From positions 1-59,582 of the forward strand of contig JACQCH010000014.1 in NCBI GenBank assembly GCA_016201735.1: a stretch of 59,582 nt of DNA, written 5' to 3'. The number at the start of each line of letters is the position of its first letter. Position 1 is the stretch's first letter. Made by a program: the position numbers and the translations under genes. Under the pieces are notes generated by a model that did no database searches, was not told the DNA's origin, and worked only from the letters and a program-made list of their open reading frames with translations. This DNA is from Candidatus Omnitrophota bacterium (GTDB lineage Bacteria; Omnitrophota; Gorgyraeia; 1-14-0-20-64-10). Of this stretch, positions 1 through 59,582 are shown in pieces.

Positions 1-579
1 AGCAACTCAACCACGGGGGGCGGTGTCGGTTATACTACTACCGGCATCTCCGGCACCGGCACGATTGCGGCGCAAGGGAACGTCACGGTGGACGGTAACA
101 ACTATAGCGGCACCGCAACGCTTCTGATCAACGGGACGGGGAACCAGACTTTCACGGGGAGCGCCACGCAGACCAGCGGTTATATTCCGAACGTCACCAT
201 CAACAAACCGTCGGGCACCTTGACCCTGGCCGGGACGATCCGGACCTACCGGAACTGGACGTACACGGCGGGTACGGTGGATGCGGGGACGAGCACGGTG
301 GTGTTTTTAGGTTACTCTTCGGCGGCCGCCATCACCGGTTCTCACACGTTGAACAACGTTACGGTGGGTTACTACGACGGTGGTGTGATGACCATTGCTT
401 CTGGGACGACGTTGACGGTGGCGGGCACATTGGCTCTGAGCAACTCAACCACGGGGGGCGGTGTCGGTTATACTACTACCGGCATCTCCGGCACCGGCAC
501 GATTGCGGCGCAAGGGAACGTCACGGTGGACGGTAACAACTATAGCGGCACCGCAACGCTTCTGATCAACGGGACGGGG
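1..579 (+). repeat. Exact 141-bp direct repeat (1-141 = 439-579), 438-bp (146-codon) period
   Basis: Direct comparison of the two segments. Confidence 0.9.
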
Positions 580-3500
580 GACGGGGGCGCAGACCTTCAG
601 CGGTTCCGCGACGCAGACGGCAGGCGGGCTTCCCGCCGTGAACATCAACAAGGCCTCGGGGACGCTGACCTTAGCTGGGACGATCCGGACCAACCGAAAC
701 TGGACCCGCACGGCCGGGACGGTTGATCCAGGCACCAGCACCGTGGTGATCGTTCCAACGACGACCGCGGGTCAACCGCAGTGGACCGGCGCTTCTCTCT
801 ACAATGTCATCTTTGACAGCAACAGCTCCAGCGCAACGACCGTCGGAATCTTCGGATTGATGACGGTGGCTGGAGAGCTGAAGTTTGACAACTCCTCGAC
901 AGGCAATATCAAGATAAACACGTCAAGTATCCTTGCGCTGGGAAACATCACCGTGGCGGATACCGTCAGCTACGGCGCCGGGGACACCTCTCTCTACATT
1001 CAAGGAACGGGGAATCAGGTATTGACCGGGCCGGCAGGGGCGGCGGCGAACATTCTAAACATCTATATCTACAAACCCTCCGGCACGCTGTCGTTAGGAT
1101 CGAACATAAGTTTTGTGAGGGTAAGCCAGGGCTGGGACGTTCCCCAAGGAACGACGTTGGATTTGAACGGCTACACCTTCGCCGTTGGGGGGACCTTGTA
1201 CAACGAAGGCACGATCCTGGCCTCTGGGGCCGGATACCCAATCACCGCGGGAACCCTTACCTGCGCAAGCAATTCCCAGGTGACCTTCACCAGCAACTCG
1301 GCTGCCTCAACGGTCTATATCGCGTCGAACGGGAATTTCACTTACGGGAACCTGACGTTGAACAAGGCGGGGGCGACGTTCGGCACGAATGGTAATCCGA
1401 TCACGGTGTTTGGAAATTTTACCATTACGGCCGGGAATTTCGCGCCGGGAACGACGATGACCGTGGGAGGCAGCTGGTCCAACAGCGGGACCTTTGATGT
1501 AGGAGGGGGCTCAACGGTCATCTTGAACGGGACGAACCAAACCATCAGTGGAACCACCACCTTCCACACCCTGAAGAAGAGTGTGAGTGGAGTGGACGTT
1601 TTGACCTTTCCTGCGAATACAACCACAACGGTGGATACAGAGTTAAATCTCCAGGGGGTGGCCGGAGCGCCGCTGGCGATCCGTTCCTCAACCCCCGGGA
1701 CGCGGACGGGACTGAACCTGGTCGCCGACAGCACGCAGATGCTTCTTTACCTGGATGTGCAGGATTCGGATGCCTCGGCCGGCCAGCAGTTGATCGCGTA
1801 TAACTCGGCCAACTCCGGGAACAACCTCAACTGGTCGTTCCAGGCGCTGGATTTGAACGCGGGGTTGCTCAGCTACTGGAAGTTTGATAACGACGCCGGC
1901 GCCGACTCTGTTGGAACACGGAATGGGACGGTCAACGGAGCCGCCTTTACGACTTCAAAGGCACCGGCGACCTATGCCAACACGCATGCCCTTTCGTTCA
2001 ACGGGACGACCAACACGGTGACGGCTTCGGCAACGGGCCTTCCGGCGGCCAATGTCGCGCAGTCAATTGGAGTTTGGGCCAATCCCACCGCCACGGGAGG
2101 GGCGCTGGTTTCGGTCTGGAACTCGGGCTCATCTTCGGCTGTTTTCCTGTTCTCCGATGGAACGGTGAGAAATTTTGCCCGGGCGAATTTGGTTTCCACC
2201 AGCGCTCCGTCTACCGGCTCATGGCACTATTATGCCTATACCTTTGATGGGACGCTGCACAGGATTTACATTGATGGAGTCTTAGGTGCTCTCACGGCGA
2301 CGGCAGCGAACACCGCTTCTCCGGGGAATGTGGTGATTGGAAATACAGGGACCGGGGCCAGCGCTTTCTTTAACGGCTCCATTGACGATGTCCGGATCTA
2401 CAACCGGGCGCTGTCGCCGACGGAGGTGGCGTTGCTGGCGAAGGCCGCGGGGGTCAGCGGGACTGCGGTTCTGACGATGAAGAACCCGACGACCTTAAGC
2501 ACCACGATCACTAACACGCCGGCGGTGCGGGCCTATTTCACGAACGTGGAGGGGGGCGCTCAGTACGCCCTGTCCGATTCCATCACCAGCTTTGGAGCCA
2601 ACACGGCGGCCTCGGGGGCGGCCTTTGATGTGGCCTACACGCTTCCGGCCGGGGACGGAGCCAAACTGGTGTATGCCAAGATTACCAAGAGCGACAGCAC
2701 CAGCTATACGATTACGGGTAACCCGATCACGCTGGATGGGACGCCTCCGGCGGCCCCGACCAATCTGACCTTGACGGCCAACTCGGACAACACCGGGTTC
2801 ACGGCGGCGGTGACGGCGCCCAGCTCGAGCGACGTGACGAAACTGCACTGGCGGTACGCGGCGGCGGATGGGAACGTGGCGCCGACGTACCCGGCATCTA
2901 ATATTGCGGGAACGGCGCTGGGGACCGGGGTGACGACCGGGGTGACGGCCAGTTCCGCGCAGTCGATCACGGTGACCGGGATGACGCAGCTTAAGACGTA
3001 CGGGGTGCGGGTCTGGGCGGAGGACACGGCAGGGAACGTGAGCACCTTGAACGCCCAGCAATCCCTGTACCTGTCTCCTCCGACGCCGCGGCTGGTGGTG
3101 AGTGGGCCTTCGAGCGCGGTCTCGGCGCAGGCGGGGAGTGCGGCCACCTTGACGATCACGGCGAAGGACGCGAACGGGTCGGTGATTTCGACTTATACCG
3201 GACCCTATACCTTGACGTGGACGCCGACGGGCGGGGCCGCGCAGACGCTGGTGAGCGCTTCGACGGCCGGCTTTTCTGCGGGCGCCACCACGGCCTCGGT
3301 GACGATCGGCGGGGCGGACGCGGGGACCGAGACGTTCACGGCGACGGATGAGTCGGGGAGCGCCTTGACAAGCGGGACGTTGAGTTTCACCTTTTATCCG
3401 GCTTCGTTCACGGTGGTGGCGGACGCGGCAGGGCAGACGGCTGGGAAGCCCTTTACGCTGACGGTGACGGCGAAGGACGCGGCGGGTGCGACGGTGACGC

Positions 3501-5566
3501 GGTACGCGGGGACGGTGGGGTTGAGCTTGACGGCGACTCCGACGGCGACGAAGGGGTTGAGCGCTGCGGCGGTGACCGCCACCGCAGGGGTGGGGACCAT
3601 TTCCTTAGGATACCCCGATTGTGCCTCGAGCGCGACGATCACGGCGGCGGACACGACCTATGTGACGGGGGTGACGATCCAGGGGACCACGACGGCCCTT
3701 ACCTTCAGTCCGTTGAAGTTCAGGGTGATTGCGGGGATTCCGCCTTCTCCCCGGCCGGTTTTCTACACCGGCGAGAAGTTTGGAGTGGGAGTGGCGGCCC
3801 TGGCCAATGACGGGATCACTGTGACGCCCAATTATCGCGGGACGGTGGCCTTTACGGCGGTGACGGGGCTTTCGCTTCCGGGGAACTACACCTTCACGGC
3901 GGCGGACGCGGGGCTGCATGACTTCACCGATAGCTATGCCTCCGCGGCGGGCAGCTACGTGGTGACGGTTTCCGATGCGGCGGCTGCGGCAGTGGGGGGA
4001 ACGACGGATCCGACCAAGCCGATCAAGGTGGTGCAGGCGAAGGTGTTGGTGTCGAATGTGGACGGGCCGGTGGGGATATTGTATATTCCGATTCGGATTG
4101 TAGACGCACTGGGGGCGGTGATTCCGGACGACACGACGACCTTCACGGCGGCGCTGACGGAGGAGAAGGCGGACAACACCGCCGTGGCCACGACACCGTC
4201 GGTGAGGTTTCACGCGGGTTATGCGGCTGTTTCAGTGAGCGATTCGGCGGCTGAGAAGGTGACGGTGAAAGGATCCACGACCCCGGTGACCTTGGAGGTG
4301 AATTTTGGGGTGGCGACGTTTGGATCCACCAGCACCACCTCGACAACCGCTTTCACGCCGAACACGCTTTACATCAGCGGGGGTTATACGGCCGGGTACA
4401 GTTATACGTTTCCGACGGGGACTACTTACACGACTCCGGCGGCGGCGGCCTACACGACAACGACCGCGGCTCCGTTGACCCAGCAGTATCCAGGGACGAC
4501 CTACGCGGCTCCGACGAGGTACGATACCGGGGTAACCAGTGGGTTGGCAGGTCTTCAGCAATATACAGGGTATATTGCTCCGAGCGGTTCTGCCGGCTAC
4601 ACCGGTTTAACCGGTGCCACCGGTTTGACCGGTACCACCGGTTTGACCGGCTACACGGCTCCGGCCGGTTCTGCTGGATTTATGGGACTGTTTTCTCCAA
4701 CAACCGGTTCGACCGGTTTAACCGGTTCCACTGGATCCGCCAGTTCTCCCAGTACGTCTTGGAGTCCGGCAGCGTTTCAGGCGGCCACGAGCGGTCTGCC
4801 GCCGAGCGTTGCGGCAAGCATGCAGTCATACTTTAGCAACGCCAACAACCCGACGGCGATGCCCAGTTTTGTGTATGCTCCGTCGAGTGGGATGCCGCAG
4901 GGATCTACGACCTCCTCTGGTGCTGGAGGAGGTTGGAGTCTGGGTCCGATGATGGGCGGCAGCAAAGGGATGACTTTTGGGCCGGTGGGGATGAGCACGG
5001 CAGGTTCGGCCGGTTCGGCGCCCAGTTTTGGGAACTTTGGGGGGTGGGGGTCCGCGTCGGCCAGCTCCGGCGGTTCGACTGGGTCGGGCGCTGGCGCGGG
5101 AAATTGGATGAGCGGGCCGGCAGGATCGACCGGTATGACCGGTCCAGCCGGTGTGACCGGTCCAGCCGGTGTGACCGGTTCGACCGGAGGGTTCACACCG
5201 GATGCGGGGTTGAACGCGCCGGGGATGCTGCCAACGTGGATGACACAAACTGGGCCAGGGGGGCAAGCGGCCGGAGTGCTTCCGCCTGGAATGGAGGGAT
5301 CTTCCGGAGCGTTCATGAACCAGATGCCCGGAGGAGATTCCATGGGGATGCCGATGGACGCGGGCGGCGGGCAGGGGTGGATGGGCGGCTTCAGCCCGCA
5401 GGGGAACTTTGGACCTGGGATGTTCGGCAACGCCGGCGGCCAGGGCCAGCAGGGCGGGGAAGGGAAGAAAGAAGAGAAACAAAAGGGAGAGCCGGACTCT
5501 TCTGGAAAGCAGAGCGCTTCCCCGGGAACCGCCTCCGACAACAGCCAGGGGAGTGTGACAAACTAA
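1..5566 (+). CDS. Giant secreted/surface protein, 5'-partial: T/G/N-rich repeats, LamG-like domain, FN3/Ig-like repeats, G/S/T/M-rich low-complexity tail; frameshifted at about 571-584
   Basis: Frame 1 (1-579) and frame 2 (578-5566) encode the same repeat (GTGxQTFxGSATQT..[17 protein letters not shown].RNWT). LamG motifs YWKFDN and [16 protein letters not shown] at about 1870-2420; [11 protein letters not shown]...[13 protein letters not shown] is FN3-like. Confidence 0.75.
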
Positions 5567-5925
5567 TGCGGGTTTTATTGGTGGAAGATCAGTTGGATAT
5601 ACTGGAATGCCTTCGGTTGTATTTTGAAGAGCATGGGCATGAGGTAGCGACCGCCTGCACCGTTGAGGAAGCGGTGGGGCGGCTGGAGAGTATGGAACCG
5701 GACATTGCCTTTGTGGATTTAATCCTTCCGGGGGGGCATGGGCGGACCGTCCTGCAGGAGATGATCAAACGCCGTCTCCCGACCCGGAAGATCGTCATTA
5801 CCGCCTGCGACGATTTGGGTCTGCGGCGGGAACTGCTGGAGATGGGAGTGTCCGATTACCTGTTCAAGCCGGTCACCATCCGGGACCTGGACCTTCTCTT
5901 AAATCCAGCCGCCGACCCCTCCTAA
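5566..5925 (+). CDS. Single-domain response regulator (receiver only)
   Basis: [16 protein letters not shown] (phospho-Asp), ITA, FKP; ATG overlaps the giant-gene stop (TAATG). Confidence 0.9.
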   Translation: MRVLLVEDQLDILECLRLYFEEHGHEVATACTVEEAVGRLESMEPDIAFVDLILPGGHGRTVLQEMIKRRLPTRKIVITACDDLGLRRELLEMGVSDYLFKPVTIRDLDLLLNPAADPS

Positions 5926-5960
5926 GCTATTGAGCTTTGCAGAAATAATGGACGCTCCAT

Positions 5961-6050
5961 CCCGGTCACCCTGAGTTTGTCGAAGGGTGACCTCCGTCGT
6001 GCTTCGACAGAGCCTGCCCCCGACTCGATCGGGGGCTCAGCACGAACGGG
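5961..6050. repeat. REP-like palindrome pair (ctgagYttgtcgaag family) with a nested extra hairpin
   Basis: Near-identical to the reverse complement of 33281-33345 apart from an inserted cctgcccccgactcgatcggggg hairpin. Confidence 0.8.
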
Positions 6051-6115
6051 AAGCAACGGCCGGTTTTCACCAGGAAGGTGGTAAAATCGTTGAATAGAAC
6101 AGATCGGGAGGTTCG

Positions 6116-6664
6116 ATGAGTCGGGCTGTTTTCTGGATGGTCTTGTTGGCCGGCGTATGGGGTGTCTCAACGCCGCATGGGGCTCTCGCTCAGGAAAAGG
6201 AAGGAGCCCCCATGCCCGCGTCTGTGGGCGACAATAGCACGGTCCAGTTCGAGTACACCCTGACGGTCGACGGGAACGTCGTCGATTCCTCTCAGGGCCG
6301 CGGCCCGATGAGCTACGTGCACGGCCGCAGACAGATTGTCCCCGGGCTGGAACGGCAGATGACCGGCCTGCATGTGGGGGATTCGAAGGAGGTCACCGTG
6401 GATCCGAAGGATGCCTACGGGCAGGTGAATCCGGCGGCCTTTATCGAAATACCCAAAACCCAGCTGCCTCAAGGATCGGTTCCGGAAGTGGGAATGGTTC
6501 TAAACGGCCGGGATCCGAACGGGCGCCCCCTCCAGGCCAAGGTTTCTGAAGTGAAGGAAACGACCGTACTCCTGGACATGAACCATCCCTTAGCGGGCAA
6601 GACGCTGCACTTTAAGGTGAAGATCATCAACATTTCCCCGGCGGCCGCCCCTTCCAAGGAATAG
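6116..6664 (+). CDS. FKBP-type peptidyl-prolyl isomerase (SlyD-like) with signal peptide
   Basis: YTLTVDG..VDSS, IVPGLE, AYG, LDMNHPLAGKTLHFKV; GGAGG RBS. Confidence 0.9.
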   Translation: MSRAVFWMVLLAGVWGVSTPHGALAQEKEGAPMPASVGDNSTVQFEYTLTVDGNVVDSSQGRGPMSYVHGRRQIVPGLERQMTGLHVGDSKEVTVDPKDAYGQVNPAAFIEIPKTQLPQGSVPEVGMVLNGRDPNGRPLQAKVSEVKETTVLLDMNHPLAGKTLHFKVKIINISPAAAPSKE

Positions 6665-6674
6665 GGGATCGTTC

Positions 6675-7349
6675 ATGCGGAGCCCTTCGACTCGGCCGTT
6701 CATCCTGAGCCTGTCGAAGGAGAACGGCCGGCTCAGGACAGGCTTGTCGGCGGCGGCTTTGCTGATTTTGTTGACCGGTTCACTGCAGAGTGAGGGGAGG
6801 CAACAGATAGAACCGAAACTTCAAAAAGCGGCGTTCGGGGCCGGCTGTTTCTGGGGGGTGGAGAAGATTTTCTCGAAGCTCGACGGGGTGGTCTCCACTT
6901 CCGTGGGGTACATGGGCGGGACGACGAAGGCAGCGACTTACCCCCAAGTCTGCTCAGGACAGACGGGGCACGCGGAGGCCGTCCAGCTGGTCTACGATCC
7001 TTCCCGGGTGTCGTACGAGGATCTGCTCGTCACCTTCTGGGAAACTCACGATCCTACCACGCCGGACCGGCAGGGGCCTGATGTCGGCAGCCAGTATCGG
7101 TCCGTGATCTTCGTTTATGACGGTCAGCAGGAAGAGGCCGCGAAGCGGTCCAAGCGAATCCTCGACGAGGCCAAGGTTTTCAAGGACCCGATTGTCACCC
7201 AGATCATCCCCGCGACGGAATTTTATCGGGCGGAGGAGTACCACCAGAAGTATCTGGAAAAAAACCCGAACGGCTACTGCTCCCACCACCTGCAATCCCC
7301 GAAGATCCGCCAGGCCCTCCAAACCAAGTCCGCCGGCGCTCGTTCATAG
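6675..7349 (+). CDS. msrA: Peptide-methionine (S)-S-oxide reductase; hydrophobic N-terminus suggests export
   Basis: GCFWG, GHAEAV, HDPT, RQGPDVGSQYRS, AEEYHQKY. Confidence 0.93.
   Translation: MRSPSTRPFILSLSKENGRLRTGLSAAALLILLTGSLQSEGRQQIEPKLQKAAFGAGCFWGVEKIFSKLDGVVSTSVGYMGGTTKAATYPQVCSGQTGHAEAVQLVYDPSRVSYEDLLVTFWETHDPTTPDRQGPDVGSQYRSVIFVYDGQQEEAAKRSKRILDEAKVFKDPIVTQIIPATEFYRAEEYHQKYLEKNPNGYCSHHLQSPKIRQALQTKSAGARS
6682..6744. repeat. Nested REP-like palindrome read in frame in the msrA 5' end
   Basis: cccttcgact...gctcaggacaggc enclosing ggccgttc atcctgagcctgtcgaagga gaacggcc. Confidence 0.7.
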
Positions 7350-7381
7350 GAACTCATTTTCGTATTGATGGGTGAATCTCG

Positions 7382-7402
7382 ATGTAGTATAATGTAGTAT
7401 AA
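7382..7402 (+). promoter_or_regulatory. -10 box TATAAT (7388-7393) within tandem ATGTAGTATA x2, possible operator
   Basis: Sequence directly upstream of the XRE gene. Confidence 0.55.
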
Positions 7403-7909
7403 ATGATACATTCTATTAATCGGGGGCCGTTTGGGCAGGTGCTTTATCTATGGCGATTGGAGCGGGGGCTGACTCAAGAAGAGCTGGCCCGCCGAGCGAG
7501 GATTCCGCGCCCGAACCTTTCCGCCATTGAGCGGGGCAAGCGGGAAGTCACCCTTAAAACCCTCCGGGCGCTCGCCGTTGCCTTAAATGTCCGGCCGGGC
7601 ATTCTGGCGGATGGGGCATTTCCCGCTTCAGAGAAAAAGCCACCCTCCTTTTCTCGGCAAGCGCTTGAACGGATCGCCGACGCGGTTGTCCGGGGGAGAG
7701 TTCTTCATTCCAAAAAGGAATGCGCCCTTGTGGATTTGATTCGAGGGGTGGTGGGGCACCGCTTGCCCAACTCCAAAGGAAGTTTTGAGCAGGTGCATCA
7801 TGGAAAACGGTTCGTTGAAAGGGCCTGGCTGCTCCTGGAATCAAAATGCCCGCCGGCGGTTTTGAAGAGTCTTCTCCAGAGGGTGGCGGATCGAGAGCTG
7901 TCCGAATGA
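7403..7909 (+). CDS. XRE-family helix-turn-helix protein (putative antitoxin/regulator)
   Basis: GLTQEELARRA.I.RPNLSAIERGKRE.TL.TL. Confidence 0.85.
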   Translation: MIHSINRGPFGQVLYLWRLERGLTQEELARRARIPRPNLSAIERGKREVTLKTLRALAVALNVRPGILADGAFPASEKKPPSFSRQALERIADAVVRGRVLHSKKECALVDLIRGVVGHRLPNSKGSFEQVHHGKRFVERAWLLLESKCPPAVLKSLLQRVADRELSE

Positions 7910-8511
7910 ATCAGCGCCAGATCAACCGCTTCTTCCGGGTACTCTCCATCCAACTGGATGAGCCCTCCGTCGTCATTCTTACCGGAGCGGCGGCCGGTTC
8001 GCTGTTGGGGCATTCTCGCTCGAGCCTTGACATTGACTTCGCCATCCGGCCTTCGCGGCGGGGCCGGCGGCGCTGGATGAAGATTGAGGAGGCGGTGGGG
8101 CGGACGATTCGTCTGACTGGAATTCAGGCGAATTTCGCTGAAGACATCGACCGGTGGGGGGTGATTTCCCTGATGGATTATCGGCGCCGAACGATTCCTT
8201 ACCGCCATTTTGGAAAGCTGAAGATTTGCCTGCTCGATCCTGTCTACTGGTCCATCGGAAAAATGAGCCGTTACCTGGAGCCGGACGTCCAAGATCTGAT
8301 TGCGGTTTTTAAGAGCAGAAAAATTTCCGGGAATCGACTGGTGCAGGTGTGGGCTCGGGCGCTCCGAGCGAGTCCGCCATCGACCGGGGTTTCGCAATTC
8401 CGCAGGCAGGTGGAGAATTTCCTGGGAACCTATGGCCGGACCATTTGGGGAAAGCAATTTGACCCGGGACAGGCCATTCATCGTTTTCGTCAGCTGGCTG
8501 GAATTATTTAG
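7906..8511 (+). CDS. Nucleotidyltransferase-fold protein (DUF6036-like), putative toxin
   Basis: ILTGAAA...RSSLDIDF and K..R....D..D motifs; ATGA-coupled to the XRE gene. Confidence 0.65.
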   Translation: MNQRQINRFFRVLSIQLDEPSVVILTGAAAGSLLGHSRSSLDIDFAIRPSRRGRRRWMKIEEAVGRTIRLTGIQANFAEDIDRWGVISLMDYRRRTIPYRHFGKLKICLLDPVYWSIGKMSRYLEPDVQDLIAVFKSRKISGNRLVQVWARALRASPPSTGVSQFRRQVENFLGTYGRTIWGKQFDPGQAIHRFRQLAGII

Positions 8512-8539
8512 AATGATTCGACTGTGGTAGGATGAAAAC

Positions 8540-9337
8540 GTGATGCTGGCGCATGAGGCGGCAGGCACAGGGATTCCCGTCGTGCTGATCCACGCCTTTC
8601 CCCTCTCCCATGGGATGTGGAAGGATTCCATCGAGAGTTTAAGCCGGCCGGCCGGCTTAAGGCGGATGGCCCGGGTGATCGCTCCAGATCTGCCGGGGTT
8701 CGGCGGCTCCGCCCGGCAGGGAGAGCCGTCGATCCCTCAGATGGCGCAGGAGATCGCAGGACTCTTGGACCATCTGAAGGTGGAGGAACCGGCGGTGGTG
8801 GCGGGACTCTCCATGGGAGGATACGTGGCCTTTGAGTTTCTCCGCCAGTTTCCTGGACGAGTCAGGGGGCTGGGTCTGTTTTCAACTCGGGCGGCGGCCG
8901 ACGCCCCCGAGGCACGGCAGGGAAGGTTAAAGGCCGCCCAGAAGATCCAGGGCGAGGGACTGGAACCGTTCGTCAAAGCAATCCTTCCGAAACTGCTTGG
9001 CAAAACAACCGTGGAATCCAATCCGGCCGTCGTCGAGGAAGTCACCGGGATGATCCTGGCCAATGTCCCCGACGGGGTGGCGGATGCGCTCCTGGCGATG
9101 GCCCATCGGCGGGACTCCACGGATCTGCTGGCTTCCATCCGGTGTCCTACCCTGGTGATCGCCGGGGAGGAGGATACCTTTATCCCAGTTTCCGAGGCGC
9201 GGGCGTTTGTCCGGAAGATTCCGGGAGCGGAGCTTGAGGTGATCCGGAAGGCCGGCCACTTGGTAAATCTGGAGGAGCCGGCCGGTTTCCAAGCGGCCCT
9301 GGAACGATTCCTGAAAGATAAAATTCTTGTTGGGTGA
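8540..9337 (+). CDS. Alpha/beta hydrolase (PcaD-like)
   Basis: LIHAFP, PDLPGFG, GLSMGG nucleophile elbow, GEED, AGHL. Confidence 0.9.
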   Translation: MMLAHEAAGTGIPVVLIHAFPLSHGMWKDSIESLSRPAGLRRMARVIAPDLPGFGGSARQGEPSIPQMAQEIAGLLDHLKVEEPAVVAGLSMGGYVAFEFLRQFPGRVRGLGLFSTRAAADAPEARQGRLKAAQKIQGEGLEPFVKAILPKLLGKTTVESNPAVVEEVTGMILANVPDGVADALLAMAHRRDSTDLLASIRCPTLVIAGEEDTFIPVSEARAFVRKIPGAELEVIRKAGHLVNLEEPAGFQAALERFLKDKILVG

Positions 9338-9344
9338 TTGAAGG

Positions 9345-10175
9345 ATGTCTTTCGAGTGGCTCTTCCTCGTTTCGGTGATCAGCGGTTTTATCGGGGCGAT
9401 GAGCGGAGTGGGAGGGGGAGTCGTGCTCATTCCGGTCATGACCCTCTCCGGCATCGATATCAAGCAGGCCATCGCCGTCAGCTCCATCTCTATCCTGGCC
9501 GTCTCCTGCAGTGCGGCCCCCAGCTACGTCCGGCGCCACATGCCCAGCTTAAACACAAGCGCCTTCTTGGAGGTATTTGCCGTCGTAGGGGCCTTCATCG
9601 GCGCCTTAATCAACCTGGTGTCAGGGAGGCGCCTTCTGTTTTTCCTCTGCGGGGGGATTCTCTTTTTGTCCAGTGTGCTGCTTTGGAAGCGGCAGGACGA
9701 AGAAGGGGCGCGTCTCACCGGCCAAGAGAAGTTCTCCCGATGGCTGGAACTGGAGGGCAGCTACTATGATGACGCGGAAAGCAGGACCATCGCCTATCGG
9801 GGGAATCACGCTTTTCTGGCCGGGGCCTTGATGTTCGGCACCGGTCTTACAACCGGGTTGTTGGGGATAGGCGGATCCGCCTTGACGGTCTTGATCCTGG
9901 AGGAAGTCATGGGATTGCCCACCAAGGTTTCTTTGACGACGAGCAACCTGATCATCGGCGTCATGGCTTTGGCGGGAGCCAATGTCTACCTGGAGGTGGG
10001 GCTTTTGAACTTGCAGTGGGTGGTGCCTGTGATTCTGGGGGTGCCGTTGGGGGCCTTTGTCGGATCCAAACTGCTCGTCCAGCTTCGGAATCAGATCGCC
10101 CGTCTTGTCCTGATCAGCGTGCTTATTATCTGGGGAATCGAGATCATACTGCACGGGATGCGGGGGATTTTGTGA
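9345..10175 (+). CDS. Sulfite exporter TauE/SafE (TSUP) family membrane protein
   Basis: G.GGGVVLIP and GLLGIGG repeats, multiple transmembrane segments. Confidence 0.85.
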   Translation: MSFEWLFLVSVISGFIGAMSGVGGGVVLIPVMTLSGIDIKQAIAVSSISILAVSCSAAPSYVRRHMPSLNTSAFLEVFAVVGAFIGALINLVSGRRLLFFLCGGILFLSSVLLWKRQDEEGARLTGQEKFSRWLELEGSYYDDAESRTIAYRGNHAFLAGALMFGTGLTTGLLGIGGSALTVLILEEVMGLPTKVSLTTSNLIIGVMALAGANVYLEVGLLNLQWVVPVILGVPLGAFVGSKLLVQLRNQIARLVLISVLIIWGIEIILHGMRGIL

Positions 10176-10570
10176 GGAAGATCGACAGGGTCAAATGGAT
10201 CGCCAACTTCGATATGGAAGATCTGATCAGCTCGATTCTCCAGAACGGGATGTTGATCAGCATGGGCTTGATCTTGGTTGCCATCGCCGTTTCATGGATT
10301 CAACAAGGCCGGGTGGATTTAGAGCAATCCCTCAAGGCGGAAAGTATTCCGAAGTTTCTTTTCGGGCCTTTCCCCCTGGGCGGGGCGCCGGGAGGGTTGC
10401 CTTCCGTATTGGTCCGCTGGGGTGTTTCGGTGTTGATGTTGACTCCGTATGTGCGGGTGGCTGTCTCAATGGTGTATTTCGCTTATGTGGAGCGCAGGTG
10501 GAAGCAGGCCATTTTGACAGGTTTCGTCCTGATCGTTTTGACGATTACCCTGCTCACGGATTGGGTGTAG
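10172..10570 (+). CDS. DUF1634-like membrane protein (usual TSUP partner)
   Basis: G..VL.LTP.VRV motif, three hydrophobic segments, GTGA overlap. Confidence 0.75.
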   Translation: MRKIDRVKWIANFDMEDLISSILQNGMLISMGLILVAIAVSWIQQGRVDLEQSLKAESIPKFLFGPFPLGGAPGGLPSVLVRWGVSVLMLTPYVRVAVSMVYFAYVERRWKQAILTGFVLIVLTITLLTDWV

Positions 10571-10575
10571 GTGGG

Positions 10576-11745
10576 GTGAAGATACTTCAGATCACCTCTC
10601 ACCTGAACGTTGGGGGGATCACCCGATACATTCTGGCCCTGTCCAAACAGCTCTTGGCCCGGGGCCATCAGGTCGTCATCGCCTCGGGGGGTGGGGAGTT
10701 GGAGCTCCAAGTGCGGGAGATGGGAATCGAACATTGGCGGGTTCCCTTTAAGACAAGCGCGGAGTTCAGTCCGCAGGTTTTCTGGGGGATCCGGGAACTG
10801 GCGGCCCGCTTAGGCGTTGAGCCGGCCAGCCGGTCTGAACCGGTGGATTTGATCCATGCCCACACCCGGGTCGGCCAAGTGGTGGCGGCCCGGATCTCCC
10901 GCCGGTTGAACATCCCCTATGTGACGACCTGGCACGGAATTTACAAGCGGAGATTAAGCAGGAAATTATGGCCCTGCACGGGAAGGATGACGATCGCCAT
11001 CAGCGGCCCCGTCCGCCAACATCTCCAGGAATATTTTCAGATTCCGGAGGAACGGATTCGCTGCATCTACAATGGGATTGACACGGCCCATTATGCTTCG
11101 GCTCCAGATCCCTCAGCGGTGGAGAGGTACCGGGAGAGCCATCAAATCCCGGCAGGTCGGCCGGTCATTGGAGGAATCGGCCGGCTGGCCGCGGGCCGGG
11201 TGAAAGGTTTTGACTCCCTTTTAGTGAGTGCCCACTTGTTAAAGAAGACCTTCCCGGATATCCAGGTCTTGATCGTCGGAGATGGACCGCGGCGGCCATT
11301 TCTTGAGGATGTGGCCAGACGCCTTGGGGTTCGGGACCAGGTCCGTTTTTTGGGGGCTTCCGGGGATGTCCGGCTGCCGCTGGCCCTCATGGATGTCTTT
11401 ATTTTTTCGTCCCGCTGGCCGGAGGCGTTTGGCCTGACCCTGGTGGAGGCGATGGCGGCGGCCAAACCGGTGGTGGCGACAAAGGTGGGAGCGGTTCCGG
11501 AGATTGTCGAACATAACGTGAGCGGATGGCTGGTCCCTGTTGAGGATCCAGATTCGTTGGCCCAGGGGATCGCCCGATTGCTGAGGGACCGAGCCACCGC
11601 CTCCAGATTGGGGCGCGCCGCCCAGATCCGGGCGCGAGAGATGTTCAGTGTCGACCGGATGGTTTCGGAGATAGAACAGGTTTATCGGGAGGTATGTGTC
11701 CCCTTGGTACCGGGTACCGGGGGGACACGTACGGCGATTTCGTAG
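10576..11745 (+). CDS. GT4-family glycosyltransferase
   Basis: KILQI....GG, IHAH, IYNGID, EAFGLTLVEAMA...PVVAT.VG; GTG start at 10576. Confidence 0.9.
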   Translation: MKILQITSHLNVGGITRYILALSKQLLARGHQVVIASGGGELELQVREMGIEHWRVPFKTSAEFSPQVFWGIRELAARLGVEPASRSEPVDLIHAHTRVGQVVAARISRRLNIPYVTTWHGIYKRRLSRKLWPCTGRMTIAISGPVRQHLQEYFQIPEERIRCIYNGIDTAHYASAPDPSAVERYRESHQIPAGRPVIGGIGRLAAGRVKGFDSLLVSAHLLKKTFPDIQVLIVGDGPRRPFLEDVARRLGVRDQVRFLGASGDVRLPLALMDVFIFSSRWPEAFGLTLVEAMAAAKPVVATKVGAVPEIVEHNVSGWLVPVEDPDSLAQGIARLLRDRATASRLGRAAQIRAREMFSVDRMVSEIEQVYREVCVPLVPGTGGTRTAIS

Positions 11746-12434
11746 GCGATCAGGGTGGTGGCGGTGGCGACGTTAAAGGAAAGAGCAGCCCCCTGCATCG
11801 GGAGGGTGACCGTTAGCTCCAAATGTTTCTTTAAACCGGGCCGGATCCCTTCCCCCTCCGAGCCGATCACCACCCCGAGCGGATGGGGCCAGGAAACTTG
11901 GGGGAGGGGCGTCCCCCCGGACACAACGGCGCCGACGATCCAGGTGCCGGCCTCCTTCGCCAGTTCGCAAGCGGTGACGAGGTTGGTCACCTGTGCAACC
12001 GGCACATAATTCTCACCGCCGCAGGCGATCCGTAGGACCGTTTCATTGATTTCAGCGGAATCATGTTTTGGAAGGACGATCGCCATCCGTCCGAAACAGG
12101 CGAGGGTTCTTAAGATGTTCCCGAGATTTTGGGGGTCGGTCACCCGGTCGAGCAGGAAAAGGGTCGGGCGCTGGGTTTCCGGGCGCTTCAAAAGATCGGC
12201 CAGAGGGATATAACGAAACGGATCCACCTCGGCCAGCACCCCTTGAGCATGGACCTCCTCCCCGGCCAGTTTGGCGAAGGCCGGCTTCGAGAGGGAAACG
12301 AAGGGGCGCTTGATCGCTTTCGCGGCCTGCACCACCTCACTGGAATCGGTCTCCTGCTGGAGGTAAAGCATCCGGATGGTTTCCGGGGCGGCCTTTAGCC
12401 GTTCGATCACCGGGCGCTTTCCGTAGAGACGCAC
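11682..12434 (-). CDS. rlmB: TrmH/SpoU-family 23S rRNA 2'-O-methyltransferase (RlmB-like)
   Basis: LYGK.PV.E.L, HAQGVLA, LDRVTDPQNLGNILRT, GSEGEG, LPM...SFNVA; GTG start at 12434. Confidence 0.85.
   Translation of the reverse strand: MRLYGKRPVIERLKAAPETIRMLYLQQETDSSEVVQAAKAIKRPFVSLSKPAFAKLAGEEVHAQGVLAEVDPFRYIPLADLLKRPETQRPTLFLLDRVTDPQNLGNILRTLACFGRMAIVLPKHDSAEINETVLRIACGGENYVPVAQVTNLVTACELAKEAGTWIVGAVVSGGTPLPQVSWPHPLGVVIGSEGEGIRPGLKKHLELTVTLPMQGAALSFNVATATTLIAYEIAVRVPPVPGTKGTHTSR
11692..11732. repeat. Long inverted repeat in the overlap of two convergent genes
   Basis: gtatgtgtccccttggtacc-g-ggtaccggggggacacgtac. Confidence 0.7.
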
Positions 12435-12452
12435 AATAATTATTCTACTACA

Positions 12453-12545
12453 GCCACGGGTCCTGCCGCGGTTCGCCCCGCGCCTGGGCCCCTCCGCCCG
12501 GTGTGGATCCTCCCATGCGCGTGGCATCACCGCGTCACCCGTGGC
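12453..12545. other. Intergenic long imperfect hairpin between divergent -10 boxes
   Basis: Nested pairings gccacgggt/acccgtggc, cgcggt/accgcg, gccccgcgcctggg/cccatgcgcgtggc. Confidence 0.55.
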
Positions 12546-12568
12546 CTCGATAGGATATAATGATGCCA

Positions 12569-12817
12569 ATGATTGAGAAGATCGGATTTGTCGCGGCGGT
12601 GGTTCTGCCGCTGTGGAATATTCCGCTGATCGTTAAGGTCGGCCGGCGGAAATCCTCGAAGGATTTAAGCCTCGCTTGGGCGCTGGGGGTCTGGGTCTGC
12701 TTGGTGGCGATGCTCCCGTCGGGTCTTCTATCGGCGGATCCGGTGTTCAGGGTCTTTGCGGTCATGAACATCACCCTTTTCTCTGCGGTCGTGATTCAGG
12801 TCCTGCGTTATCGATGA
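12569..12817 (+). CDS. PQ-loop/SemiSWEET-like small transporter
   Basis: IG.VA.V.LP..NIP.I.K..RRKSSKDLS, three transmembrane segments; start 12560, 12563 or 12569. Confidence 0.75.
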   Translation: MIEKIGFVAAVVLPLWNIPLIVKVGRRKSSKDLSLAWALGVWVCLVAMLPSGLLSADPVFRVFAVMNITLFSAVVIQVLRYR

Positions 12818-12827
12818 AAGGATTGCC

Positions 12828-13388
12828 ATGGCGTTAACTCCATCCACCATGCTGGCGCTGGGAACTCAGGCGCCGGACTTTACTCTGCCGGACGTCGTTT
12901 CGGGAAAGAAAATCTCGTTGGATTCTTTCGCCGGTAAGAAGGGGTTGTTGGTGATGTTCATCTGCCGGCACTGCCCTTACGTGCAGCACGTCAAGGCAGA
13001 GCTGGCCCGCATAGGCAAGGATTACGCGTCGAAGGATCTTGGGATCGTGGCGATCAGCGCCAACGATGCCTCGAATTATCCGGACGATGCCCCGGATCAA
13101 CTGAAGGAGATGGCCCGGGAATTGGGATTCACCTTTCCATTCTGCTACGACGAGCAGCAGGAAACGGCCAAGACCTACCAGGCCGCCTGCACGCCGGACT
13201 TCTTTCTGTATGACGAAGAGAGGAAGCTCGTCTACCGGGGACAACTGGATGAGAGCCGGCCCGGGAACGGAAAGCCGGTCACCGGCCGGGACCTGCGCTT
13301 GGCGCTCGACGCGGTGCTGGCCGGCGGACGGGTGGATCCGAATCAGAGGCCGAGCGTCGGCTGCAACATCAAGTGGAAGGCGGCTTGA
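12828..13388 (+). CDS. Thioredoxin-like AhpC/TSA family protein
   Basis: APDFTLPD, CRHCPYV, ISAND, YPDD, ACTPDF, YRGQLD, GCNIKW. Confidence 0.9.
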   Translation: MALTPSTMLALGTQAPDFTLPDVVSGKKISLDSFAGKKGLLVMFICRHCPYVQHVKAELARIGKDYASKDLGIVAISANDASNYPDDAPDQLKEMARELGFTFPFCYDEQQETAKTYQAACTPDFFLYDEERKLVYRGQLDESRPGNGKPVTGRDLRLALDAVLAGGRVDPNQRPSVGCNIKWKAA

Positions 13389-13417
13389 CAGCCGTACTAA
13401 AATGGAGTATACTCCAT
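13385..13417 (+). promoter_or_regulatory. Sigma70 promoter TTGACA-N17-TATACT overlapped by the palindrome ATGGAGTATACTCCAT
   Basis: -35 at 13385-13390, -10 at 13408-13413, palindrome 13402-13417. Confidence 0.75.
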
Positions 13418-13450
13418 AATAGTAATACTATCTAGGATATTAATCCGAAA

Positions 13451-14620
13451 ATGGAGATATTGCAGAGAAAGCTCAATCTGCGTTTGCCCAAGGGCCGGTC
13501 GGCGTTTCTGTGGGGGGCCCGCAAGACCGGGAAAACCACGTACCTTAAAGAAAAATTTCCCAACAGTCTTGTCTACGATTTTCTAAAGACCGACCTGTTC
13601 GTGGAGCTCTCGAAAAATCCCTCCCTGTTTCGAGAACAGCTTCTGGCCAAAGAACCCCGCTCGCTTCAGAAGCCCATACTCTTGGACGAGGTGCAAAAGG
13701 TTCCTCAAATTTTGGATGAGGTCCATTGGCTCATTGAAAATAAAGGTCTGCAGTTCATCTTATGCGGTTCCAGCGCGCGGAAATTGAAAAGAGGCCACGC
13801 CAATCTGCTGGGAGGGAGGGCTTGGCGCTATGAGATGTTCCCGCTGGTCAGCGCCGAGATCGAGCGGGTGGATCTTTTAAGAGCTCTCAACCACGGCTTG
13901 ATTCCAAGCCATTACCTCCAAGAAGGCCATCGAAAATCTTTGAAGGCGTACGTTCAGGATTACCTCAAAGAGGAGGTTTTCGCCGAAGGATTAACGCGTA
14001 ATATCCCGGCTTTCTCCAGATTCTTCGATGCCATGGGATATTCCCATGGCATGCTTACCAATTATTCCAACATCGCACGGGATTGCGGAGTGGACGCCAA
14101 AACGGTGCGGGAATATTACCAGATTCTGGTAGACACTCTGTTGGGCACGATGGTCGAACCTTTCAAAAAGAGGCAGCATCGGCAAGTGATCGGTAAGGCA
14201 TCCAAATTTTATCTGTTTGATGTGGGCGTTGCCGGCGTCCTCACCCAGCGGCATCTCGAAGAGGAACGGGGAGAGGCCTTCGGGAAGGCGTTTGAACATT
14301 TTCTTCTGATGGAACTGATCGCCTACCGTTCTTACACCGAGTCGGATTTCTCCATCCACTTCTGGAGGACGAAATCGGGATTGGAGGTGGATTTCATCCT
14401 TGGAGCCGGGGAAGTGGCATTGGAGGTCAAGGGAACCTCCCGAGTGAACTCGAGCGATTTAAGGCCCTTGAAGGCGTTTGTAGAAGAACATCGACCCGCC
14501 AAGGCTTTGGTGGTCTGCAACGAGAAGGCCGCCCGGGTGACGGATAAGATCCGGATCCTTCCCTGGAGAGATTTTCTTTCCGATCTCTGGGAGGGGAAGA
14601 TCATGAAGAAAGGTGTTTAA
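13451..14620 (+). CDS. AAA+ ATPase (AAA_14 + DUF4143) with C-terminal PD-(D/E)XK-like motif
   Basis: GARKTGKT, LLDEVQ, CGSSAR, LGGRA, KFYLFDVG, FWRT..G.EVDF, EVK. Confidence 0.88.
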   Translation: MEILQRKLNLRLPKGRSAFLWGARKTGKTTYLKEKFPNSLVYDFLKTDLFVELSKNPSLFREQLLAKEPRSLQKPILLDEVQKVPQILDEVHWLIENKGLQFILCGSSARKLKRGHANLLGGRAWRYEMFPLVSAEIERVDLLRALNHGLIPSHYLQEGHRKSLKAYVQDYLKEEVFAEGLTRNIPAFSRFFDAMGYSHGMLTNYSNIARDCGVDAKTVREYYQILVDTLLGTMVEPFKKRQHRQVIGKASKFYLFDVGVAGVLTQRHLEEERGEAFGKAFEHFLLMELIAYRSYTESDFSIHFWRTKSGLEVDFILGAGEVALEVKGTSRVNSSDLRPLKAFVEEHRPAKALVVCNEKAARVTDKIRILPWRDFLSDLWEGKIMKKGV

Positions 14621-15849
14621 GTGCGGGGAAGAAAGAGGCCGAGGGAAGAGGTGAATCCATGGAGGAACAGGCGGCCTCCGATCGGCCCGATCTCTCCGTT
14701 GCAGAAGAAGCCGGCGATTGGGACCGGCTTGCCGGTTTGAACCGGCCCGCCGGAAGGAGCCGTTTCCCCGAGGCAGGATTGGATCGTCCGGATGTCGTGG
14801 TGCGGCTCTCCGTAAAGATCCCGCCCCCGTCCTAAACAGCTGAACAAGAGCCCCCCGGCGGGGGGTCTTTTCAGCGATTTCGAATGTTCCTCAAGCAGGC
14901 GGCGCAGATCCTCGCGGGCGGTATCTCCATCCCGCAATTGGAACTGCACCGTCTGCCCGACTTGGATCCGGTCGCCGATGAACAGGGCGCCCGATGCCGG
15001 GTCAAGCCCGACCAGGTTGCGGATCAGGAAATCTCCCCGGCGGAAGGTCTCTTTTTGTTCGTTCATGACGACCCCCAGGAACAGGGCCCGGCGGGCGAGG
15101 GCCTGATCGGGGGCGGGGAGACTGGCGAAAAGTTTCTGCAGAACTTTCGTCGTGGGGAGACCGGCCAATTCCAGGATCGCGTTGTCCTGGGCCTTGGTGA
15201 CGATGGCGGGGCGGCCGATGGGCCGGCAGCCCTGGGAGACGATCGTTTGAAGCTGGATATCCCCGGTTAGAAGGGTTCCCACCGCTCCTTCGGTGATGAC
15301 CTGGTCGTTCAGGAACAGAGCGGTGCTGCCGGGGGAGTCTCCCCCGCTGGCGAGGCCGCCGACGAGCGGCATCTTTGGATAGCTTTGATTCAGACCTCCC
15401 AACAGAGAGAGGGAGTCGCAGGAGAATGGATCGGGCAGAAGGATTCCGGCCGGTTCCTCGGCGGGCAAGCAGCCCAGTTTCTCGATCCAGAAGCCGGGGC
15501 CGCGGGGTTCCTCCAGATCTTCCGGCGAAACGGTGAACGGATACAGTTCCACCCGGGGCAGGTGGGCCGCGGCGAGTGACAGGGCGGGAGTAAATTCCAG
15601 CTCCTGGTCCCCGCCGAGGATCCCGCCGCCGGTGCAGCCGAGCAGAAGAGGATTTCCCAGTTCCTGACGGATCTTTCGGAGGATCGGTTCCCAGTCGGTT
15701 TTGTAGGAGGCCGAGACGAACAGGAATGCGGCGTGGGCGGGAGCTCCGCCGAGCTGGCCGGCGACGGCCTTAAGGACCGATTCCGCGGCGGCGGCCGGAT
15801 TTTTTTCGTCGGTGATCGACGAGGCGAAACGGATCGAATCGGGGATCAC
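14617..15849 (-). CDS. FIST N/C-domain protein
   Basis: GCTGGG, DPF, GGLASG, VSQGCRPIG, FSCLGRG, GFFCNGEIGP, LHGFT. Confidence 0.88.
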   Translation of the reverse strand: MIPDSIRFASSITDEKNPAAAAESVLKAVAGQLGGAPAHAAFLFVSASYKTDWEPILRKIRQELGNPLLLGCTGGGILGGDQELEFTPALSLAAAHLPRVELYPFTVSPEDLEEPRGPGFWIEKLGCLPAEEPAGILLPDPFSCDSLSLLGGLNQSYPKMPLVGGLASGGDSPGSTALFLNDQVITEGAVGTLLTGDIQLQTIVSQGCRPIGRPAIVTKAQDNAILELAGLPTTKVLQKLFASLPAPDQALARRALFLGVVMNEQKETFRRGDFLIRNLVGLDPASGALFIGDRIQVGQTVQFQLRDGDTAREDLRRLLEEHSKSLKRPPAGGLLFSCLGRGRDLYGEPHHDIRTIQSCLGETAPSGGPVQTGKPVPIAGFFCNGEIGPIGGRLFLHGFTSSLGLFLPRT

Positions 15850-15861
15850 ATTTTTATTGTA

Positions 15862-16001
15862 TCACCCCGCCCCTCCGGAGTATGCTCTCGGCAGAAGGGG
15901 TGGGTTTTTTAAGATTCAAGGGGGAGACAGCCGAGGGCATCTGTGCCTTCGGCACAGTGAAGCGGCCACGGCCGCTTCATGACTCCGGAGGGGCGGGGTC
16001 A
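15862..16001. mobile_element. MITE-like cloverleaf element, copy 1 (15865-15998 plus TCA direct repeats)
   Basis: TCA-CCCCGCCCCTCCGGAGT...ACTCCGGAGGGGCGGGG-TCA. Confidence 0.8.
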
Positions 16002-16028
16002 TAGCAGTTTCAGAAGGAGGTTCTCAGC

Positions 16029-16853
16029 TTGCTCGTGTTGCTCATGTGTAAAAGATCAGCCCGGAGGCCGGCCCGGTCCGCGCACCGGCTATCGCTGGTG
16101 GAAGCGATACCAGGCGCTTCAGCGCATCGGCGGACGCTGGAGAAGGTGCGGCGCCTGCTGCGCGTGAAGGGGATCCGGTTCAGGGCTGTTTACCGGGCTC
16201 GATTCACCGATCGCGCCCCTTACGACGGGGTGATCTCCGTCGGCGGAGATGGAACTTTTCTGGAGGCGGCCCGCCAAGTCCGGACCCAATGGATCTTGGG
16301 AGTCAATTCCGACCCGGCCCGGTCCGCCGGCTCTTTCTGCACGGCGAACGGATCCAACTTTGCCCAGGCGCTGGATCGGCTGCTTAAGAATAGGGCAGGA
16401 ATCCAGCGGCTGAATCGGGTTCAGCTTAGGATGGGCGGGCGTCCTTTAAAGGTTTTGGTCCTCAACGATCTTCTCGTCACCCATCGGAAACCGGCCGCCA
16501 TGAGCCGGTATTGGCTTCGGGTCGGCCGGGTTAGGGAAGAACAGTGGGGTTCCGGGTTATGGATCGCCACCGCGGCCGGATCCACCGGAGCGCTCCGATC
16601 CGCCGGCGGGCGCAAGATCCCCCGGGAGTCCAAGGCGCTCCAGTACAAACCGCGGGAACTTTACCGGGGACCCGGGTTCCGGTATCGGCTGACCGGCGGG
16701 ATCATTCCGCCGGGGCGCTCCGTCCGGATCGGTTCCCTGATGCAGGATGGGTTGATCTGCATCGATGGGGAGCACGTGACATTTCCTTTCAAACAGGGAG
16801 AGACGTTGTCCATCCGGAGCGCCCCTTACCCGCTTCGAGTCGTCCGATGCTGA
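16029..16853 (+). CDS. nadK: NAD kinase
   Basis: GGDGT, GVNSDP, LND, TAAGSTG...SAGG, IDG; AGGAGG RBS. Confidence 0.8.
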   Translation: MLVLLMCKRSARRPARSAHRLSLVEAIPGASAHRRTLEKVRRLLRVKGIRFRAVYRARFTDRAPYDGVISVGGDGTFLEAARQVRTQWILGVNSDPARSAGSFCTANGSNFAQALDRLLKNRAGIQRLNRVQLRMGGRPLKVLVLNDLLVTHRKPAAMSRYWLRVGRVREEQWGSGLWIATAAGSTGALRSAGGRKIPRESKALQYKPRELYRGPGFRYRLTGGIIPPGRSVRIGSLMQDGLICIDGEHVTFPFKQGETLSIRSAPYPLRVVRC

Positions 16854-17050
16854 ACCGCCACAGTTATTTTCCTCTTTGGCGGTTCAGGGGAGCCGTGCGC
16901 CGAGCGGAGCGAGGGAGAGCGAGGGCGTCGGCCCGAGCGACAGCACGGCGGGAGGCAATTCACCGGGCGACAAGTAAGGAGCCCGGCTTGTGAAGCCAGC
17001 CGAGTTGGTGAGGCTGGCCCCGAAGGCCGTCCAGCGGACGGCCGGAGGGC
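16850..17050. repeat. Multi-hairpin intergenic region before typA
   Basis: Pairings ctgaaccgcca/tggcggttcag, gccgtgc/gcacggc, ttcaccgggc/gcccgg..gtgaa, ggccgtcc/ggacggcc. Confidence 0.55.
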
Positions 17051-17057
17051 GCATTCC

Positions 17058-18878
17058 TTGACCCTGACCCCCCGCCTGCGGAACATCGCCATCATCGCCC
17101 ATGTGGACCACGGCAAGACCACCCTGGTCGATGCGATGCTCCGTTACACCAAGGCGGTCCGCGGCTCGGTGGGCGAAGGGGCGCTGATCATGGATTCGAT
17201 GGATCTGGAACGGGAGAAGGGAATCACGATCCGGGCCAAGAACGCGAGCATGCTTTACCGGGGAACCAAGATCAACCTGGTGGATACCCCCGGCCATGCC
17301 GATTTCGGGGGGGAGGTGGAGCGGACCCTCCGGATGGTTGACGGGGCCCTGCTTCTGGTGGACGCCAAGGAAGGCCCGATGCCGCAGACCAAGTTCGTCC
17401 TTCGCAAGGCGATCGGCCTGGGTCTGCCGGTGATCGTCGTGATCAATAAGATCGACCGCTCCGACGCCCAGGTCGACGAGGTGATGAACCGGACGTTCGA
17501 TCTGTTCGTGGAATTAAACGCCTCCTCGGCGCAGCTGGATTTTCCGGTGGTTTACACCTGCGCCACTTTAGGGACGGCAACCCTGCACTTGGAGAAGCCC
17601 GGCGCCGACGTCGCCCCCCTGTTTGAAACGATCCTCGAAAGGATTCCAGCTCCGAACGTGTTGCCTGACGAGCCGCTTCAGATCCTGGTGCTGGCCCTCG
17701 CCTACGATTCCTTCCGGGGCAAGATGGGGATCGGCAAGATCCACGCCGGAACGATCCGAAAGAATCAGCCGGTGATGCGGTGCGCCGCCGGCGGAAGCCG
17801 GCAGACCGGGACGGCCGCCGGGATTTTTGCCTATCAGGGGCTGGAACGGGTGGAGATTGAAGCGGCCGACTCCGGGGAGATCGTCGCCGTCGCCGGCTTT
17901 GATGAGGTCGGGATCGGCGATACCCTCACCGATCCCCAGAACCCAAAACCGCTGCCTCCGATGGTTGTCGAGGAGCCGACGCTTCGGATGGCCTTCTCCG
18001 TGAACAAGAGCCCCTTCGCGGGGAAGGAGGGAAAGTACGTCACCTCCCGGGCCCTGCGGGAGCGGCTTTACAAAGAGTTGGAGATCAACGTCGCTCTGCG
18101 CGTGACGGAGACCGAGAGCCCGGACACCTTTCTCGTCTCCGGGCGGGGAGAACTGCATCTGGCGATCCTGATCGAGACGATGCGGCGGGAAGGATACGAG
18201 ATGGAGGTTTCACAGCCGGAGGTGGTCACCAAAGAGGTGAACGGGCAGAGATGGGAGCCGTACGAATTCCTCACCATTGATGTGTCGGCGGAGTACCGGG
18301 GAACGGTGATTGAGGAACTGGGCAAGCGGCGGGGAGAAATGAAAGACCTGTCCCAACCGCCGATGGGGGAGATCCACTTCGAGTATTTGATCACCACGCG
18401 GGGGATTCTGGGTTTAAAGAGCGTCCTTTTAAAGAAGACTCGGGGGACCGCCTCCGTCCATCACATGTTCGAAGATTACCGGCCGGCGGTGGTGGACCTG
18501 CCGCCGCAGGGGGCGCACGGTTCTCTCGTGGCCACCGAGCCGGGGGTGAGCAGTTCCTTCGCGATCACCAATGCCCAGGAGAGGGGAGAGCTGTTCATCG
18601 GGCCGCAGGTCCCGGTCTACGAGGGGATGGTGGTGGGGCAGGCCGCGCGGGACCAGGACATGGGAATTAACATCTGTAAACAGAAAAAATTGACCAATGT
18701 TCGTTCCTCCACCGCTGAGACCACCGTTCTGCTGGTTACCCCAAGGGAACTCACCCTCGAACTTGCGCTGGAATACATCGGGCCGGATGAACTGCTCGAA
18801 GTGACCCCGATGGCTCTGCGGATCCGCAAGCGGATCTCCGATGCAAAACTGCGCATGCGGGCGCAGCGGGAATCGTGA
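17058..18878 (+). CDS. typA: Translational GTPase TypA/BipA
   Basis: [47 protein letters not shown]. Confidence 0.96.
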
Positions 18879-18882
18879 GGAG

Positions 18883-19788
18883 ATGACGGCCTCTGGAGTT
18901 GTTCTGGAAACGGAGCTGGCGGGAGCCAAGCTTTTCAAGCGGGGGAAGGTCCGGGACGTCTACGATCTTGGGGATCAACTGCTGATTGTGGCCACCGACC
19001 GGATCTCCGCCTTCGACGTGGTGATCCCGACCGGCATCCCCTCCAAGGGAGCCGTGCTGACGCAGATTTCCGCCTTCTGGTTCGAGAAGATGACCGATCT
19101 GACCCCCACCCATTTGGTCTCAGCCGACACCGACCGGATCACGCAGATGCATCCGGTCCTTAAAACCCACCGGGCGGTCCTGGCCGGCCGCTCGATGCTG
19201 GCGCGAAAGACCGAGGTGGTCCCGATCGAGTGCGTGGTCCGGGGCTACTTAGCCGGTTCCGGGTGGAAGGAATACCAGAAGTCCCAATCGGTCTGCGGCG
19301 TGCTCCTGCCGGCAGGTTTGAAGGAAGCCCAGGAGCTGCCGGAGCCGATCTTTACCCCGGCGACCAAAGAGGAATCGGGGCACGATATCAATATCTCCGA
19401 AGTGGAGATGGCCAAGCGGGTCGGCGCCGATTTAACGACGGCACTCCGGGAAACCAGCCTGGCCGTTTACAGCAGGGCGCGCGATTACGCCCGCTCGAAA
19501 GGGATCATCATCGCCGACACCAAATTTGAATTCGGCCGGTTCAATGGAGAGCCGATGCTGATCGACGAGCTGTTGACGCCCGACTCCTCCCGGTTTTGGC
19601 CGGTGGAGGAGTATGCGCCGGGGCGGTCGCCGGTCAGCTTTGATAAGCAGTTTGTCCGGGATTACCTGGAGGGCTTATCCTGGGACAAGACCCCGCCGGC
19701 TCCGGCCCTGCCCGAGGAGATTGTCCGAAAGACATCCGCCAAGTACCTTCAGGCCCTGGCCGTGCTCACCGGCCGGGGCCTTTCCTAA
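18883..19788 (+). CDS. purC: SAICAR synthetase
   Basis: GKVRDVY, TDRISAFD, ECVVRGY, TPATK, ADTKFEFG, DE.LTPDSSRFW, DKQFVRDYL. Confidence 0.96.
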   Translation: MTASGVVLETELAGAKLFKRGKVRDVYDLGDQLLIVATDRISAFDVVIPTGIPSKGAVLTQISAFWFEKMTDLTPTHLVSADTDRITQMHPVLKTHRAVLAGRSMLARKTEVVPIECVVRGYLAGSGWKEYQKSQSVCGVLLPAGLKEAQELPEPIFTPATKEESGHDINISEVEMAKRVGADLTTALRETSLAVYSRARDYARSKGIIIADTKFEFGRFNGEPMLIDELLTPDSSRFWPVEEYAPGRSPVSFDKQFVRDYLEGLSWDKTPPAPALPEEIVRKTSAKYLQALAVLTGRGLS

Positions 19789-19809
19789 GCTCCCCGCGGA
19801 TAATTTTTT

Positions 19810-19838
19810 TTGACTATTTATTTCGTATATGCTAATAT
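19810..19838 (+). promoter_or_regulatory. Sigma70 promoter TTGACT-N17-TAATAT with extended TG, upstream of marR-tolC-RND
   Basis: AT-rich island; inverted tatttatt/aataaata may be a MarR operator. Confidence 0.65.
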
Positions 19839-19863
19839 TTAGTTTAGGTGAATAAATAAACCG

Positions 19864-20301
19864 ATGCCGCCAGTCAGCCGAAAAGAGGTCAGCGTCGCCG
19901 TTTCCCACCTGATGCCCAACATCATCCGGGGCGTCTCGTTGGATTTCTTTGTCCGGCGGGGCGTGACCCAGACGCAGTTTCTGGTCCTCTTGGCGGTCCA
20001 TTCCTACCAGCGCTGTTCGATGGGAACGCTGGCCCGGAACCTGCGGGTCCGGATGCCGACCGCCACCGGAATCATCGACCGGCTGGTCCGGGACCGGTTC
20101 GTTCATCGGGCCCCTTGTTCGGAAGACCGCCGGCAGGTGTTCGTGGAGCTGACGCCGAAGGGGAAGGATTTCATTCGGCAGTTCCAGGGGGTGATCCGGG
20201 ATCGGTGGGAGGATGTCCTGAAGTCTCTGAGCCCGAAGGAACTGGAGGCCTTCTTCGGGGTCATCACCAAACTCCGCCAACAGCTCCAACCAAATGCGTA
20301 A
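19864..20301 (+). CDS. MarR-family regulator
   Basis: T.TQF.VL, T.T.IIDRL, DRR...V.LT.KG. Confidence 0.9.
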   Translation: MPPVSRKEVSVAVSHLMPNIIRGVSLDFFVRRGVTQTQFLVLLAVHSYQRCSMGTLARNLRVRMPTATGIIDRLVRDRFVHRAPCSEDRRQVFVELTPKGKDFIRQFQGVIRDRWEDVLKSLSPKELEAFFGVITKLRQQLQPNA

Positions 20302-21637
20302 CCCTGTCATTTCGAGGCCGCCAGGCCGAGAAATCCTGTTTTTGAAAGCGAGATCTCTCGTCGCTTCGCTCCTCGAGATGACATTTTTCATCATTCTTAC
20401 CATCTCTGCGCCGTCTTTCGGGGAAGAGCCGAAGAGACAACCCCCCCCGCAGGGGAAGCCGCTGACCCTGAGCGACTGCTACGCGCTGGCCCTTAAAACA
20501 AGCGAGACGATCGCCATCCATCAGGAGCTGATCGCGCAGGCGGAGGCCCGCTTCACCCAGTCCTTAAGCGGGGTTCTCCCTCGGGTCTCCTTCTCTTCCT
20601 CCGACAAGCGGCAGGACGGCAGCGGCAGTTCCGCCTTTACCCTGAAGACGGTGCCGGAGCGGAAATTTGTGATGAGCCAACCCCTCTTCTCCGGCTTCAA
20701 GGAATTCGCCGCGATGGCCGGCACCAAGGCGGAGAAACGTCAGCGGGTCCAGGAAAGGATCCGGGCCGAACAACTTCTCCTTCTCGACGTGGCCGACGCG
20801 TTCACCCTCCTCTTGGAGCAGAGTGAAGATCTTCGGACGCTTGAGACGACCCGGGAAGTCCTGCTGGACCGGATCAATGAGTTAAGGCAGAGGGAGGATC
20901 TGGGCCGTTCCCGTCCCAGTGAGAGGTTGAGCGCTCAGACGCAGGTGTACCGGGTCGAGGCGGAGATGGAACTGGTCCGAAGCCGGGAGACGGCGGCGGC
21001 CCAACTCCTGGAATTTCTCAGCGGGCGGGAACCGATCGGGGAGATCCTCGACACGGAACCGTCCACTCCCGCCGTCGGGGATCGGGAGAGTTACCTGGCC
21101 AAGGCCGGTTCACGTCCCGACGTGCGGGCCGCCGAGGAGGCCATGGAGGTCGCGAAACAACAGGTGCGGGTCGAACAGGGGAAGTACTGGCCGACCGTGG
21201 GATTGGAAGGGAACTATTATGTGGAACGGGTAGGTAATGCCAAGGATGTGACTTGGGACGCAGCGCTCAAAGTGGACGTTCCTTTGTTTGAGGGAGGGCA
21301 GACCCGAGGGGCTGTTCGGCAAGCCGCCTCCCAGGCCGCTCAGGCGAAACTTCAGTTCAGCCAGGAGCGGCGCACGGCCCTGCATGAGATCCGGGACGCC
21401 TACGCCCAGGTTGAAGCTGCTTTGATTCGAAACGCCGCTCTGGGCAGGGCCTTGGAGGCGAGTGAGGAGAGTTACCGGTTCCAGGTCGAGGAATACCGAC
21501 CGAACCTCGTGAATAACCTGGAGGTGCTGCAGGCGATTCGGGAATTTCAGGATGCCCACCGGGACATGATCCACGCCAAGTTCGAATCCCGCCGGCTGGT
21601 TTGGCGCCTGCGGGTCGCCGCCGGAGAAGTTCCATGA
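20294..21637 (+). CDS. TolC-family outer membrane efflux protein
   Basis: LTLSDC..LAL, QPLFSGF, RPDV.AA, VPLFEGG; operon context. Confidence 0.85.
   Translation: MRNPVISRPPGREILFLKARSLVASLLEMTFFIILTISAPSFGEEPKRQPPPQGKPLTLSDCYALALKTSETIAIHQELIAQAEARFTQSLSGVLPRVSFSSSDKRQDGSGSSAFTLKTVPERKFVMSQPLFSGFKEFAAMAGTKAEKRQRVQERIRAEQLLLLDVADAFTLLLEQSEDLRTLETTREVLLDRINELRQREDLGRSRPSERLSAQTQVYRVEAEMELVRSRETAAAQLLEFLSGREPIGEILDTEPSTPAVGDRESYLAKAGSRPDVRAAEEAMEVAKQQVRVEQGKYWPTVGLEGNYYVERVGNAKDVTWDAALKVDVPLFEGGQTRGAVRQAASQAAQAKLQFSQERRTALHEIRDAYAQVEAALIRNAALGRALEASEESYRFQVEEYRPNLVNNLEVLQAIREFQDAHRDMIHAKFESRRLVWRLRVAAGEVP
20305..20383. repeat. GTCA/CGTC-type REP-like palindrome in the tolC 5' end
   Basis: tgtcatttcgag...ctcgagatgaca; related to 45738-45804. 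Confidence 0.7.
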
Positions 21638-24600
21638 CCCTTTCCGACCTGTCGATTAAGAATCCTGTCTTCGCCTGGATGCTGATGGCGGGGCTGATCC
21701 TGTTCGGGATTATCGGCTTCAACCAGATGGGGGTGAGCCAGATGCCGGACGTGGAGTTCCCGGTCATCAACGTCCAGCTCACCTGGGAAGGGGCCGCCCC
21801 GGAGGTGATCGAGTCCGACGTGGTGGACATTGTGGAAGACGCCATCATGTCGGTGCAGGGGATTCGGGACATCTCCTCCACCTCGCGGCAGGGATCGGCC
21901 AGCGTCACCATCGAGTTCGACCTGAACCGTGACATCGACGTCGCCGTCCAGGAAGTGCAGACCAAGATTGCCCAGGCCCAGCGGCGCCTGCCCAACGACA
22001 TCGACCCGCCCATCGTCAGTAAGGTCAATCCTCAGGACAACCCGATCCTGTGGCTGGGGGTCTCCGGCGACATCCCGAAGAAGGAACTGATCGAGTACGT
22101 CCAGAACCATCTCCGGGACAAGTTCCAAACCATCAGCGGCGTGGGAGAGGTGATGCTCGGCGGGTTCGTCGAGCCGAACCTGCGGGTCTGGCTGGATGCC
22201 GAGAAGCTGGAGGCCCTCCAGCTGACCGTGGACGACGTCATCGGCGCCATCCAGAAGGAGCACGCGGAGATGCCGGCCGGCCGGATCGAAACGGGCAAGG
22301 AGGAGTTCAACGTCCGGGCGATGGGGGAGGCCGCCAGCGTTGAGGAGTTCGGCAACATCATCATCGCCCGCCGCGGAGGCCAGCCGGTCTACAAGCCGAT
22401 CTACTTGAAGGATGTCGCCTCCGTTGAGGACGGTCTGGCCGACATCCGCCGGATCGCCCGGATCGGAGGTAAAACCTCGGTGGGAATCGGGATCAAGAAA
22501 CAGCGGGGCGCGAACGAAGTGACCGTGGCCCACAACGTCCTCAAAAAAATGGAGGAGGTTAAGAAACAGCTTCCCAAGGGGATCGAGATCGGCGTCAATT
22601 TCGACCGGACCCGCTTCGTCGAAGATTCCATCCGGGAACTCACCTTCACCCTGATCCTCTCGGCGATCCTCACCTCGATCGTCTGCTGGCTTTTCCTGGG
22701 GTCCTGGAGCGCCACCTTGAACATCCTCATGGCCATCCCCACTTCCATCATCGGCACCTTTATCGCCATGTTCTTCTTCCATTTCACCCTGAACACCTTC
22801 ACCCTGCTCGGGCTGTCCCTGGCCATCGGGATCGTGGTGGACGACGCCATCATGGTGTTGGAGAACATCGTCCGATACCAGGAAAACGGATTGGACCGGG
22901 TGGAAGCGGCTCGAGTGGGGGCCAGGCAGATCACCTTCGCCGCCTTCGCGGCCACACTGGCCATCATCGCCATCTTCCTCCCCGTCGCCTTCATGCAGGG
23001 GATCATCGGCAAGTTCTTCTTCGAGTTCGGCGTGACCATCTCCATCGCCGTGGCCCTCTCGTTGCTCGAGGCCCTCACGCTTGCTCCCATGCGTTGCGCC
23101 CAGTTCCTGCAGGTGGGAGAGCGCCTCGGCCCCATGGGCCGCGCAGTGGATGCCGGGTTCCACGGTCTCTCCCGCGCCTATCGCGCGGCTTTGGGCTGGT
23201 GCCTCAACCACCGGCGGCTGGTTGTTTTAGTCTCCTTGATTTTATTCTTCGGCTCGATCTTCGGGGTGACTCCCCGTCTGCGCCGGGAATTCGTCCCCCC
23301 GCAGGACCAGAGCATGTTCCTCTGCCGCCTGCAGGCGCCCGTCGGCTCTTCCATTGAATTTACCGACGAGCGGTTCAAACAGGCCGAGGCCTTCGCGATG
23401 AGCCGCCCGGAGATCCGGCGCTACTTCGGCGCCATCGGCGGGTTCGGCGGCGGAGAGGTGAACACCGGCATGCTCTTCATGACCTTAAAACCGCCGCGGG
23501 AACGGCCCCTGGTCCCGCCCAACAAAAAACCCCTTACCCAACTGGAGCTGATGAACCTTTTCCGAAAGGAACTGAACAAGATTCCGGACATCCGGGCGAG
23601 AATCCAGGATCTTTCCTTAAGCGGCCTCTCCGCCCAGCGGGGTTTCCCGATCGAGATGACGATCCAGGGCACGGACTGGGAACAGCTCGCCGCCACCTCC
23701 AAGAAGATCCAGGAACAGATGGAGAAAAGCCCGCTCCTCGTGGACGTCGACACCGATTACCTGGAGGGGGTGCGGGAGGTGCGGGTGATCCCGAACCGGA
23801 AGGCCGCCGCCGACCGGGCGGTGAGCGTCGAGACGATCGCCCACACCGTGAACGCAATGATCGGCGGGGAGCGGGTGGCCAAGTACACCCGCGGCGGCCG
23901 GCGCTACGACGTGCGAGTGCGCCTCATCCCGGCTCAGCGCACCCAATCGCAGGATATCGAGAAGCTCTGGGTTTGGAACAACCGGGGGGAAATGGTCCAG
24001 CTCAAGGATCTGGTGACCATCAGCGAGAAGCCCTCGTACCTGTCCATCACCCGCAAGGGGCGGGAGCGGGCCATCAGTATCTTCGCCAACGTCGCGCCCG
24101 GCAAATCACAGGCGATCGCCCTGGAGGAAGCGGAGCGGATCGCCAAAGGGGTTTTGCCGGAGGGCTACCATGTCGTCTTCGGAGGATCCTCGCAGACCTT
24201 CAAGGAATCGTTCCAGTCCCTCCTGTTCGCCCTGTGGCTCGGGATCGCCGTGGCCTACATGGTGCTGGGTTCCCAGTACAACAGCTATCTTCATCCAGTC
24301 ACCGTCCTGCTGGCCTTGCCGTTCAGCGTCACCGGCGCTTTCATCGCCCTGTGGCTGGCGAACCAATCCCTGAATATCTACAGCTACATCGGGCTGATTC
24401 TTTTGATGGGGATCGTGAAGAAGAACTCGATTCTGCTCGTGGACTTTACGAATCAATTGCGCCGGCAGGGCAAGGGAGTCAAGGAAGCCCTTCTGGAGGC
24501 CTGCCCGATCCGGCTGCGTCCTATCCTGATGACCTCCATCTCGACCATTGCCGCTGCCGTCCCGCCCGCCATGGCGTTGGGCCCCGGCGCCGAAACCCGC

Positions 24601-24741
24601 ATTCCGATGGCGATGACCGTGATCGGCGGGATGACCCTCTCAACCCTTCTCACCCTCTTTGTTGTCCCCTGCGCCTACAGTCTCTTCTCCCGCCTCGAGC
24701 GCAAGAAATACCAGGGAGAAACTACTTCGGCTGGGATCTGA
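21634..24741 (+). CDS. RND efflux permease (AcrB/AcrD/AcrF family)
   Basis: SIKNPVFA, AIGIVVDDAI..LENI, GIVKKNSILLVDF, RLRPILMT; ATGA-coupled. Confidence 0.95.
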   Translation: MTLSDLSIKNPVFAWMLMAGLILFGIIGFNQMGVSQMPDVEFPVINVQLTWEGAAPEVIESDVVDIVEDAIMSVQGIRDISSTSRQGSASVTIEFDLNRDIDVAVQEVQTKIAQAQRRLPNDIDPPIVSKVNPQDNPILWLGVSGDIPKKELIEYVQNHLRDKFQTISGVGEVMLGGFVEPNLRVWLDAEKLEALQLTVDDVIGAIQKEHAEMPAGRIETGKEEFNVRAMGEAASVEEFGNIIIARRGGQPVYKPIYLKDVASVEDGLADIRRIARIGGKTSVGIGIKKQRGANEVTVAHNVLKKMEEVKKQLPKGIEIGVNFDRTRFVEDSIRELTFTLILSAILTSIVCWLFLGSWSATLNILMAIPTSIIGTFIAMFFFHFTLNTFTLLGLSLAIGIVVDDAIMVLENIVRYQENGLDRVEAARVGARQITFAAFAATLAIIAIFLPVAFMQGIIGKFFFEFGVTISIAVALSLLEALTLAPMRCAQFLQVGERLGPMGRAVDAGFHGLSRAYRAALGWCLNHRRLVVLVSLILFFGSIFGVTPRLRREFVPPQDQSMFLCRLQAPVGSSIEFTDERFKQAEAFAMSRPEIRRYFGAIGGFGGGEVNTGMLFMTLKPPRERPLVPPNKKPLTQLELMNLFRKELNKIPDIRARIQDLSLSGLSAQRGFPIEMTIQGTDWEQLAATSKKIQEQMEKSPLLVDVDTDYLEGVREVRVIPNRKAAADRAVSVETIAHTVNAMIGGERVAKYTRGGRRYDVRVRLIPAQRTQSQDIEKLWVWNNRGEMVQLKDLVTISEKPSYLSITRKGRERAISIFANVAPGKSQAIALEEAERIAKGVLPEGYHVVFGGSSQTFKESFQSLLFALWLGIAVAYMVLGSQYNSYLHPVTVLLALPFSVTGAFIALWLANQSLNIYSYIGLILLMGIVKKNSILLVDFTNQLRRQGKGVKEALLEACPIRLRPILMTSISTIAAAVPPAMALGPGAETRIPMAMTVIGGMTLSTLLTLFVVPCAYSLFSRLERKKYQGETTSAGI

Positions 24742-25771
24742 TTTCCTGGATCGCTTTCTTCATCCGGAGGAGCCGTTCGGGGGAGGTCGGGTGGGTGTTG
24801 AAGAAGGAGTGGGAGATCGACTGGGGAAGCTCGGTCGCGAACCGGTCCCAGAAATCGACACCCGCTTCGATCCGGTAGCCGGCCCGGTAGGCGTATTTCA
24901 AGCCGACGTAGTCCGCCTCCCGTTCGAAATCCTGCGAGAAGGGAGCTTGAACCCCGGCCGATGCGGCTTGGCCGATTGTTCCGCCAACTCCGGGCAGGAC
25001 AATGTCGATGGCTCCTCCGATGATGTTCCCAAGAAGCCCTGAGACAATACCGGTCCCCATCCCTTTGGCGATGTGCCCTTTGGTCAAGTGGGCCAGCTCA
25101 TGCGCCATCACGACGGCCAGCTCATCATCGGAAACAATGAAGCGAAGCAGGCCGGTGGTTACCACGATCTGCCCGGGGCCCGCGTAGGCGTTCACCTGGG
25201 GGTCGTCCTCTACTTGAAAATGGACCGGATACCGTTTGGATTCGACGGTAAGAGTCCGCTCAAAGCGGACCCCTTCCCGTTCCAGGAGAAGGGAGACGGA
25301 ATCGTTGGGTTTGAACCGGCCAGCCGGTTTGAGCCGGCGAAAGGCGTTGACCGCCTGGTTGACCGAAGGAGTTTCTTTCTCTCCGACCCGAAGCAGGAGA
25401 TCCCCGGGTTTCAATCCGGCTTTGGATGACGGACCGTTGGGGATGACCCCGACAACCAGACAGCCCCTTTTGGATTTGTGATCGGATTCAATCCCGGAGA
25501 CGCCGAAGACCCGGCCGGAGGTCAGCGTCAGATCATCCAGAAGGACTCCGATGTTTGGCTGAGGGTTGCCCGGCTGGATTTCCTGGGGAGGGAGAGCCGC
25601 CACGATCTGCTCGCCGACGATCCGGACCCGGAGCGTCTGATCATAAACGTGCCGCAGGGATTTGACCTGGTAAAATTCCTGGGCCGATTTCACCTCCCCT
25701 TGGTCGATCGGAGCGACGGTGGCGCATCCGGCCAGAAGAAGAGTTGTCATTCCCACGGCTAATTTGGACAT
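24722..25771 (-). CDS. PDZ + M48 metallopeptidase lipoprotein, in frame with mutY
   Basis: Lipobox MSKLAVGMTTLLLAGC, PDZ (SKAGLKPGD), VNAYA, HELAH, EREAD, THP...R. Confidence 0.75.
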   Translation of the reverse strand: MSKLAVGMTTLLLAGCATVAPIDQGEVKSAQEFYQVKSLRHVYDQTLRVRIVGEQIVAALPPQEIQPGNPQPNIGVLLDDLTLTSGRVFGVSGIESDHKSKRGCLVVGVIPNGPSSKAGLKPGDLLLRVGEKETPSVNQAVNAFRRLKPAGRFKPNDSVSLLLEREGVRFERTLTVESKRYPVHFQVEDDPQVNAYAGPGQIVVTTGLLRFIVSDDELAVVMAHELAHLTKGHIAKGMGTGIVSGLLGNIIGGAIDIVLPGVGGTIGQAASAGVQAPFSQDFEREADYVGLKYAYRAGYRIEAGVDFWDRFATELPQSISHSFFNTHPTSPERLLRMKKAIQEIRSQPK

Positions 25772-26797
25772 TCCAGCAGTGAATGCGACTTGGTCCAGTT
25801 TATCCTTGGGAATCCATCGACTCTCTGTATACCAACGGGGGCGGATCCCTCCGCTCCTGCGTCGGCACGCGAAGGCCCGGATCTCCAATTCCCGATGAGA
25901 AAGGGTCTGCCGGATTCGCGCCTTAAATTCTCCCGGTATCACATCGATTCCCAGCCGTTCCCGGAAATTCCGTGTGAGACTTTCGGACTCCGTTTCCTTC
26001 GGTTTTCTCTCCCCGCCGGGGAATTCCCACAAGCCCGGGAGTAGGCCCGACATCGGCCGGCGGGCAAGGAGAACGGCTTCGTTGTCCTCGAGAATTCCGC
26101 ACAGATACCGGATCCTCTTTCTCTCCGGAGTCAGGCGGGGAGGGGGGATTTTTTCTTGAAGCCCCAATTTCCTCGCCCGGCATCCGGAACGGATGGGGCA
26201 GGCCGGGCAGGCGGGGGCGCGGGGTGTGCAGACCAAAGCTCCCAGCTCCATCATCGCCTGATTGAAATCGCCCGGATTCTCCGACGGGACAAGCCGCTGG
26301 GAAAGTTCCCACAGTTTCTTCTGAGTCGGGGCCTCCCGCGGATCCTGCCGGATGCCGAAATACCGGCAGAGAACCCGGATCACATTGCCGTCTAAGATCG
26401 GAGCCGGGCGGTCGTACGCGATGGAGGCGACCGCCCCGGCAGTGTACCGCCCAATGCCGGGGAGTTTAAGAAGCTCACTCGTCTCTCGGGGCAGCCGGCC
26501 GTTGTGCCGGGAAACTATTTCCTGCGCCGCCGAATGGAGATTCTTGGCCCGGAAGTAATATCCAAGGCCCGACCAGGAATCCAGCACCGCCGTCAAGGGA
26601 GCTTTCGCCAGTGTCTCCACACTGGGAAACTTCTTTAGGAATTTCTGATAGTAAGGGATCACCGTCGAGACCTGGGTTTGCTGGAGCATTGTTTCCGAGA
26701 CCCAGATTCGGTAGGGGTCGCGGGTTTTCCTCCAGGGGAGATCCTTCCGGGCGTTTTTTTGGTACCAGGCCGACAGGTTCTTTTGGAAGAGGGTCAT
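25772..26797 (-). CDS. mutY: A/G-specific adenine glycosylase; no stop codon before the M48 region, so the boundary is approximate
   Basis: WVSETMLQQT, WSGLGYY, HhH LPGIGRYTAGA, DGNV.RV, Fe-S C-x6-C-x2-C-x5-C, NUDIX-like GLWEFPGG. Confidence 0.9.
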
Positions 26798-26803
26798 GGC
26801 CTC

Positions 26804-26833
26804 ATTATACAATAGGCCTCATGAGGCCTCATG
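26804..26833. promoter_or_regulatory. Overlapping divergent -10 boxes (TATAAT minus, TACAAT plus) followed by AGGCCTCATG x2
   Basis: Sequence between the mutY and LMF start codons. Confidence 0.55.
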
Positions 26834-28651
26834 CAGCTTAAACCCAGGGAGAAGCCGCTGTTCATTTACGATGGGGACTGCGGTTTCTGCCGCCGCTGGA
26901 TTGCCCGTTGGCAGGCGCTGACGAAGGATCAGATCGAGTACGCCCCCTATCAGGAGACGGCGGCCCAGTTCCCTGAGATTCCCGAGGAGCAGTTCCAGGC
27001 CTCGGTCAAGTTGATCGATACCGACGGCCAACTCTTTTCTGGGGCCGAGGCGATTGTCCGCACGCTGGCCCACGTCCCTGAAAAGAGGTGGCTGCTCCGG
27101 CTTTACAAGGAGCTCCCGGCGGCGGCACCGATCGCGGAGTGGGGCTACCGGATCATCGCCCGGCACCGGGCTCGGCTTTCCCCGCCGCGATGCCCGACCC
27201 CGCCGGAAACCTATTCTGTGAGCCGTTGGATATTCCTCAGGGCGATGGGCCTGATTTATCTGATCGCCTTCGCCTCCCTCTGGGTGCAGGTGGAGGGACT
27301 GCTTGGGCCGCATGGGATCGCGCCGGTCCATGATTTTCTGGAGCTCCTTCGCCGGCAGATGGGACCGGAGCGGTACTGGCTGGTTCCGACCGTTTTCTGG
27401 TTGAACGCCGGCAGCCTGGCTCTGCGCCTGGTCTGCGCCGGCGGCGTTTTCTTCTCCCTGCTTCTTATCGCCAGGATCGCCCCTGCGGCCAGTCTGATCT
27501 TCCTGTGGGCCCTCTACTTGTCTCTGTCCTCGGTCGCTCAGGAATTCTTAAACTTTCAATGGGATGCCCTGCTCCTTGAGACGGGGCTGCTTTCCATCTT
27601 CTTCGCCCTCGCTCCATCGAGGATTGTCTTATGGCTCCTTCGGTGGCTCCTGTTCCGGCTGATCTTTTCCTCCGGCGTCGTGAAACTGGCCAGCGGGGAC
27701 CCGACCTGGGCGAACTTGACCGCCTTGACATTCCATTACCAGACCCAGCCGCTTCCCACATGGATCGGCTGGACCGCGCATCAACTGCCGGTCTGGTTTC
27801 AGAAATTCTCCTGCGGGGTGATGTTCGCCGTCGAGCTGGGAGCGCCGTGGCTGATCCTTGGAGGCCGGCGGCTGCGCCGGATCGGGCTTGCCGCGATCGC
27901 CGCCCTGCAGGGGCTGATCCTGCTCACGGGCAACTACTGCTTCTTCAACTGGCTCACCATCGCCCTGTGCCTCCTGTTCATCGAGGATGCGGCCTGGCTG
28001 CGGCTAGAGGAGGCCGCACCATTTGTATCATGGCCCCGATGGTTCCAAGAGAGGGCGGCAGTAAAGAAACGGCGATGGCCCGGTTGGATCATCCCTCCAG
28101 CGGCTGCGGTCATCTTCCTGGTGAGCTCTTTCCATCTGTTCGGCCTCTTGCGCCGGGACATTGAGTGGCCGGCCGCCGTCTCCGGGTTATCGAATCTTCT
28201 GGCCCCCTATCGCAGCGTGAACAGTTACGGGCTGTTCGCTGTGATGACCACCTCCCGCCCGGAAATCATTGTCGAGGGAAGCCGCGACGGCATCACCTGG
28301 CTGCCGTACGAATTCAAATACAAGCCCGGCGAATTAAAAAGGAAGCCGGCCTTTGTCGCTCCCTACCAACCCCGGCTGGACTGGCAGCTCTGGTTTGCCG
28401 CTTTAAGCCGGGTCCAGGATAATCCCTGGTTCTTAAGCTTCTGCGTCCGCCTGCTGGAGGGATCACCCCAGGTGCTGGCCCTGCTGAAGACCAACCCTTT
28501 TCCGGAGAAACCGCCCCGGTACATTCGGGCGGTACTGTACGATTACCGCTTCACCGATCTCTCCGGCCGACGCGCCACCGGTCAATGGTGGCGGCGGGAA
28601 TTTAAGGGAGTGTATTGTCCGGTCTTGTCTTTGAGATCAGAAACTCCATGA
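26831..28651 (+). CDS. DCC1-like thiol-disulfide domain fused to lipase maturation factor (LMF1) family protein
   Basis: YDGDCGFC; FQWDALLLETG, SGVVK, HYQTQPLP, TGNY.FFN, YGLFAVMT, YEFKYKPG, PRLDWQ.WFAAL. Confidence 0.88.
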   Translation: MQLKPREKPLFIYDGDCGFCRRWIARWQALTKDQIEYAPYQETAAQFPEIPEEQFQASVKLIDTDGQLFSGAEAIVRTLAHVPEKRWLLRLYKELPAAAPIAEWGYRIIARHRARLSPPRCPTPPETYSVSRWIFLRAMGLIYLIAFASLWVQVEGLLGPHGIAPVHDFLELLRRQMGPERYWLVPTVFWLNAGSLALRLVCAGGVFFSLLLIARIAPAASLIFLWALYLSLSSVAQEFLNFQWDALLLETGLLSIFFALAPSRIVLWLLRWLLFRLIFSSGVVKLASGDPTWANLTALTFHYQTQPLPTWIGWTAHQLPVWFQKFSCGVMFAVELGAPWLILGGRRLRRIGLAAIAALQGLILLTGNYCFFNWLTIALCLLFIEDAAWLRLEEAAPFVSWPRWFQERAAVKKRRWPGWIIPPAAAVIFLVSSFHLFGLLRRDIEWPAAVSGLSNLLAPYRSVNSYGLFAVMTTSRPEIIVEGSRDGITWLPYEFKYKPGELKRKPAFVAPYQPRLDWQLWFAALSRVQDNPWFLSFCVRLLEGSPQVLALLKTNPFPEKPPRYIRAVLYDYRFTDLSGRRATGQWWRREFKGVYCPVLSLRSETP

Positions 28652-28666
28652 TAAAATTGTCTTACC

Positions 28667-30594
<1,928 letters not shown>

Positions 30595-30598
<4 letters not shown>

Positions 30599-31593
30599 GA
30601 CTCGCGAATCGCCAGCCCCCCTTCCGCCCGAGCGGGTGGTGCCGGGGGCCGCATGCCCAGACGATCTGGGGATCGATCCTGCGTCCTGCTCCACGGGTCC
30701 TCCTTCGGCGGGAACGATGGGAGACGCCGGACGGGGATTTCGTCGACGTCGACTGGACTCCGGGGCCCCCGATGGCTCCCATCCTGATCGTCCTTCCCGG
30801 TCTGGAGGGGTCCTCCCAATCGAAACCGGTGATGGGTCTTTTGGCGGCGGCCTACCGGAAGGGATGGCGCGGCCTGGGGGTGAATTTCCGCTCCTGCAGC
30901 GGAGAGCCGAATCGCCTGCGCCGCTCTTACCACGGCGGAGAAACCTCCGATTTGAGATGGATCATCAGCCGGCTTATTCAGGAAAACCCACGGAGGCCTC
31001 TTCTCTGCGCCGGGATCTCCCTCGGCGGGAACATTCTGCTGAAATATCTCGGTGAGGAAGGGGAAGCCCTTCCCGAGCAGGTCCGGGGCGCCGCCGCCAT
31101 CTCGGCCCCTTTCGACCTGAAGGCTTCAGCCCTTTATCTCGGAAAGGGATTCAGCCGGGTCTACATGAGGCGGCTTGTCAGGAGCCTGAAGGGAAAAGCT
31201 CTGGCTAAGTTGGAACGATACCCGGGTCTGGCCGATCGGCGGAAACTCCTTTCCGTGCGCACCTTGAAGGAATTTGATGATCTGGTAACGGGGCCTGTTC
31301 ACGGGTTCCGGGATGCGCAAGCCTACTGGGCCGCTTCCAGCTCGGCTCAGTTCCTTTCCGAGATCCGCCGGCCGGTTCTTCTTATCAACGCCAGGGACGA
31401 TCCGTTCCTGCCGGAGCAGGCCCTCCCGGAGAAGGAGGTATCCGACAATCATTTCATCACGGCTGAGTTTCCAAAGAAGGGGGGACACGTCGGTTTTCTC
31501 TCCGGCCGCTGGCCGGGCCGGCCGATCCCCTGGGCAGAGATCCAAGCTATCCGTTTTTTGGAAGAGTCTCTTGGGTCTTCGCAAGGAGGGTAA
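30595..31593 (+). CDS. YheT-like alpha/beta hydrolase
   Basis: H.QTI, DGDF, GLEG, YHGG, GISLGGN, DDPF, GGHVGF. Confidence 0.88.
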
Positions 31594-31840
31594 CTTCTAG
31601 AGAAGTCGTCTGCCACCAGAGCCATCGCCCGATCGGCCCCGCCCAAGCGACCCACCAGAACCGGAGCCGGCTCGTCGCCCGGTACCGGGTATTGCACCGG
31701 ACGCAGTAGCAGGTGATTCCAAGATTTTGAAGAAGGCCCTTCGTGAATCGGACCGTCAAGGGGGTGGCGGTGAGCAGCCGCGCGCCGCAGGAGGGACACC
31801 GGCGAAAGGTCCGGTAAAACTGATAAGGCTGAACGCTCAT
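31547..31840 (-). CDS. Small putative zinc-ribbon membrane-associated protein
   Basis: CPSC and CVRC pairs; ATGA-coupled to the FAD oxidase gene. Confidence 0.5.
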   Translation of the reverse strand: MSVQPYQFYRTFRRCPSCGARLLTATPLTVRFTKGLLQNLGITCYCVRCNTRYRATSRLRFWWVAWAGPIGRWLWWQTTSLEVTLLAKTQETLPKNG

Positions 31841-31864
31841 GGTGAGTTTATCGAACCATGAGCG
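31834..31864. repeat. Single REP-like unit supplying the ATGA junction at 31837-31840
   Basis: cgctcatggtgagtttatcgaaccatgagcg, same family as 33281-33345. Confidence 0.65.
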
Positions 31865-33279
31865 GCGTGAAGTAACTCGACCGGGACAATGTTGCCCGGA
31901 CTTAAAATTCCGTTCGGGTCCAAGGCACGCTTGACCCGAGCCATCTCTTCAAGCCCCCGCCTGCCGATCATCATCTCCAGGTAAGGGATCCGGACCTTTC
32001 CGATCCCATGTTCGGCCGAGACCGTCCCGCCCAGCTCCACCGCTTTTCTCGCCAGCAGATCATAAATCCCCTTCGACCGGTCGAACTCCTCCTGGGTCTT
32101 CGGAAGGAGATTGGCATGGAGGTTGTTGTCTCCCAGATGCCCGAAGAGGCAGGTGTCAATCCCCGATTTTCCGAGGATCTCGAGGTAGAAATCCAGCATC
32201 GCCTCGGCCTTCGCGTCCGGGACCGCGAAATCGGTCCCGATTTTCCGGAAACCATTTAAGGCCACCTGCTCGTTGACCAGGACCGGAAGATCGTGCCGGA
32301 ACTCTTTCGGGATCGGGGCGAAATGCCCCCACGGCTGATGGACCGAATCTTCTTGGCCTGCCTGCGTCTCCTGCTCGAAGAAAAGGGCGGCGCCGGCCTC
32401 TTTTGGGATCCTGGGATGTTTCTTGAGAAGCAGTTTAAGCGACCGGGAATCAAAAAACTCCAGCAGGCGGGGGTCCAGACGCGTCCCCGCGGATTCGGCC
32501 CGTCCGATTCGACGCGCTTCCCAGGTGAAGCGGGCGCATTCCTTCTCGGAATCGAAGAAAAGAAGTCCGCCCACGACCGCCTCCGGTTTCTTAAGAACCG
32601 CCAGCTCGATCTCGGTGAACACCCCTAAGGTTCCCTCCGACCCGATGAACAGGTCGATGAGATCCATATCGGGTGCAGTGAAATAGCCGGCGGTGTTCTT
32701 GACCGGCGGCATCGAATAGGTGGGGATGGGGATCTGAATTCTCACGCCGTTGGAGAGTCGGATCGAGAGGGTCCCACCCTCTGCTTTGGTCTGCCCGCGC
32801 GAGAGCTCCAATGGCTCTCCGTTGGGGAGAATCATCCGGAGCCGGCGGACGTACCGGCGGGTGGGACCGTACTTGAAGGATCGGGAACCGGAGGCGTTGG
32901 TGGCGACCGTCCCTCCGATGAAGGCGGCGGTCTCTCCGGGATTCGGCGGGTAAAAAAGCCCTCGCGGCTCCAGCGCCTCCTGCAGATCTTTTAAGATCAC
33001 GCCCGGCTGAACAACGGCGAATCCGCTACCGGCGGAGTCGTCCCATTCGATCTTTAGGATCCGGTTCAGCCGTTCCATCGAGAGGACCGTTCCCCCTTGG
33101 GGGACCCGGGCGCCGGTTAAGCCGGTTCCCGCCCCGGAGACGGTGATAGGGATTTTTTTCTGGTTCGCTTCTTTCAGAAGTTGGGAGATTTCTTTTTCAG
33201 TCGACGGGAAGCAGGCTCGCTCGGCTTTTCCCCGGAAGAGAGAAGCATCCTTGAGGTAATTTTCCAGCGGAGGGTTCAA
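31837..33279 (-). CDS. FAD-linked 2-hydroxyacid oxidase/dehydrogenase (GlcD/D-2-HG dehydrogenase-like)
   Basis: GAGTGLTG, GGTVATNASG, GSEGTLG, GHLGDNNLH, SAEHGIG, DP.GIL.PG. Confidence 0.88.
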   Translation of the reverse strand: MNPPLENYLKDASLFRGKAERACFPSTEKEISQLLKEANQKKIPITVSGAGTGLTGARVPQGGTVLSMERLNRILKIEWDDSAGSGFAVVQPGVILKDLQEALEPRGLFYPPNPGETAAFIGGTVATNASGSRSFKYGPTRRYVRRLRMILPNGEPLELSRGQTKAEGGTLSIRLSNGVRIQIPIPTYSMPPVKNTAGYFTAPDMDLIDLFIGSEGTLGVFTEIELAVLKKPEAVVGGLLFFDSEKECARFTWEARRIGRAESAGTRLDPRLLEFFDSRSLKLLLKKHPRIPKEAGAALFFEQETQAGQEDSVHQPWGHFAPIPKEFRHDLPVLVNEQVALNGFRKIGTDFAVPDAKAEAMLDFYLEILGKSGIDTCLFGHLGDNNLHANLLPKTQEEFDRSKGIYDLLARKAVELGGTVSAEHGIGKVRIPYLEMMIGRRGLEEMARVKRALDPNGILSPGNIVPVELLHAAHGSINSP

Positions 33280-33280
33280 T

Positions 33281-33345
33281 TCCGTTCGTGCTGAGCTTGT
33301 CGAAGCACGAAGGAGTCACCCTTCGACAAGCTCAGGGTGATCGGA
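33281..33345. repeat. REP-like inverted pair (ctgagcttgtcgaag / cttcgacaagctcag)
   Basis: Intergenic palindrome; homologous to 5961-6050. Confidence 0.8.
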
Positions 33346-33359
33346 AGTTGTTCCACGGT

Positions 33360-34010
33360 TCACCGATTCGGCTTCGCCGTTTGAGTCGGCTTGGCGGTGA
33401 TGACCGATGATTTCATCAAGCTGTCGGCCGATGGAGGAGAGAAGCCGGCGTAGCCCCGGTGCCGCTCGATCAGCTCCACCACCGTGAAGGGATTACCCTC
33501 TTTCTCGTCGGCCGCCGTGAAGATCTGGCGCAGGTCCCCACCCTTGGCGCCGACGACCTCGCCAGCGAAAGGAATCCCCCGCTTCTTTAACGCGGCGACG
33601 GCTTGCTCGATTTCCTCTACCCGGACCGCGATGTGGTGGAGCACCTTGTCGGAGAACCGGTTGACCCAGGGAGAGATCACGCAGGTTTTTCCCCGCTCGC
33701 CGGCGAAGGCCTGGTCGATAAAGACCGCCGGCAGGCCGGCCTTTCGGTAAACCTTCGCCCACCAGTCGTCGTACTCCAGCACTCCCTGCTTCCCCACGGT
33801 TTTGTCCCAGGCGAAGCCGAGATCAAGGAACTCTTCTGAACGCTTCTCCACGTCCAGTGTCCGGACCGTGATGTGATCCACCAGCGGGAACAGGCCGACC
33901 CCGACCTTCCCCAGTTCCTCCTTCAGGAACCGGGCCGCCTTGTTGTTCTCAACGAACCGGTCCACGTAATTCCGGACACTCTCTTCCGCTTTATCCTTGG
34001 ATTGGGCCAT
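33360..34010 (-). CDS. VOC-superfamily protein (HPPD/HglS-like Fe dioxygenase fold)
   Basis: DHITVRT, HHIAVRV, LRQIFT, VVELIER..GY.GF. Confidence 0.65.
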   Translation of the reverse strand: MAQSKDKAEESVRNYVDRFVENNKAARFLKEELGKVGVGLFPLVDHITVRTLDVEKRSEEFLDLGFAWDKTVGKQGVLEYDDWWAKVYRKAGLPAVFIDQAFAGERGKTCVISPWVNRFSDKVLHHIAVRVEEIEQAVAALKKRGIPFAGEVVGAKGGDLRQIFTAADEKEGNPFTVVELIERHRGYAGFSPPSADSLMKSSVITAKPTQTAKPNR

Positions 34011-34070
34011 CGCTTGAGATTCTCCTCTTATCCATTATATCCCAAAAGTTCGCAACGAGATGAGCAGCCC

Positions 34071-34173
34071 GGGTGCATCCCAAGTTTGTCGGTCATCCTC
34101 GCGAAAGCGAGGATCTGATCCTCATTTTCATGAGGATGACATCCAACGGCACCGACGAATCTGGGATGCACCC
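34071..34173. repeat. Nested palindromic element
   Basis: Outer gggtgcatccca..gtcggt/accgac..tgggatgcaccc; inner gtcatcctcgcgaaagcgaggatc. Confidence 0.65.
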
Positions 34174-34316
34174 AGCAGCCCTGTATTGTATAAGCACCGT
34201 TTTCGTCGAAATTGGAGGCCATGTCAACCAAGATCACTGGGTTGCCTAAAAGCGTAAATGCGCCGAGTATCCTTTGGTTAATTAAAATAAACCTAGATAA
34301 ATAATTTCAAGAGACC

Positions 34317-34346
34317 TTGACAAATCGGGGGGGGGGGTGCTATATT
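34317..34346 (+). promoter_or_regulatory. Sigma70 promoter TTGACA-N18-TATATT (extended TG) with a G11 tract in the spacer
   Basis: -35 at 34317-34322, G run 34327-34337, -10 at 34341-34346. Confidence 0.7.
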
Positions 34347-34355
34347 TCTATTAGT

Positions 34356-34432
34356 ACTCGATAAAGGCAAACCCGCCGCAAGACGGGGGCGCAAAGCAAC
34401 GGGTCCTTTAGACGGATCGCCGAGCTGCCGAG
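34356..34432 (+). ncRNA. Cyclic di-GMP-I (GEMM-I) riboswitch
   Basis: GGCAAACC, P2 with GCAA tetraloop, GCGCAAAGC, GGGTC..., GCCGAGCTGCCGA; agctcggcgat (34461-34471) is complementary to the aptamer 3' side. Confidence 0.85.
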
Positions 34433-34518
34433 GGAAAATGAAAAACCAGTAGGCCTTGGAAGCTCGGCGATTTTATTTTCGCCAGTTTCTAGGGTCTTAG
34501 CGTTAAGGAGAATTTAGA

Positions 34519-35001
34519 ATGCTGAAGCGAATCGTGGTGTCGATGATGGTTATTGGAATGGGAAGCGGTTGGCTCCCGGCGGGAGCGTACGCGGCTGATG
34601 CTGATCCGGTAGAGTCCGTTAAAACAGTGGAGAGCGCCGCCGAGTCTCTACAGCAAGCTCAGCAACCCAGCCCCGCCGACGCGTGGGTGGCGTTTCAGAT
34701 CCAGGTCGATGAATGTATCAAAAAAGTTCCCATGGAAGACAAGAAGGATGCAAAACAGCCGGAAGTTACAATTACAAAAGGGCCCGATGGGAAAAAACTT
34801 ATAGAGACCACAAAATTCCCGGGTGGTAATACAGTCGTTATTATGTTCGGTCCGGATGGCAAGCCGTTAGGTGGGGTTGTTTATGATAAAAATGGGAAGC
34901 CCTTGGCCACCATCCGGGAACTTCCGGACGGTACAAAAATTATTACTCCGTACGACAAAGACGGAAAGCCGAAGGAACCGATAACAATAAAACCTAAGTA
35001 A
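34519..35001 (+). CDS. Secreted hypothetical protein with short beta-hairpin-like (P/K)DGK repeats
   Basis: TAAGGAG RBS, signal peptide ending AYA, GPDGKKL/GPDGKPL/YDKNGKPL/YDKDGKP. Confidence 0.75.
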   Translation: MLKRIVVSMMVIGMGSGWLPAGAYAADADPVESVKTVESAAESLQQAQQPSPADAWVAFQIQVDECIKKVPMEDKKDAKQPEVTITKGPDGKKLIETTKFPGGNTVVIMFGPDGKPLGGVVYDKNGKPLATIRELPDGTKIITPYDKDGKPKEPITIKPK

Positions 35002-35035
35002 TGCTCCAAAGGCAGAATAATAGAGATCGTTTGTT

Positions 35036-36190
35036 CTAAAGCCCAAGGTTTCGAAGCAGAAGCTGCCAGGGAAGGACCTCGACCTTCTCCACAACTTTCC
35101 GCGCGGTCCCAAGGTAAGCGATCACGGGTCGATGCGGCTTCGAGTAATACTCGCTGAAACTCCGAAGGCCCCTTAAGTCGGATCTCCCTATGTGGGTCGA
35201 CGCCTTGGCCTCGACGGCGACCACCTCTTTGCCTAACTCAACGATGAAGTCCACTTCCGCGCCGTGTGTCGTCCGGTAAGAAGAGATTCGGACCTCTTTA
35301 TCTTTGGCGGCTGCGCCATGGATGATCTGATTAAAGAGGAGATGCTCAAAGAGAGTTCCGATCCTGTCCTGCGAGACGATAAAGTTTCCCATCAGACCGT
35401 TCAAGACGCCCGTGTCGAAGAAGAAATAACGGGGGCTCTGAATGAGCCGCTTTCGCTGGGATTTCCGGAAGGCATCGCAGCGCTTCAGGATCAACGTGTC
35501 TTCCAGGATTTCGAAGTATCGGAGGGCCGACTGACGCGGGATTCCGGCGTCCGAGCCGAGCTTCGAGAGATCGAGGAATTTTCCCGCCTCCGCGGCGACC
35601 ACGAAAAGAAACCGAGAGAATCCCTCTAAATTTCTCGTCAGTGCCTCCGCTTGGATTTCTTCCTTGAGATAGGTGGCCGCGTAGGAACGCAAAGTTTTAG
35701 TCCTTTCCGCTTCATCGGTTTCCGTCCAGATGCCCGGCAGCGTTCCTGTGGAGAGAGCCTGTTTGGTGTTGAGCCCGTAGTTGAGCTCCGCGCAGGTCAG
35801 CGGCCCCAGGAAATAGGTATGGATTCTTCCCGGCAGAAGGTTGGCCTTGCCCCGCTTTAATTTTCTTGCGCTGGAGCCGGTGAGATAGAATTTGGGCGGG
35901 CGCGGCGTATCGTCGAGAATGGCCTGAAGGGTGTTCAAGAGTGTGGGAAGTCGCTGTACTTCGTCAATGAAAACCGTCTTGTACGGTTTGGCCGCCAGGC
36001 GCTGGGTGAGTTCCTCTGGGTTTCGAGCAAACTCCAGATAGGTGGATTCCAGAGCCAAGTTAATGCTGAGTTCCGGAGAGAGGCGGTGGATCAGGGTAGA
36101 TTTTCCAGTCTGCCGGGGCCCCAACAGGAGAACACCCTTTTTCGATTTTTGCAGAATCGGCTCTAAACCCCTCTTGATAAAATGTATCAT
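35036..36190 (-). CDS. AAA+ ATPase (AAA_14 + DUF4143)
   Basis: GPRQTGKS, IDEVQ, TGSSAR, YLKEEI.AE, YFFDTG, RT.HGAEVDF, EAK. Confidence 0.88.
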   Translation of the reverse strand: MIHFIKRGLEPILQKSKKGVLLLGPRQTGKSTLIHRLSPELSINLALESTYLEFARNPEELTQRLAAKPYKTVFIDEVQRLPTLLNTLQAILDDTPRPPKFYLTGSSARKLKRGKANLLPGRIHTYFLGPLTCAELNYGLNTKQALSTGTLPGIWTETDEAERTKTLRSYAATYLKEEIQAEALTRNLEGFSRFLFVVAAEAGKFLDLSKLGSDAGIPRQSALRYFEILEDTLILKRCDAFRKSQRKRLIQSPRYFFFDTGVLNGLMGNFIVSQDRIGTLFEHLLFNQIIHGAAAKDKEVRISSYRTTHGAEVDFIVELGKEVVAVEAKASTHIGRSDLRGLRSFSEYYSKPHRPVIAYLGTARKVVEKVEVLPWQLLLRNLGL

Positions 36191-36198
36191 ACGTGGTT

Positions 36199-36228
36199 AT
36201 TTTACCCGGTATTTCAACCGGATGTCAA
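36199..36228 (-). promoter_or_regulatory. Promoter TTGACA-N18-TAAAAT with CCGGT-N6-ACCGG in the spacer
   Basis: -10 box ends 8 nt before ATG 36190. Confidence 0.7.
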
Positions 36229-36237
36229 CAGAAGAGT

Positions 36238-36315
36238 TTAAGCGAGGCGGAGGTTGGAGAGGATCGCCTCGGTGGAATGAGAACGGTTGAGGCAGTAGAA
36301 ATGGAGGCCGGGCAC
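36238..36315 (-). pseudogene. metF: Displaced duplicate of the metF 3' end (25 codons plus stop)
   Basis: VPGLHFYCLNRSHSTEAILSNLRLA*; 36281-36315 matches 37566-37600 at 34/35 nt. Confidence 0.85.
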
Positions 36316-37469
36316 TAAATAAGGGAGGGAAGTCGTCTTAGGTAAGTTTGCCACGGGAGGATCCTGACATCCCCGATGTCATAGGGATGTGAGGCCGTGC
36401 AGACCAGGAAGCAGGGAATTCTTGAGTGCTCTTCCTTGAACGCCCGAATCCCCGAAAGATCGGCACCACCGATGTAAGCGATCGACTTGAATTCGAAGGC
36501 AGCCAAGATCTCCCCATGCTTCTCAATGAGAAGATCAACTTCAGCGCCGTGATTTGTCCTCCAAAAATAGAGATTGGCCTCGCTCCTTTTGTAATGAATC
36601 AGCCGGTCCGCTTCGAGGACGAGGAGCTGCTCAAAGAGTTTGCCCCGCGTGATCCGATCAAGAGGGGCCGTCAGCCGTTTATTCACGGCATTCGTCACGC
36701 CCAGGTCAAAGAAGTAGAATTTCGGATGCCCCGCAAGGCGTTTTCGCAGGCTTTTCCGCCAGGGAAGAAGCTGTAAGCCGATCAGGGTGTCTTCCAGGAT
36801 TTCGTAATAGGATTGGACGGTTCGGACAGGCAACTGGCACTCACGGGCCGTGGAAGAAAAACTCACCGGTTCTGCGAACTGACTGGCTGCGATGTCGAGG
36901 AATCGGGAAAACCCTCCCAGGTTGCGGACAATCCCCTCGGCTTGGATCTCTTCGCGCAAATAGGTGTGGACGTAGGTTGTCAGAAAATCGATGCGGTCTT
37001 TTTGTTCTCTTCCAATGACAGGGGGAAGAGTTCCGAAAAGGAGGGCATCTTCCAGATCAAATTGTTTCTCGATCTCCCCGTAGACGAAAGGAAACAGGTG
37101 CCGTTCTACGGCCCGTCCTCCCAAGAGGTTCGCTCCTCCCCGTCGGAGTTTCCGGGCGCTCGAGCCGGTCAGGATAAACTGGCAACCCGGATCCCTCATC
37201 AGGGCCTGAACCTCGTTCAGCAGGAGGGGAACGCGTTGAATTTCGTCTATGAATAGGGTGTGGATTCCCTCTCGAATTTTCGTCTCAGCCTCCTTCCTGA
37301 AGAGGGAAGGATCCTTCGAGTACTTCAGAAAAAGGTCGCTGAGCAGGAGATCCACTTTCCAGATGGATTCCGTGTAGCGGGTCTCGATCAGCGTGCTTTT
37401 TCCAGTCTGCCGTGGCCCGAAGAGAAAGAAGGACTCTCTTTTTGGGAGGTCGATGATTCTATTTATCAT
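36315..37469 (-). CDS. AAA+ ATPase (AAA_14 + DUF4143)
   Basis: GPRQTGKS, IDEIQ, TGSSAR, YLREEIQAE, KFYFFDLG, FWRTNHGAEVD, EFK. Confidence 0.88.
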   Translation of the reverse strand: MINRIIDLPKRESFFLFGPRQTGKSTLIETRYTESIWKVDLLLSDLFLKYSKDPSLFRKEAETKIREGIHTLFIDEIQRVPLLLNEVQALMRDPGCQFILTGSSARKLRRGGANLLGGRAVERHLFPFVYGEIEKQFDLEDALLFGTLPPVIGREQKDRIDFLTTYVHTYLREEIQAEGIVRNLGGFSRFLDIAASQFAEPVSFSSTARECQLPVRTVQSYYEILEDTLIGLQLLPWRKSLRKRLAGHPKFYFFDLGVTNAVNKRLTAPLDRITRGKLFEQLLVLEADRLIHYKRSEANLYFWRTNHGAEVDLLIEKHGEILAAFEFKSIAYIGGADLSGIRAFKEEHSRIPCFLVCTASHPYDIGDVRILPWQTYLRRLPSLI

Positions 37470-37477
37470 GATGCAGG

Positions 37478-37506
37478 ATTGTACGGCATATTTGCACCGT
37501 TGTCAA
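37478..37506 (-). promoter_or_regulatory. Promoter TTGACA-N17-TACAAT
   Basis: -10 box ends 8 nt before ATG 37469; short ACGG/CCGT inverted repeat in the spacer. Confidence 0.7.
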
Positions 37507-37522
37507 TAGGAGGTGGAGTGGT

Positions 37523-38443
37523 TCAGGCGGGACGCAGGTTTTTGAGGACTTTTTCAGCGGAAACGGAACGGTTGAGGCAGTAGAAGTGGAGGCCGGGCAC
37601 CCCGGACCTCAGTAATTCCCCGCACATCCTCGTGGAAAGTTCAATTCCGTATTTCGCGGCTCCCTCGTCGTCGTTCTCGTATTTCACCAACTCCTTGGCG
37701 ACCGCCGGCGGGATCGTCGCCTTGCACAGGTCGGCGAAGCGCCGGACCTGAGAGACGGAAAGAATCGGCAGAATTCCCGGCACGACCGGCGCGGTGATTC
37801 CGGCCTTCTTGACGTGCCCCATGAATTCGAAGAAGTAAGCGTTGTCGAAGAAAAGCTGTGTGATGATGACGCAGCCGCCCGCCGAAACCTTCCTCTTTAA
37901 ATAAGCGATATCCGAGGCCCGGTCCTTCGCTTCGAAATGGACCTCCGGGAAGCCGGTCACCGCGATCGAGAACCAGGGATCCTTGCGGGCCTCCTCAATC
38001 AGCTCCACGGAGGAATGGAACCCGTCCGGATGCGGCTTGAACCGGCTGGCCGGTTCAAGCCGGCTGGCCGGTTTGAAGTCCGGCTGGTCCTTCGGCGGAT
38101 CCCCCCGCAGGGCAAGAAGGTTGTACACCCCCATCGCTTTTAGACGTTTCAGGTTTTCCAGGAGATCCTGTTTGGACTGGCCGATGATGTTCAAGTGGCA
38201 GGTGGTTTCGACCCCGGACTTATTTTTGAGCCGGTCGCACAGATCCAGGGTGAGGTCTCGAGTCGTTCCTCCCGCGCCGTAGGTCATCGAGAAGAAGGCC
38301 GGCTGGAATCGTTTGAGCCGCCCGACGGTCTCGAACAGTTTCTCAACGGCTTCCGGGGTTTTGGGAGGGAACAGCTCGAAGGAAATATCCGGTTTACCGG
38401 TCTGATCCGGCTTGCCGGATTTATAAAGCTGGTCCAATCTCAT
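37523..38443 (-). CDS. metF: 5,10-methylenetetrahydrofolate reductase
   Basis: SFELFPPKT, TYGAGG, LALRGDPP, PEVH, ITQLFFD, PGILP, GLHFYCLNR. Confidence 0.94.
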   Translation of the reverse strand: MRLDQLYKSGKPDQTGKPDISFELFPPKTPEAVEKLFETVGRLKRFQPAFFSMTYGAGGTTRDLTLDLCDRLKNKSGVETTCHLNIIGQSKQDLLENLKRLKAMGVYNLLALRGDPPKDQPDFKPASRLEPASRFKPHPDGFHSSVELIEEARKDPWFSIAVTGFPEVHFEAKDRASDIAYLKRKVSAGGCVIITQLFFDNAYFFEFMGHVKKAGITAPVVPGILPILSVSQVRRFADLCKATIPPAVAKELVKYENDDEGAAKYGIELSTRMCGELLRSGVPGLHFYCLNRSVSAEKVLKNLRPA

Positions 38444-39042
38444 GAAGAGGGTTTGTGGCTGCGGCGGGCCGAACGGACGATGAGAAAGGTGATCCCGGCG
38501 AACAGCAGGTAAGGGGTACACAGAAGCAGGCCCAGCGACCAGGCGAATCCACCGGTCAGGCGGGAGGCGGCGGCCAGGTCGCGCGTGGAAGCAACCACAT
38601 CCTGGCACATCGGGCAGCCCAGCGCCCAGTTGACCCGGTACAGCATCCAGTAGACGATCACACCGGTGACCGAGACGTACAGCCAGATGGGGAACGCCCA
38701 TCGGGCGATCCGGCGATGCTCCTCGAGACGGCTGCGGACCGCCAGGAACAAGGTTCGGATCGCCAGGGGGACAATGACAACCGCCAGAATCGTGTGGGAG
38801 ATCAGGATCGCGAAGTAGACCGGCCGAATAGGCCCCCTGCCGGGGAAATGAGTGGATCCGTGGAGGGCGTGGTAAGTCAGGTAGGAAACCAGAAACAAGA
38901 TCGAGGTCAGGAACGCCAGCGACATCAAAATCCCGTGGGCCTGAGCTTTCTTTTTCCGGATGAGAAAGAGACCGGTCACCAGGAACAGGGCGCTGGTTCC
39001 GTTCAAGACGGCGTTCAGGGTCGGCAGGAGGTTAATGGACAA
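38440..39042 (-). CDS. DUF420 (CtaM-like) membrane protein with a C-terminal CPMC/transmembrane extension
   Basis: LPTLNA.LN, FL.SYL.YH, IL.SH..LA, H..IARW..PIWLYVSVTG. Confidence 0.85.
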   Translation of the reverse strand: MSINLLPTLNAVLNGTSALFLVTGLFLIRKKKAQAHGILMSLAFLTSILFLVSYLTYHALHGSTHFPGRGPIRPVYFAILISHTILAVVIVPLAIRTLFLAVRSRLEEHRRIARWAFPIWLYVSVTGVIVYWMLYRVNWALGCPMCQDVVASTRDLAAASRLTGGFAWSLGLLLCTPYLLFAGITFLIVRSARRSHKPSS

Positions 39043-39616
39043 GCTGGACCGCCTCTCTGATCAGCTGCTCAAGCGCCTTCGGATCGGTCGAGTCGTAATA
39101 ACCGCGGATCCATCCTTCGGGATCGACCAGCACGAACCGGGTGCTGTGGGTGACCGGCTCCATCAGATTCTCTCCTTCTTCGGCGTAGCTGAGGCGGAAT
39201 CCCTGCTGGACCAGCGGCCCGATCACTTCGGGGGATCCGGTCAGGAAATGCCAGCGGCCGGCCTCGGCCCGGTTATGCCTTGCGTAGGCCTCCAGGACTT
39301 CCGGGGTGTCGCGCGCCGGGTCGACGCTGATCGAGACCAGATGAATTCCCGCCGGCAGGCGCCGCTGGAGCAGGAGCATCTTCTCGGTCATCTGCGGGCA
39401 TTGTCCGGCGCAGGAGGTGAAGATAAAGTCGGCGATCCAGATATGATTTTTGAGCGCGGCGCTCTGGAAGGGCTGTCCCGTCTCGTCGATGAGTTGAAAG
39501 GGTGGAACCTGCGTGAGGGTCGGAAGAATCAGGGGGGACGGCCGAACGATGGAGGATCTCAGCACCACCCCGGTCATGACCAGGAGAAGAATCCCCCAGA
39601 GAATTCGATTATTCAT
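39032..39616 (-). CDS. SCO1/SenC copper chaperone
   Basis: FIFTSCAGQCP (CxxxC), ISVDP..DTP, HS..FVLVD. Confidence 0.9.
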   Translation of the reverse strand: MNNRILWGILLLVMTGVVLRSSIVRPSPLILPTLTQVPPFQLIDETGQPFQSAALKNHIWIADFIFTSCAGQCPQMTEKMLLLQRRLPAGIHLVSISVDPARDTPEVLEAYARHNRAEAGRWHFLTGSPEVIGPLVQQGFRLSYAEEGENLMEPVTHSTRFVLVDPEGWIRGYYDSTDPKALEQLIREAVQLVH

Positions 39617-39624
39617 GAGGAGCC

Positions 39625-39891
39625 CTAGCCCGAGACGATTCCGGCAAAGACCAAAAGAGTCGCCAGCCCGATGAGGAAGAAAGGAAAGCCCGCGACGATC
39701 CAGAGCGGAACCAACCGCTCGAATTTTAGATGCATGTAGAACAGGGCAACGAGAATTGCCTTGATCAGGGAGACGAACAGAATGAGCCCGACCGCCGTCG
39801 TCTTGGAGATCGGCAGCGTCGAGATGAATGTCCCCGCCGCCAACAGGACGATCAGCCAAATCCAGATGACAAAATACTTTCCGTAGCTCAC
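39625..39891 (-). CDS. Cytochrome c oxidase subunit IV (CtaF-like)
   Basis: KA.LV..FYMHLKFE, three transmembrane segments; GTG start formed by the MITE end. Confidence 0.85.
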   Translation of the reverse strand: MSYGKYFVIWIWLIVLLAAGTFISTLPISKTTAVGLILFVSLIKAILVALFYMHLKFERLVPLWIVAGFPFFLIGLATLLVFAGIVSG

Positions 39892-40042
39892 CCCGCCCCT
39901 CCGGAGTTGCAGCTCCGCCCCTGCAGGGGTGGAGCCGCTGTGCCGAAGGCACCGATGCCCTCGGCTGTCTCTCGTTTAACAACACCATAAGAATCCAAAT
40001 TGTCACCTATGCCGAGGGCATAACTCCGGAGGGGCGGGGTCA
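39888..40042. mobile_element. MITE-like cloverleaf element, copy 2 (39891-40039)
   Basis: Same terminal inverted repeats and TCA direct repeats as copy 1. Confidence 0.8.
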
Positions 40043-40630
40043 TATCAGGTACAACAGCGGAAACAGAAAGATCCAGACCAAATCCACGAAGTGCCAGTAC
40101 AGCCCGGAAAGCTCCACCCGGTGCCCGTCAGATCGGAGGAAGTTCGGCCGGAACGTCAGCCATAAGATCCAAAGGTTGGCGATGATTCCCGCCAGCACGT
40201 GAAGCCCATGTAAGCCCGTCAGGGTAAAGTAGCAATCCCAGAACAGTGCTGTTCCCGGGAAATGTCCGTGGGCGAATTTGATCGAATACTCATAGCCCTT
40301 CACTCCCAAGAAGGCGGTTCCCAACAGGATCGTCAAGAGGAGGAAGAGGCGGATCTTCTTCGAGTCGGCCTGATGAACCGCGGCGACGGACATCGCCATC
40401 GTCATGGAGCTGGAAAGCAGAATGAAGGTATTCATGGCGGCCAAGGGGATCGACAGATCCTCTCCCGGACGCGGCCAGTGAGCCATTCCGGCCCGTAAGA
40501 CAATGGTGGCCCCCAGAAGCCCGGTGAAAAACATCACCTCCGAGGCCAGGAAAAGCCACATCCCCAATTTCGCCGAAGGGATTCCGGTCGAGGTGTCTCC
40601 CGTGTGAACCGAATGAGCGTCGGTCGTCAC
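40040..40630 (-). CDS. ctaE: Cytochrome c oxidase subunit III
   Basis: GMWLFLASE.MFF, NT.ILLSSS, TGLHGLHV, LYWHFVD.VW; GTG start at 40630. Confidence 0.92.
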   Translation of the reverse strand: MTTDAHSVHTGDTSTGIPSAKLGMWLFLASEVMFFTGLLGATIVLRAGMAHWPRPGEDLSIPLAAMNTFILLSSSMTMAMSVAAVHQADSKKIRLFLLLTILLGTAFLGVKGYEYSIKFAHGHFPGTALFWDCYFTLTGLHGLHVLAGIIANLWILWLTFRPNFLRSDGHRVELSGLYWHFVDLVWIFLFPLLYLI

Positions 40631-40814
40631 CCCGCCCCTCCGGAGTTCTGGTTCCATCCCTTCAGGGATGGAACCGCTGTGCCGAAGGCACAGGTGCCCT
40701 CGGCTGTCTCCAATTCAAACCGGCCACCCTTTCCGAAAAACATGTGTCGCGTCTCCTTGGATCTTAAAGAACCCACTCCCTCTGCCGAGGGCACACTCCG
40801 GAGGGGCGGGGTCA
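40627..40814. mobile_element. MITE-like cloverleaf element, copy 3 (40630-40811)
   Basis: Same terminal inverted repeats and TCA direct repeats as copy 1. Confidence 0.8.
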
Positions 40815-42503
40815 TCCAATCACCTTGTCCAGTGTCATGGTAACAAAAAGAAACGGAAGGTAAAGCACCGACGCGAAGAAGAGCCGGTGAGCGGCCCGCG
40901 CCGACTTTGTCTGGGCGGTCATCAGGCCGATCGTTAAGAAGGCCAAGCTTCCCCCCAGCGCCCCGAAGAAATAAAGAGAGCCGGCCAATCCGAAGAAGCT
41001 CGGCAGCAGACTGGCCGGCACCAGGGCCGCGCAGTAAAGGGAGATCTGCCGGAAGGTCAGCCCCCCGTCCGGATCCAAGACCGGGAGCATCTTAAAACCG
41101 GCGCGCGCATAATCCTCCCGGAATTCCCACGCCAGCGCCAGGAAATGGGGCAGCTGCCAGAGGAAAAGAATCGCGAATAAGATCCAGGCCCCGACCCCCA
41201 GTTCCCCGCGGGCCGCCGCCCACCCGATCAGCGGAGGCAGGGCGCCGGGGATTGCCCCGATCAGCGTGCACAGGGCGGTGCGGGGTTTTAGAGGAGTGTA
41301 GAGGAACAGGTAAGTTCCCAGGGTGGCCGCTCCAAGAGTCCCGGCTAACGGATTTGCCCCGAAGGTTAAGATAAGAAGTCCGGCGACGGAAGCAGCGACG
41401 CCGAAAAACAGGGCCGATTCCGGCCGGATCCGCCCGGAGGGGATCGGCCGTTTGCGGGTCCGGCTCATCCGGGCGTCCGCTTCCTGTTCCAGAACCTGGT
41501 TCAGAGCGGCGGCGCCCCCGCCTAAGAAGGCGGTGCCCAGCAGAACCGAGACCCCTTTCCCCATATCCAGCGGGCCGGTCGACGCGAGGAATAAACCGAT
41601 CAGACTGGTGATCACCGCGAGACAGGTCAGGCGCGGTTTGGTCAGCTCCAGATAAACGGACAGGCCCGACGGATAATAGGAGGATTCGGAAGAATAAAAT
41701 ACCCGGACGCACAAGAGGACCGAGACGGCCAACATCAGAGCGCCGACGGCCACATGGGCCGTGGCCAGCCCAACGCCGCCTCCTCCCCGTACAAGAGTTG
41801 AGAATCCCAAGCCGATCTGAACCAGGAGGAGGCAGGGCAGCATTTTCGCGGGCCCGGCGAGGATGGAGTCTTGGCGGTGTCTTCGAAGAACGGCCGCAGC
41901 CGTCGCCCCGATGCAGCCGGCGACCGTCACAGCCCAAGCGATGTGGGCTCCGACCAGGTGCGGCCTCCAACCGGCGTGCCTTAACAACGCTCCCAAGATG
42001 AGCTGGCCGTAGACTGCCAACGCCGTCGCGAAACTTAGCTGCCGCAAGAAAACGGAAGGCCGTTCCTCGGGTTTGAGCCGCCGCGGCAGCCATTCAGGGG
42101 AAGTGACCTGCGCCAGCGCGACGATCGCGGCGAAGAAGGTTTGCCCTAAGCAGGCGTGGGCGACGGAAACCGGCAGAGGAAGCTGCCACAGGACGGTCAA
42201 TCCTCCCAGGATTCCCTGAAGGAGGACAAGCCCCAAGGCCCCGACCCCCAGCCGCCGGACCCACCGGCGGGATTCTTTCATCTGCAGCCAGACGGCAAGG
42301 ATCAGGGTCAAAAGCCCCACCGTGGCGGCGATCATCCGGTGAGTGTGCTCGAACCGGATCCCGCCGACCATCGGCGGGAAAAGGGTTCCGTAGGAAAGAG
42401 GCCAATCCGGGACCGACAACCCGGACCCGGTGGAGGTGACCAGCCCCCCCGCGATGATCAGCAGGAAGCTGACGAAGGCTGTGAAAACGGCGAGCCTATG
42501 CAT
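40812..42503 (-). CDS. ctaB: Fused heme A synthase (CtaA/COX15-like) and protoheme IX farnesyltransferase (CtaB/CyoE)
   Basis: N half GGLVT...GL..PDWP, EHTHR; C half LTKPR, N...E...DA.M.RT..RPIPSG, YTPLK, GA.PP..GW, WQ.PHF. Confidence 0.88.
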   Translation of the reverse strand: MHRLAVFTAFVSFLLIIAGGLVTSTGSGLSVPDWPLSYGTLFPPMVGGIRFEHTHRMIAATVGLLTLILAVWLQMKESRRWVRRLGVGALGLVLLQGILGGLTVLWQLPLPVSVAHACLGQTFFAAIVALAQVTSPEWLPRRLKPEERPSVFLRQLSFATALAVYGQLILGALLRHAGWRPHLVGAHIAWAVTVAGCIGATAAAVLRRHRQDSILAGPAKMLPCLLLVQIGLGFSTLVRGGGGVGLATAHVAVGALMLAVSVLLCVRVFYSSESSYYPSGLSVYLELTKPRLTCLAVITSLIGLFLASTGPLDMGKGVSVLLGTAFLGGGAAALNQVLEQEADARMSRTRKRPIPSGRIRPESALFFGVAASVAGLLILTFGANPLAGTLGAATLGTYLFLYTPLKPRTALCTLIGAIPGALPPLIGWAAARGELGVGAWILFAILFLWQLPHFLALAWEFREDYARAGFKMLPVLDPDGGLTFRQISLYCAALVPASLLPSFFGLAGSLYFFGALGGSLAFLTIGLMTAQTKSARAAHRLFFASVLYLPFLFVTMTLDKVIG

Positions 42504-44208
42504 GCTTCTCGGTTTGCATCTGCCAATCCCGCTTCATTCCCGGAACGGAATACTCGTAAGGCCCGCAGTGGACCACCGGAGTCTTGGCGAAATTTCCATG
42601 GGGCGGCGGGGAAGGGGTTTCCCATTCCAGGGTGGTCGCCTCCCATGGATTCGGGCCGGCCTTCTCTCCCTTAAACAGACTCCGGAAGAAATTGAAGGCG
42701 AACAGCAGCTGGGTAGCCATCAGGCAGAACGCGGAAACGGACATCATCCGGTTTAACGGAGCGAAATGGACCAATCCCGCGTACTGGGTGTAGTCGTAGA
42801 TTCGCCGCGGCATCCCGCCCAATCCCAGGATGAACATCGGGAACATGACGCCGTTGAAGAACAGGAACGTCAGCCAGAAATGGGTTTTCCCCCACCGGTC
42901 GTTCATCTTCCGGCCGAACATCTTGGGGAACCAGTAGGTGATCCCGGCGAAGGCCCCGAAGAGGGATCCGCCGAACAGGACGTAATGGAGATGGCCGACG
43001 ACGAAGTAGGTGTCGTGCATGTACATATCCACCGGCGTCGAGGCGAGAAAAACCCCGGTCAATCCCCCGATGATGAACATCGAGATGAATCCCAAGGCGT
43101 GCAGCATCGGGGTGGTGAGGCGGATGCTCCCCCGCCAGAGGGTTCCCAGCCAGCTGAACACCTTCACCCCCGTGGGAACCGCCACCGCCATCGTGGAAAC
43201 CATGAAGGTCGTCCCCAGCGTCGGGTTCATTCCGGTCTGGAACATGTGATGGGCCCAAACGAGGAACCCGACCGCTCCGATCGTCACCGCCGAGTAGGAG
43301 ATCGCCTTGTAGCCGAAGATCGGCTTCCGGGAAAAGTTGGGCAGGATGTCGGAGACAAATCCCATGGCCGGGAGAATCATGATGTAGACCGCAGGATGAG
43401 AATAGAACCAGAACAGGTGCTGCCACAAAAGGGCTTGGCCTCCGGCATGGGCGAGGGGAGTTCCGTCGACGATCATCCCGGCCGGGAGGAAGAAGCTGGT
43501 TCCCAAGCAGCGGTCCAGCAGGAGAAGGATCATGGCTGCGGCCAGCACCGGGGTGGCCAGCAGGGTCAGGACCGCCGTGGTGAACATGGCCCAGATCGAG
43601 ATCGGCAGCCGGTGGAAGCTCATCCCGGGCGCCCGGTGGTTGATGATCGTCGCCACGTAATTGACCGCGCCGAAGATCGACGAGAATCCCAGGATGACGA
43701 CCCCGGCCGCCCAAAGGGTTTGCCCCGGCCCCATCGTTTCTTTCAGCCCGCTTAAAGGAGGATACGCCGTCCAGCCGGAGGCCGCGGCGCCTCCCTCGAC
43801 GAAGAAGCCGGCCAGCACCGTCGCGGCGGCGATCGGAAAGAGCCAGTACGACAGCATGTTCAGGCGGGGGAAGGCCATGTCCGGCGCCCCGATCTTTAAG
43901 GGGATCAGGTAATTGCCGAACGCTCCGACGAGCAGGGGGATCACCCCGAAGAAGATCATGATCGAGCCGTGCATGGTAAAGAGCATGTTGTAATATTCCG
44001 GCACCATGATCCCGCCGGGCATTCCGGCGGGGGCTATTTTTTCCATGAAGGGCAAGGGGCTCCCCGGCCATCCCAGCTGCCAGCGCATCAGCATCGCCAA
44101 GAGTCCACCGAAAAACATGAAGATCAGAGAAGAGAAGAGGAATTGGATTCCGATCACCTTGTGATCCGTCGAGAAGATGTACTTCCGGATGAATCCCGGG
44201 TCACTCAT
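42496..44208 (-). CDS. ctaD: Cytochrome c oxidase subunit I (A2 type)
   Basis: TDHK.IG, TMHG, DMAFPRLN, GWT.YPPL, YSHPAVY, WAHHM, HDTYFVVGH.HY, GMPRR. Confidence 0.96.
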   Translation of the reverse strand: MSDPGFIRKYIFSTDHKVIGIQFLFSSLIFMFFGGLLAMLMRWQLGWPGSPLPFMEKIAPAGMPGGIMVPEYYNMLFTMHGSIMIFFGVIPLLVGAFGNYLIPLKIGAPDMAFPRLNMLSYWLFPIAAATVLAGFFVEGGAAASGWTAYPPLSGLKETMGPGQTLWAAGVVILGFSSIFGAVNYVATIINHRAPGMSFHRLPISIWAMFTTAVLTLLATPVLAAAMILLLLDRCLGTSFFLPAGMIVDGTPLAHAGGQALLWQHLFWFYSHPAVYIMILPAMGFVSDILPNFSRKPIFGYKAISYSAVTIGAVGFLVWAHHMFQTGMNPTLGTTFMVSTMAVAVPTGVKVFSWLGTLWRGSIRLTTPMLHALGFISMFIIGGLTGVFLASTPVDMYMHDTYFVVGHLHYVLFGGSLFGAFAGITYWFPKMFGRKMNDRWGKTHFWLTFLFFNGVMFPMFILGLGGMPRRIYDYTQYAGLVHFAPLNRMMSVSAFCLMATQLLFAFNFFRSLFKGEKAGPNPWEATTLEWETPSPPPHGNFAKTPVVHCGPYEYSVPGMKRDWQMQTEKHA

Positions 44209-44860
44209 TGGCTTTCGTCTCCGCGAGCCACTCCTGGAAATTGACGGCCGGCTCTGTGGTTACAAATCCCCGCATTCGGTAATGGCCCAGCCCGCACAGC
44301 TCCGCGCAACGGATTTCGAACTGGCCGGCCCGGGTGGCCTGCACCCAAACCTGGGTCGGCAGTCCCGGCACTGCGTCCTGTTTGACCCGGAACTCCGGGA
44401 CAAAGAAGCTGTGGATCACATCCTTCGAGAGAACCTTGATCAGGACCGGCTCTCCGACGGGCAGATGAAGCTGGTTGATCGTCGTGATGTCGTCCGCTGT
44501 GTTGAATTGGTTGTCCGGACCGGGATACCGGATGTTCCAGGCGAACTGCTCGGCCAGGATCTCCACCTGAACCGCGGGGGTCGGCATCTGTTTCGGGAAC
44601 CGGATTTCGGCCCAGACCTTTTGTGAGGCCAGGGTAAGAAAGAGCAGGATCACCGCCGGAACAATCGTCCAGATAATTTCCACTAGGGTGTTTCCGTGCA
44701 GATACGCGGCGGGTCTTCCCGGCTTGGCCCGATAGACAAGCACGAACAGCAATAAAGCCCCCTGAACCAGGAAGAAGAAGAATCCGGTGATCCAAAGGAT
44801 CGCCCAGAAGAGCCGGTCAACCTGCGGGGCGTAGGTGGAGGCGGCTTCCGGAAGAAGCAT
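44201..44860 (-). CDS. ctaC: Cytochrome c oxidase subunit II
   Basis: EIIWT.VP, QFAW, DVIHSF, CuA motif CAELCGLGHYRM; start 44860, or 44887 inside a repeat. Confidence 0.93.
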   Translation of the reverse strand: MLLPEAASTYAPQVDRLFWAILWITGFFFFLVQGALLLFVLVYRAKPGRPAAYLHGNTLVEIIWTIVPAVILLFLTLASQKVWAEIRFPKQMPTPAVQVEILAEQFAWNIRYPGPDNQFNTADDITTINQLHLPVGEPVLIKVLSKDVIHSFFVPEFRVKQDAVPGLPTQVWVQATRAGQFEIRCAELCGLGHYRMRGFVTTEPAVNFQEWLAETKANE

Positions 44861-44866
44861 TTCAGC

Positions 44867-44989
44867 GGTCTGATGAAAATGGCTCATCTGCTTCGTTGCA
44901 CGCTGCGCTCCCTTGTGTGGCGTACATGTTGACGTACGCCTCCGCGGTCGCTTGCGTGCGCCTCACATCTGAGACCATTTTGATCAGAC
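44867..44989. repeat. Palindromic repeat element upstream of subunit II
   Basis: ggtctgatgaaaatggctca...tgagaccattttgatcagacc with inner ggcgtac/gtacgcc. Confidence 0.65.
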
Positions 44990-45008
44990 CCCGAGGTGAA
45001 TCTGCAAT

Positions 45009-45725
45009 TTACTTTGCCTTGAACGAGAAGTTGACCGTTTTGGTTTCGCCGTCGGCGACGGTGACCTGCGCGGTCTGAGTGCCCAGCTTTTCGTGCCAAG
45101 CCTCCACCGTGTAGGTTCCGGCGGGAAGCCCGTTCAAAGTGAATGAACCATTCTCGCCGGTGACTCCGAAGAACGGATGATCCAGCACGACGGCATGGGC
45201 GGCCATCCAAGGATGGACATTGCACTTGAACGGCACCGGAATCTCCACCTTGTCAAAAGTCTTAGTCGTCTTCATTCCCTTGGTCGGCTGGGCGATGTTG
45301 AACCGCTTGTTGAGTTTCGGCTGAGCGTTGATGTTGTGAAGGGTCGCGTCGGAGTTGCGGATCTCCAAGGGCTGACCCACCTGAATGCCGAAGACGTGGG
45401 GATGGTACTGGCAGCCTGCTTGGTCGATCACCACCGGTGTCGTGGGAGCGGGGAAAGTTTTTCCGGACAAGCCATCCTTCATGTAGACCACCACATTCTG
45501 CAGGGCGCCGTTATTCACCACCAGATCCTCGCTCAAAACCGGATCTTTGTGGGCGCCCAGGCAGACCGGATCCGCCGCCATCTTGATTTTCTCCCGGGAG
45601 GGGGCGGCTCCTTCAAAAGAAACCTTTCCGGAAACCGTCGCCCCGGCGGCGAAAGCCGGGTTGGCAATCCCCATCCCGAGGATTATAAAAAGAAACCCGA
45701 GCATAATCTTCCTTGACGTATTCAT
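45009..45725 (-). CDS. Exported cupredoxin-like/carboxypeptidase-regulatory-domain protein
   Basis: Signal peptide, DPVC, DQ.GC.Y.PHV, NSD..LHN, KCNVHPWM, GTYTVEAWHE.LG. Confidence 0.8.
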   Translation of the reverse strand: MNTSRKIMLGFLFIILGMGIANPAFAAGATVSGKVSFEGAAPSREKIKMAADPVCLGAHKDPVLSEDLVVNNGALQNVVVYMKDGLSGKTFPAPTTPVVIDQAGCQYHPHVFGIQVGQPLEIRNSDATLHNINAQPKLNKRFNIAQPTKGMKTTKTFDKVEIPVPFKCNVHPWMAAHAVVLDHPFFGVTGENGSFTLNGLPAGTYTVEAWHEKLGTQTAQVTVADGETKTVNFSFKAK

Positions 45726-45737
45726 CTTCAGTCTCCT

Positions 45738-45850
45738 TGTCATTTCGAGCAAAGCGAGAAATCTCTATTTAGATCCCTCGCCTGCTGCGCAGGCTCGGGA
45801 TGACGTTCGGCCAGCGAACTTACGGAACGAAGTGACGTAAGTTCGGGCCT
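45738..45850. repeat. Two adjacent REP-like palindromes
   Basis: tgtcatttcgag...ctcgggatgac and cgaacttacg...cgtaagttcg. Confidence 0.65.
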
Positions 45851-45854
45851 CACG

Positions 45855-47222
45855 TCATTTCAAAACCAAATCAACCCAATTGGAATTGGCTCGGCGGCGG
45901 TCCCGCTCCCCGTTTCCGCCGTCGAAAACCACCGCTCCGAACAGGAACGGTTTCTTAGTGCTCAAGGTTACCCCTCCGGGATGGAAGGATTTAAGCGGGC
46001 GCTTGATCAGAAGCGTCCACACACCGTCTGCGTACGAATCTTGGCTGCGGCTAGAGGAAGCCGCACCACTTGTAATCTCTGAGTCGTTGGATTCAAGCAT
46101 CTGCTCGGCCTCCCGCGCCGAATCTTGTTTCGCGGACCAGCTGCATACGTCCAGCGCTGGAGCATCAGGGCCGGCCGGCCAACTCCGCAGAGAGCCGACC
46201 TGGAATTTGAGCCGACGATCCTGAAGCAGAAATAACCTCACGGCATCCGGCGGATCTTCCCGGCTCTCGTTCGGATCCTGCCAGGTCAGACGGAACAGAA
46301 CCGCATCTTCATTGTACACCGCTTGAACCCCGATTGCATTGACCGAGGTAGGTTGAATTTCTCCCTGCTGGTAGACGGTGCTGCTTAAACGCAGGTCCGT
46401 CCGGGGCGCCTCCTGCCATTTTGGATCCTCCGGGTCTGCCGGCAGGGATCCGGCCGCCTTGACCGCTTCGATCGTCCGGTTCCAATGCGGCGTTTCTTGG
46501 AGGGAATGCACGTAATAGGCCAGGTGCCAGGCATCTTCTTTTGAAGAGAGGGCGTCGGCATAGGAAGGCATCGGGGTCCCATCGATGCCGGCCATCATCC
46601 GGGCCACGATCTCTTTGACACCGGAACCGGCCCGGTAATTCCACCCCTGCGTCAGATTGGCGGCCCGGATCGGGCTGCCCCAGCTGTCGACAAGGGTCGG
46701 CGCCGACGGGCCGTTCCCCCGGCCGGCGGTGCCGTGGCAGGAAGCGCATCCCAGCTGCGCGTAAACCTCTTTCCCTTTTGCCAGGCTGGCCTCTTTGGGT
46801 CCTGGGTCTTTCCCCAGATCGATCGGTTCCGGGGCCTGGTCTTTAAAGATCGGGGAGAGACTCTTGACGTAGGCGATCAAGTTCCTGCGGGTCTCTTCCG
46901 AAAGGCGCTGGAAGTCCGGCATCCTGCTCCCGGGAAGTCCCGTCGAGAGGGTGCGGAAGAGATCCTCGTCGGTGGGAGGGGTTCCGCTGGCTGTAGTTCG
47001 GAATTTAAAGATCCCTTCGGCCAACTTGCGGGGTTTTGGGAACATCCGCTTGGCGTCGGGGCCGTCTCCGGCTCCGGTCGGCCCGTGGCACCGGGCGCAA
47101 TTGGCCTCGTAGGCATCCTTCCCGGCCGCTAAATCAGCGTCGGAAAAGGCCGGCGTTGGAGAACCCAGGAACCCAACGATTCCTAAACCGATGACCCATC
47201 TTATAGAGGAAGAAAGACACAT
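45855..47222 (-). CDS. Diheme cytochrome c with a C-terminal EB_dh/DOMON-like domain
   Basis: CARCHG..G.GDGP and CASCHG..GRG.GP, G..MP motifs, signal peptide. Confidence 0.8.
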   Translation of the reverse strand: MCLSSSIRWVIGLGIVGFLGSPTPAFSDADLAAGKDAYEANCARCHGPTGAGDGPDAKRMFPKPRKLAEGIFKFRTTASGTPPTDEDLFRTLSTGLPGSRMPDFQRLSEETRRNLIAYVKSLSPIFKDQAPEPIDLGKDPGPKEASLAKGKEVYAQLGCASCHGTAGRGNGPSAPTLVDSWGSPIRAANLTQGWNYRAGSGVKEIVARMMAGIDGTPMPSYADALSSKEDAWHLAYYVHSLQETPHWNRTIEAVKAAGSLPADPEDPKWQEAPRTDLRLSSTVYQQGEIQPTSVNAIGVQAVYNEDAVLFRLTWQDPNESREDPPDAVRLFLLQDRRLKFQVGSLRSWPAGPDAPALDVCSWSAKQDSAREAEQMLESNDSEITSGAASSSRSQDSYADGVWTLLIKRPLKSFHPGGVTLSTKKPFLFGAVVFDGGNGERDRRRANSNWVDLVLK

Positions 47223-47273
47223 CGAGGATTAGAATTTTCATTTTAACCGATCCCCGCCGATTTTTCTAGTTTC

Positions 47274-48533
47274 TCAACGCGCAAGGAAAGCGGTCAGCAG
47301 GCCTAAGTAGGTGCCGAGGAGGTTGCCTAAGATCGCCATCAGGAGTCCGACCGTCGCCAGTTCGGCGGAAAAGGTGGCTCCCACGATCGGAGCGGAGATC
47401 GGCCCGCCGATGTTCGCCTGGGAGGCGGTGGCGATCAGCCCCAACGGGGCCTTAAAGAGGAATCCTCCGACGATGAGCAGAACCAGCCCATGGATCAGGA
47501 TCCAGGTGATTCCGAAGGCGATAAAGACCGGTGCCTGGGCGATGGCCTGAAAATTCGCGCGGGCCCCGATCGAAGCCAGCAGCACATACAGGGCAAAGGT
47601 TCCGACCCGGGAAAGGCCCGCCTGCTCGATTCTTCTCAACGGGGTCAGGGAGAGAATCAGGGCCAGCGTGGTCACGAGCAGGATCGTCCAGCTCGACGGG
47701 TTCATCACCCATCCCATCGTCGGCAGCCGCCGGCCAATCCACTGCGCCATCACAGAAAGGGATACAGCTAGAGCGATGCCAGTTGCGAGGCCGTTGACAT
47801 TACTGGAGACAGCGCCATGGGAGGGGGCGGGGTTCGAAGACAATAGATGGCCCGAGCGGGCACGGTTCTCCGCCGGTGAGCTTTCACTCAGGCGGAGAGA
47901 GCGAGGGCCAGCTTTTAGCGAGACGACCTCGCTGGGGTCGTCTCGCGGGTCTGAGAATCCCGCTCCCTCCCGCTGGCGCTGAGTCAGGCGTTGCCACGGC
48001 TCCTGCCACGCGGAGCTCCAGATGAGGAGCGCCATCCAGGAATACGCGACGATCGCATCGACGAGGATGATCGGGGCCATCAGGGCGTCCGGAGTCCGCA
48101 GCGCCTCCTTGACCGCCAGCATGTTCGCAGAACCGCCGATCCAGCTTCCAGCGAGGGCTCCGACCGCGGCCCAGGAATCCGGCGGCAGCCATCGATGGTA
48201 CAACGCCAGTGAGGCCAGGCCTCCGAGGATCGTTCCGAAGGAGCCGGTGAGCATGAGAATGATCGCTACAGGACCCAGCCGGGCGATCCCTTTTAGGTCG
48301 GTGCCGATCAAAAGAAGGACGAGGCAGATGGGGAGGAGTTGTTGCGAGAGGGCGCTGTATAGAGGATGGCTTGAGGGCAGCCAGCCCAAGCTCGTTCCCG
48401 CCATCGGGATCATGTAGCACCAGAAGGGGAGCGGAAAAAATTTAAACGCCCAGCGGAACTTCGGCTGAACAGATAAATTCCGCAGGACAGCAACCAGGGC
48501 GATCAGGAACAGTAAGAGATGGAGAGACGTCAT
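47274..48533 (-). CDS. DUF819-family membrane transporter
   Basis: GSWIGGSANM.A, IGA.A, ASQANIGGP.SAP; contains an in-frame palindromic insert. Confidence 0.82.
   Translation of the reverse strand: MTSLHLLLFLIALVAVLRNLSVQPKFRWAFKFFPLPFWCYMIPMAGTSLGWLPSSHPLYSALSQQLLPICLVLLLIGTDLKGIARLGPVAIILMLTGSFGTILGGLASLALYHRWLPPDSWAAVGALAGSWIGGSANMLAVKEALRTPDALMAPIILVDAIVAYSWMALLIWSSAWQEPWQRLTQRQREGAGFSDPRDDPSEVVSLKAGPRSLRLSESSPAENRARSGHLLSSNPAPSHGAVSSNVNGLATGIALAVSLSVMAQWIGRRLPTMGWVMNPSSWTILLVTTLALILSLTPLRRIEQAGLSRVGTFALYVLLASIGARANFQAIAQAPVFIAFGITWILIHGLVLLIVGGFLFKAPLGLIATASQANIGGPISAPIVGATFSAELATVGLLMAILGNLLGTYLGLLTAFLAR
47808..47985. repeat. In-frame multi-hairpin palindromic insertion in the DUF819 gene
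   Basis: Outer cagcgcca.gggagggggcggggttc / gaatcccgctccctccc.ctggcgctg; inner gcgagacgacc/ggtcgtctcgc and tctccgcc/ggcggaga. Confidence 0.75.
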
Positions 48534-48562
48534 TGCGAAGAGCGAAACGATGAAGCAATCTC
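48528..48562. repeat. CGTC-type REP-like unit supplying the ATGA junction at 48530-48533
   Basis: cgtcattgcgaagagcgaaacgatgaagcaatctc. Confidence 0.6.
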
Positions 48563-49627
48563 AGCGCCGCAGCCGGGCCGGGTGGGATGAACGGTCAGCC
48601 GGGCTCCTCGGGTCTCAAAACCGGGAACGCCGGGCGGGGAAACGACCAAGAGATGAGAATCCAGATCAACGAAATCAAAAACGCCCGTCCCGCAGGCGAA
48701 CTGAACGGATGCCGACAAGCCGACCGCCGACTCGGCCATGCAGCCGATCATCAGCTTCATACCGGCCCGTCTGGCCAGGCGGACGATCTTGAAGGCTCCC
48801 AGGAGCCCGCACTTGGCAAGCTTGATATTGAGGATCCGGACGGTTCTTTTGCGAATCAGTCGGCCCGCTTCGGAGACACTCCGAGCCGACTCATCGGCAG
48901 CGACGGAGATTCCCCCTTCTTTCTGAACCTGGGCGAGCCCATCCCAGTCTTCCCGGGCGACCGGCTGCTCGAACAGTCGGATCGGGAAATGGTGCCGGCG
49001 CAGGAGCCGGGCAAAGCCAATGGCTTCTTTCACGGTAAATCCTTGGTTGCCATCGACCCAGAGGGTCGCCTGTGGGGCTGCCTCGCAGACGGAGGCGATC
49101 CGCCGCAGATCCCCGTCCGGATTTTTCCCGGTCACCTTTACCTTCAGCCGCCGGAAGCCGGCCGCCTGGGCGCTGGAGGCCGCGCGGGCCGCTTGGTTTC
49201 CGGGCCAGGCCGAGATCGTCAAGCTGGTCGTGACCGATCGGCCTTTTGCTCCATAGAAGCGCCAGAGAGGAATTCCTTTCGTCCGGGTGTAGGCATCCAT
49301 CAGCGCGCACTCGAGAGCCCCAACGGCGGTCGGGTGCTCACCGGCCGCTTCCCACGCCGATTCAGCCAATCGGCGGAAGCAGAGGATGGAGGCACCGATC
49401 AACCGGCCCTCGAGCCGCCGGAGGGCGGCGGCCATCGCGGCCTGAGTTTCCGAGGGCCAGGCCAGCGACGCGGAGGCTTCTCCGATCCCGACGGTCCCGT
49501 CTTCCAGCCGGAGCCGAACGAGCAGATTCCGGCTGATCCGCTTATTCCCCAGTGCCGTCACGAACGGCCGGCGCATCGGGAGATTCAGCGGCGCCAGTTC
49601 CAGCCCGGCGATCCGCTCGCCGCTCAC
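48530..49627 (-). CDS. Dipeptide (L-Ala-D/L-Glu) epimerase, enolase superfamily (YkfB-like)
   Basis: KVK, DGNQG, EQP, ADES, NIKLAK, GCMAES, DLD. Confidence 0.88.
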   Translation of the reverse strand: MSGERIAGLELAPLNLPMRRPFVTALGNKRISRNLLVRLRLEDGTVGIGEASASLAWPSETQAAMAAALRRLEGRLIGASILCFRRLAESAWEAAGEHPTAVGALECALMDAYTRTKGIPLWRFYGAKGRSVTTSLTISAWPGNQAARAASSAQAAGFRRLKVKVTGKNPDGDLRRIASVCEAAPQATLWVDGNQGFTVKEAIGFARLLRRHHFPIRLFEQPVAREDWDGLAQVQKEGGISVAADESARSVSEAGRLIRKRTVRILNIKLAKCGLLGAFKIVRLARRAGMKLMIGCMAESAVGLSASVQFACGTGVFDFVDLDSHLLVVSPPGVPGFETRGARLTVHPTRPGCGAEIASSFRSSQ

Positions 49628-49760
49628 CCCGCCCCTCCGTTTCTATGAAAAGCCGTTTGGCTTTTCATAGCGCCGAGCCATGGGTCGGCGCAGGCGCTGT
49701 CGAAATCCATTCTCTTGTCCTGTGCTGTTCGACAGCGCAGGAAACGGAGGGGCGGGGTCA
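49624..49760. mobile_element. MITE-like element, copy 4, variant interior (49627-49757)
   Basis: TCA-CCCCGCCCCTCCGTTTC...GAAACGGAGGGGCGGGG-TCA with three internal hairpins. Confidence 0.78.
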
Positions 49761-50723
49761 TTGAGGAAGATACGTCCCGAAAAAGATCCGGCGGCCCTTC
49801 GCCTCTTTCAAACGCTCGCTGAGAGGAAGCTCTCGGACCAGCTTCCCGGTCCCGGGGCTTTCAATGATGCGGGCCTTATTTTCATAGAGATAAATCATGA
49901 CGTGGCTCACTCGTTGCGGATCCTTCGGATCGTTCAAAAAAATTAGATCTCCGGGCAAGAGCTGCTCCGGTGAGATCGGCCAGGCCTGCATCCAGATCTC
50001 ATGGGCGTCCCGCGGGATGATCATCCCGTTGGCTTGGTAGACTAACCCCGCGAGCCCCGAACAGTCGACGGCGGTGTGAGATGTTCCAGAGCCGGACAGG
50101 TTGGCGGCGGAGCGCCCGCCCCAGTAGTAAGGATCCCCGAGAAACAACCGGGCGGTCTGGACCAACCGGGCCCGCCAGCGGGCCGGATCTTCCTTCCGGA
50201 TTTCGGCCAGTTTTTCAAGCCGAGCGATCTCTTCCCCTGAAATCCAGCCAGTCGTTCCATCGAGCAGCCGCAGATTCCACCCGTTTCCGTCCGGAGTTCC
50301 CGCCAGCCGTGTCCCGATCGACAAGAGGAAGCGGGCAGGGGTGTTTGATCCCGGCTTCTCCAGCACCTTCCCCTGCTTGGCCGTCACAACCAGATTGGGA
50401 TTCCAATTCCCGGGATCCTCGATGAGATTCTCCAGTTCGATCCAGCCGGGATATCCTTCCCACCGCTTATGATGAGTCCATTCCATCTGCTCGACGGCCG
50501 AGACCCGGGCCCAGCCCTCTTTTATTTCCTGAACCTCGACGGGATCTCCGTAAAGGAGTTGGCTCTCTTCCAACGGATCCTGCTCGAGCGTCGGGCCGGC
50601 CCGTCCCGGTTCCCGCCGGAGATCCGCGACAGGAACCGCCACCCGCATCCGCCGCGGAGCCGCTTCGATCGTAGCGCTGGTTGCAGGCAACAACCAAATG
50701 AGGAAGGAGATGGCCAGTCCCAC
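49758..50723 (-). CDS. SH3b + NlpC/P60 peptidase (YkfC-like)
   Basis: SQLLYG, Y.GW, FLG.PY.WGGRS, DCSG, IPRDA, PGDLIF, HV; GTG 50723 follows AAAGGAG (start uncertain). Confidence 0.85.
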   Translation of the reverse strand: MGLAISFLIWLLPATSATIEAAPRRMRVAVPVADLRREPGRAGPTLEQDPLEESQLLYGDPVEVQEIKEGWARVSAVEQMEWTHHKRWEGYPGWIELENLIEDPGNWNPNLVVTAKQGKVLEKPGSNTPARFLLSIGTRLAGTPDGNGWNLRLLDGTTGWISGEEIARLEKLAEIRKEDPARWRARLVQTARLFLGDPYYWGGRSAANLSGSGTSHTAVDCSGLAGLVYQANGMIIPRDAHEIWMQAWPISPEQLLPGDLIFLNDPKDPQRVSHVMIYLYENKARIIESPGTGKLVRELPLSERLKEAKGRRIFFGTYLPQ

Positions 50724-50730
50724 CCCTGCT

Positions 50731-50950
50731 CCTTTCGGGGTCCTGGCGGGGGTGGGCTGTCTCCCGGCATCGGCCTTCACTGGATGAGTTTTCACATTTA
50801 CCATGTCAGAGTTAAGAGAGATGGCCAAACCCAAACAGGACGTTCCATGGAAAGGCGTTCATTTCAGCCTGTGTCTTCCATTCCATCAGGGCTTGAGCCT
50901 CACACGGCGGCCTGCTGGCGGGAGCCAACCCACCCCCGTCACCCCGAAGG
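50731..50950. repeat. Large inverted-repeat-bounded element in the NlpC/P60 leader
   Basis: ctttcggggt..tggcgggggtggg..ctcccg versus cgggag..cccacccccgtca.ccccgaagg. Confidence 0.6.
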
Positions 50951-50971
50951 TCTCTGTCCCGATGCATTTTT

Positions 50972-50983
50972 CCATTATAATGG
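50972..50983. promoter_or_regulatory. Palindromic bidirectional -10 element CCATTATAATGG
   Basis: TATAAT on both strands between divergent peptidoglycan-peptide genes. Confidence 0.6.
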
Positions 50984-50989
50984 TTCGAC

Positions 50990-51781
50990 ATGAGATTCCG
51001 ATGGATTCAATCCGTCTTGATTTCGCTGGCGCTGGCGGCGCCTTGGGCGGCCGATTCCGCGGCCGCGATTTCGCTGGATGGGCTGAGTGAACCGGAGGTT
51101 GCTCTCCTGAAATCCACTCTCAAAAATTTGGACCCCCTCATCACTCAACGCAAAAGGGAGGGAACCGCTCCGGTGATGACCTTCGAGGAGCTTTACGTTC
51201 CCTTGAAGTCGGAGCAGGCCGCTTTTCTCGACGAGATCCGGCGATTGGATCCGGCCGGCTTGGGGGGATCGAGTCGGAAACTACCCGCGCCCACGGGCCA
51301 GGAATCTTTCGTCCGGTTGGATCATCAGACGAACATTAAGGAAGGCAGACCGGTCCGCATGGATTCCCAATATTTGCCGCGGCCGGCCTTCGAGGCCTAC
51401 CAGCGGATGATGGCGGCGATAGAAGCCGATTTAGGGAAGCGGCTCCTCGTCGAGTCCGGCTACCGCTCGCCGGCTTATCAACTGTATCTGTTCCTCTTCT
51501 ACCTGCCCAAACACGGCACCTCAATCCGGGAGACGAACCGGCACGTGGCTCTGCCCGGCTGCAGCGAGCACGGCAGCCCCGCATTCCAAGCGATCGATTT
51601 CATCACCCCCGCCGGAATCAACGGGGAGGACCGCCCCGGGGAGTTCGAGGAACTTCAGGAGTACGGCTGGCTTCAGGCTCGGGCCCGTGAATTCGGCTTC
51701 TATCTTTCTTACCCGAGCGGCGGCCCCTCCGCCTTCGAGCCTTGGCACTGGCATTATGAAGACAATCACCGAGACGGATGA
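50990..51781 (+). CDS. M15B (VanY-like) zinc carboxypeptidase, exported
   Basis: SGYRS, PG.SEH, AIDF, EPWHW.Y; signal peptide. Confidence 0.85.
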   Translation: MRFRWIQSVLISLALAAPWAADSAAAISLDGLSEPEVALLKSTLKNLDPLITQRKREGTAPVMTFEELYVPLKSEQAAFLDEIRRLDPAGLGGSSRKLPAPTGQESFVRLDHQTNIKEGRPVRMDSQYLPRPAFEAYQRMMAAIEADLGKRLLVESGYRSPAYQLYLFLFYLPKHGTSIRETNRHVALPGCSEHGSPAFQAIDFITPAGINGEDRPGEFEELQEYGWLQARAREFGFYLSYPSGGPSAFEPWHWHYEDNHRDG

Positions 51782-53126
51782 GCCGGAGGAAATAGGCTGC
51801 GGCGGGCCGCCGCTTTCACTGAGGCGTTCGCTGGGGCTCGTCGACGCGACGGCGCTGGTGATTGGCTGCGTCATCGGGGCTGGGATCTTCCGGGCCGCCG
51901 CCTCGGTGGCGGCGCAGCTCCACACGCCGGGGTTGGTGATGGCGGTCTGGGCCGTCGGCGGGATCCTCTCCTTCTGCGGGGCCCTCTGTTACGCGGAGTT
52001 GGGGGCAGCCTATCCCAAGGCCGGCGGCGACTACGTTTACTTGACCCGGGCCTACGGCCCGGCGGTCGGTTTCCTTTTCGGATGGACCAAGGTGTTCACC
52101 GAGCGGATCGGGACCATCGCGATCTTAGGATTTGTTTTCGCGGAGTACGCCGGCTCCCTCGCTGCCCTGAATCCGGCCCAGACGAAATGGTTTGCCGCGC
52201 TGGCGATCCTTCTATTGACGGGAGCCAACGTGATCGGGATCCAGGTGGGGAAGGAAGTCCAGAATCTTCTCACAGGGATTAAGCTGTTCGCCCTCTTGGG
52301 GATCATTGCCGTCGGGTTGTTGAGCGGAAAGGCCCAGCCGGTCATTCTCTCTTTGGGGACCGATCCGATCGATGGGGGAGTCCTCCGGGCGTTTGGAGTG
52401 GCGCTGGTTTTCGTTCTCTGGACTTATGGGGGTTGGGCGGAATCGACTTATGTCGCGGAAGAGGTTCGGCGGCCGGAGCGAACCTTGCCTTGGTCGATCT
52501 TTCTGGGACTGGGAGTCGTCACGCTGCTTTACCTGGTGGTCAACTGGGTCTACATGGCGTATATTCCTTTGAATCAGATGCCGGGCCGGCCGCTCGTCGC
52601 GGCGGAGGTGATGCGGTCTATCCTCGGTCCGGTCGGGGCCAAGGTGACCGCCGGGATGGTCGCCGCTTCCGCTTTCGGGGCCTTAAACGGTTTTATCCTG
52701 ACCAGCAGCCGGATCCTTCTTGCGGTAGGCCGGGACCATCCGATTTTTGGCCGGCTCTCCAAGGTCAGCCCAAGATTCGCGACACCGGTTTATTCCTTGA
52801 TCTTCAATGCCGTCGGGGCCCTGGTTCTGGTCTGGGCGGGGACGTTCGATCAGATCGTGACCTACTCGACGGTGGCGATCTCGGTTTTCTCCGGGATGGC
52901 GGCCTTGGGCGTGATTCTTCTGCGGATCAAGGAGCCGCTGGCTCCGCGCCCCTACCGGGTGTGGGGCTATCCCTTGACCCCGCTGATCTTCGTGCTGGGT
53001 TTGTTTCTGTTCATTGGGGACGTCGCCCTCATGCAGCCGAAGGAAACCCTCTTTGGGTTCGGCCTGATGCTGTTGGGTCTGCCCCTCTACGCCGGGTCCC
53101 GCCGGCTCCAAAAGTCACAGGGGTAA
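51756..53126 (+). CDS. APC-family amino acid permease
   Basis: IGAGIF, YAELG...P..GG.Y.YL, YGGW, EEV..P.R.LP, RPYRVWGYP. Confidence 0.9.
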   Translation: MKTITETDEPEEIGCGGPPLSLRRSLGLVDATALVIGCVIGAGIFRAAASVAAQLHTPGLVMAVWAVGGILSFCGALCYAELGAAYPKAGGDYVYLTRAYGPAVGFLFGWTKVFTERIGTIAILGFVFAEYAGSLAALNPAQTKWFAALAILLLTGANVIGIQVGKEVQNLLTGIKLFALLGIIAVGLLSGKAQPVILSLGTDPIDGGVLRAFGVALVFVLWTYGGWAESTYVAEEVRRPERTLPWSIFLGLGVVTLLYLVVNWVYMAYIPLNQMPGRPLVAAEVMRSILGPVGAKVTAGMVAASAFGALNGFILTSSRILLAVGRDHPIFGRLSKVSPRFATPVYSLIFNAVGALVLVWAGTFDQIVTYSTVAISVFSGMAALGVILLRIKEPLAPRPYRVWGYPLTPLIFVLGLFLFIGDVALMQPKETLFGFGLMLLGLPLYAGSRRLQKSQG

Positions 53127-53190
53127 ACGTTGACGGCCCTTTTACTCTGCGGGGGCTGATAAATCCCGCCTATTAAGGTAAAATCAATTC

Positions 53191-53517
53191 ATGGGAAATC
53201 CGAATAAGCCGCCGCGGGCGAGGGATCCGAGAATCGCCGCGGTGGTCAACCAGAACGGATGCACCGGCTGCGAGGCGTGTCTGACCGTCTGCCCGGTGGA
53301 TTCGATCGAGCCGGTTCCGGGGACGGATCGGCCCGGGCTGTTTAAGCTCGTCGAGATCGACCTGGACCGGTGCATCGGCTGCGGGCTCTGCCCGAAGATC
53401 TGCCCCTGGGACACAATCACGATGGAGCCATACCCACAGGCGAAGGAAATGGCTCCCCAGGTGACGATTCGATCGGTCGTGCCCGGCCATCAGGCCGGCG
53501 TCACTTCCCCCGCGTGA
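53191..53517 (+). CDS. 2x[4Fe-4S] ferredoxin
   Basis: CTGCEACLTVCP and CIGCGLCPKICP. Confidence 0.9.
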   Translation: MGNPNKPPRARDPRIAAVVNQNGCTGCEACLTVCPVDSIEPVPGTDRPGLFKLVEIDLDRCIGCGLCPKICPWDTITMEPYPQAKEMAPQVTIRSVVPGHQAGVTSPA

Positions 53518-53525
53518 ACGAACCG

Positions 53526-53999
53526 ATGGCAGCCACCTACCTTACCAAAGCCGGTCTCGCCAAATTAGAGGAAGAACTCAAAGAGTTGAAATCTCAGAAG
53601 CATAAACTCTCCAAGGATGTGGGCACCGCACGGGAATGGGGGGATCTTCGGGAGAACGCCGAGTATCACGCGGCGAAGGAACGGCTCCAGCAGGTTCTTT
53701 CCCGGATCAGCGACTTAGAGTTCAAACTTTCCAACGTCAATGTCGTGGATCCGACCCAGCATGAAAAGGGGGTCGCCACGTTAGGCACTCAAGTGACTGT
53801 GAAAGACCTCACTCGGGACCGAGAAGAAAAATATATTCTGGTCGGCCCCGATGAAACCGATCCGGCCGCCGGGAAAATTTCCATCCAGTCTCCGTTGGGC
53901 AAGGCCTTCTTGGGCCGCAAGATTAAGGAAAAGGTCACCGTCCTCCTTCCTGCCGGCCCTCGTCCCTATCTGATTATCTCGGTGGAACTGTCCGAATAA
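53526..53999 (+). CDS. greA: Transcription elongation factor GreA
   Basis: GDLRENAEYHAAKE, ISIQSPLGKA. Confidence 0.94.
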   Translation: MAATYLTKAGLAKLEEELKELKSQKHKLSKDVGTAREWGDLRENAEYHAAKERLQQVLSRISDLEFKLSNVNVVDPTQHEKGVATLGTQVTVKDLTRDREEKYILVGPDETDPAAGKISIQSPLGKAFLGRKIKEKVTVLLPAGPRPYLIISVELSE

Positions 54000-54010
54000 T
54001 TCCCTCCGAA

Positions 54011-55207
54011 GTGACCCCCGACCAGAAACGGATTTACGCGGCGGCGTTCCTGCGGGCCGTCGGGGTGGGAATATTGGGAGTGTTGTTCGCCCTGTATCTG
54101 TCGCTGGGCGGACTGCATGCGGGCCAAATCGGAGTTTTGGTCGCGGTCGGCATCGGCGGGGCGGCCAGCGGCACCTTTCTGATCAGCTTCTGGGCGGACC
54201 GGCTCGGCCGCCGGAGGACATTGATCCTTCTGTCAGCGCTGATGGCTATCGGCGGCATTGGGCTGGTGCTAGCCCCGGGATTTCCGGCGCTTGCCCTCTT
54301 TTGTTTCCTGGGGATGGTCAACGCGATGGGACGAGAACGGGGGGCCCTCTTTACCCTGGAGCAGACGATCCTGCCGGAGACGACCGATCCCCGTCACCGG
54401 ACTCAGGCGCTGGCCTGGTACAACGTGGTTCTGGACGTCGGCCAGGCCGTCGGCTCCTTACTTGGCGGGCTGCCGTTTTTATTGCGTCAGCAATTCTTGA
54501 TGGGGGAACTTGCTTCCTACCGGTGGACGCTTTGCCTGTACGTCGTTTTCGCCTGCGTCAGTTTCCTCCTCTATGCCGGGTTGACTCCACAGGTGGAAAT
54601 CCATGGGCCGACCCTGTGGCATAAAATTACCCCCGCCTCCCGCCGGATCATCACGCGGCTCAGTCTCCTTTTCGGATTCGACAGCATTGCCGGCGGTTTT
54701 CTCCCGGGCTCTCTCATCGCCTACTGGTTCTTCAAGCGGTTCGGTGTGGGGGAAGGGCTGCTGGGCCCGCTGTTTTTCATCGCGCACATCGCGAATGCCA
54801 TTTCCTATTTGATGGCGGCCCGGCTCTCCCGGCGGATCGGTCTGGTCCGGACGATGGTCTTCACCCACATGCCGGCCAACCTGTGCCTGATCGCGATCCC
54901 GTTTGCCCCGAGTCTCACGGCGGCGGCGGCCCTGTATCTGGTTCGGGAATGTCTTGTCGAGATGGACGTTCCGACCCGGCAGTCGTACGTGATGGCGATG
55001 GTGGAGCCGAGTGAAAGGACCCTGGCCGCCGGGGCGACGAACTTGACGCGCCTAGTCGCCTGGACCATCGCCCCCGGATTCGCCGGGCTGGCGATGTCAA
55101 GTTTGAACTTAAGCTTCCCCCTTTTCTTGGGCGGTGGGATGAAGCTCCTTTATGACATCACCCTGTATCGTTCCTTCCGCCACCTGCGTCCTCCCGAAGA
55201 GCGATAG
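54011..55207 (+). CDS. MFS transporter
   Basis: ADRLGRRRTL, L..RIGL.RTMVFTH.P, MDVPTRQSY. Confidence 0.9.
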   Translation: MTPDQKRIYAAAFLRAVGVGILGVLFALYLSLGGLHAGQIGVLVAVGIGGAASGTFLISFWADRLGRRRTLILLSALMAIGGIGLVLAPGFPALALFCFLGMVNAMGRERGALFTLEQTILPETTDPRHRTQALAWYNVVLDVGQAVGSLLGGLPFLLRQQFLMGELASYRWTLCLYVVFACVSFLLYAGLTPQVEIHGPTLWHKITPASRRIITRLSLLFGFDSIAGGFLPGSLIAYWFFKRFGVGEGLLGPLFFIAHIANAISYLMAARLSRRIGLVRTMVFTHMPANLCLIAIPFAPSLTAAAALYLVRECLVEMDVPTRQSYVMAMVEPSERTLAAGATNLTRLVAWTIAPGFAGLAMSSLNLSFPLFLGGGMKLLYDITLYRSFRHLRPPEER

Positions 55208-55212
55208 TCTCC

Positions 55213-55584
55213 TTGCTGACGGTGATCGTGGATGGGGACAATGTGCTCCGGGGGCTGCGGATCGTTCAGGGGACGAACCTCGCGAAGGCGGAACAGTTCC
55301 TTCAGCGATTGGAACTGGCCGCTGCGGCGAAGGATTGGGAGGTGATCGTGATCTTTGACGGGCCGGAGCGGTTCCTCCCGAGGGAGAGCGGCCCTTTGGT
55401 GGTTCGATACGCGCGGGGGAAAACCGCGGATACCCTGATCGAACGAACCGTCTATCAGGCGCCCGACCGGACGCAGGTGGTCGTGGTAACCGAGGACCGG
55501 GCCGAGGCGAATCTGGTTCTGGGGCTGGGCGCCCGGGTCTGGACGTCCCAGCGTTTCTTGGAGGAAATGAGTGACAAGATCTGA
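55213..55584 (+). CDS. NYN/PIN (YacP-like) ribonuclease domain protein
   Basis: IVDG.N, IFDG, TAD..I, VVT.D. Confidence 0.8.
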   Translation: MLTVIVDGDNVLRGLRIVQGTNLAKAEQFLQRLELAAAAKDWEVIVIFDGPERFLPRESGPLVVRYARGKTADTLIERTVYQAPDRTQVVVVTEDRAEANLVLGLGARVWTSQRFLEEMSDKI

Positions 55585-55619
55585 ATTCGTGAAAAAGGAT
55601 CGGCTTGGCATACAGCCAT

Positions 55620-55669
55620 AAAAAGTAATACTTTTTTATGTTGACTTACTTCTATATTAAAGGTATACT
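55620..55669 (+). promoter_or_regulatory. Promoter TTGACT-N17-TATACT with upstream palindrome AAAAAGTA-A-TACTTTTT
   Basis: -35 at 55641-55646, -10 at 55664-55669. Confidence 0.7.
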
Positions 55670-55690
55670 CTATTTTGGAGGTGATACAGT

Positions 55691-55936
55691 ATGGTTGAAA
55701 CGTCTGTGGTGACCACGAAAGGGCAGGTGGTTATTCCGCGCAAAATCAGGGCGAGGTTTCACATCAAGAAGGGAACTCGCATCTGCTTTGAGCTGGGCGG
55801 CGGGGAGATCATCCTCAAGCCCCTGACCTCGGAATATTTCGAGAAGATCGCCGGCATCCTCGGGGTCGGAGGTAGAGCGACGAAGGCTCTTCTGGAGGAA
55901 CGGGCTAAGGAGCGCCAGCAGGAAGATCAGGCATGA
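55691..55936 (+). CDS. vapB: AbrB/MazE/SpoVT-type antitoxin
   Basis: TTKGQVVIP..IR....I..G; GGAGGT RBS. Confidence 0.85.
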   Translation: MVETSVVTTKGQVVIPRKIRARFHIKKGTRICFELGGGEIILKPLTSEYFEKIAGILGVGGRATKALLEERAKERQQEDQA

Positions 55937-56331
55937 CGCATGTCCTCGATGCTTATGCCCTGACGGCTTATTTTGAGAAAGAGTCAGGGTATGCGAAGGT
56001 GCAAGAGCTCCTGACGGAGGCCGCTTCCAGCGGGCACCCGCTGCTTTTATCCGCGGTCAACTGGGGAGAGGTTTTCTATGTCACCTACCGCGAGCACGGC
56101 AAGGCGTCCGCCGACCAGATTGCGCGTCTCATGGATGAGTTTCCCATCGAAGTCATTCCCGTAGATGTCCCCATCGCCCACCAGGCCGCCATCTACAAAG
56201 CTACCCACAAGATGTCTTATGCCGATTGCCTAGCCGCCGCCCTGGCCAGGCTTCGGAAGGCGACGCTTGTGACGGGTGATAAGGATTTCAAAGTTCTTGA
56301 GAACGAGATTAAGGTCCAGTGGTTGCACTGA
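55933..56331 (+). CDS. vapC: PIN-domain toxin
   Basis: VLDA, N..E, SYAD, LVTGD.DF; ATGA-coupled. Confidence 0.88.
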   Translation: MTHVLDAYALTAYFEKESGYAKVQELLTEAASSGHPLLLSAVNWGEVFYVTYREHGKASADQIARLMDEFPIEVIPVDVPIAHQAAIYKATHKMSYADCLAAALARLRKATLVTGDKDFKVLENEIKVQWLH

Positions 56332-56440
56332 ATTTGGATGCCAAGGACGCATTGAGATATAAGCGACCTAGATAATGAAAGATAGAGATAAAGTTGAGCA
56401 ATAAAGGGGGACATCGTCATTCGTTGGCTAACGGTGTCTG

Positions 56441-57097
56441 ATGCCTGAATCCAAAGCGATCAAACAACTGGAAGATCGGATGGCGGGTCTCGAGCCCGGG
56501 ACGCTCCGGCGGGAGACCTTGGAAGCGGCCAAGCGGTTCAAAAGTTCCTGGATCGAGTTGGGGAGGATGCTCTGGACCATTTGGAAGGAGAAACGATTCC
56601 GGGAATGGGGGTATCTGACCTTTGACGCCTACTGCGCCAAGGAGGTTGGGATCCGGCCCGCGACCGCGAAGAAATTGCTTCACTCCTACTATTTCCTCGA
56701 GAAAGAGGAGCCGACCCTGCTTAGAAAATTGACCGAGGAAACAGCTCCTGCGAACCTGCCCAATCCTGATTCGGTCAATCTTCTGCGTCTGCTGGAGAAG
56801 AAACAGGAAGTTTCGCCCGAAGGGTACCAGCGGGTCCGCTCCTATGTGTTGGAGAAAGGGAAGGAGGCACCCGAGGTACGCCGGGAGGTCCGTGCCCTCT
56901 TGGATGCGGCGCAGCCGGATCCAGCCGCGGCCCGGGCGGCCCGCCGGCAGGCATTGATCCGGCGGATGATCGGGACCTTGAAGGGGCTGAAGATGGAGCT
57001 GGCCTCTTCTAATATGCTTCCCAAGAAACTTCTTGCCGAAGTTGAAGCGATCGCCCGGAAATTGGAAGAAAGTATAGAGGAAGAGGCCTCTCCATGA
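56441..57097 (+). CDS. Hypothetical helical protein
   Basis: Clean 218-aa ORF, ATGA-coupled to the thiolase; RFKSSW.ELG..L, WGY..F..YC..E. Confidence 0.7.
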   Translation: MPESKAIKQLEDRMAGLEPGTLRRETLEAAKRFKSSWIELGRMLWTIWKEKRFREWGYLTFDAYCAKEVGIRPATAKKLLHSYYFLEKEEPTLLRKLTEETAPANLPNPDSVNLLRLLEKKQEVSPEGYQRVRSYVLEKGKEAPEVRREVRALLDAAQPDPAAARAARRQALIRRMIGTLKGLKMELASSNMLPKKLLAEVEAIARKLEESIEEEASP

Positions 57098-58350
57098 GAG
57101 GGATCGGGTTAAGGCGGGGATTCCGGACCCCCTTCGTCAAGATGGGAAGGGAATATGCCCGCTTGAACGCGGTGGATCTTTCCGTCCGGTTGATCGATGC
57201 AATGCTGGCGAAGCCGGATCTGCCGGCGGAGAAAATCCAGCACGTGATCTGGGGCATGGTGGTCCCGGATCCGAACATCTATTCCATCGCCCGGGAAGCG
57301 GTTCTCGCTTCCCGCCTGGACAACCGGGTCGAGGCCTACAGCATCTCCCGGGCCTGCGCCACCTCCCTTCAGGCGGCGGCCAACGCCGTCAGCTACTACA
57401 ACGCTTTTCCGGAGGAGCCGTCTGTTTCGCTCGTCGGAGGGGTCGAGTCCTTCTCCGCGGCCCGCCCGGTGCTGACGGATCATGCCTCTCTCCTTTTTAA
57501 GACTTGGGCAAGCAAGGTCTCTTTTCTTGAGAAACTGCGGGTCTTGTTTAAAACTCCTCCAGGAGTTCTTTGGCCTGTTCCTCCCTCGGCGAAAGAGTAC
57601 TCGACCGGTCTGACGATGGGGGAGCATTGTGAACTGATGGTCAAGGCCTTCAAGATCCCGCGCGAGCGCCAGGATCGGTTCGCGCTCATCTCGCACCAGC
57701 GGGCGGCCTCCGCCAGGGGAAAGATCGCTCCGCAGTTGGTCGCCGTCGAAGGGGTCACCCGCGACACCCTGATTCGGCAGGACACCTCGATGGAGGCGCT
57801 GAAGAATCTCGCTCCGGCGTTTGATCGGACCGCCGCCGGCACGATCACCGCCGGAAACGCCAGCCCCTTTACCGACGGAGCGGCTGCCCTCTACGTGATC
57901 TCCCCCGCGTTGGAACCGGCGGTGGCGCCGGACGCGTTCCTGATCGATTTTGAATTTGTCGCCGTCGAGCCGATGGATGGGCTTCTCATGGGCCCGGGCA
58001 AGGCGATGCTGCGGATCTTAGAGAGGCAGCGGCTTCGCTGGCGCGACCTGGATTACATCGAGGTGCACGAGGCCTTCGCCGGCCAGGTCCTCTGCAATGT
58101 GGATGCCGTCAATAACCCCGCCTACCGGGAGAAAACTTACGGGATCTCTTACGATCCGGGGCCGCTGGATGAGGGTGTTCTAAATCCGTGGGGTTCCTCG
58201 ATCGCCTACGGGCATCCCTTCGGGGCGACGGGAGCCAGGATGTTGAACCAGGCGATCGCCTATCTTCAAGAAACAAAAACGAAACGGGCCCTCCTCGGAA
58301 TCTGCACCGCCGGCGGGCTTGCCGGATCGGCCCTCCTTGAGCGCCGGTAA
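57094..58350 (+). CDS. Acetyl-CoA C-acyltransferase (FadI-like thiolase)
   Basis: RTPF, ACATS, TAGNASP.TDGA, HEAFA, GHPFGATG, CTAGG. Confidence 0.88.
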   Translation: MRGIGLRRGFRTPFVKMGREYARLNAVDLSVRLIDAMLAKPDLPAEKIQHVIWGMVVPDPNIYSIAREAVLASRLDNRVEAYSISRACATSLQAAANAVSYYNAFPEEPSVSLVGGVESFSAARPVLTDHASLLFKTWASKVSFLEKLRVLFKTPPGVLWPVPPSAKEYSTGLTMGEHCELMVKAFKIPRERQDRFALISHQRAASARGKIAPQLVAVEGVTRDTLIRQDTSMEALKNLAPAFDRTAAGTITAGNASPFTDGAAALYVISPALEPAVAPDAFLIDFEFVAVEPMDGLLMGPGKAMLRILERQRLRWRDLDYIEVHEAFAGQVLCNVDAVNNPAYREKTYGISYDPGPLDEGVLNPWGSSIAYGHPFGATGARMLNQAIAYLQETKTKRALLGICTAGGLAGSALLERR

Positions 58351-58365
58351 AGAAAGAGTGTCCCG

Positions 58366-58737
58366 ATGAGAAAGTGGCTTTTTCTCTGGGCGCCGGTCGC
58401 GGCCTACATCGCTTTTATCTTCTGGCTTTCCTCCGCGCCCCGCCCGATTCCAGGGATCCGGCAATTTCCGTGGTTGGATAAGCCGCTTCATACATTGGAG
58501 TACGCCCCGCTGGGGGCTTTGCTTAGTCGGGCGCTGCGCCACTCCTTGCCGTCGAAGGGATGGCGGATCGTTCAGGCGCTGGCCTTGATCGGAGCGGTTT
58601 TCGTCGGGTCAGCGGATGAGTTTTATCAGAGGTTCGTGCCGCTGAGATTCTCGTCCATTTGGGACACTGTCGCCGACTGCGCGGGGGCTCTCTTCGGGCA
58701 AGCGTTCTATCAGCGCAGATCGCAAAGGACCCCGTAA
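58366..58737 (+). CDS. VanZ-like membrane protein
   Basis: IF.LSS, DK..H..EY, DE.YQ.FVP.R, D..AD..G. Confidence 0.85.
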   Translation: MRKWLFLWAPVAAYIAFIFWLSSAPRPIPGIRQFPWLDKPLHTLEYAPLGALLSRALRHSLPSKGWRIVQALALIGAVFVGSADEFYQRFVPLRFSSIWDTVADCAGALFGQAFYQRRSQRTP

Positions 58738-59435
58738 TGGTCGGAAGGATGAAGTCCCCCCGCTCCGGGAGTCCGGCAGGCGACTTCGCACCGGCTGAAG
58801 CCAAACCGCTCGGCCCCCTTCTTCCGGAGAAACAGATAGTCGATCCGCCGGTCCGGGAATTTCTCCGAATGGGATTGGATGAACGGGTTCCGGTTGTCCC
58901 AAGTGATCCCCGGCTCGTCGGGGTGGGCCGTGGCGAACAGATCCAGGAAACCGGCTTCCTGGATTTTCCGAATCGAAGGAGCCTCCGGCGCGGCGTTGAA
59001 ATCTCCGCTTAACAGGACATCCTCTCCCAGTGCGGTGACGAGCCCAAGCAGTTCCTGCACTTGGGCCCCGCGCGCGGCCTCGTCCTGAGCCATCCAGGCC
59101 AGGTGAGTGGTGACTGCCCAGAGGGGCTTGGTTCCAAGATCCAAATGGACCATCAGGGCTTGGCGAGGGTAAGTTTCGAAGGGGGATTGGGTCTGATAGG
59201 TGACGACCCGATGGGCGGCCGCAGGGAACCGGGCCAAGACCGCCAGCCCCGATTCCGGCGTGTGCAGGCGGGTCGGGTAAGAGAAGGAATCGAGAAGTTT
59301 CTCGTCGGCGACCTCCTGGAGGCAGAGCAGGTCCGGATTCAGAGTTCGGATCGCCTCGACGAGAACAGGCCGCCGGGCGGGCGGCCCGTAGGTTCCCCAT
59401 GTATTGAAGGTAACGATTCTCACGGAGAGAATCAT
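58710..59435 (-). CDS. Endonuclease/exonuclease/phosphatase family protein
   Basis: TFN, LQEV, THL, GDFN, RIDY, SDH. Confidence 0.88.
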   Translation of the reverse strand: MILSVRIVTFNTWGTYGPPARRPVLVEAIRTLNPDLLCLQEVADEKLLDSFSYPTRLHTPESGLAVLARFPAAAHRVVTYQTQSPFETYPRQALMVHLDLGTKPLWAVTTHLAWMAQDEAARGAQVQELLGLVTALGEDVLLSGDFNAAPEAPSIRKIQEAGFLDLFATAHPDEPGITWDNRNPFIQSHSEKFPDRRIDYLFLRKKGAERFGFSRCEVACRTPGAGGLHPSDHYGVLCDLR

Positions 59436-59457
59436 ATCATGACACGACTCATGCAAA

Positions 59458-59582
59458 TTGACCGATTTCCCCCTATGATCTATACTGGGCCTACTCCCCG
59501 ATGGTTCAACGATTCCATTGGGGAGGAGACCGCATGGTGCCAATCGTGGACTATCCGCCGGTGGTTCAACGCTACTTGCCCC
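59458..59582 (+). other. Promoter (TTGACC-N17-TATACT), GGAGGAG RBS and a truncated ORF from 59534; possibly an IS transposase start
   Basis: MVPIVDYPPVVQRYLP runs off the window; resemblance to IS701-like N-termini is from memory only. Confidence 0.3.

Follow-up and report, generated by a model that had tools for sequence, protein, structure and literature searches.

An uncultured Omnitrophota bacterium from groundwater carries a dispersed, self-propagating micro-repeat of only 18 nt, present at about 20 unrelated loci of its genome. This repeat is real and lineage-restricted, and its dispersed copies include tandem arrays of two to three units. Each event adds exactly 18, 36 or 54 nt, and the unusual mark of the unit is this fixed quantum combined with a variable target resembling the unit itself. 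If this reading holds, it ranks among the smallest DNA units shown to disperse in a genome, and the dispersal occurs inside essential genes (metF, murG, dapF, holB and rarA) without breaking them. The window, i.e. the whole stretch of DNA analysed, comprises 59,582 nt of JACQCH010000014.1, from assembly GCA_016201735.1 (Candidatus Omnitrophota bacterium), and corresponds to contig C19 of the genome hereafter called G000 (1.81 Mb in 67 contigs, 58.5% GC, 95% complete).

The 18-nt unit and its copies in the window

The unit is composed of a mini-hairpin, RCCGG-N4-CCGGY, and a YTYRAR spacer, with TYRA as the 4-nt flank. Re-reading the letters of the six sites located in the window placed this core between TTGA, TCAA, TTAA or CTGA in every case, so that the palindromes are as the original prediction described them, including the perfect one of 22 bp in the hydrolase gene. 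The regular expression proposed there is matched by the GT4 and PDZ sites and by positions 38037-38058 of metF. In the paired sites of the FIST gene and metF, the cores lie exactly 18 nt apart. Paired units of G000 are unlike each other, e.g. at 3 of 18 positions in metF, and in the TRF output for G000 the arrays of this family do not exceed 2.5 units; three identical, perfect units form arrays in two other genomes, G004 and G007. The tandem stacking that had been proposed is thus borne out by the G000 pairs and by these longer arrays.

According to folding calculations, the hairpins are stable as single-stranded DNA. A single unit reaches -3.4 to -8.6 kcal/mol (-8.5 kcal/mol at the hydrolase site), and the first metF pair folds between its two units into a DNA hairpin with a 15-bp stem (-16.8 kcal/mol, z -5.4). 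Identical 14-mers recur at unlinked G000 loci, ACCGGCCCGCCGGA being common to the FIST, C30 and rarA sites, and subfamilies are distinguished by their centre (CCAG, CAAG or CCCG). Nearly all of the approximately 20 G000 loci are inside long ORFs.

Table 1. Sites carrying the 18-nt unit, in the window and elsewhere in G000
Gene or site	Gene position and strand	Insert position	Units	Remarks
alpha/beta-hydrolase	8540-9337, plus	8639-8660	one	perfect 22-bp palindrome; adds SRPAGL
GT4 glycosyltransferase	10579-11745, plus	10817-10838	one	adds PASRSE or VEPASR
FIST-domain gene	14617-15849, minus	14719-14758	two	within ETAPSGGPVQTGKPV
PDZ/M48 protease	24722-25771, minus	25311-25332	one	adds KPAGRF; 6-residue gap in 8/8 orthologues
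metF (methylenetetrahydrofolate reductase)	37523-38443, minus		three inserted	intact; match to PDB 1v93, E 2e-66
metF, tandem units		38037-38076	two	residues 125-136 (ASRLEPASRFKP) of 306-aa MetF
metF, N-terminus		38384-38423	two	KSGKPDQTGKPD; one corresponds to native codons for SGKP(D/E)I, and the second is an extra 18 nt
GH57a				+6 residues vs orthologues
GH57b				+6 residues vs orthologues
dapF				+6 residues vs orthologues
rarA				+6 residues vs orthologues
murG				+6 residues; +5 vs one orthologue
holB (locus L182)	G000:C12:12531-13874		two	+27 residues; two units plus 45 nt of another repeat
methyltransferase (MTase)				+5 residues, not +6

Alignment with 6 to 19 orthologues showed extra residues in G000 alone at all six window sites, namely +6, +6, +13, +6, +12 and +6 in order of position. 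The hydrolase insert corresponds to a 6-residue gap in 6/6 orthologues, and that of GT4 to a 6-residue gap in 10/10 homologues, two of them close. As for the FIST protein, it is 13 residues longer than 9 of the 11 orthologues and 12 residues longer than the other two, and the outer flanks of its insert are not TYRA. Residues 125-136 of MetF face a 12-residue gap in 19/19 orthologues and in the solved Thermus enzyme (PDB 1v93), while its N-terminal insert faces a 6-residue gap in the 16/16 orthologue rows that reach the region; at this second site, the native DNA of orthologues is already CCGG-N4-CCGG-like.

MetF retains 38 invariant columns, and its AlphaFold model (18 sequences) has a mean pLDDT of 87.5. 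The sole segment of the model with a pLDDT below 50 spans residues 115-134, a loop following the strand 108-112 and holding the 12-residue insert; the N-terminal insert precedes the first beta strand, with a pLDDT of 69 for residues 11-20. The suggestion that the hexapeptides sit in protein loops was checked on this MetF model, where it holds for the 12-residue insert.

All three stop-free frames are used in translation, giving peptides of the NRPAGS, EPASRF and QTGKPV types. LSRPAGL is found in the hydrolase, EPASRS in GT4, KPAGRF in the PDZ protease and ASRLEPASRF in MetF, while QTGKP is shared by the FIST protein and the N-terminal insert of MetF. Conservation at the DNA level, with the motif read in different frames (SRPAGL, EPASRS, QTGKP), had been claimed, and the three frames are real. 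The hexapeptides might instead be under selection as parts of the proteins, for instance linkers or motifs, with the likeness of the DNA as a by-product: every copy does keep the frame, and the genes that carry the copies are intact. However, a single DNA sequence yields unrelated peptides from three frames, the host proteins are themselves unrelated, and the MetF insert has a pLDDT below 50 in the model. The use of three frames effectively excludes selection on the peptide, to which we attach almost no probability.

Two other features of the window were noted. One open frame of 697 codons (24722-26812, minus strand) runs without an intervening stop through both a MutY-like N-terminal part and the sequence of the PDZ/M48 protease, and three relatives have open frames of 714-812 codons at this position; these are either a fusion or abutting genes. 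The 1642-aa ORF at 638-5566 contains collagen-like Gly-X-Thr runs (4593-4656 and 5130-5187) made of 9-nt ACCGGTnnn repeats, which TRF reports with a period of 18 and which are distinct from the 18-nt palindromic unit.

Abundance and distribution among genomes

CCGG-N4-CCGG occurs 23 times in the window vs. 6.46 expected, a count reached by none of 100 shuffles. The regular expression of the original prediction, for which a scan against a null model had been proposed, gives six strand matches at four loci of the window (mean of 0.02 in shuffles, six being reached by 0/100) and 16 matches across G000, compared with 0-2 in 12 fifth-order Markov simulations. In a search of 41 genomes with a related pattern, 19 matches were obtained in G000, 11 in G004 and 12 in G007, vs. 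0-3 in each of the other 38; the 40 related genomes, of similar composition, served as an empirical null for the motif counts, and a reversed-pattern control gave 0-4 matches. Scanning G000 with a 22-nt consensus retrieved 26 sites with at most 5 mismatches, while the bulk of the 405 CCGG-N4-CCGG sites peaks at 9 mismatches. By reading of the consensus-scan list, about 20 loci are genuine.

Six of these approximately 20 loci fall inside 30 kb of the window (8639-38423), where about 0.35 would be expected, a figure given without a test since the stretch was chosen for its cluster. On the plus strand, the five orientable loci of this cluster all read YTGA regardless of the strand of the gene, which may reflect local spread or chance.

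Outside the window, orthologue alignments at 6 of 8 tested G000 loci reveal an insert made of one or more six-residue steps (Table 1). No clean gap can be called at the C30 peptidase site, since the loop in which it lies is variable in length. The additional 45 nt of holB hold k-mers of another repeat family, of the CCGCACCACTTGTAA and CTAGCCGCAGCC types, which have 25-29 copies in the genome; in this composite insert, different mini-repeats have landed side by side. At G000:C41:20273-20523 (locus L191), a small lipoprotein gene and the DNA immediately before it carry two separate two-unit arrays, with 170 nt between them. Concerning G007, 3/3 tested sites bear inserts (+18, +6 and +6 residues) where G000 and the other genomes are empty, and its PDZ orthologue has its own pair of units at a position unlike that of G000. 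Since the inserts occupy different sites in each genome, the three genomes gained copies independently.

The carriers amount to 3 of the 20 genomes of the family, G004 and G007 belonging to related genera, and all three are incomplete metagenome-assembled genomes (MAGs). The metF tree (20 rows) is unresolved within the family, with 11 of 17 inner branches open, and therefore one origin and several origins of the three carriers are indistinguishable from it. Among genome contigs with one genome per species, a tandem-dimer pattern gave 12 stretches, seven of them in two MAG assemblies and five as single matches in other phyla, and it had no match in the viral contigs. A pattern with a CYRG centre gave 83 single matches in unrelated, mostly high-GC genomes, which is about chance level. 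One of the five single tandem-dimer matches lies in an unrelated high-GC MAG (L255:440-600), where at least four tandem near-identical 18-mers encode PVQAGQ in a proline-rich protein; this array may be fortuitous, or a unit of this kind may exist in a further phylum.

Four groundwater runs from one study contain the stretch, and their contigs, which span the insert sites of metF and the PDZ gene, show no indel there. No insertion polymorphism was thus seen in these runs at the level of contigs, the only data compared; rare variants are invisible in contigs, and the comparison therefore says nothing on the current activity of the unit.

Junctions, target sites and mode of spread

When the two 4-mers beside the palindrome are compared across the 14 single-unit sites, they agree at 43 of 56 positions and form perfect direct repeats in eight cases. 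The direct repeat at period 18 measures 4-10 nt, with a mean of about 7 (7 nt at the PDZ site), and the duplicated tract includes or adjoins a TYRA spacer at 14/14 sites. The five native bases past each 4-mer, which did not enter into the search pattern, also resemble the unit ends (81/140 positions vs. 29% expected, p ~1e-12). The truly new bases number only 7-13 nt per site, although every insert measures 18 nt or a whole multiple of that length. In the two-unit inserts of metF, FIST and holB, the middle 4-mer is unlike the outer ones.

Recipient sites share about 4-10 nt with the unit, mostly a TTCAR-like spacer beside CCGG and sometimes subfamily-specific bases; the targets include TTCAA, TTCAG, TTTAA and TTAAG. 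The native targets, as seen in orthologues, look like half a unit, with TTCAAGCCG for metF, CTCAAGCCGG for the PDZ site, GAGCCGGTG for the GT4 site and GCCGGCTTGAAG for the GDPD gene of G007. At rarA, the orthologue-conserved native CCCGCCGGA is identical to 9 nt of the subfamily inserted there, including its unusual last base and loop bases.

The original prediction took the inserts for a minimal mobile palindrome or transposon footprint, i.e. a cut-and-paste element of 14 bp (two 7-bp ends) with a fixed 4-bp TYRA duplication. The dispersed palindromic unit itself stands. The near-perfect 14-bp inverted repeat of the core and the 4-nt repeats counted above accord with the remainder of the model, and inverted-repeat ends with short flanking direct repeats recall MITEs and their footprints. 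However, at 4-10 nt the junction repeat has no constant length, similarity runs past the 4-mer, and a duplication or footprint of fixed 4-bp length does not fit such variable junctions. Unlike 4-mers within two-unit inserts and the non-TYRA outer flanks of FIST also stand against it, and perfect three-unit arrays would be hard to obtain by repeated insertion and excision. MITEs are described as 70-300 bp elements with terminal repeats of 15-30 bp and a fixed duplication (PMC3733652), whereas the 14-bp core has ends of only 7 bp and a variable repeat. As for a longer parent element with unit ends and a 4-bp duplication, the G000 search produced a single candidate that looks spurious; neither such a parent nor a duplication of fixed length, as a MITE or DDE origin would imply, was found in this assembly, which as a MAG may lack insertion sequences. 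We consider the fixed-duplication model quite improbable.

Dispersal could be dispensed with altogether if the inserts were independent local 18-bp tandem duplications, produced by slippage at CCGG-rich sites. At GH57a, the metF N-terminus, murG, rarA and the second GDPD site of G007, 8-14 nt of the unit pre-exist natively and are conserved in orthologues, the event at these sites resembling a duplication, and arrays of identical units exist, much as in in-frame minisatellites or VNTRs, which share tandem 18-nt arrays with perfect copies; copy number likely changes by slippage here too. VNTR units, though, derive from local sequence, whereas a single 18-nt unit has been seeded at unrelated loci, and it copies its native neighbourhood at only 4-5 sites and not overall. 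The dapF, GH57b, PDZ, hydrolase (hyd), MTase and C43 sites each contain 8-13 inserted bases that lack a local source and yet form the core found at the other loci. No CCGG was available for copying at the native sites of dapF and GH57b, and still both gained this common core, which a purely local duplication does not fit; identical 14-mers at unlinked loci, and 38 relatives of similar composition having the same native sites but no units, likewise oppose it. We judge this explanation very unlikely.

Three further models were rejected from the sequences. RCCGGY restriction followed by small-fragment ligation or fill-in duplication is at odds with the dapF and GH57b sites devoid of CCGG and with the register at metF. 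Snap-back or inverted local copying was discarded because reverse-complementing the flanks does not yield the bases that were inserted. Lastly, duplication of 18 bp of native sequence followed by drift was set aside, as only 1-4 of 8-13 positions past the junction repeat match in a hand comparison.

An enzymatic alternative is the single-strand mobilisation of a one-hairpin mini-element by an HUH/Y1 transposase of IS200/IS605 or RAYT type. The enzyme would cleave 3' of a TTCAR-like site, both in the target and at the end of the element itself, which would give the appearance of a short duplication, and landing next to an existing copy would generate arrays. The unit does consist of a hairpin and a 4-nt tail, head-to-tail tandem arrays exist, and the TTCAR-like targets resemble the penta- and tetranucleotides targeted by IS605, IS608 and ISDra2. 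Y1_Tnp (PF01797) genes are present in G004 (five) and G007 (three); no match was obtained in G000, whereas 11 motif-free relatives have one, and the 1.5-kb surroundings of all eight Y1 loci in G004 and G007 are free of the motif. The units have no GTAG or CGTC tag, and the likeness between target and unit reaches 9-10 nt, some of them loop bases (rarA), while we know of no HUH/Y1 enzyme that reads loop bases or a target similarity of this length. Orientation does not follow GC skew, with 8 loci each way by our own reading, although skew is a weak, unreliable guide in MAG contigs. On the coding strand, TCAR is the commoner form (about 11 to 4, also our own reading), close to the 3:2 expected from TGA avoidance. 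This enzymatic route appears unlikely to us.

The reverse transcriptase domain RVT_1 is absent from all three carriers and Ku from 20/20 family genomes, and the TnpB zinc-ribbon domain was detected in G000 and G001 only. In G000, the start of a contig (G000:C54:150-530) bears a truncated low-GC TnpB-like remnant, comprising the RuvC end and the zinc ribbon; no motif is nearby and the hairpin downstream differs from the 18-nt unit. The cognate TnpA/TnpB with a shared hairpin that a PATE-like IS200/IS605 element would have is thus lacking in G000, where no TnpA was found. Among Y1_Tnp, RVT_1, Ku and TnpB, no dedicated enzyme fits the unit.

The explanation we favour, tentatively and at somewhat less than even confidence, is homology-guided copying, in which resident copies serve as templates for full 18-nt periods; it agrees with most of the observations. 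A new copy would be primed on a resident one by a short match, through template switching or ectopic gap repair, and on a periodic donor the new strand would re-anneal in register after one or more full periods. Such an in-register return would make the insert a multiple of 18 nt and the apparent target duplication variable. The hairpin would favour stalling and dissociation of the polymerase, slippage or multi-period copying would produce the tandem arrays, and selection would retain only the in-frame, stop-free copies in surface loops. The fixed 18-nt quantum with its variable junction repeat separates the unit from classical transposition and points to copying of this kind.

Several observations count against homology-guided copying. 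The G000 assembly has no donor array above 2.5 units, and we know of no established bacterial pathway in which 7-11 nt of homology suffice to carry a repeat to a distant locus. The constant presence of TYRA at or beside the tract and the eight perfect 4-nt repeats also fit a site-specific cut, and the patchy distribution in the family would fit a transferable enzyme. Moreover, the carriers are incomplete, with G000 at 95%, and transposase genes are frequently missing from MAG assemblies.

A broader claim is that the unit is transposase-free mobile DNA, a periodic palindrome spreading as an 'infectious sequence' by host replication and repair alone; we regard it as possible but rather doubtful. 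Loci sharing about 7-11 nt with the unit would prime on a resident copy, copy full periods and return in register. If this is true, a lineage once seeded would keep gaining hexapeptides in its protein loops. Homology-guided copying would offer a route for the bulk gain of loop residues. In work on uncultured bacteria, such inserts inflate apparent divergence and lead to false 'lineage-specific loops' when proteins are aligned or their structures predicted, and they could be sharp phylogenetic markers for the carrier lineages.

Comparison with known repeat families

The unit belongs to neither the RPE nor the REP family, as the tests of size, tag, enzyme link and location fail. Rickettsia palindromic elements (RPEs; Ogata et al. 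2000, 2002) are, as summarised in PMC10969869, elements of about 100-150 bp with a family-specific conserved peptide. Like the 18-nt unit, they are described there as dispersed palindromes that lie in frame within unrelated housekeeping genes, are translated and accommodated by the protein fold, and have no known enzyme (PMC10969869). The in-frame palindrome in unrelated ORFs is common to both, whereas the RPE length and conserved peptide have no counterpart in the present repeat, which is only 18 nt long, is read in three frames, forms tandem arrays, has self-like targets and comes from an unrelated taxon with an unrelated sequence.

Nearest in size are the small dispersed repeats SDR4-6 of the cyanobacterium Nostoc, 21-27 nt hairpin repeats which, in the work of Elhai et al. 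in 2008, reportedly act as mobile DNA with no known enzyme; the phylum and the sequence of these repeats differ from ours.

REPs are portrayed, in PMC3733652 and PMC3116915, as 20-40 bp repeats with a GTAG or CGTC tag, mostly extragenic, the GTAG class flanking a RAYT gene. Intragenic REPs and REPIN/RAYT systems resemble the unit as short GC-rich hairpins, sometimes intragenic and often paired, and the metF pair folds in this manner. Unlike REPs and REPINs, the 18-nt units are flanked by TYRA with no tag, almost all of their copies are intragenic, and no flanked Y1 or RAYT gene is linked to them. The unit works as RPEs and intragenic REPs do, all of them being selfish-type palindromic DNA that housekeeping genes tolerate in frame.

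The literature search, which did not extend to supplements, returned work on RPEs, REPs and MITEs but no 18-nt in-frame palindrome family and no Omnitrophota case. G000 also harbours a different GC-rich hairpin repeat, much more abundant, with a core of the ACCCCGCCCCTCCGGAGGGGCGGGGT type whose 12-mers occur about 130 times.

Follow-up and report, generated by a model that had tools for sequence, protein, structure and literature searches.

Small repeats that interrupt operons in the window (the whole 59,582-nt stretch of a Candidatus Omnitrophota contig analysed here) belong to a genome-wide family whose site rule is a gene start codon, NTG followed by A, rather than the ATGA stop/start overlap. 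They are probably MITEs, non-autonomous copies of a tiny mobile element whose host range, among the genomes searched, would be one family of Omnitrophota-type bacteria; the same explanation, which we favor as a whole, has ribosomes translate across the element and start anew at GTGA, in the way put forward for mycobacterial MIRUs. From their anatomy, their copies and their empty sites we infer that the elements are mobile, and the arrangement of their reading frames points to translation through the element followed by re-initiation. Tight operons, e.g. those of the cytochrome oxidase genes, are apparently split without being silenced.

Each of the four elements in the window (Table 1) carries the terminal inverted repeats CCCCGCCCCTCC, with CCCCGCCCCTCCG as its first and CGGAGGGGCGGGG as its last bases, and is flanked by TCA on both sides, a T following the right-hand TCA; on the minus strand this is a duplication of TGA. 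All of this agrees with what a sequence-only reading of the same DNA had described. As that reading also held, removal of an element and one TCA gives a minus-strand ATGA at all four reconstructed sites, and three of the insertions split ATGA overlaps between genes that Pfam now names (ctaAB/coxIII, coxIII/coxIV and NlpC/epimerase). In these three the upstream gene retains its TGA, and the downstream gene is in frame with the element end, GGAGG-GGCGGG-GTG, whose new GTG is made up of the element's last G and the duplicated TG and lies 6 nt after GGAGG. Element A, flanked by divergent FIST and NAD-kinase-like genes, is among the five of 68 copies genome-wide that are off gene starts; its through frame contains a stop and its GTG opens just three codons, with no gene start there.

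Table 1. Elements, pass-through ORFs and neighboring genes in the window.
Feature	Position	Strand	Description
Element A	15865..15998	-	134 nt; interior flipped relative to elements B and C
coxIV	39625..39891	-	Pfam COX4_pro; start is an element-derived GTG
Pass-through ORF of element B	39888..40043	-	51 aa (ORF list); duplicated TGA 39890..39888 at its end, overlapping new GTG 39891..39889
Element B	39891..40039	-	149 nt; subfamily and orientation as element C; insertion site ATGA 40043..40040, the coxIII/coxIV overlap
coxIII	40040..40630	-	Pfam COX3; orthologues align from residues 1-13; start now GTG (last G of element C plus TG of the duplication); stop TGA 40042..40040
Pass-through ORF of element C	40627..40815	-	62 aa (ORF list); from original ATG across all of element C to duplicated TGA 40629..40627, overlapping new GTG 40630..40628
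Element C	40630..40811	-	182 nt; inverted repeats of ~17 nt each, pairing as closing helix; right end GGAGG-GGCGGG-G (SD and first base of new GTG)
Left target copy ATGA at element C	40812..40815	-	Sequence, and empty site in relatives; ctaAB TGA stop overlaps retained original coxIII ATG
ctaA-ctaB fusion gene	40812..42503	-	Upstream of element C; Pfam COX15-CtaA and UbiA, ORF list; stop TGA 40814..40812
MR_MLE epimerase gene	48530-49627	-	Pfam; one side of element D
Pass-through ORF of element D	49624-49761	-	45 aa
Element D	49627..49757	-	131 nt; interior differs (GTT subfamily), 13-nt ends shared
NlpC/P60 gene	49758-50834	-	Pfam; other side of element D

Under a census rule of 12-nt cores with at most one mismatch per end and ends 60-700 bp apart, the 1.81-Mb genome holds 68 paired copies of 96-586 bp with perfect ends of 12-17 nt. 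The 15-mer GGAGGGGCGGGGTGA occurs 69 times and its reversed control not once, so the four window elements are not due to chance. TGA stands on both sides of 63 of the 68 copies, which bears out the earlier proposal of a MITE-like family with a TGA duplication, and what had been noticed of the terminus in the window, that it supplies GGAGG-N6-GTG in frame with the downstream gene, extends to 63/68 copies genome-wide. By gene calls from a crude codon-usage model, the terminal GTG of these 63 copies begins a coding ORF of 60 codons or more and the insertion lies on a gene start codon; as an independent check, nine of ten randomly picked downstream ORFs had a Pfam match, and in five of those matched, model positions 1-3 aligned within the first 3-12 residues. 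The frame upstream of the reconstructed NTG is non-coding in 67/68 copies. Kinship within each subfamily means that all such copy counts overstate independence.

The earlier notion that the ATGA overlap itself is the target is not supported in that form. A stop/start overlap with an upstream gene is found in 39/68 copies, a start without an upstream gene in 24/68, and the base preceding TGA is A in 38 copies, G in 16, T in 11 and C in 3; the site rule is therefore broader than ATGA overlaps, because upstream genes are absent in the 24 and bases other than A occupy that position in 30/68. Apart from NTGA the target logo is flat. With 7,209 intergenic TGA sites and no more than 651-1,518 start sites, just 8-17% of harmless insertions are expected at starts. 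Of the 25 youngest copies 24 occupy a start, and the copies lying elsewhere are old and diverged. Relative to the gene, the interiors are strongly biased in orientation (36:3, 13:0, 5:0 and 3:0), and copies preceding unrelated genes share up to 99% interior identity. Three copies have CTGCG/CGCAG ends that destroy GGAGG, a putative SD, the 16S 3' end not having been found in the assembly. Ten orphan left ends proved to be solo ends, ends of contigs or short copies whose right end has diverged, with no long element among them.

Relatives of the host preserve the sites without the element. The comparison suggested by the earlier reading returned empty ATGA or GTGA at all three window junctions: ATGA/GTGA at ctaAB/coxIII in genomes G005, G002 and G001, ATGA at coxIII/coxIV in G001, G004 and G002, and at NlpC/epimerase ATGA in G004 and GTGA in G001 and G005. 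Across five other genera each of the three junctions is empty, with ATGA, GTGA or a stop set apart from the start, bar three exceptions, which are filled by an unrelated mini-repeat. Assembled contigs of four sequencing runs showed no joint of the kind expected for an empty site, with ~152 or 185 nt skipped at the duplication, contigs breaking inside the repeats; one contig, from a run that may be a source, spans element B without change. The locus occurs in seven DNA metagenome runs from groundwater, belonging to two studies, and there is no RNA run among them.

The interiors of the elements have a marked reading-frame structure. The frame ending at the right, duplicated TGA is stop-free over the entire element in 59/68 copies, the other frames being so in 24 and 2, and nine copies have a stop in this terminal frame. 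An ORF running from the old start codon to the right TGA is present in 46/68 copies and missing in 22, where 1,000 shuffles of the interiors gave a mean of 8.9 and a maximum of 17. Element length is 2 mod 3 in 50/68 copies, over 20 different lengths. Three other genera contribute 26 paired elements with unrelated interiors, of which 21 have a length of 2 mod 3 and 20 are open.

The RNA of element C has a predicted fold of -116.6 kcal/mol (z -8.5), with the SD paired to CCUCC. Its 18-bp terminal helix, also predicted, buries the ribosome-binding site, in line with the earlier suggestion, and the left TGA adjoins the left arm of this helix. The fold is conserved over 21 copies, with compensatory changes in 17/44 pairs and 99% of cells paired; a search of Rfam gave no family match, only a sub-threshold hit to CRISPR-DR12 (E 0.61).

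In its anatomy, the element sits at NTGA in which NTG is the start codon of a gene, and TGA is duplicated. To the left, the upstream gene, if any, still ends at its TGA and the former start codon survives; to the right, GGAGG in the inverted repeat is followed at 6 nt by a new GTG that overlaps the second TGA (GTGA). We propose that, because the frame ending at the second TGA is kept open, mostly in phase with the old start (length 3k+2), the element would be translated from end to end by ribosomes that either begin at the old start or come from the gene upstream. Their passage would unwind the 17-18-bp terminal helix in which the ribosome-binding site is hidden; on reaching GTGA they would terminate and start again on the host gene, by -4 termination-reinitiation coupling. 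The coupling envisaged by the sequence-only reading was too narrow: its portable start stands, and the retained old start and the through frame had been missed. Coupling by way of the pass-through frame would be more direct than coupling by a ribosome that halts at the left TGA.

That no candidate transposase accompanies the elements, as first noted, is correct within the window; elsewhere in the genome there is a candidate enzyme. A 327-bp copy on contig C52 (C52:90632-90958) carries inside the element ends an intact 94-aa GIY-YIG nuclease ORF (C52:90677-90961), whose own stop is the duplicated TGA. The protein matches PF01541 with 57.5 bits (cut-off 22.6) as a single domain, no other being found, and its best solved relative is the UPF0213 protein 1zg2 (E 5e-4). 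A truncated PF01541 match lies inside census copy C58:12386-12669; the remaining 66 of the 68 paired copies contain no enzyme-like ORF, and the interiors of the 13-member ATGGGT subfamily code for remnants of the nuclease ORF. Intact 327-bp nuclease copies also occur in two other genera (two in G004, one in G015), which makes 3/14 element-bearing genomes of the family with an intact nuclease copy. The search for an insertion sequence with the same ends, recommended by the earlier reading, thus yielded this nuclease form and no DDE transposase.

Profile searches of the genome itself gave no match for PF13359, PF13586, PF01797, PF02371 or PF00665. A PF01609 match at C40 belongs to an IS4-like element with other ends, a 9-bp duplication and TAG inside, and was rejected as the transposase source; a PF07282 match, where C54 begins, is a C-terminal fragment of TnpB whose flanks are unrelated. 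Among the family's 20 genomes, element ends were found at 0/11 PF01609 loci, PF13586 only in G018, a genome that lacks the element, and PF13359 nowhere; no DDE, Y1 or IS110 enzyme shares the element ends in the genomes searched, which are 60-98% complete. The region C57:123-1959, considered as a long element between two ends, contains pilin-like genes, and the start of that contig is an inverted copy of 1890-2080. A second repeat, CCCCGCCACCCCGAAG, considered as an autonomous partner, has no enzyme gene nearby.

The 327-bp form, a candidate autonomous element, is probably the parent of the MITEs, and its nuclease is a candidate for the enzyme that moves the element. The GIY-YIG gene may instead be a passenger, and we know of no hydrolytic GIY-YIG nuclease that catalyses transposition. 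As a tentative suggestion, which we consider possible and still doubtful, the 327-bp form could be the smallest bacterial autonomous mobile element, consisting of two 12-17-nt ends and a 94-aa Ssn-like, hairpin-reading nuclease; this nuclease would drive the directional insertion of itself and its MITEs into start codons, would be expressed via host translation, and would be harmless by virtue of ribosomes being handed on at GTGA. If true, this would constitute nuclease-based, translation-aware transposition, which is not described for any insertion sequence family. Our literature search found neither a start-codon MITE in Omnitrophota nor a GIY-YIG element enclosed between terminal inverted repeats.

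Three other explanations were weighed against the favored one. It is unlikely that the elements are ordinary DDE-transposase MITEs (e.g. IS5/Harbinger-like, with TNA duplication) that insert at any TGA, with start siting and the open frame left behind by selection or deletion and with GIY-YIG as a passenger. Cut-and-paste elements classically show perfect terminal inverted repeats together with a 3-bp duplication, TNA duplication being typical of IS5-group and Harbinger elements, and such an origin would accommodate both the flat logo around NTGA and the age and divergence of off-start copies. However, the profile searches of the genome gave that single unrelated PF01609 IS4-like element, the five other profiles being empty; none of the family's PF01609 loci has the ends and PF13586 is confined to an element-free genome, as far as these incomplete assemblies go. 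Moreover, nearly all of the youngest copies are already at starts, and the orientation bias exists although 28/68 copies would remain open with the interior flipped. Quite improbable, in our view, is an element specialised for ATGA overlaps that preserves coupling without being translated itself, the stem being opened and the SD exposed by the ribosome that completes the upstream gene at the left TGA. The 39 copies at overlaps speak for it, as do the position of the left TGA, where a terminating ribosome would cover part of the adjoining left arm, and the fact that the through-ORF is not universal. Against it stand the 24 copies without an upstream gene and the 30 with G, T or C before TGA, and it leaves both the 2-mod-3 bias and the open frame unexplained; furthermore, the through-ORF is commoner at operon-internal junctions (31/39) than at first genes (13/24).

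The strong conserved fold with its compensatory changes, and a position always 5' of a gene, would also suit vertically inherited structured leaders or upstream-ORF regulators before many genes that are not mobile at all. This we regard as having very little chance of being correct: the same junctions are empty in other genera, direct TGA repeats flank nearly all copies, near-identical copies precede unrelated genes, nuclease-bearing copies and solo-end relics exist, and Rfam holds no matching family.

If the mechanism holds, it would provide transposons with a route into the most constrained sites of compact genomes, the stop/start junctions of operons, including those between cytochrome oxidase subunits, the means of colonising them being a portable translation start together with an element that is itself translatable. 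It would likewise extend the MIRU principle, so far proposed only for mycobacteria, into a distant phylum, where the element is one with true inverted repeats. As a natural system, the family would allow a clean test of whether translational coupling works by termination-reinitiation or by RNA unfolding. How Ssn-type GIY-YIG genes spread together with their repeats is left open in the excerpts of PMC11893778 on which we draw, and the nuclease-bearing form provides a concrete candidate. Annotation pipelines would mis-call the starts of ~60 genes per genome, and may call spurious ORFs of 45-65 aa.

Comparison with known systems places the elements between several groups. For an IS5 or PIF-Harbinger type, a DDE transposase (PF01609/PF13586/PF13359) inside the same ends was not found in genomes that are 60-98% complete. 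IS200/IS605 derivatives (PATE) have a Y1/TnpB partner, subterminal hairpins and no target duplication, whereas here PF01797 has no match, the TnpB fragment has unrelated flanks and a direct TGA repeat is present. Bacterial MITEs that are co-transcribed with genes include Correia/NEMIS, ERIC, RUP and Nezha, all listed in excerpts of PMC3184786. Such MITEs are like the elements here in being short and non-coding, with terminal inverted repeats, a target duplication and a long hairpin, and in lying intergenically within transcription units. The same excerpts cite Rickettsia palindromic elements (RPE; Ogata et al. 2000, cited in PMC3184786), likewise palindromic mobile repeats tolerated in or at genes by respecting the reading frame; by that account RPEs go inside coding sequences and become protein, whereas here a separate small ORF lies between stop and start.

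Where partners of Correia/NEMIS, ERIC, RUP and Nezha are known, they are DDE transposases, and to our knowledge neither start-codon siting, nor rebuilding of the SD and start, nor an end-to-end frame has been reported for them. The nuclease form has its closest parallel in Ssn, for which excerpts of one paper describe an NTS-ssnA-NTS arrangement of a nuclease with flanking hairpin repeats (Chenal et al. 2025, PMC11893778). According to these excerpts, Ssn cuts single-stranded DNA beside the hairpin in a strand-specific manner, the family is defined by CDD cd10448 or by blastp E<1e-10 to N. meningitidis SsnA, and its authors themselves point out the IS-like architecture (PMC11893778). Shared with Ssn, as so described, is a single-domain GIY-YIG protein of ~100 aa (here 94) between inverted-repeat motifs that are also dispersed genome-wide, and the Ssn cutting mode would fit the orientation bias and conserved pairing of our elements. 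In contrast, the Ssn repeats of these excerpts are self-contained hairpins of 20-50 nt, whereas here the two ends, with 69 occurrences in the genome, pair with each other; target duplication, start-codon siting and a pass-through ORF are found here and are not described for Ssn in the excerpts (PMC11893778).

The nearest counterpart in siting and translation is the MIRU. MIRUs reportedly go back to Supply et al. in 1997. Excerpts of two papers place their insertions at start codons and give them an ORF, coupled at -4 nt, whose ends overlap neighboring genes; this is presumed to keep the host gene translated (PMC12548453, PMC3184786). By description rather than by sequence, and within what these excerpts cover, both are small repeats with tens of copies inside operons, both combine start-codon siting (here 63/68) with an ORF ending at GTGA, -4 nt (here 59/68), and in both, filled sites are flanked by short direct repeats and a relative has empty sites. 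MIRUs of 40-100 bp, often in tandem arrays and found in Mycobacterium, are set against single copies of 96-586 bp in an Omnitrophota-type host; their inverted repeats are imperfect and they serve as tandem-repeat markers, whereas here perfect 12-17-nt repeats form a closing helix that contains the SD. Unlike MIRUs as they appear in those accounts, the elements described here share their ends with a nuclease-coding form, have a strong orientation bias and replace the start codon by a GTG of their own.

The four elements of the window, A to D, are present exactly where a sequence-only reading had placed them. Each starts with CCCCGCCCCTCCG, ends with CGGAGGGGCGGGG and has TCA on either side, followed by T; on the minus strand, which is that of the neighbouring genes, each is enclosed by TGA and TGA, with an A preceding the left one. 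The gene names proposed earlier agree with Pfam matches. The fused ctaA (COX15) and ctaB (UbiA prenyltransferase) form a single 563-aa ORF. The terminal GTG of element A opens just three codons.

Coordinates of the elements, genes and related features (C-numbers, contigs of the window's genome; G-numbers, other genomes; L-numbers, loci there; positions without a contig refer to the window)
Feature	Location	Strand	Remarks
Element A	15865-15998		between divergent FIST and NAD-kinase-like genes
Element B	39891-40039
Element C	40630-40811
Element D	49627-49757
coxII	44201-44887	-	cox operon, Pfam
coxI	42496-44208	-	cox operon, Pfam
ctaA-ctaB fusion	40812-42503	-	cox operon, between coxI and element C, Pfam
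coxIII	40040-40630	-	between elements C and B, Pfam
coxIV	39625-39891	-	after element B, last listed in cox operon, Pfam
NlpC/P60 gene	49758-50834	-	one side of element D, Pfam
MR_MLE-type epimerase	48530-49627	-	other side of element D, Pfam
Pass-through ORF, element C	40627-40815	-	62 aa
Pass-through ORF, element B	39888-40043	-	51 aa
Pass-through ORF, element D	49624-49761	-	45 aa
ctaAB/coxIII junction, empty			ATGA in G005, G002; GTGA in G001
coxIII/coxIV junction, empty			ATGA in G001, G004, G002
NlpC/epimerase junction, empty			ATGA in G004; GTGA in G001, G005
ctaAB/coxIII junction, mini-repeat	L002 (G004), L004 (G007)
NlpC/epimerase junction, mini-repeat	L102 (G007)
Solo right ends	L008, L019, L032, L034, L035, L038 (G004/G001); L060 (G006)
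GIY-YIG copy, intact	C52:90632-90958		327 bp, flanks ATGA/TGA, at gene junction; 94-aa ORF
GIY-YIG copy, deleted	C58:12386-12669		N-terminal part missing
Distant GIY-YIG cassettes	L090 (G033), L091 (G031), L092 (G008)		start codon left, SD-N6-GTG right
Stand-alone GIY-YIG ORFs	C15:26097-26312, C45:10585-10803, C22:6617-6835		97-105 aa
IS4-like insertion sequence	C40:~28285-29445		9-bp duplication, TAG inside transposase
C-terminal TnpB fragment	C54:170-520		at contig start
Second repeat, window copy	50934	+
Second repeat, elsewhere	C36:21701, C37:2245, C37:8570, C48:2998, C50:7382, C66:6451

A search of the whole genome (1.81 Mb, 67 contigs, of which the window is C19, 58.5% G+C) with 12-nt cores, at most one mismatch in each and 60-700 bp between ends, returned 68 paired elements of 96-586 bp. 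Their interiors fall into several unrelated subfamilies with only the ends in common. TGA stands on both sides in 63 of the 68, extending to the genome the duplication proposed for the window, and the exact right end followed by TGA has 69 occurrences, a reversed control none.

Copies were oriented so that the flank reads TGA, and flanking frames were scored with our own, crude gene caller, a codon-usage model built from the genome's long ORFs. The terminal GTG takes its first base from the last G of the element and its TG from the right TGA. It begins a coding ORF of 60 or more codons in 63/68 copies; 39 of these also have a coding ORF ending at the left TGA and 24 have no upstream gene. In reconstructed empty sites the frame upstream of the NTG scores as non-coding in 67/68, so the NTG is a true start rather than an internal codon. 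The base preceding TGA (A 38, G 16, T 11, C 3, five aberrant flanks included) resembles start-codon usage. In an independent test, ten downstream ORFs were picked at random and translated from the element GTG; nine match Pfam families, and in five of the nine (CbiA, RbfA, NDK, LPG synthase, MurD-N) model positions 1-3 fall within the first 3-12 residues. The earlier interpretation, insertion into ATGA stop/start overlaps with the downstream RBS and start rebuilt, is therefore partly supported and needs generalising: such overlaps account for 39/68 copies but 24 lack an upstream gene, and the rule is a start codon, NTG, followed by A.

Our gene calls count 7,209 TGA sites between genes, and start sites number at most 651-1,518; thus insertion over harmless TGA sites would place 8-17% of copies at starts, against 93% observed, copies being treated as independent insertions. 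The target logo is flat outside NTGA, and only 20/63 empty sites carry an SD-like 4-mer. A TAnnnT box at -18..-5 of the start codon was seen in 8/24 reconstructed targets without an upstream gene (copies such as C5:20797, C53:24843, C58:8261, C30:50455) and in 3/39 operon-internal ones. Some targets look like leaderless genes given a long structured leader by the element.

Is this position the product of targeting or of survival? Among the youngest copies, defined by a nearest-neighbour interior identity of at least 93%, 24/25 are already at gene starts, and the five off-start copies are mostly more diverged (67-87% identity), the exception being C53:21214 (96%), whose downstream ORF of 509 codons has a near-zero coding score. 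Such a pattern speaks against the slow disappearance of neutral copies as the sole cause. The same data fit both true targeting and immediate selection against a -117 kcal/mol hairpin left untranslated, and cannot separate the two.

Most elements are also readable from end to end. Length is 2 mod 3 in 50/68 (20 lengths, 131-503 nt), which puts the host's old start, kept in the left NTGA, in phase with the right TGA. In 46/68 copies one unbroken ORF begins at the old start, spans the element and ends at that TGA; 1,000 trials of interior shuffling gave 8.9 on average and never more than 17. Counted from the right-hand side, the frame of the duplicated TGA contains no stop anywhere in the element in 59/68; for the other two frames the counts are 24 and 2. 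The pass-through ORF stops within the new start, the two forming GTGA, which according to one review (PMC12548453) is the most frequent way in which genes are coupled in nature. The ORF is kept in 31/39 operon-internal junctions versus 13/24 first genes.

Folded as RNA with short flanks, element C reaches -116.6 kcal/mol (z -8.5, 200 shuffles). Its predicted closing helix of 18 bp pairs left-end CCUCC with right-end GGAGG, in line with the suggestion that the RBS is buried in the terminal stem. Because GGAGG is paired in this model, ribosomes look unlikely to initiate freely at the GTG while the helix stays closed; a ribosome translating the pass-through frame would open it. The consensus fold of 21 main-family copies comprises 44 pairs with 99% of cells paired, and 17 of the 44 show changes on both sides, chiefly at four terminal-helix positions and in the fourth hairpin; alignment and fold were drawn from the same sequences, making this supportive, not decisive. 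Three copies, the nuclease-bearing one among them, have ends CTGCG/CGCAG without GGAGG. The 16S 3' end was not found in the assembly.

The right end with TGA occurs in 13/19 other genomes of the family (G004 26, G001 13, G014 10, G007 9, G017 9) and once, in a single genome, among 21 from other families of the order and class. In the five other genera examined, the window junctions are empty, as the sequence-only reading predicts, with ATGA or GTGA (see the table) or with stop and start apart, except in three cases. A different double-hairpin mini-repeat of ~40 nt (GGGGTCAGACCCC type), with the start codon directly after it, occupies the same junctions in other genera; different elements therefore converge on the same sites. 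Forty right ends were taken from G004, G001 and G007. Of these, 26 lie in paired elements, whose interiors bear no relation to those in the window's genome; 21/26 are 2 mod 3 and 20/26 open from old start to TGA. The remaining 14, either truncated copies or right ends standing solo, still supply GGAGGGGCGGGG-TG before a long ORF. Where the rest of the element has been lost, solo right ends (GGAGGGGCGGGGTGA) continue to serve genes as RBS and GTG. One solo left end now codes the N-terminus MTPPLR of a glycerol-kinase-like gene. Contigs from DNA sequencing runs show no empty-site variant of the locus; all runs in which the locus occurs are of DNA.

A second repeat family (motif CCCCGCCACCCCGAAG, about 35 matches genome-wide) is nested in six composite copies, three of them open end to end (287, 464, 503 nt). 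C57:1-190, at a contig start, is an inverted copy of C57:1890-2080, 1.9 kb further in, MITE end included; the assembly has probably gone wrong at a repeat here.

Neither the window's genome nor the family's 20 genomes yielded a DDE, Y1 or IS110-type enzyme with these ends, and ten orphan left ends in relatives have no long element behind them. The IS4-like sequence and the TnpB fragment of the table have other ends. A PF01541 search gave six matches, two inside census elements. The intact copy encodes a GIY-YIG domain alone, its own stop being the duplicated TGA; the UPF0213 protein 1zg2 is its closest relative of solved structure (E 5e-4), and public data include about ten homologues (94-125 aa, 72-80% identity), one named from a Candidatus Omnitrophica MAG. 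Intact 327-bp copies occur twice in G004 and once in G015 (protein identity 77-80%), with a remnant in G001. Remnants of this ORF can be recognised in the peptides of the ATGGGT subfamily (13 members), so that subfamily at least stems from the nuclease-bearing form. Elsewhere in the class, other families carry more distant GIY-YIG cassettes (45-52% identity) whose ends differ and whose lay-out is the same; in that of G033 the nuclease ORF itself begins at the host ATG. Three further GIY-YIG ORFs stand alone, other hairpin repeats following those in C45 (GTCATTTCGA type) and C22; these may be separate nuclease/repeat pairs.

Interiors mostly keep one orientation relative to the gene (36:3, 13:0, 5:0 and 3:0 in four subfamilies), although the open frame would survive flipping in 28/68 copies. 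Compensatory changes conserve base pairing. Hydrolytic nucleases are not known as catalysts of transposition. Members of the published Ssn family are GIY-YIG nucleases of a single domain; they bind to a repeat that forms a hairpin and cut adjacent ssDNA on one strand only, their genes being flanked by the repeat, IS-like (PMC11893778). An enzyme of this kind would fit both the orientation bias and the conserved pairing, which are otherwise puzzling.

Our literature searches found no account of such a start-codon element. The nearest parallel is provided by MIRUs, which, as described in two reviews (PMC12548453, PMC3184786), are mobile repeats that land on a start codon and carry an ORF coupled at -4 nt; to that extent the working principle is common to both. 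Unlike MIRUs, the present family is a true, directional inverted-repeat element with a 3-bp duplication, which holds the SD inside its own terminal helix, replaces the start codon and has its ends in common with a 327-bp GIY-YIG form.
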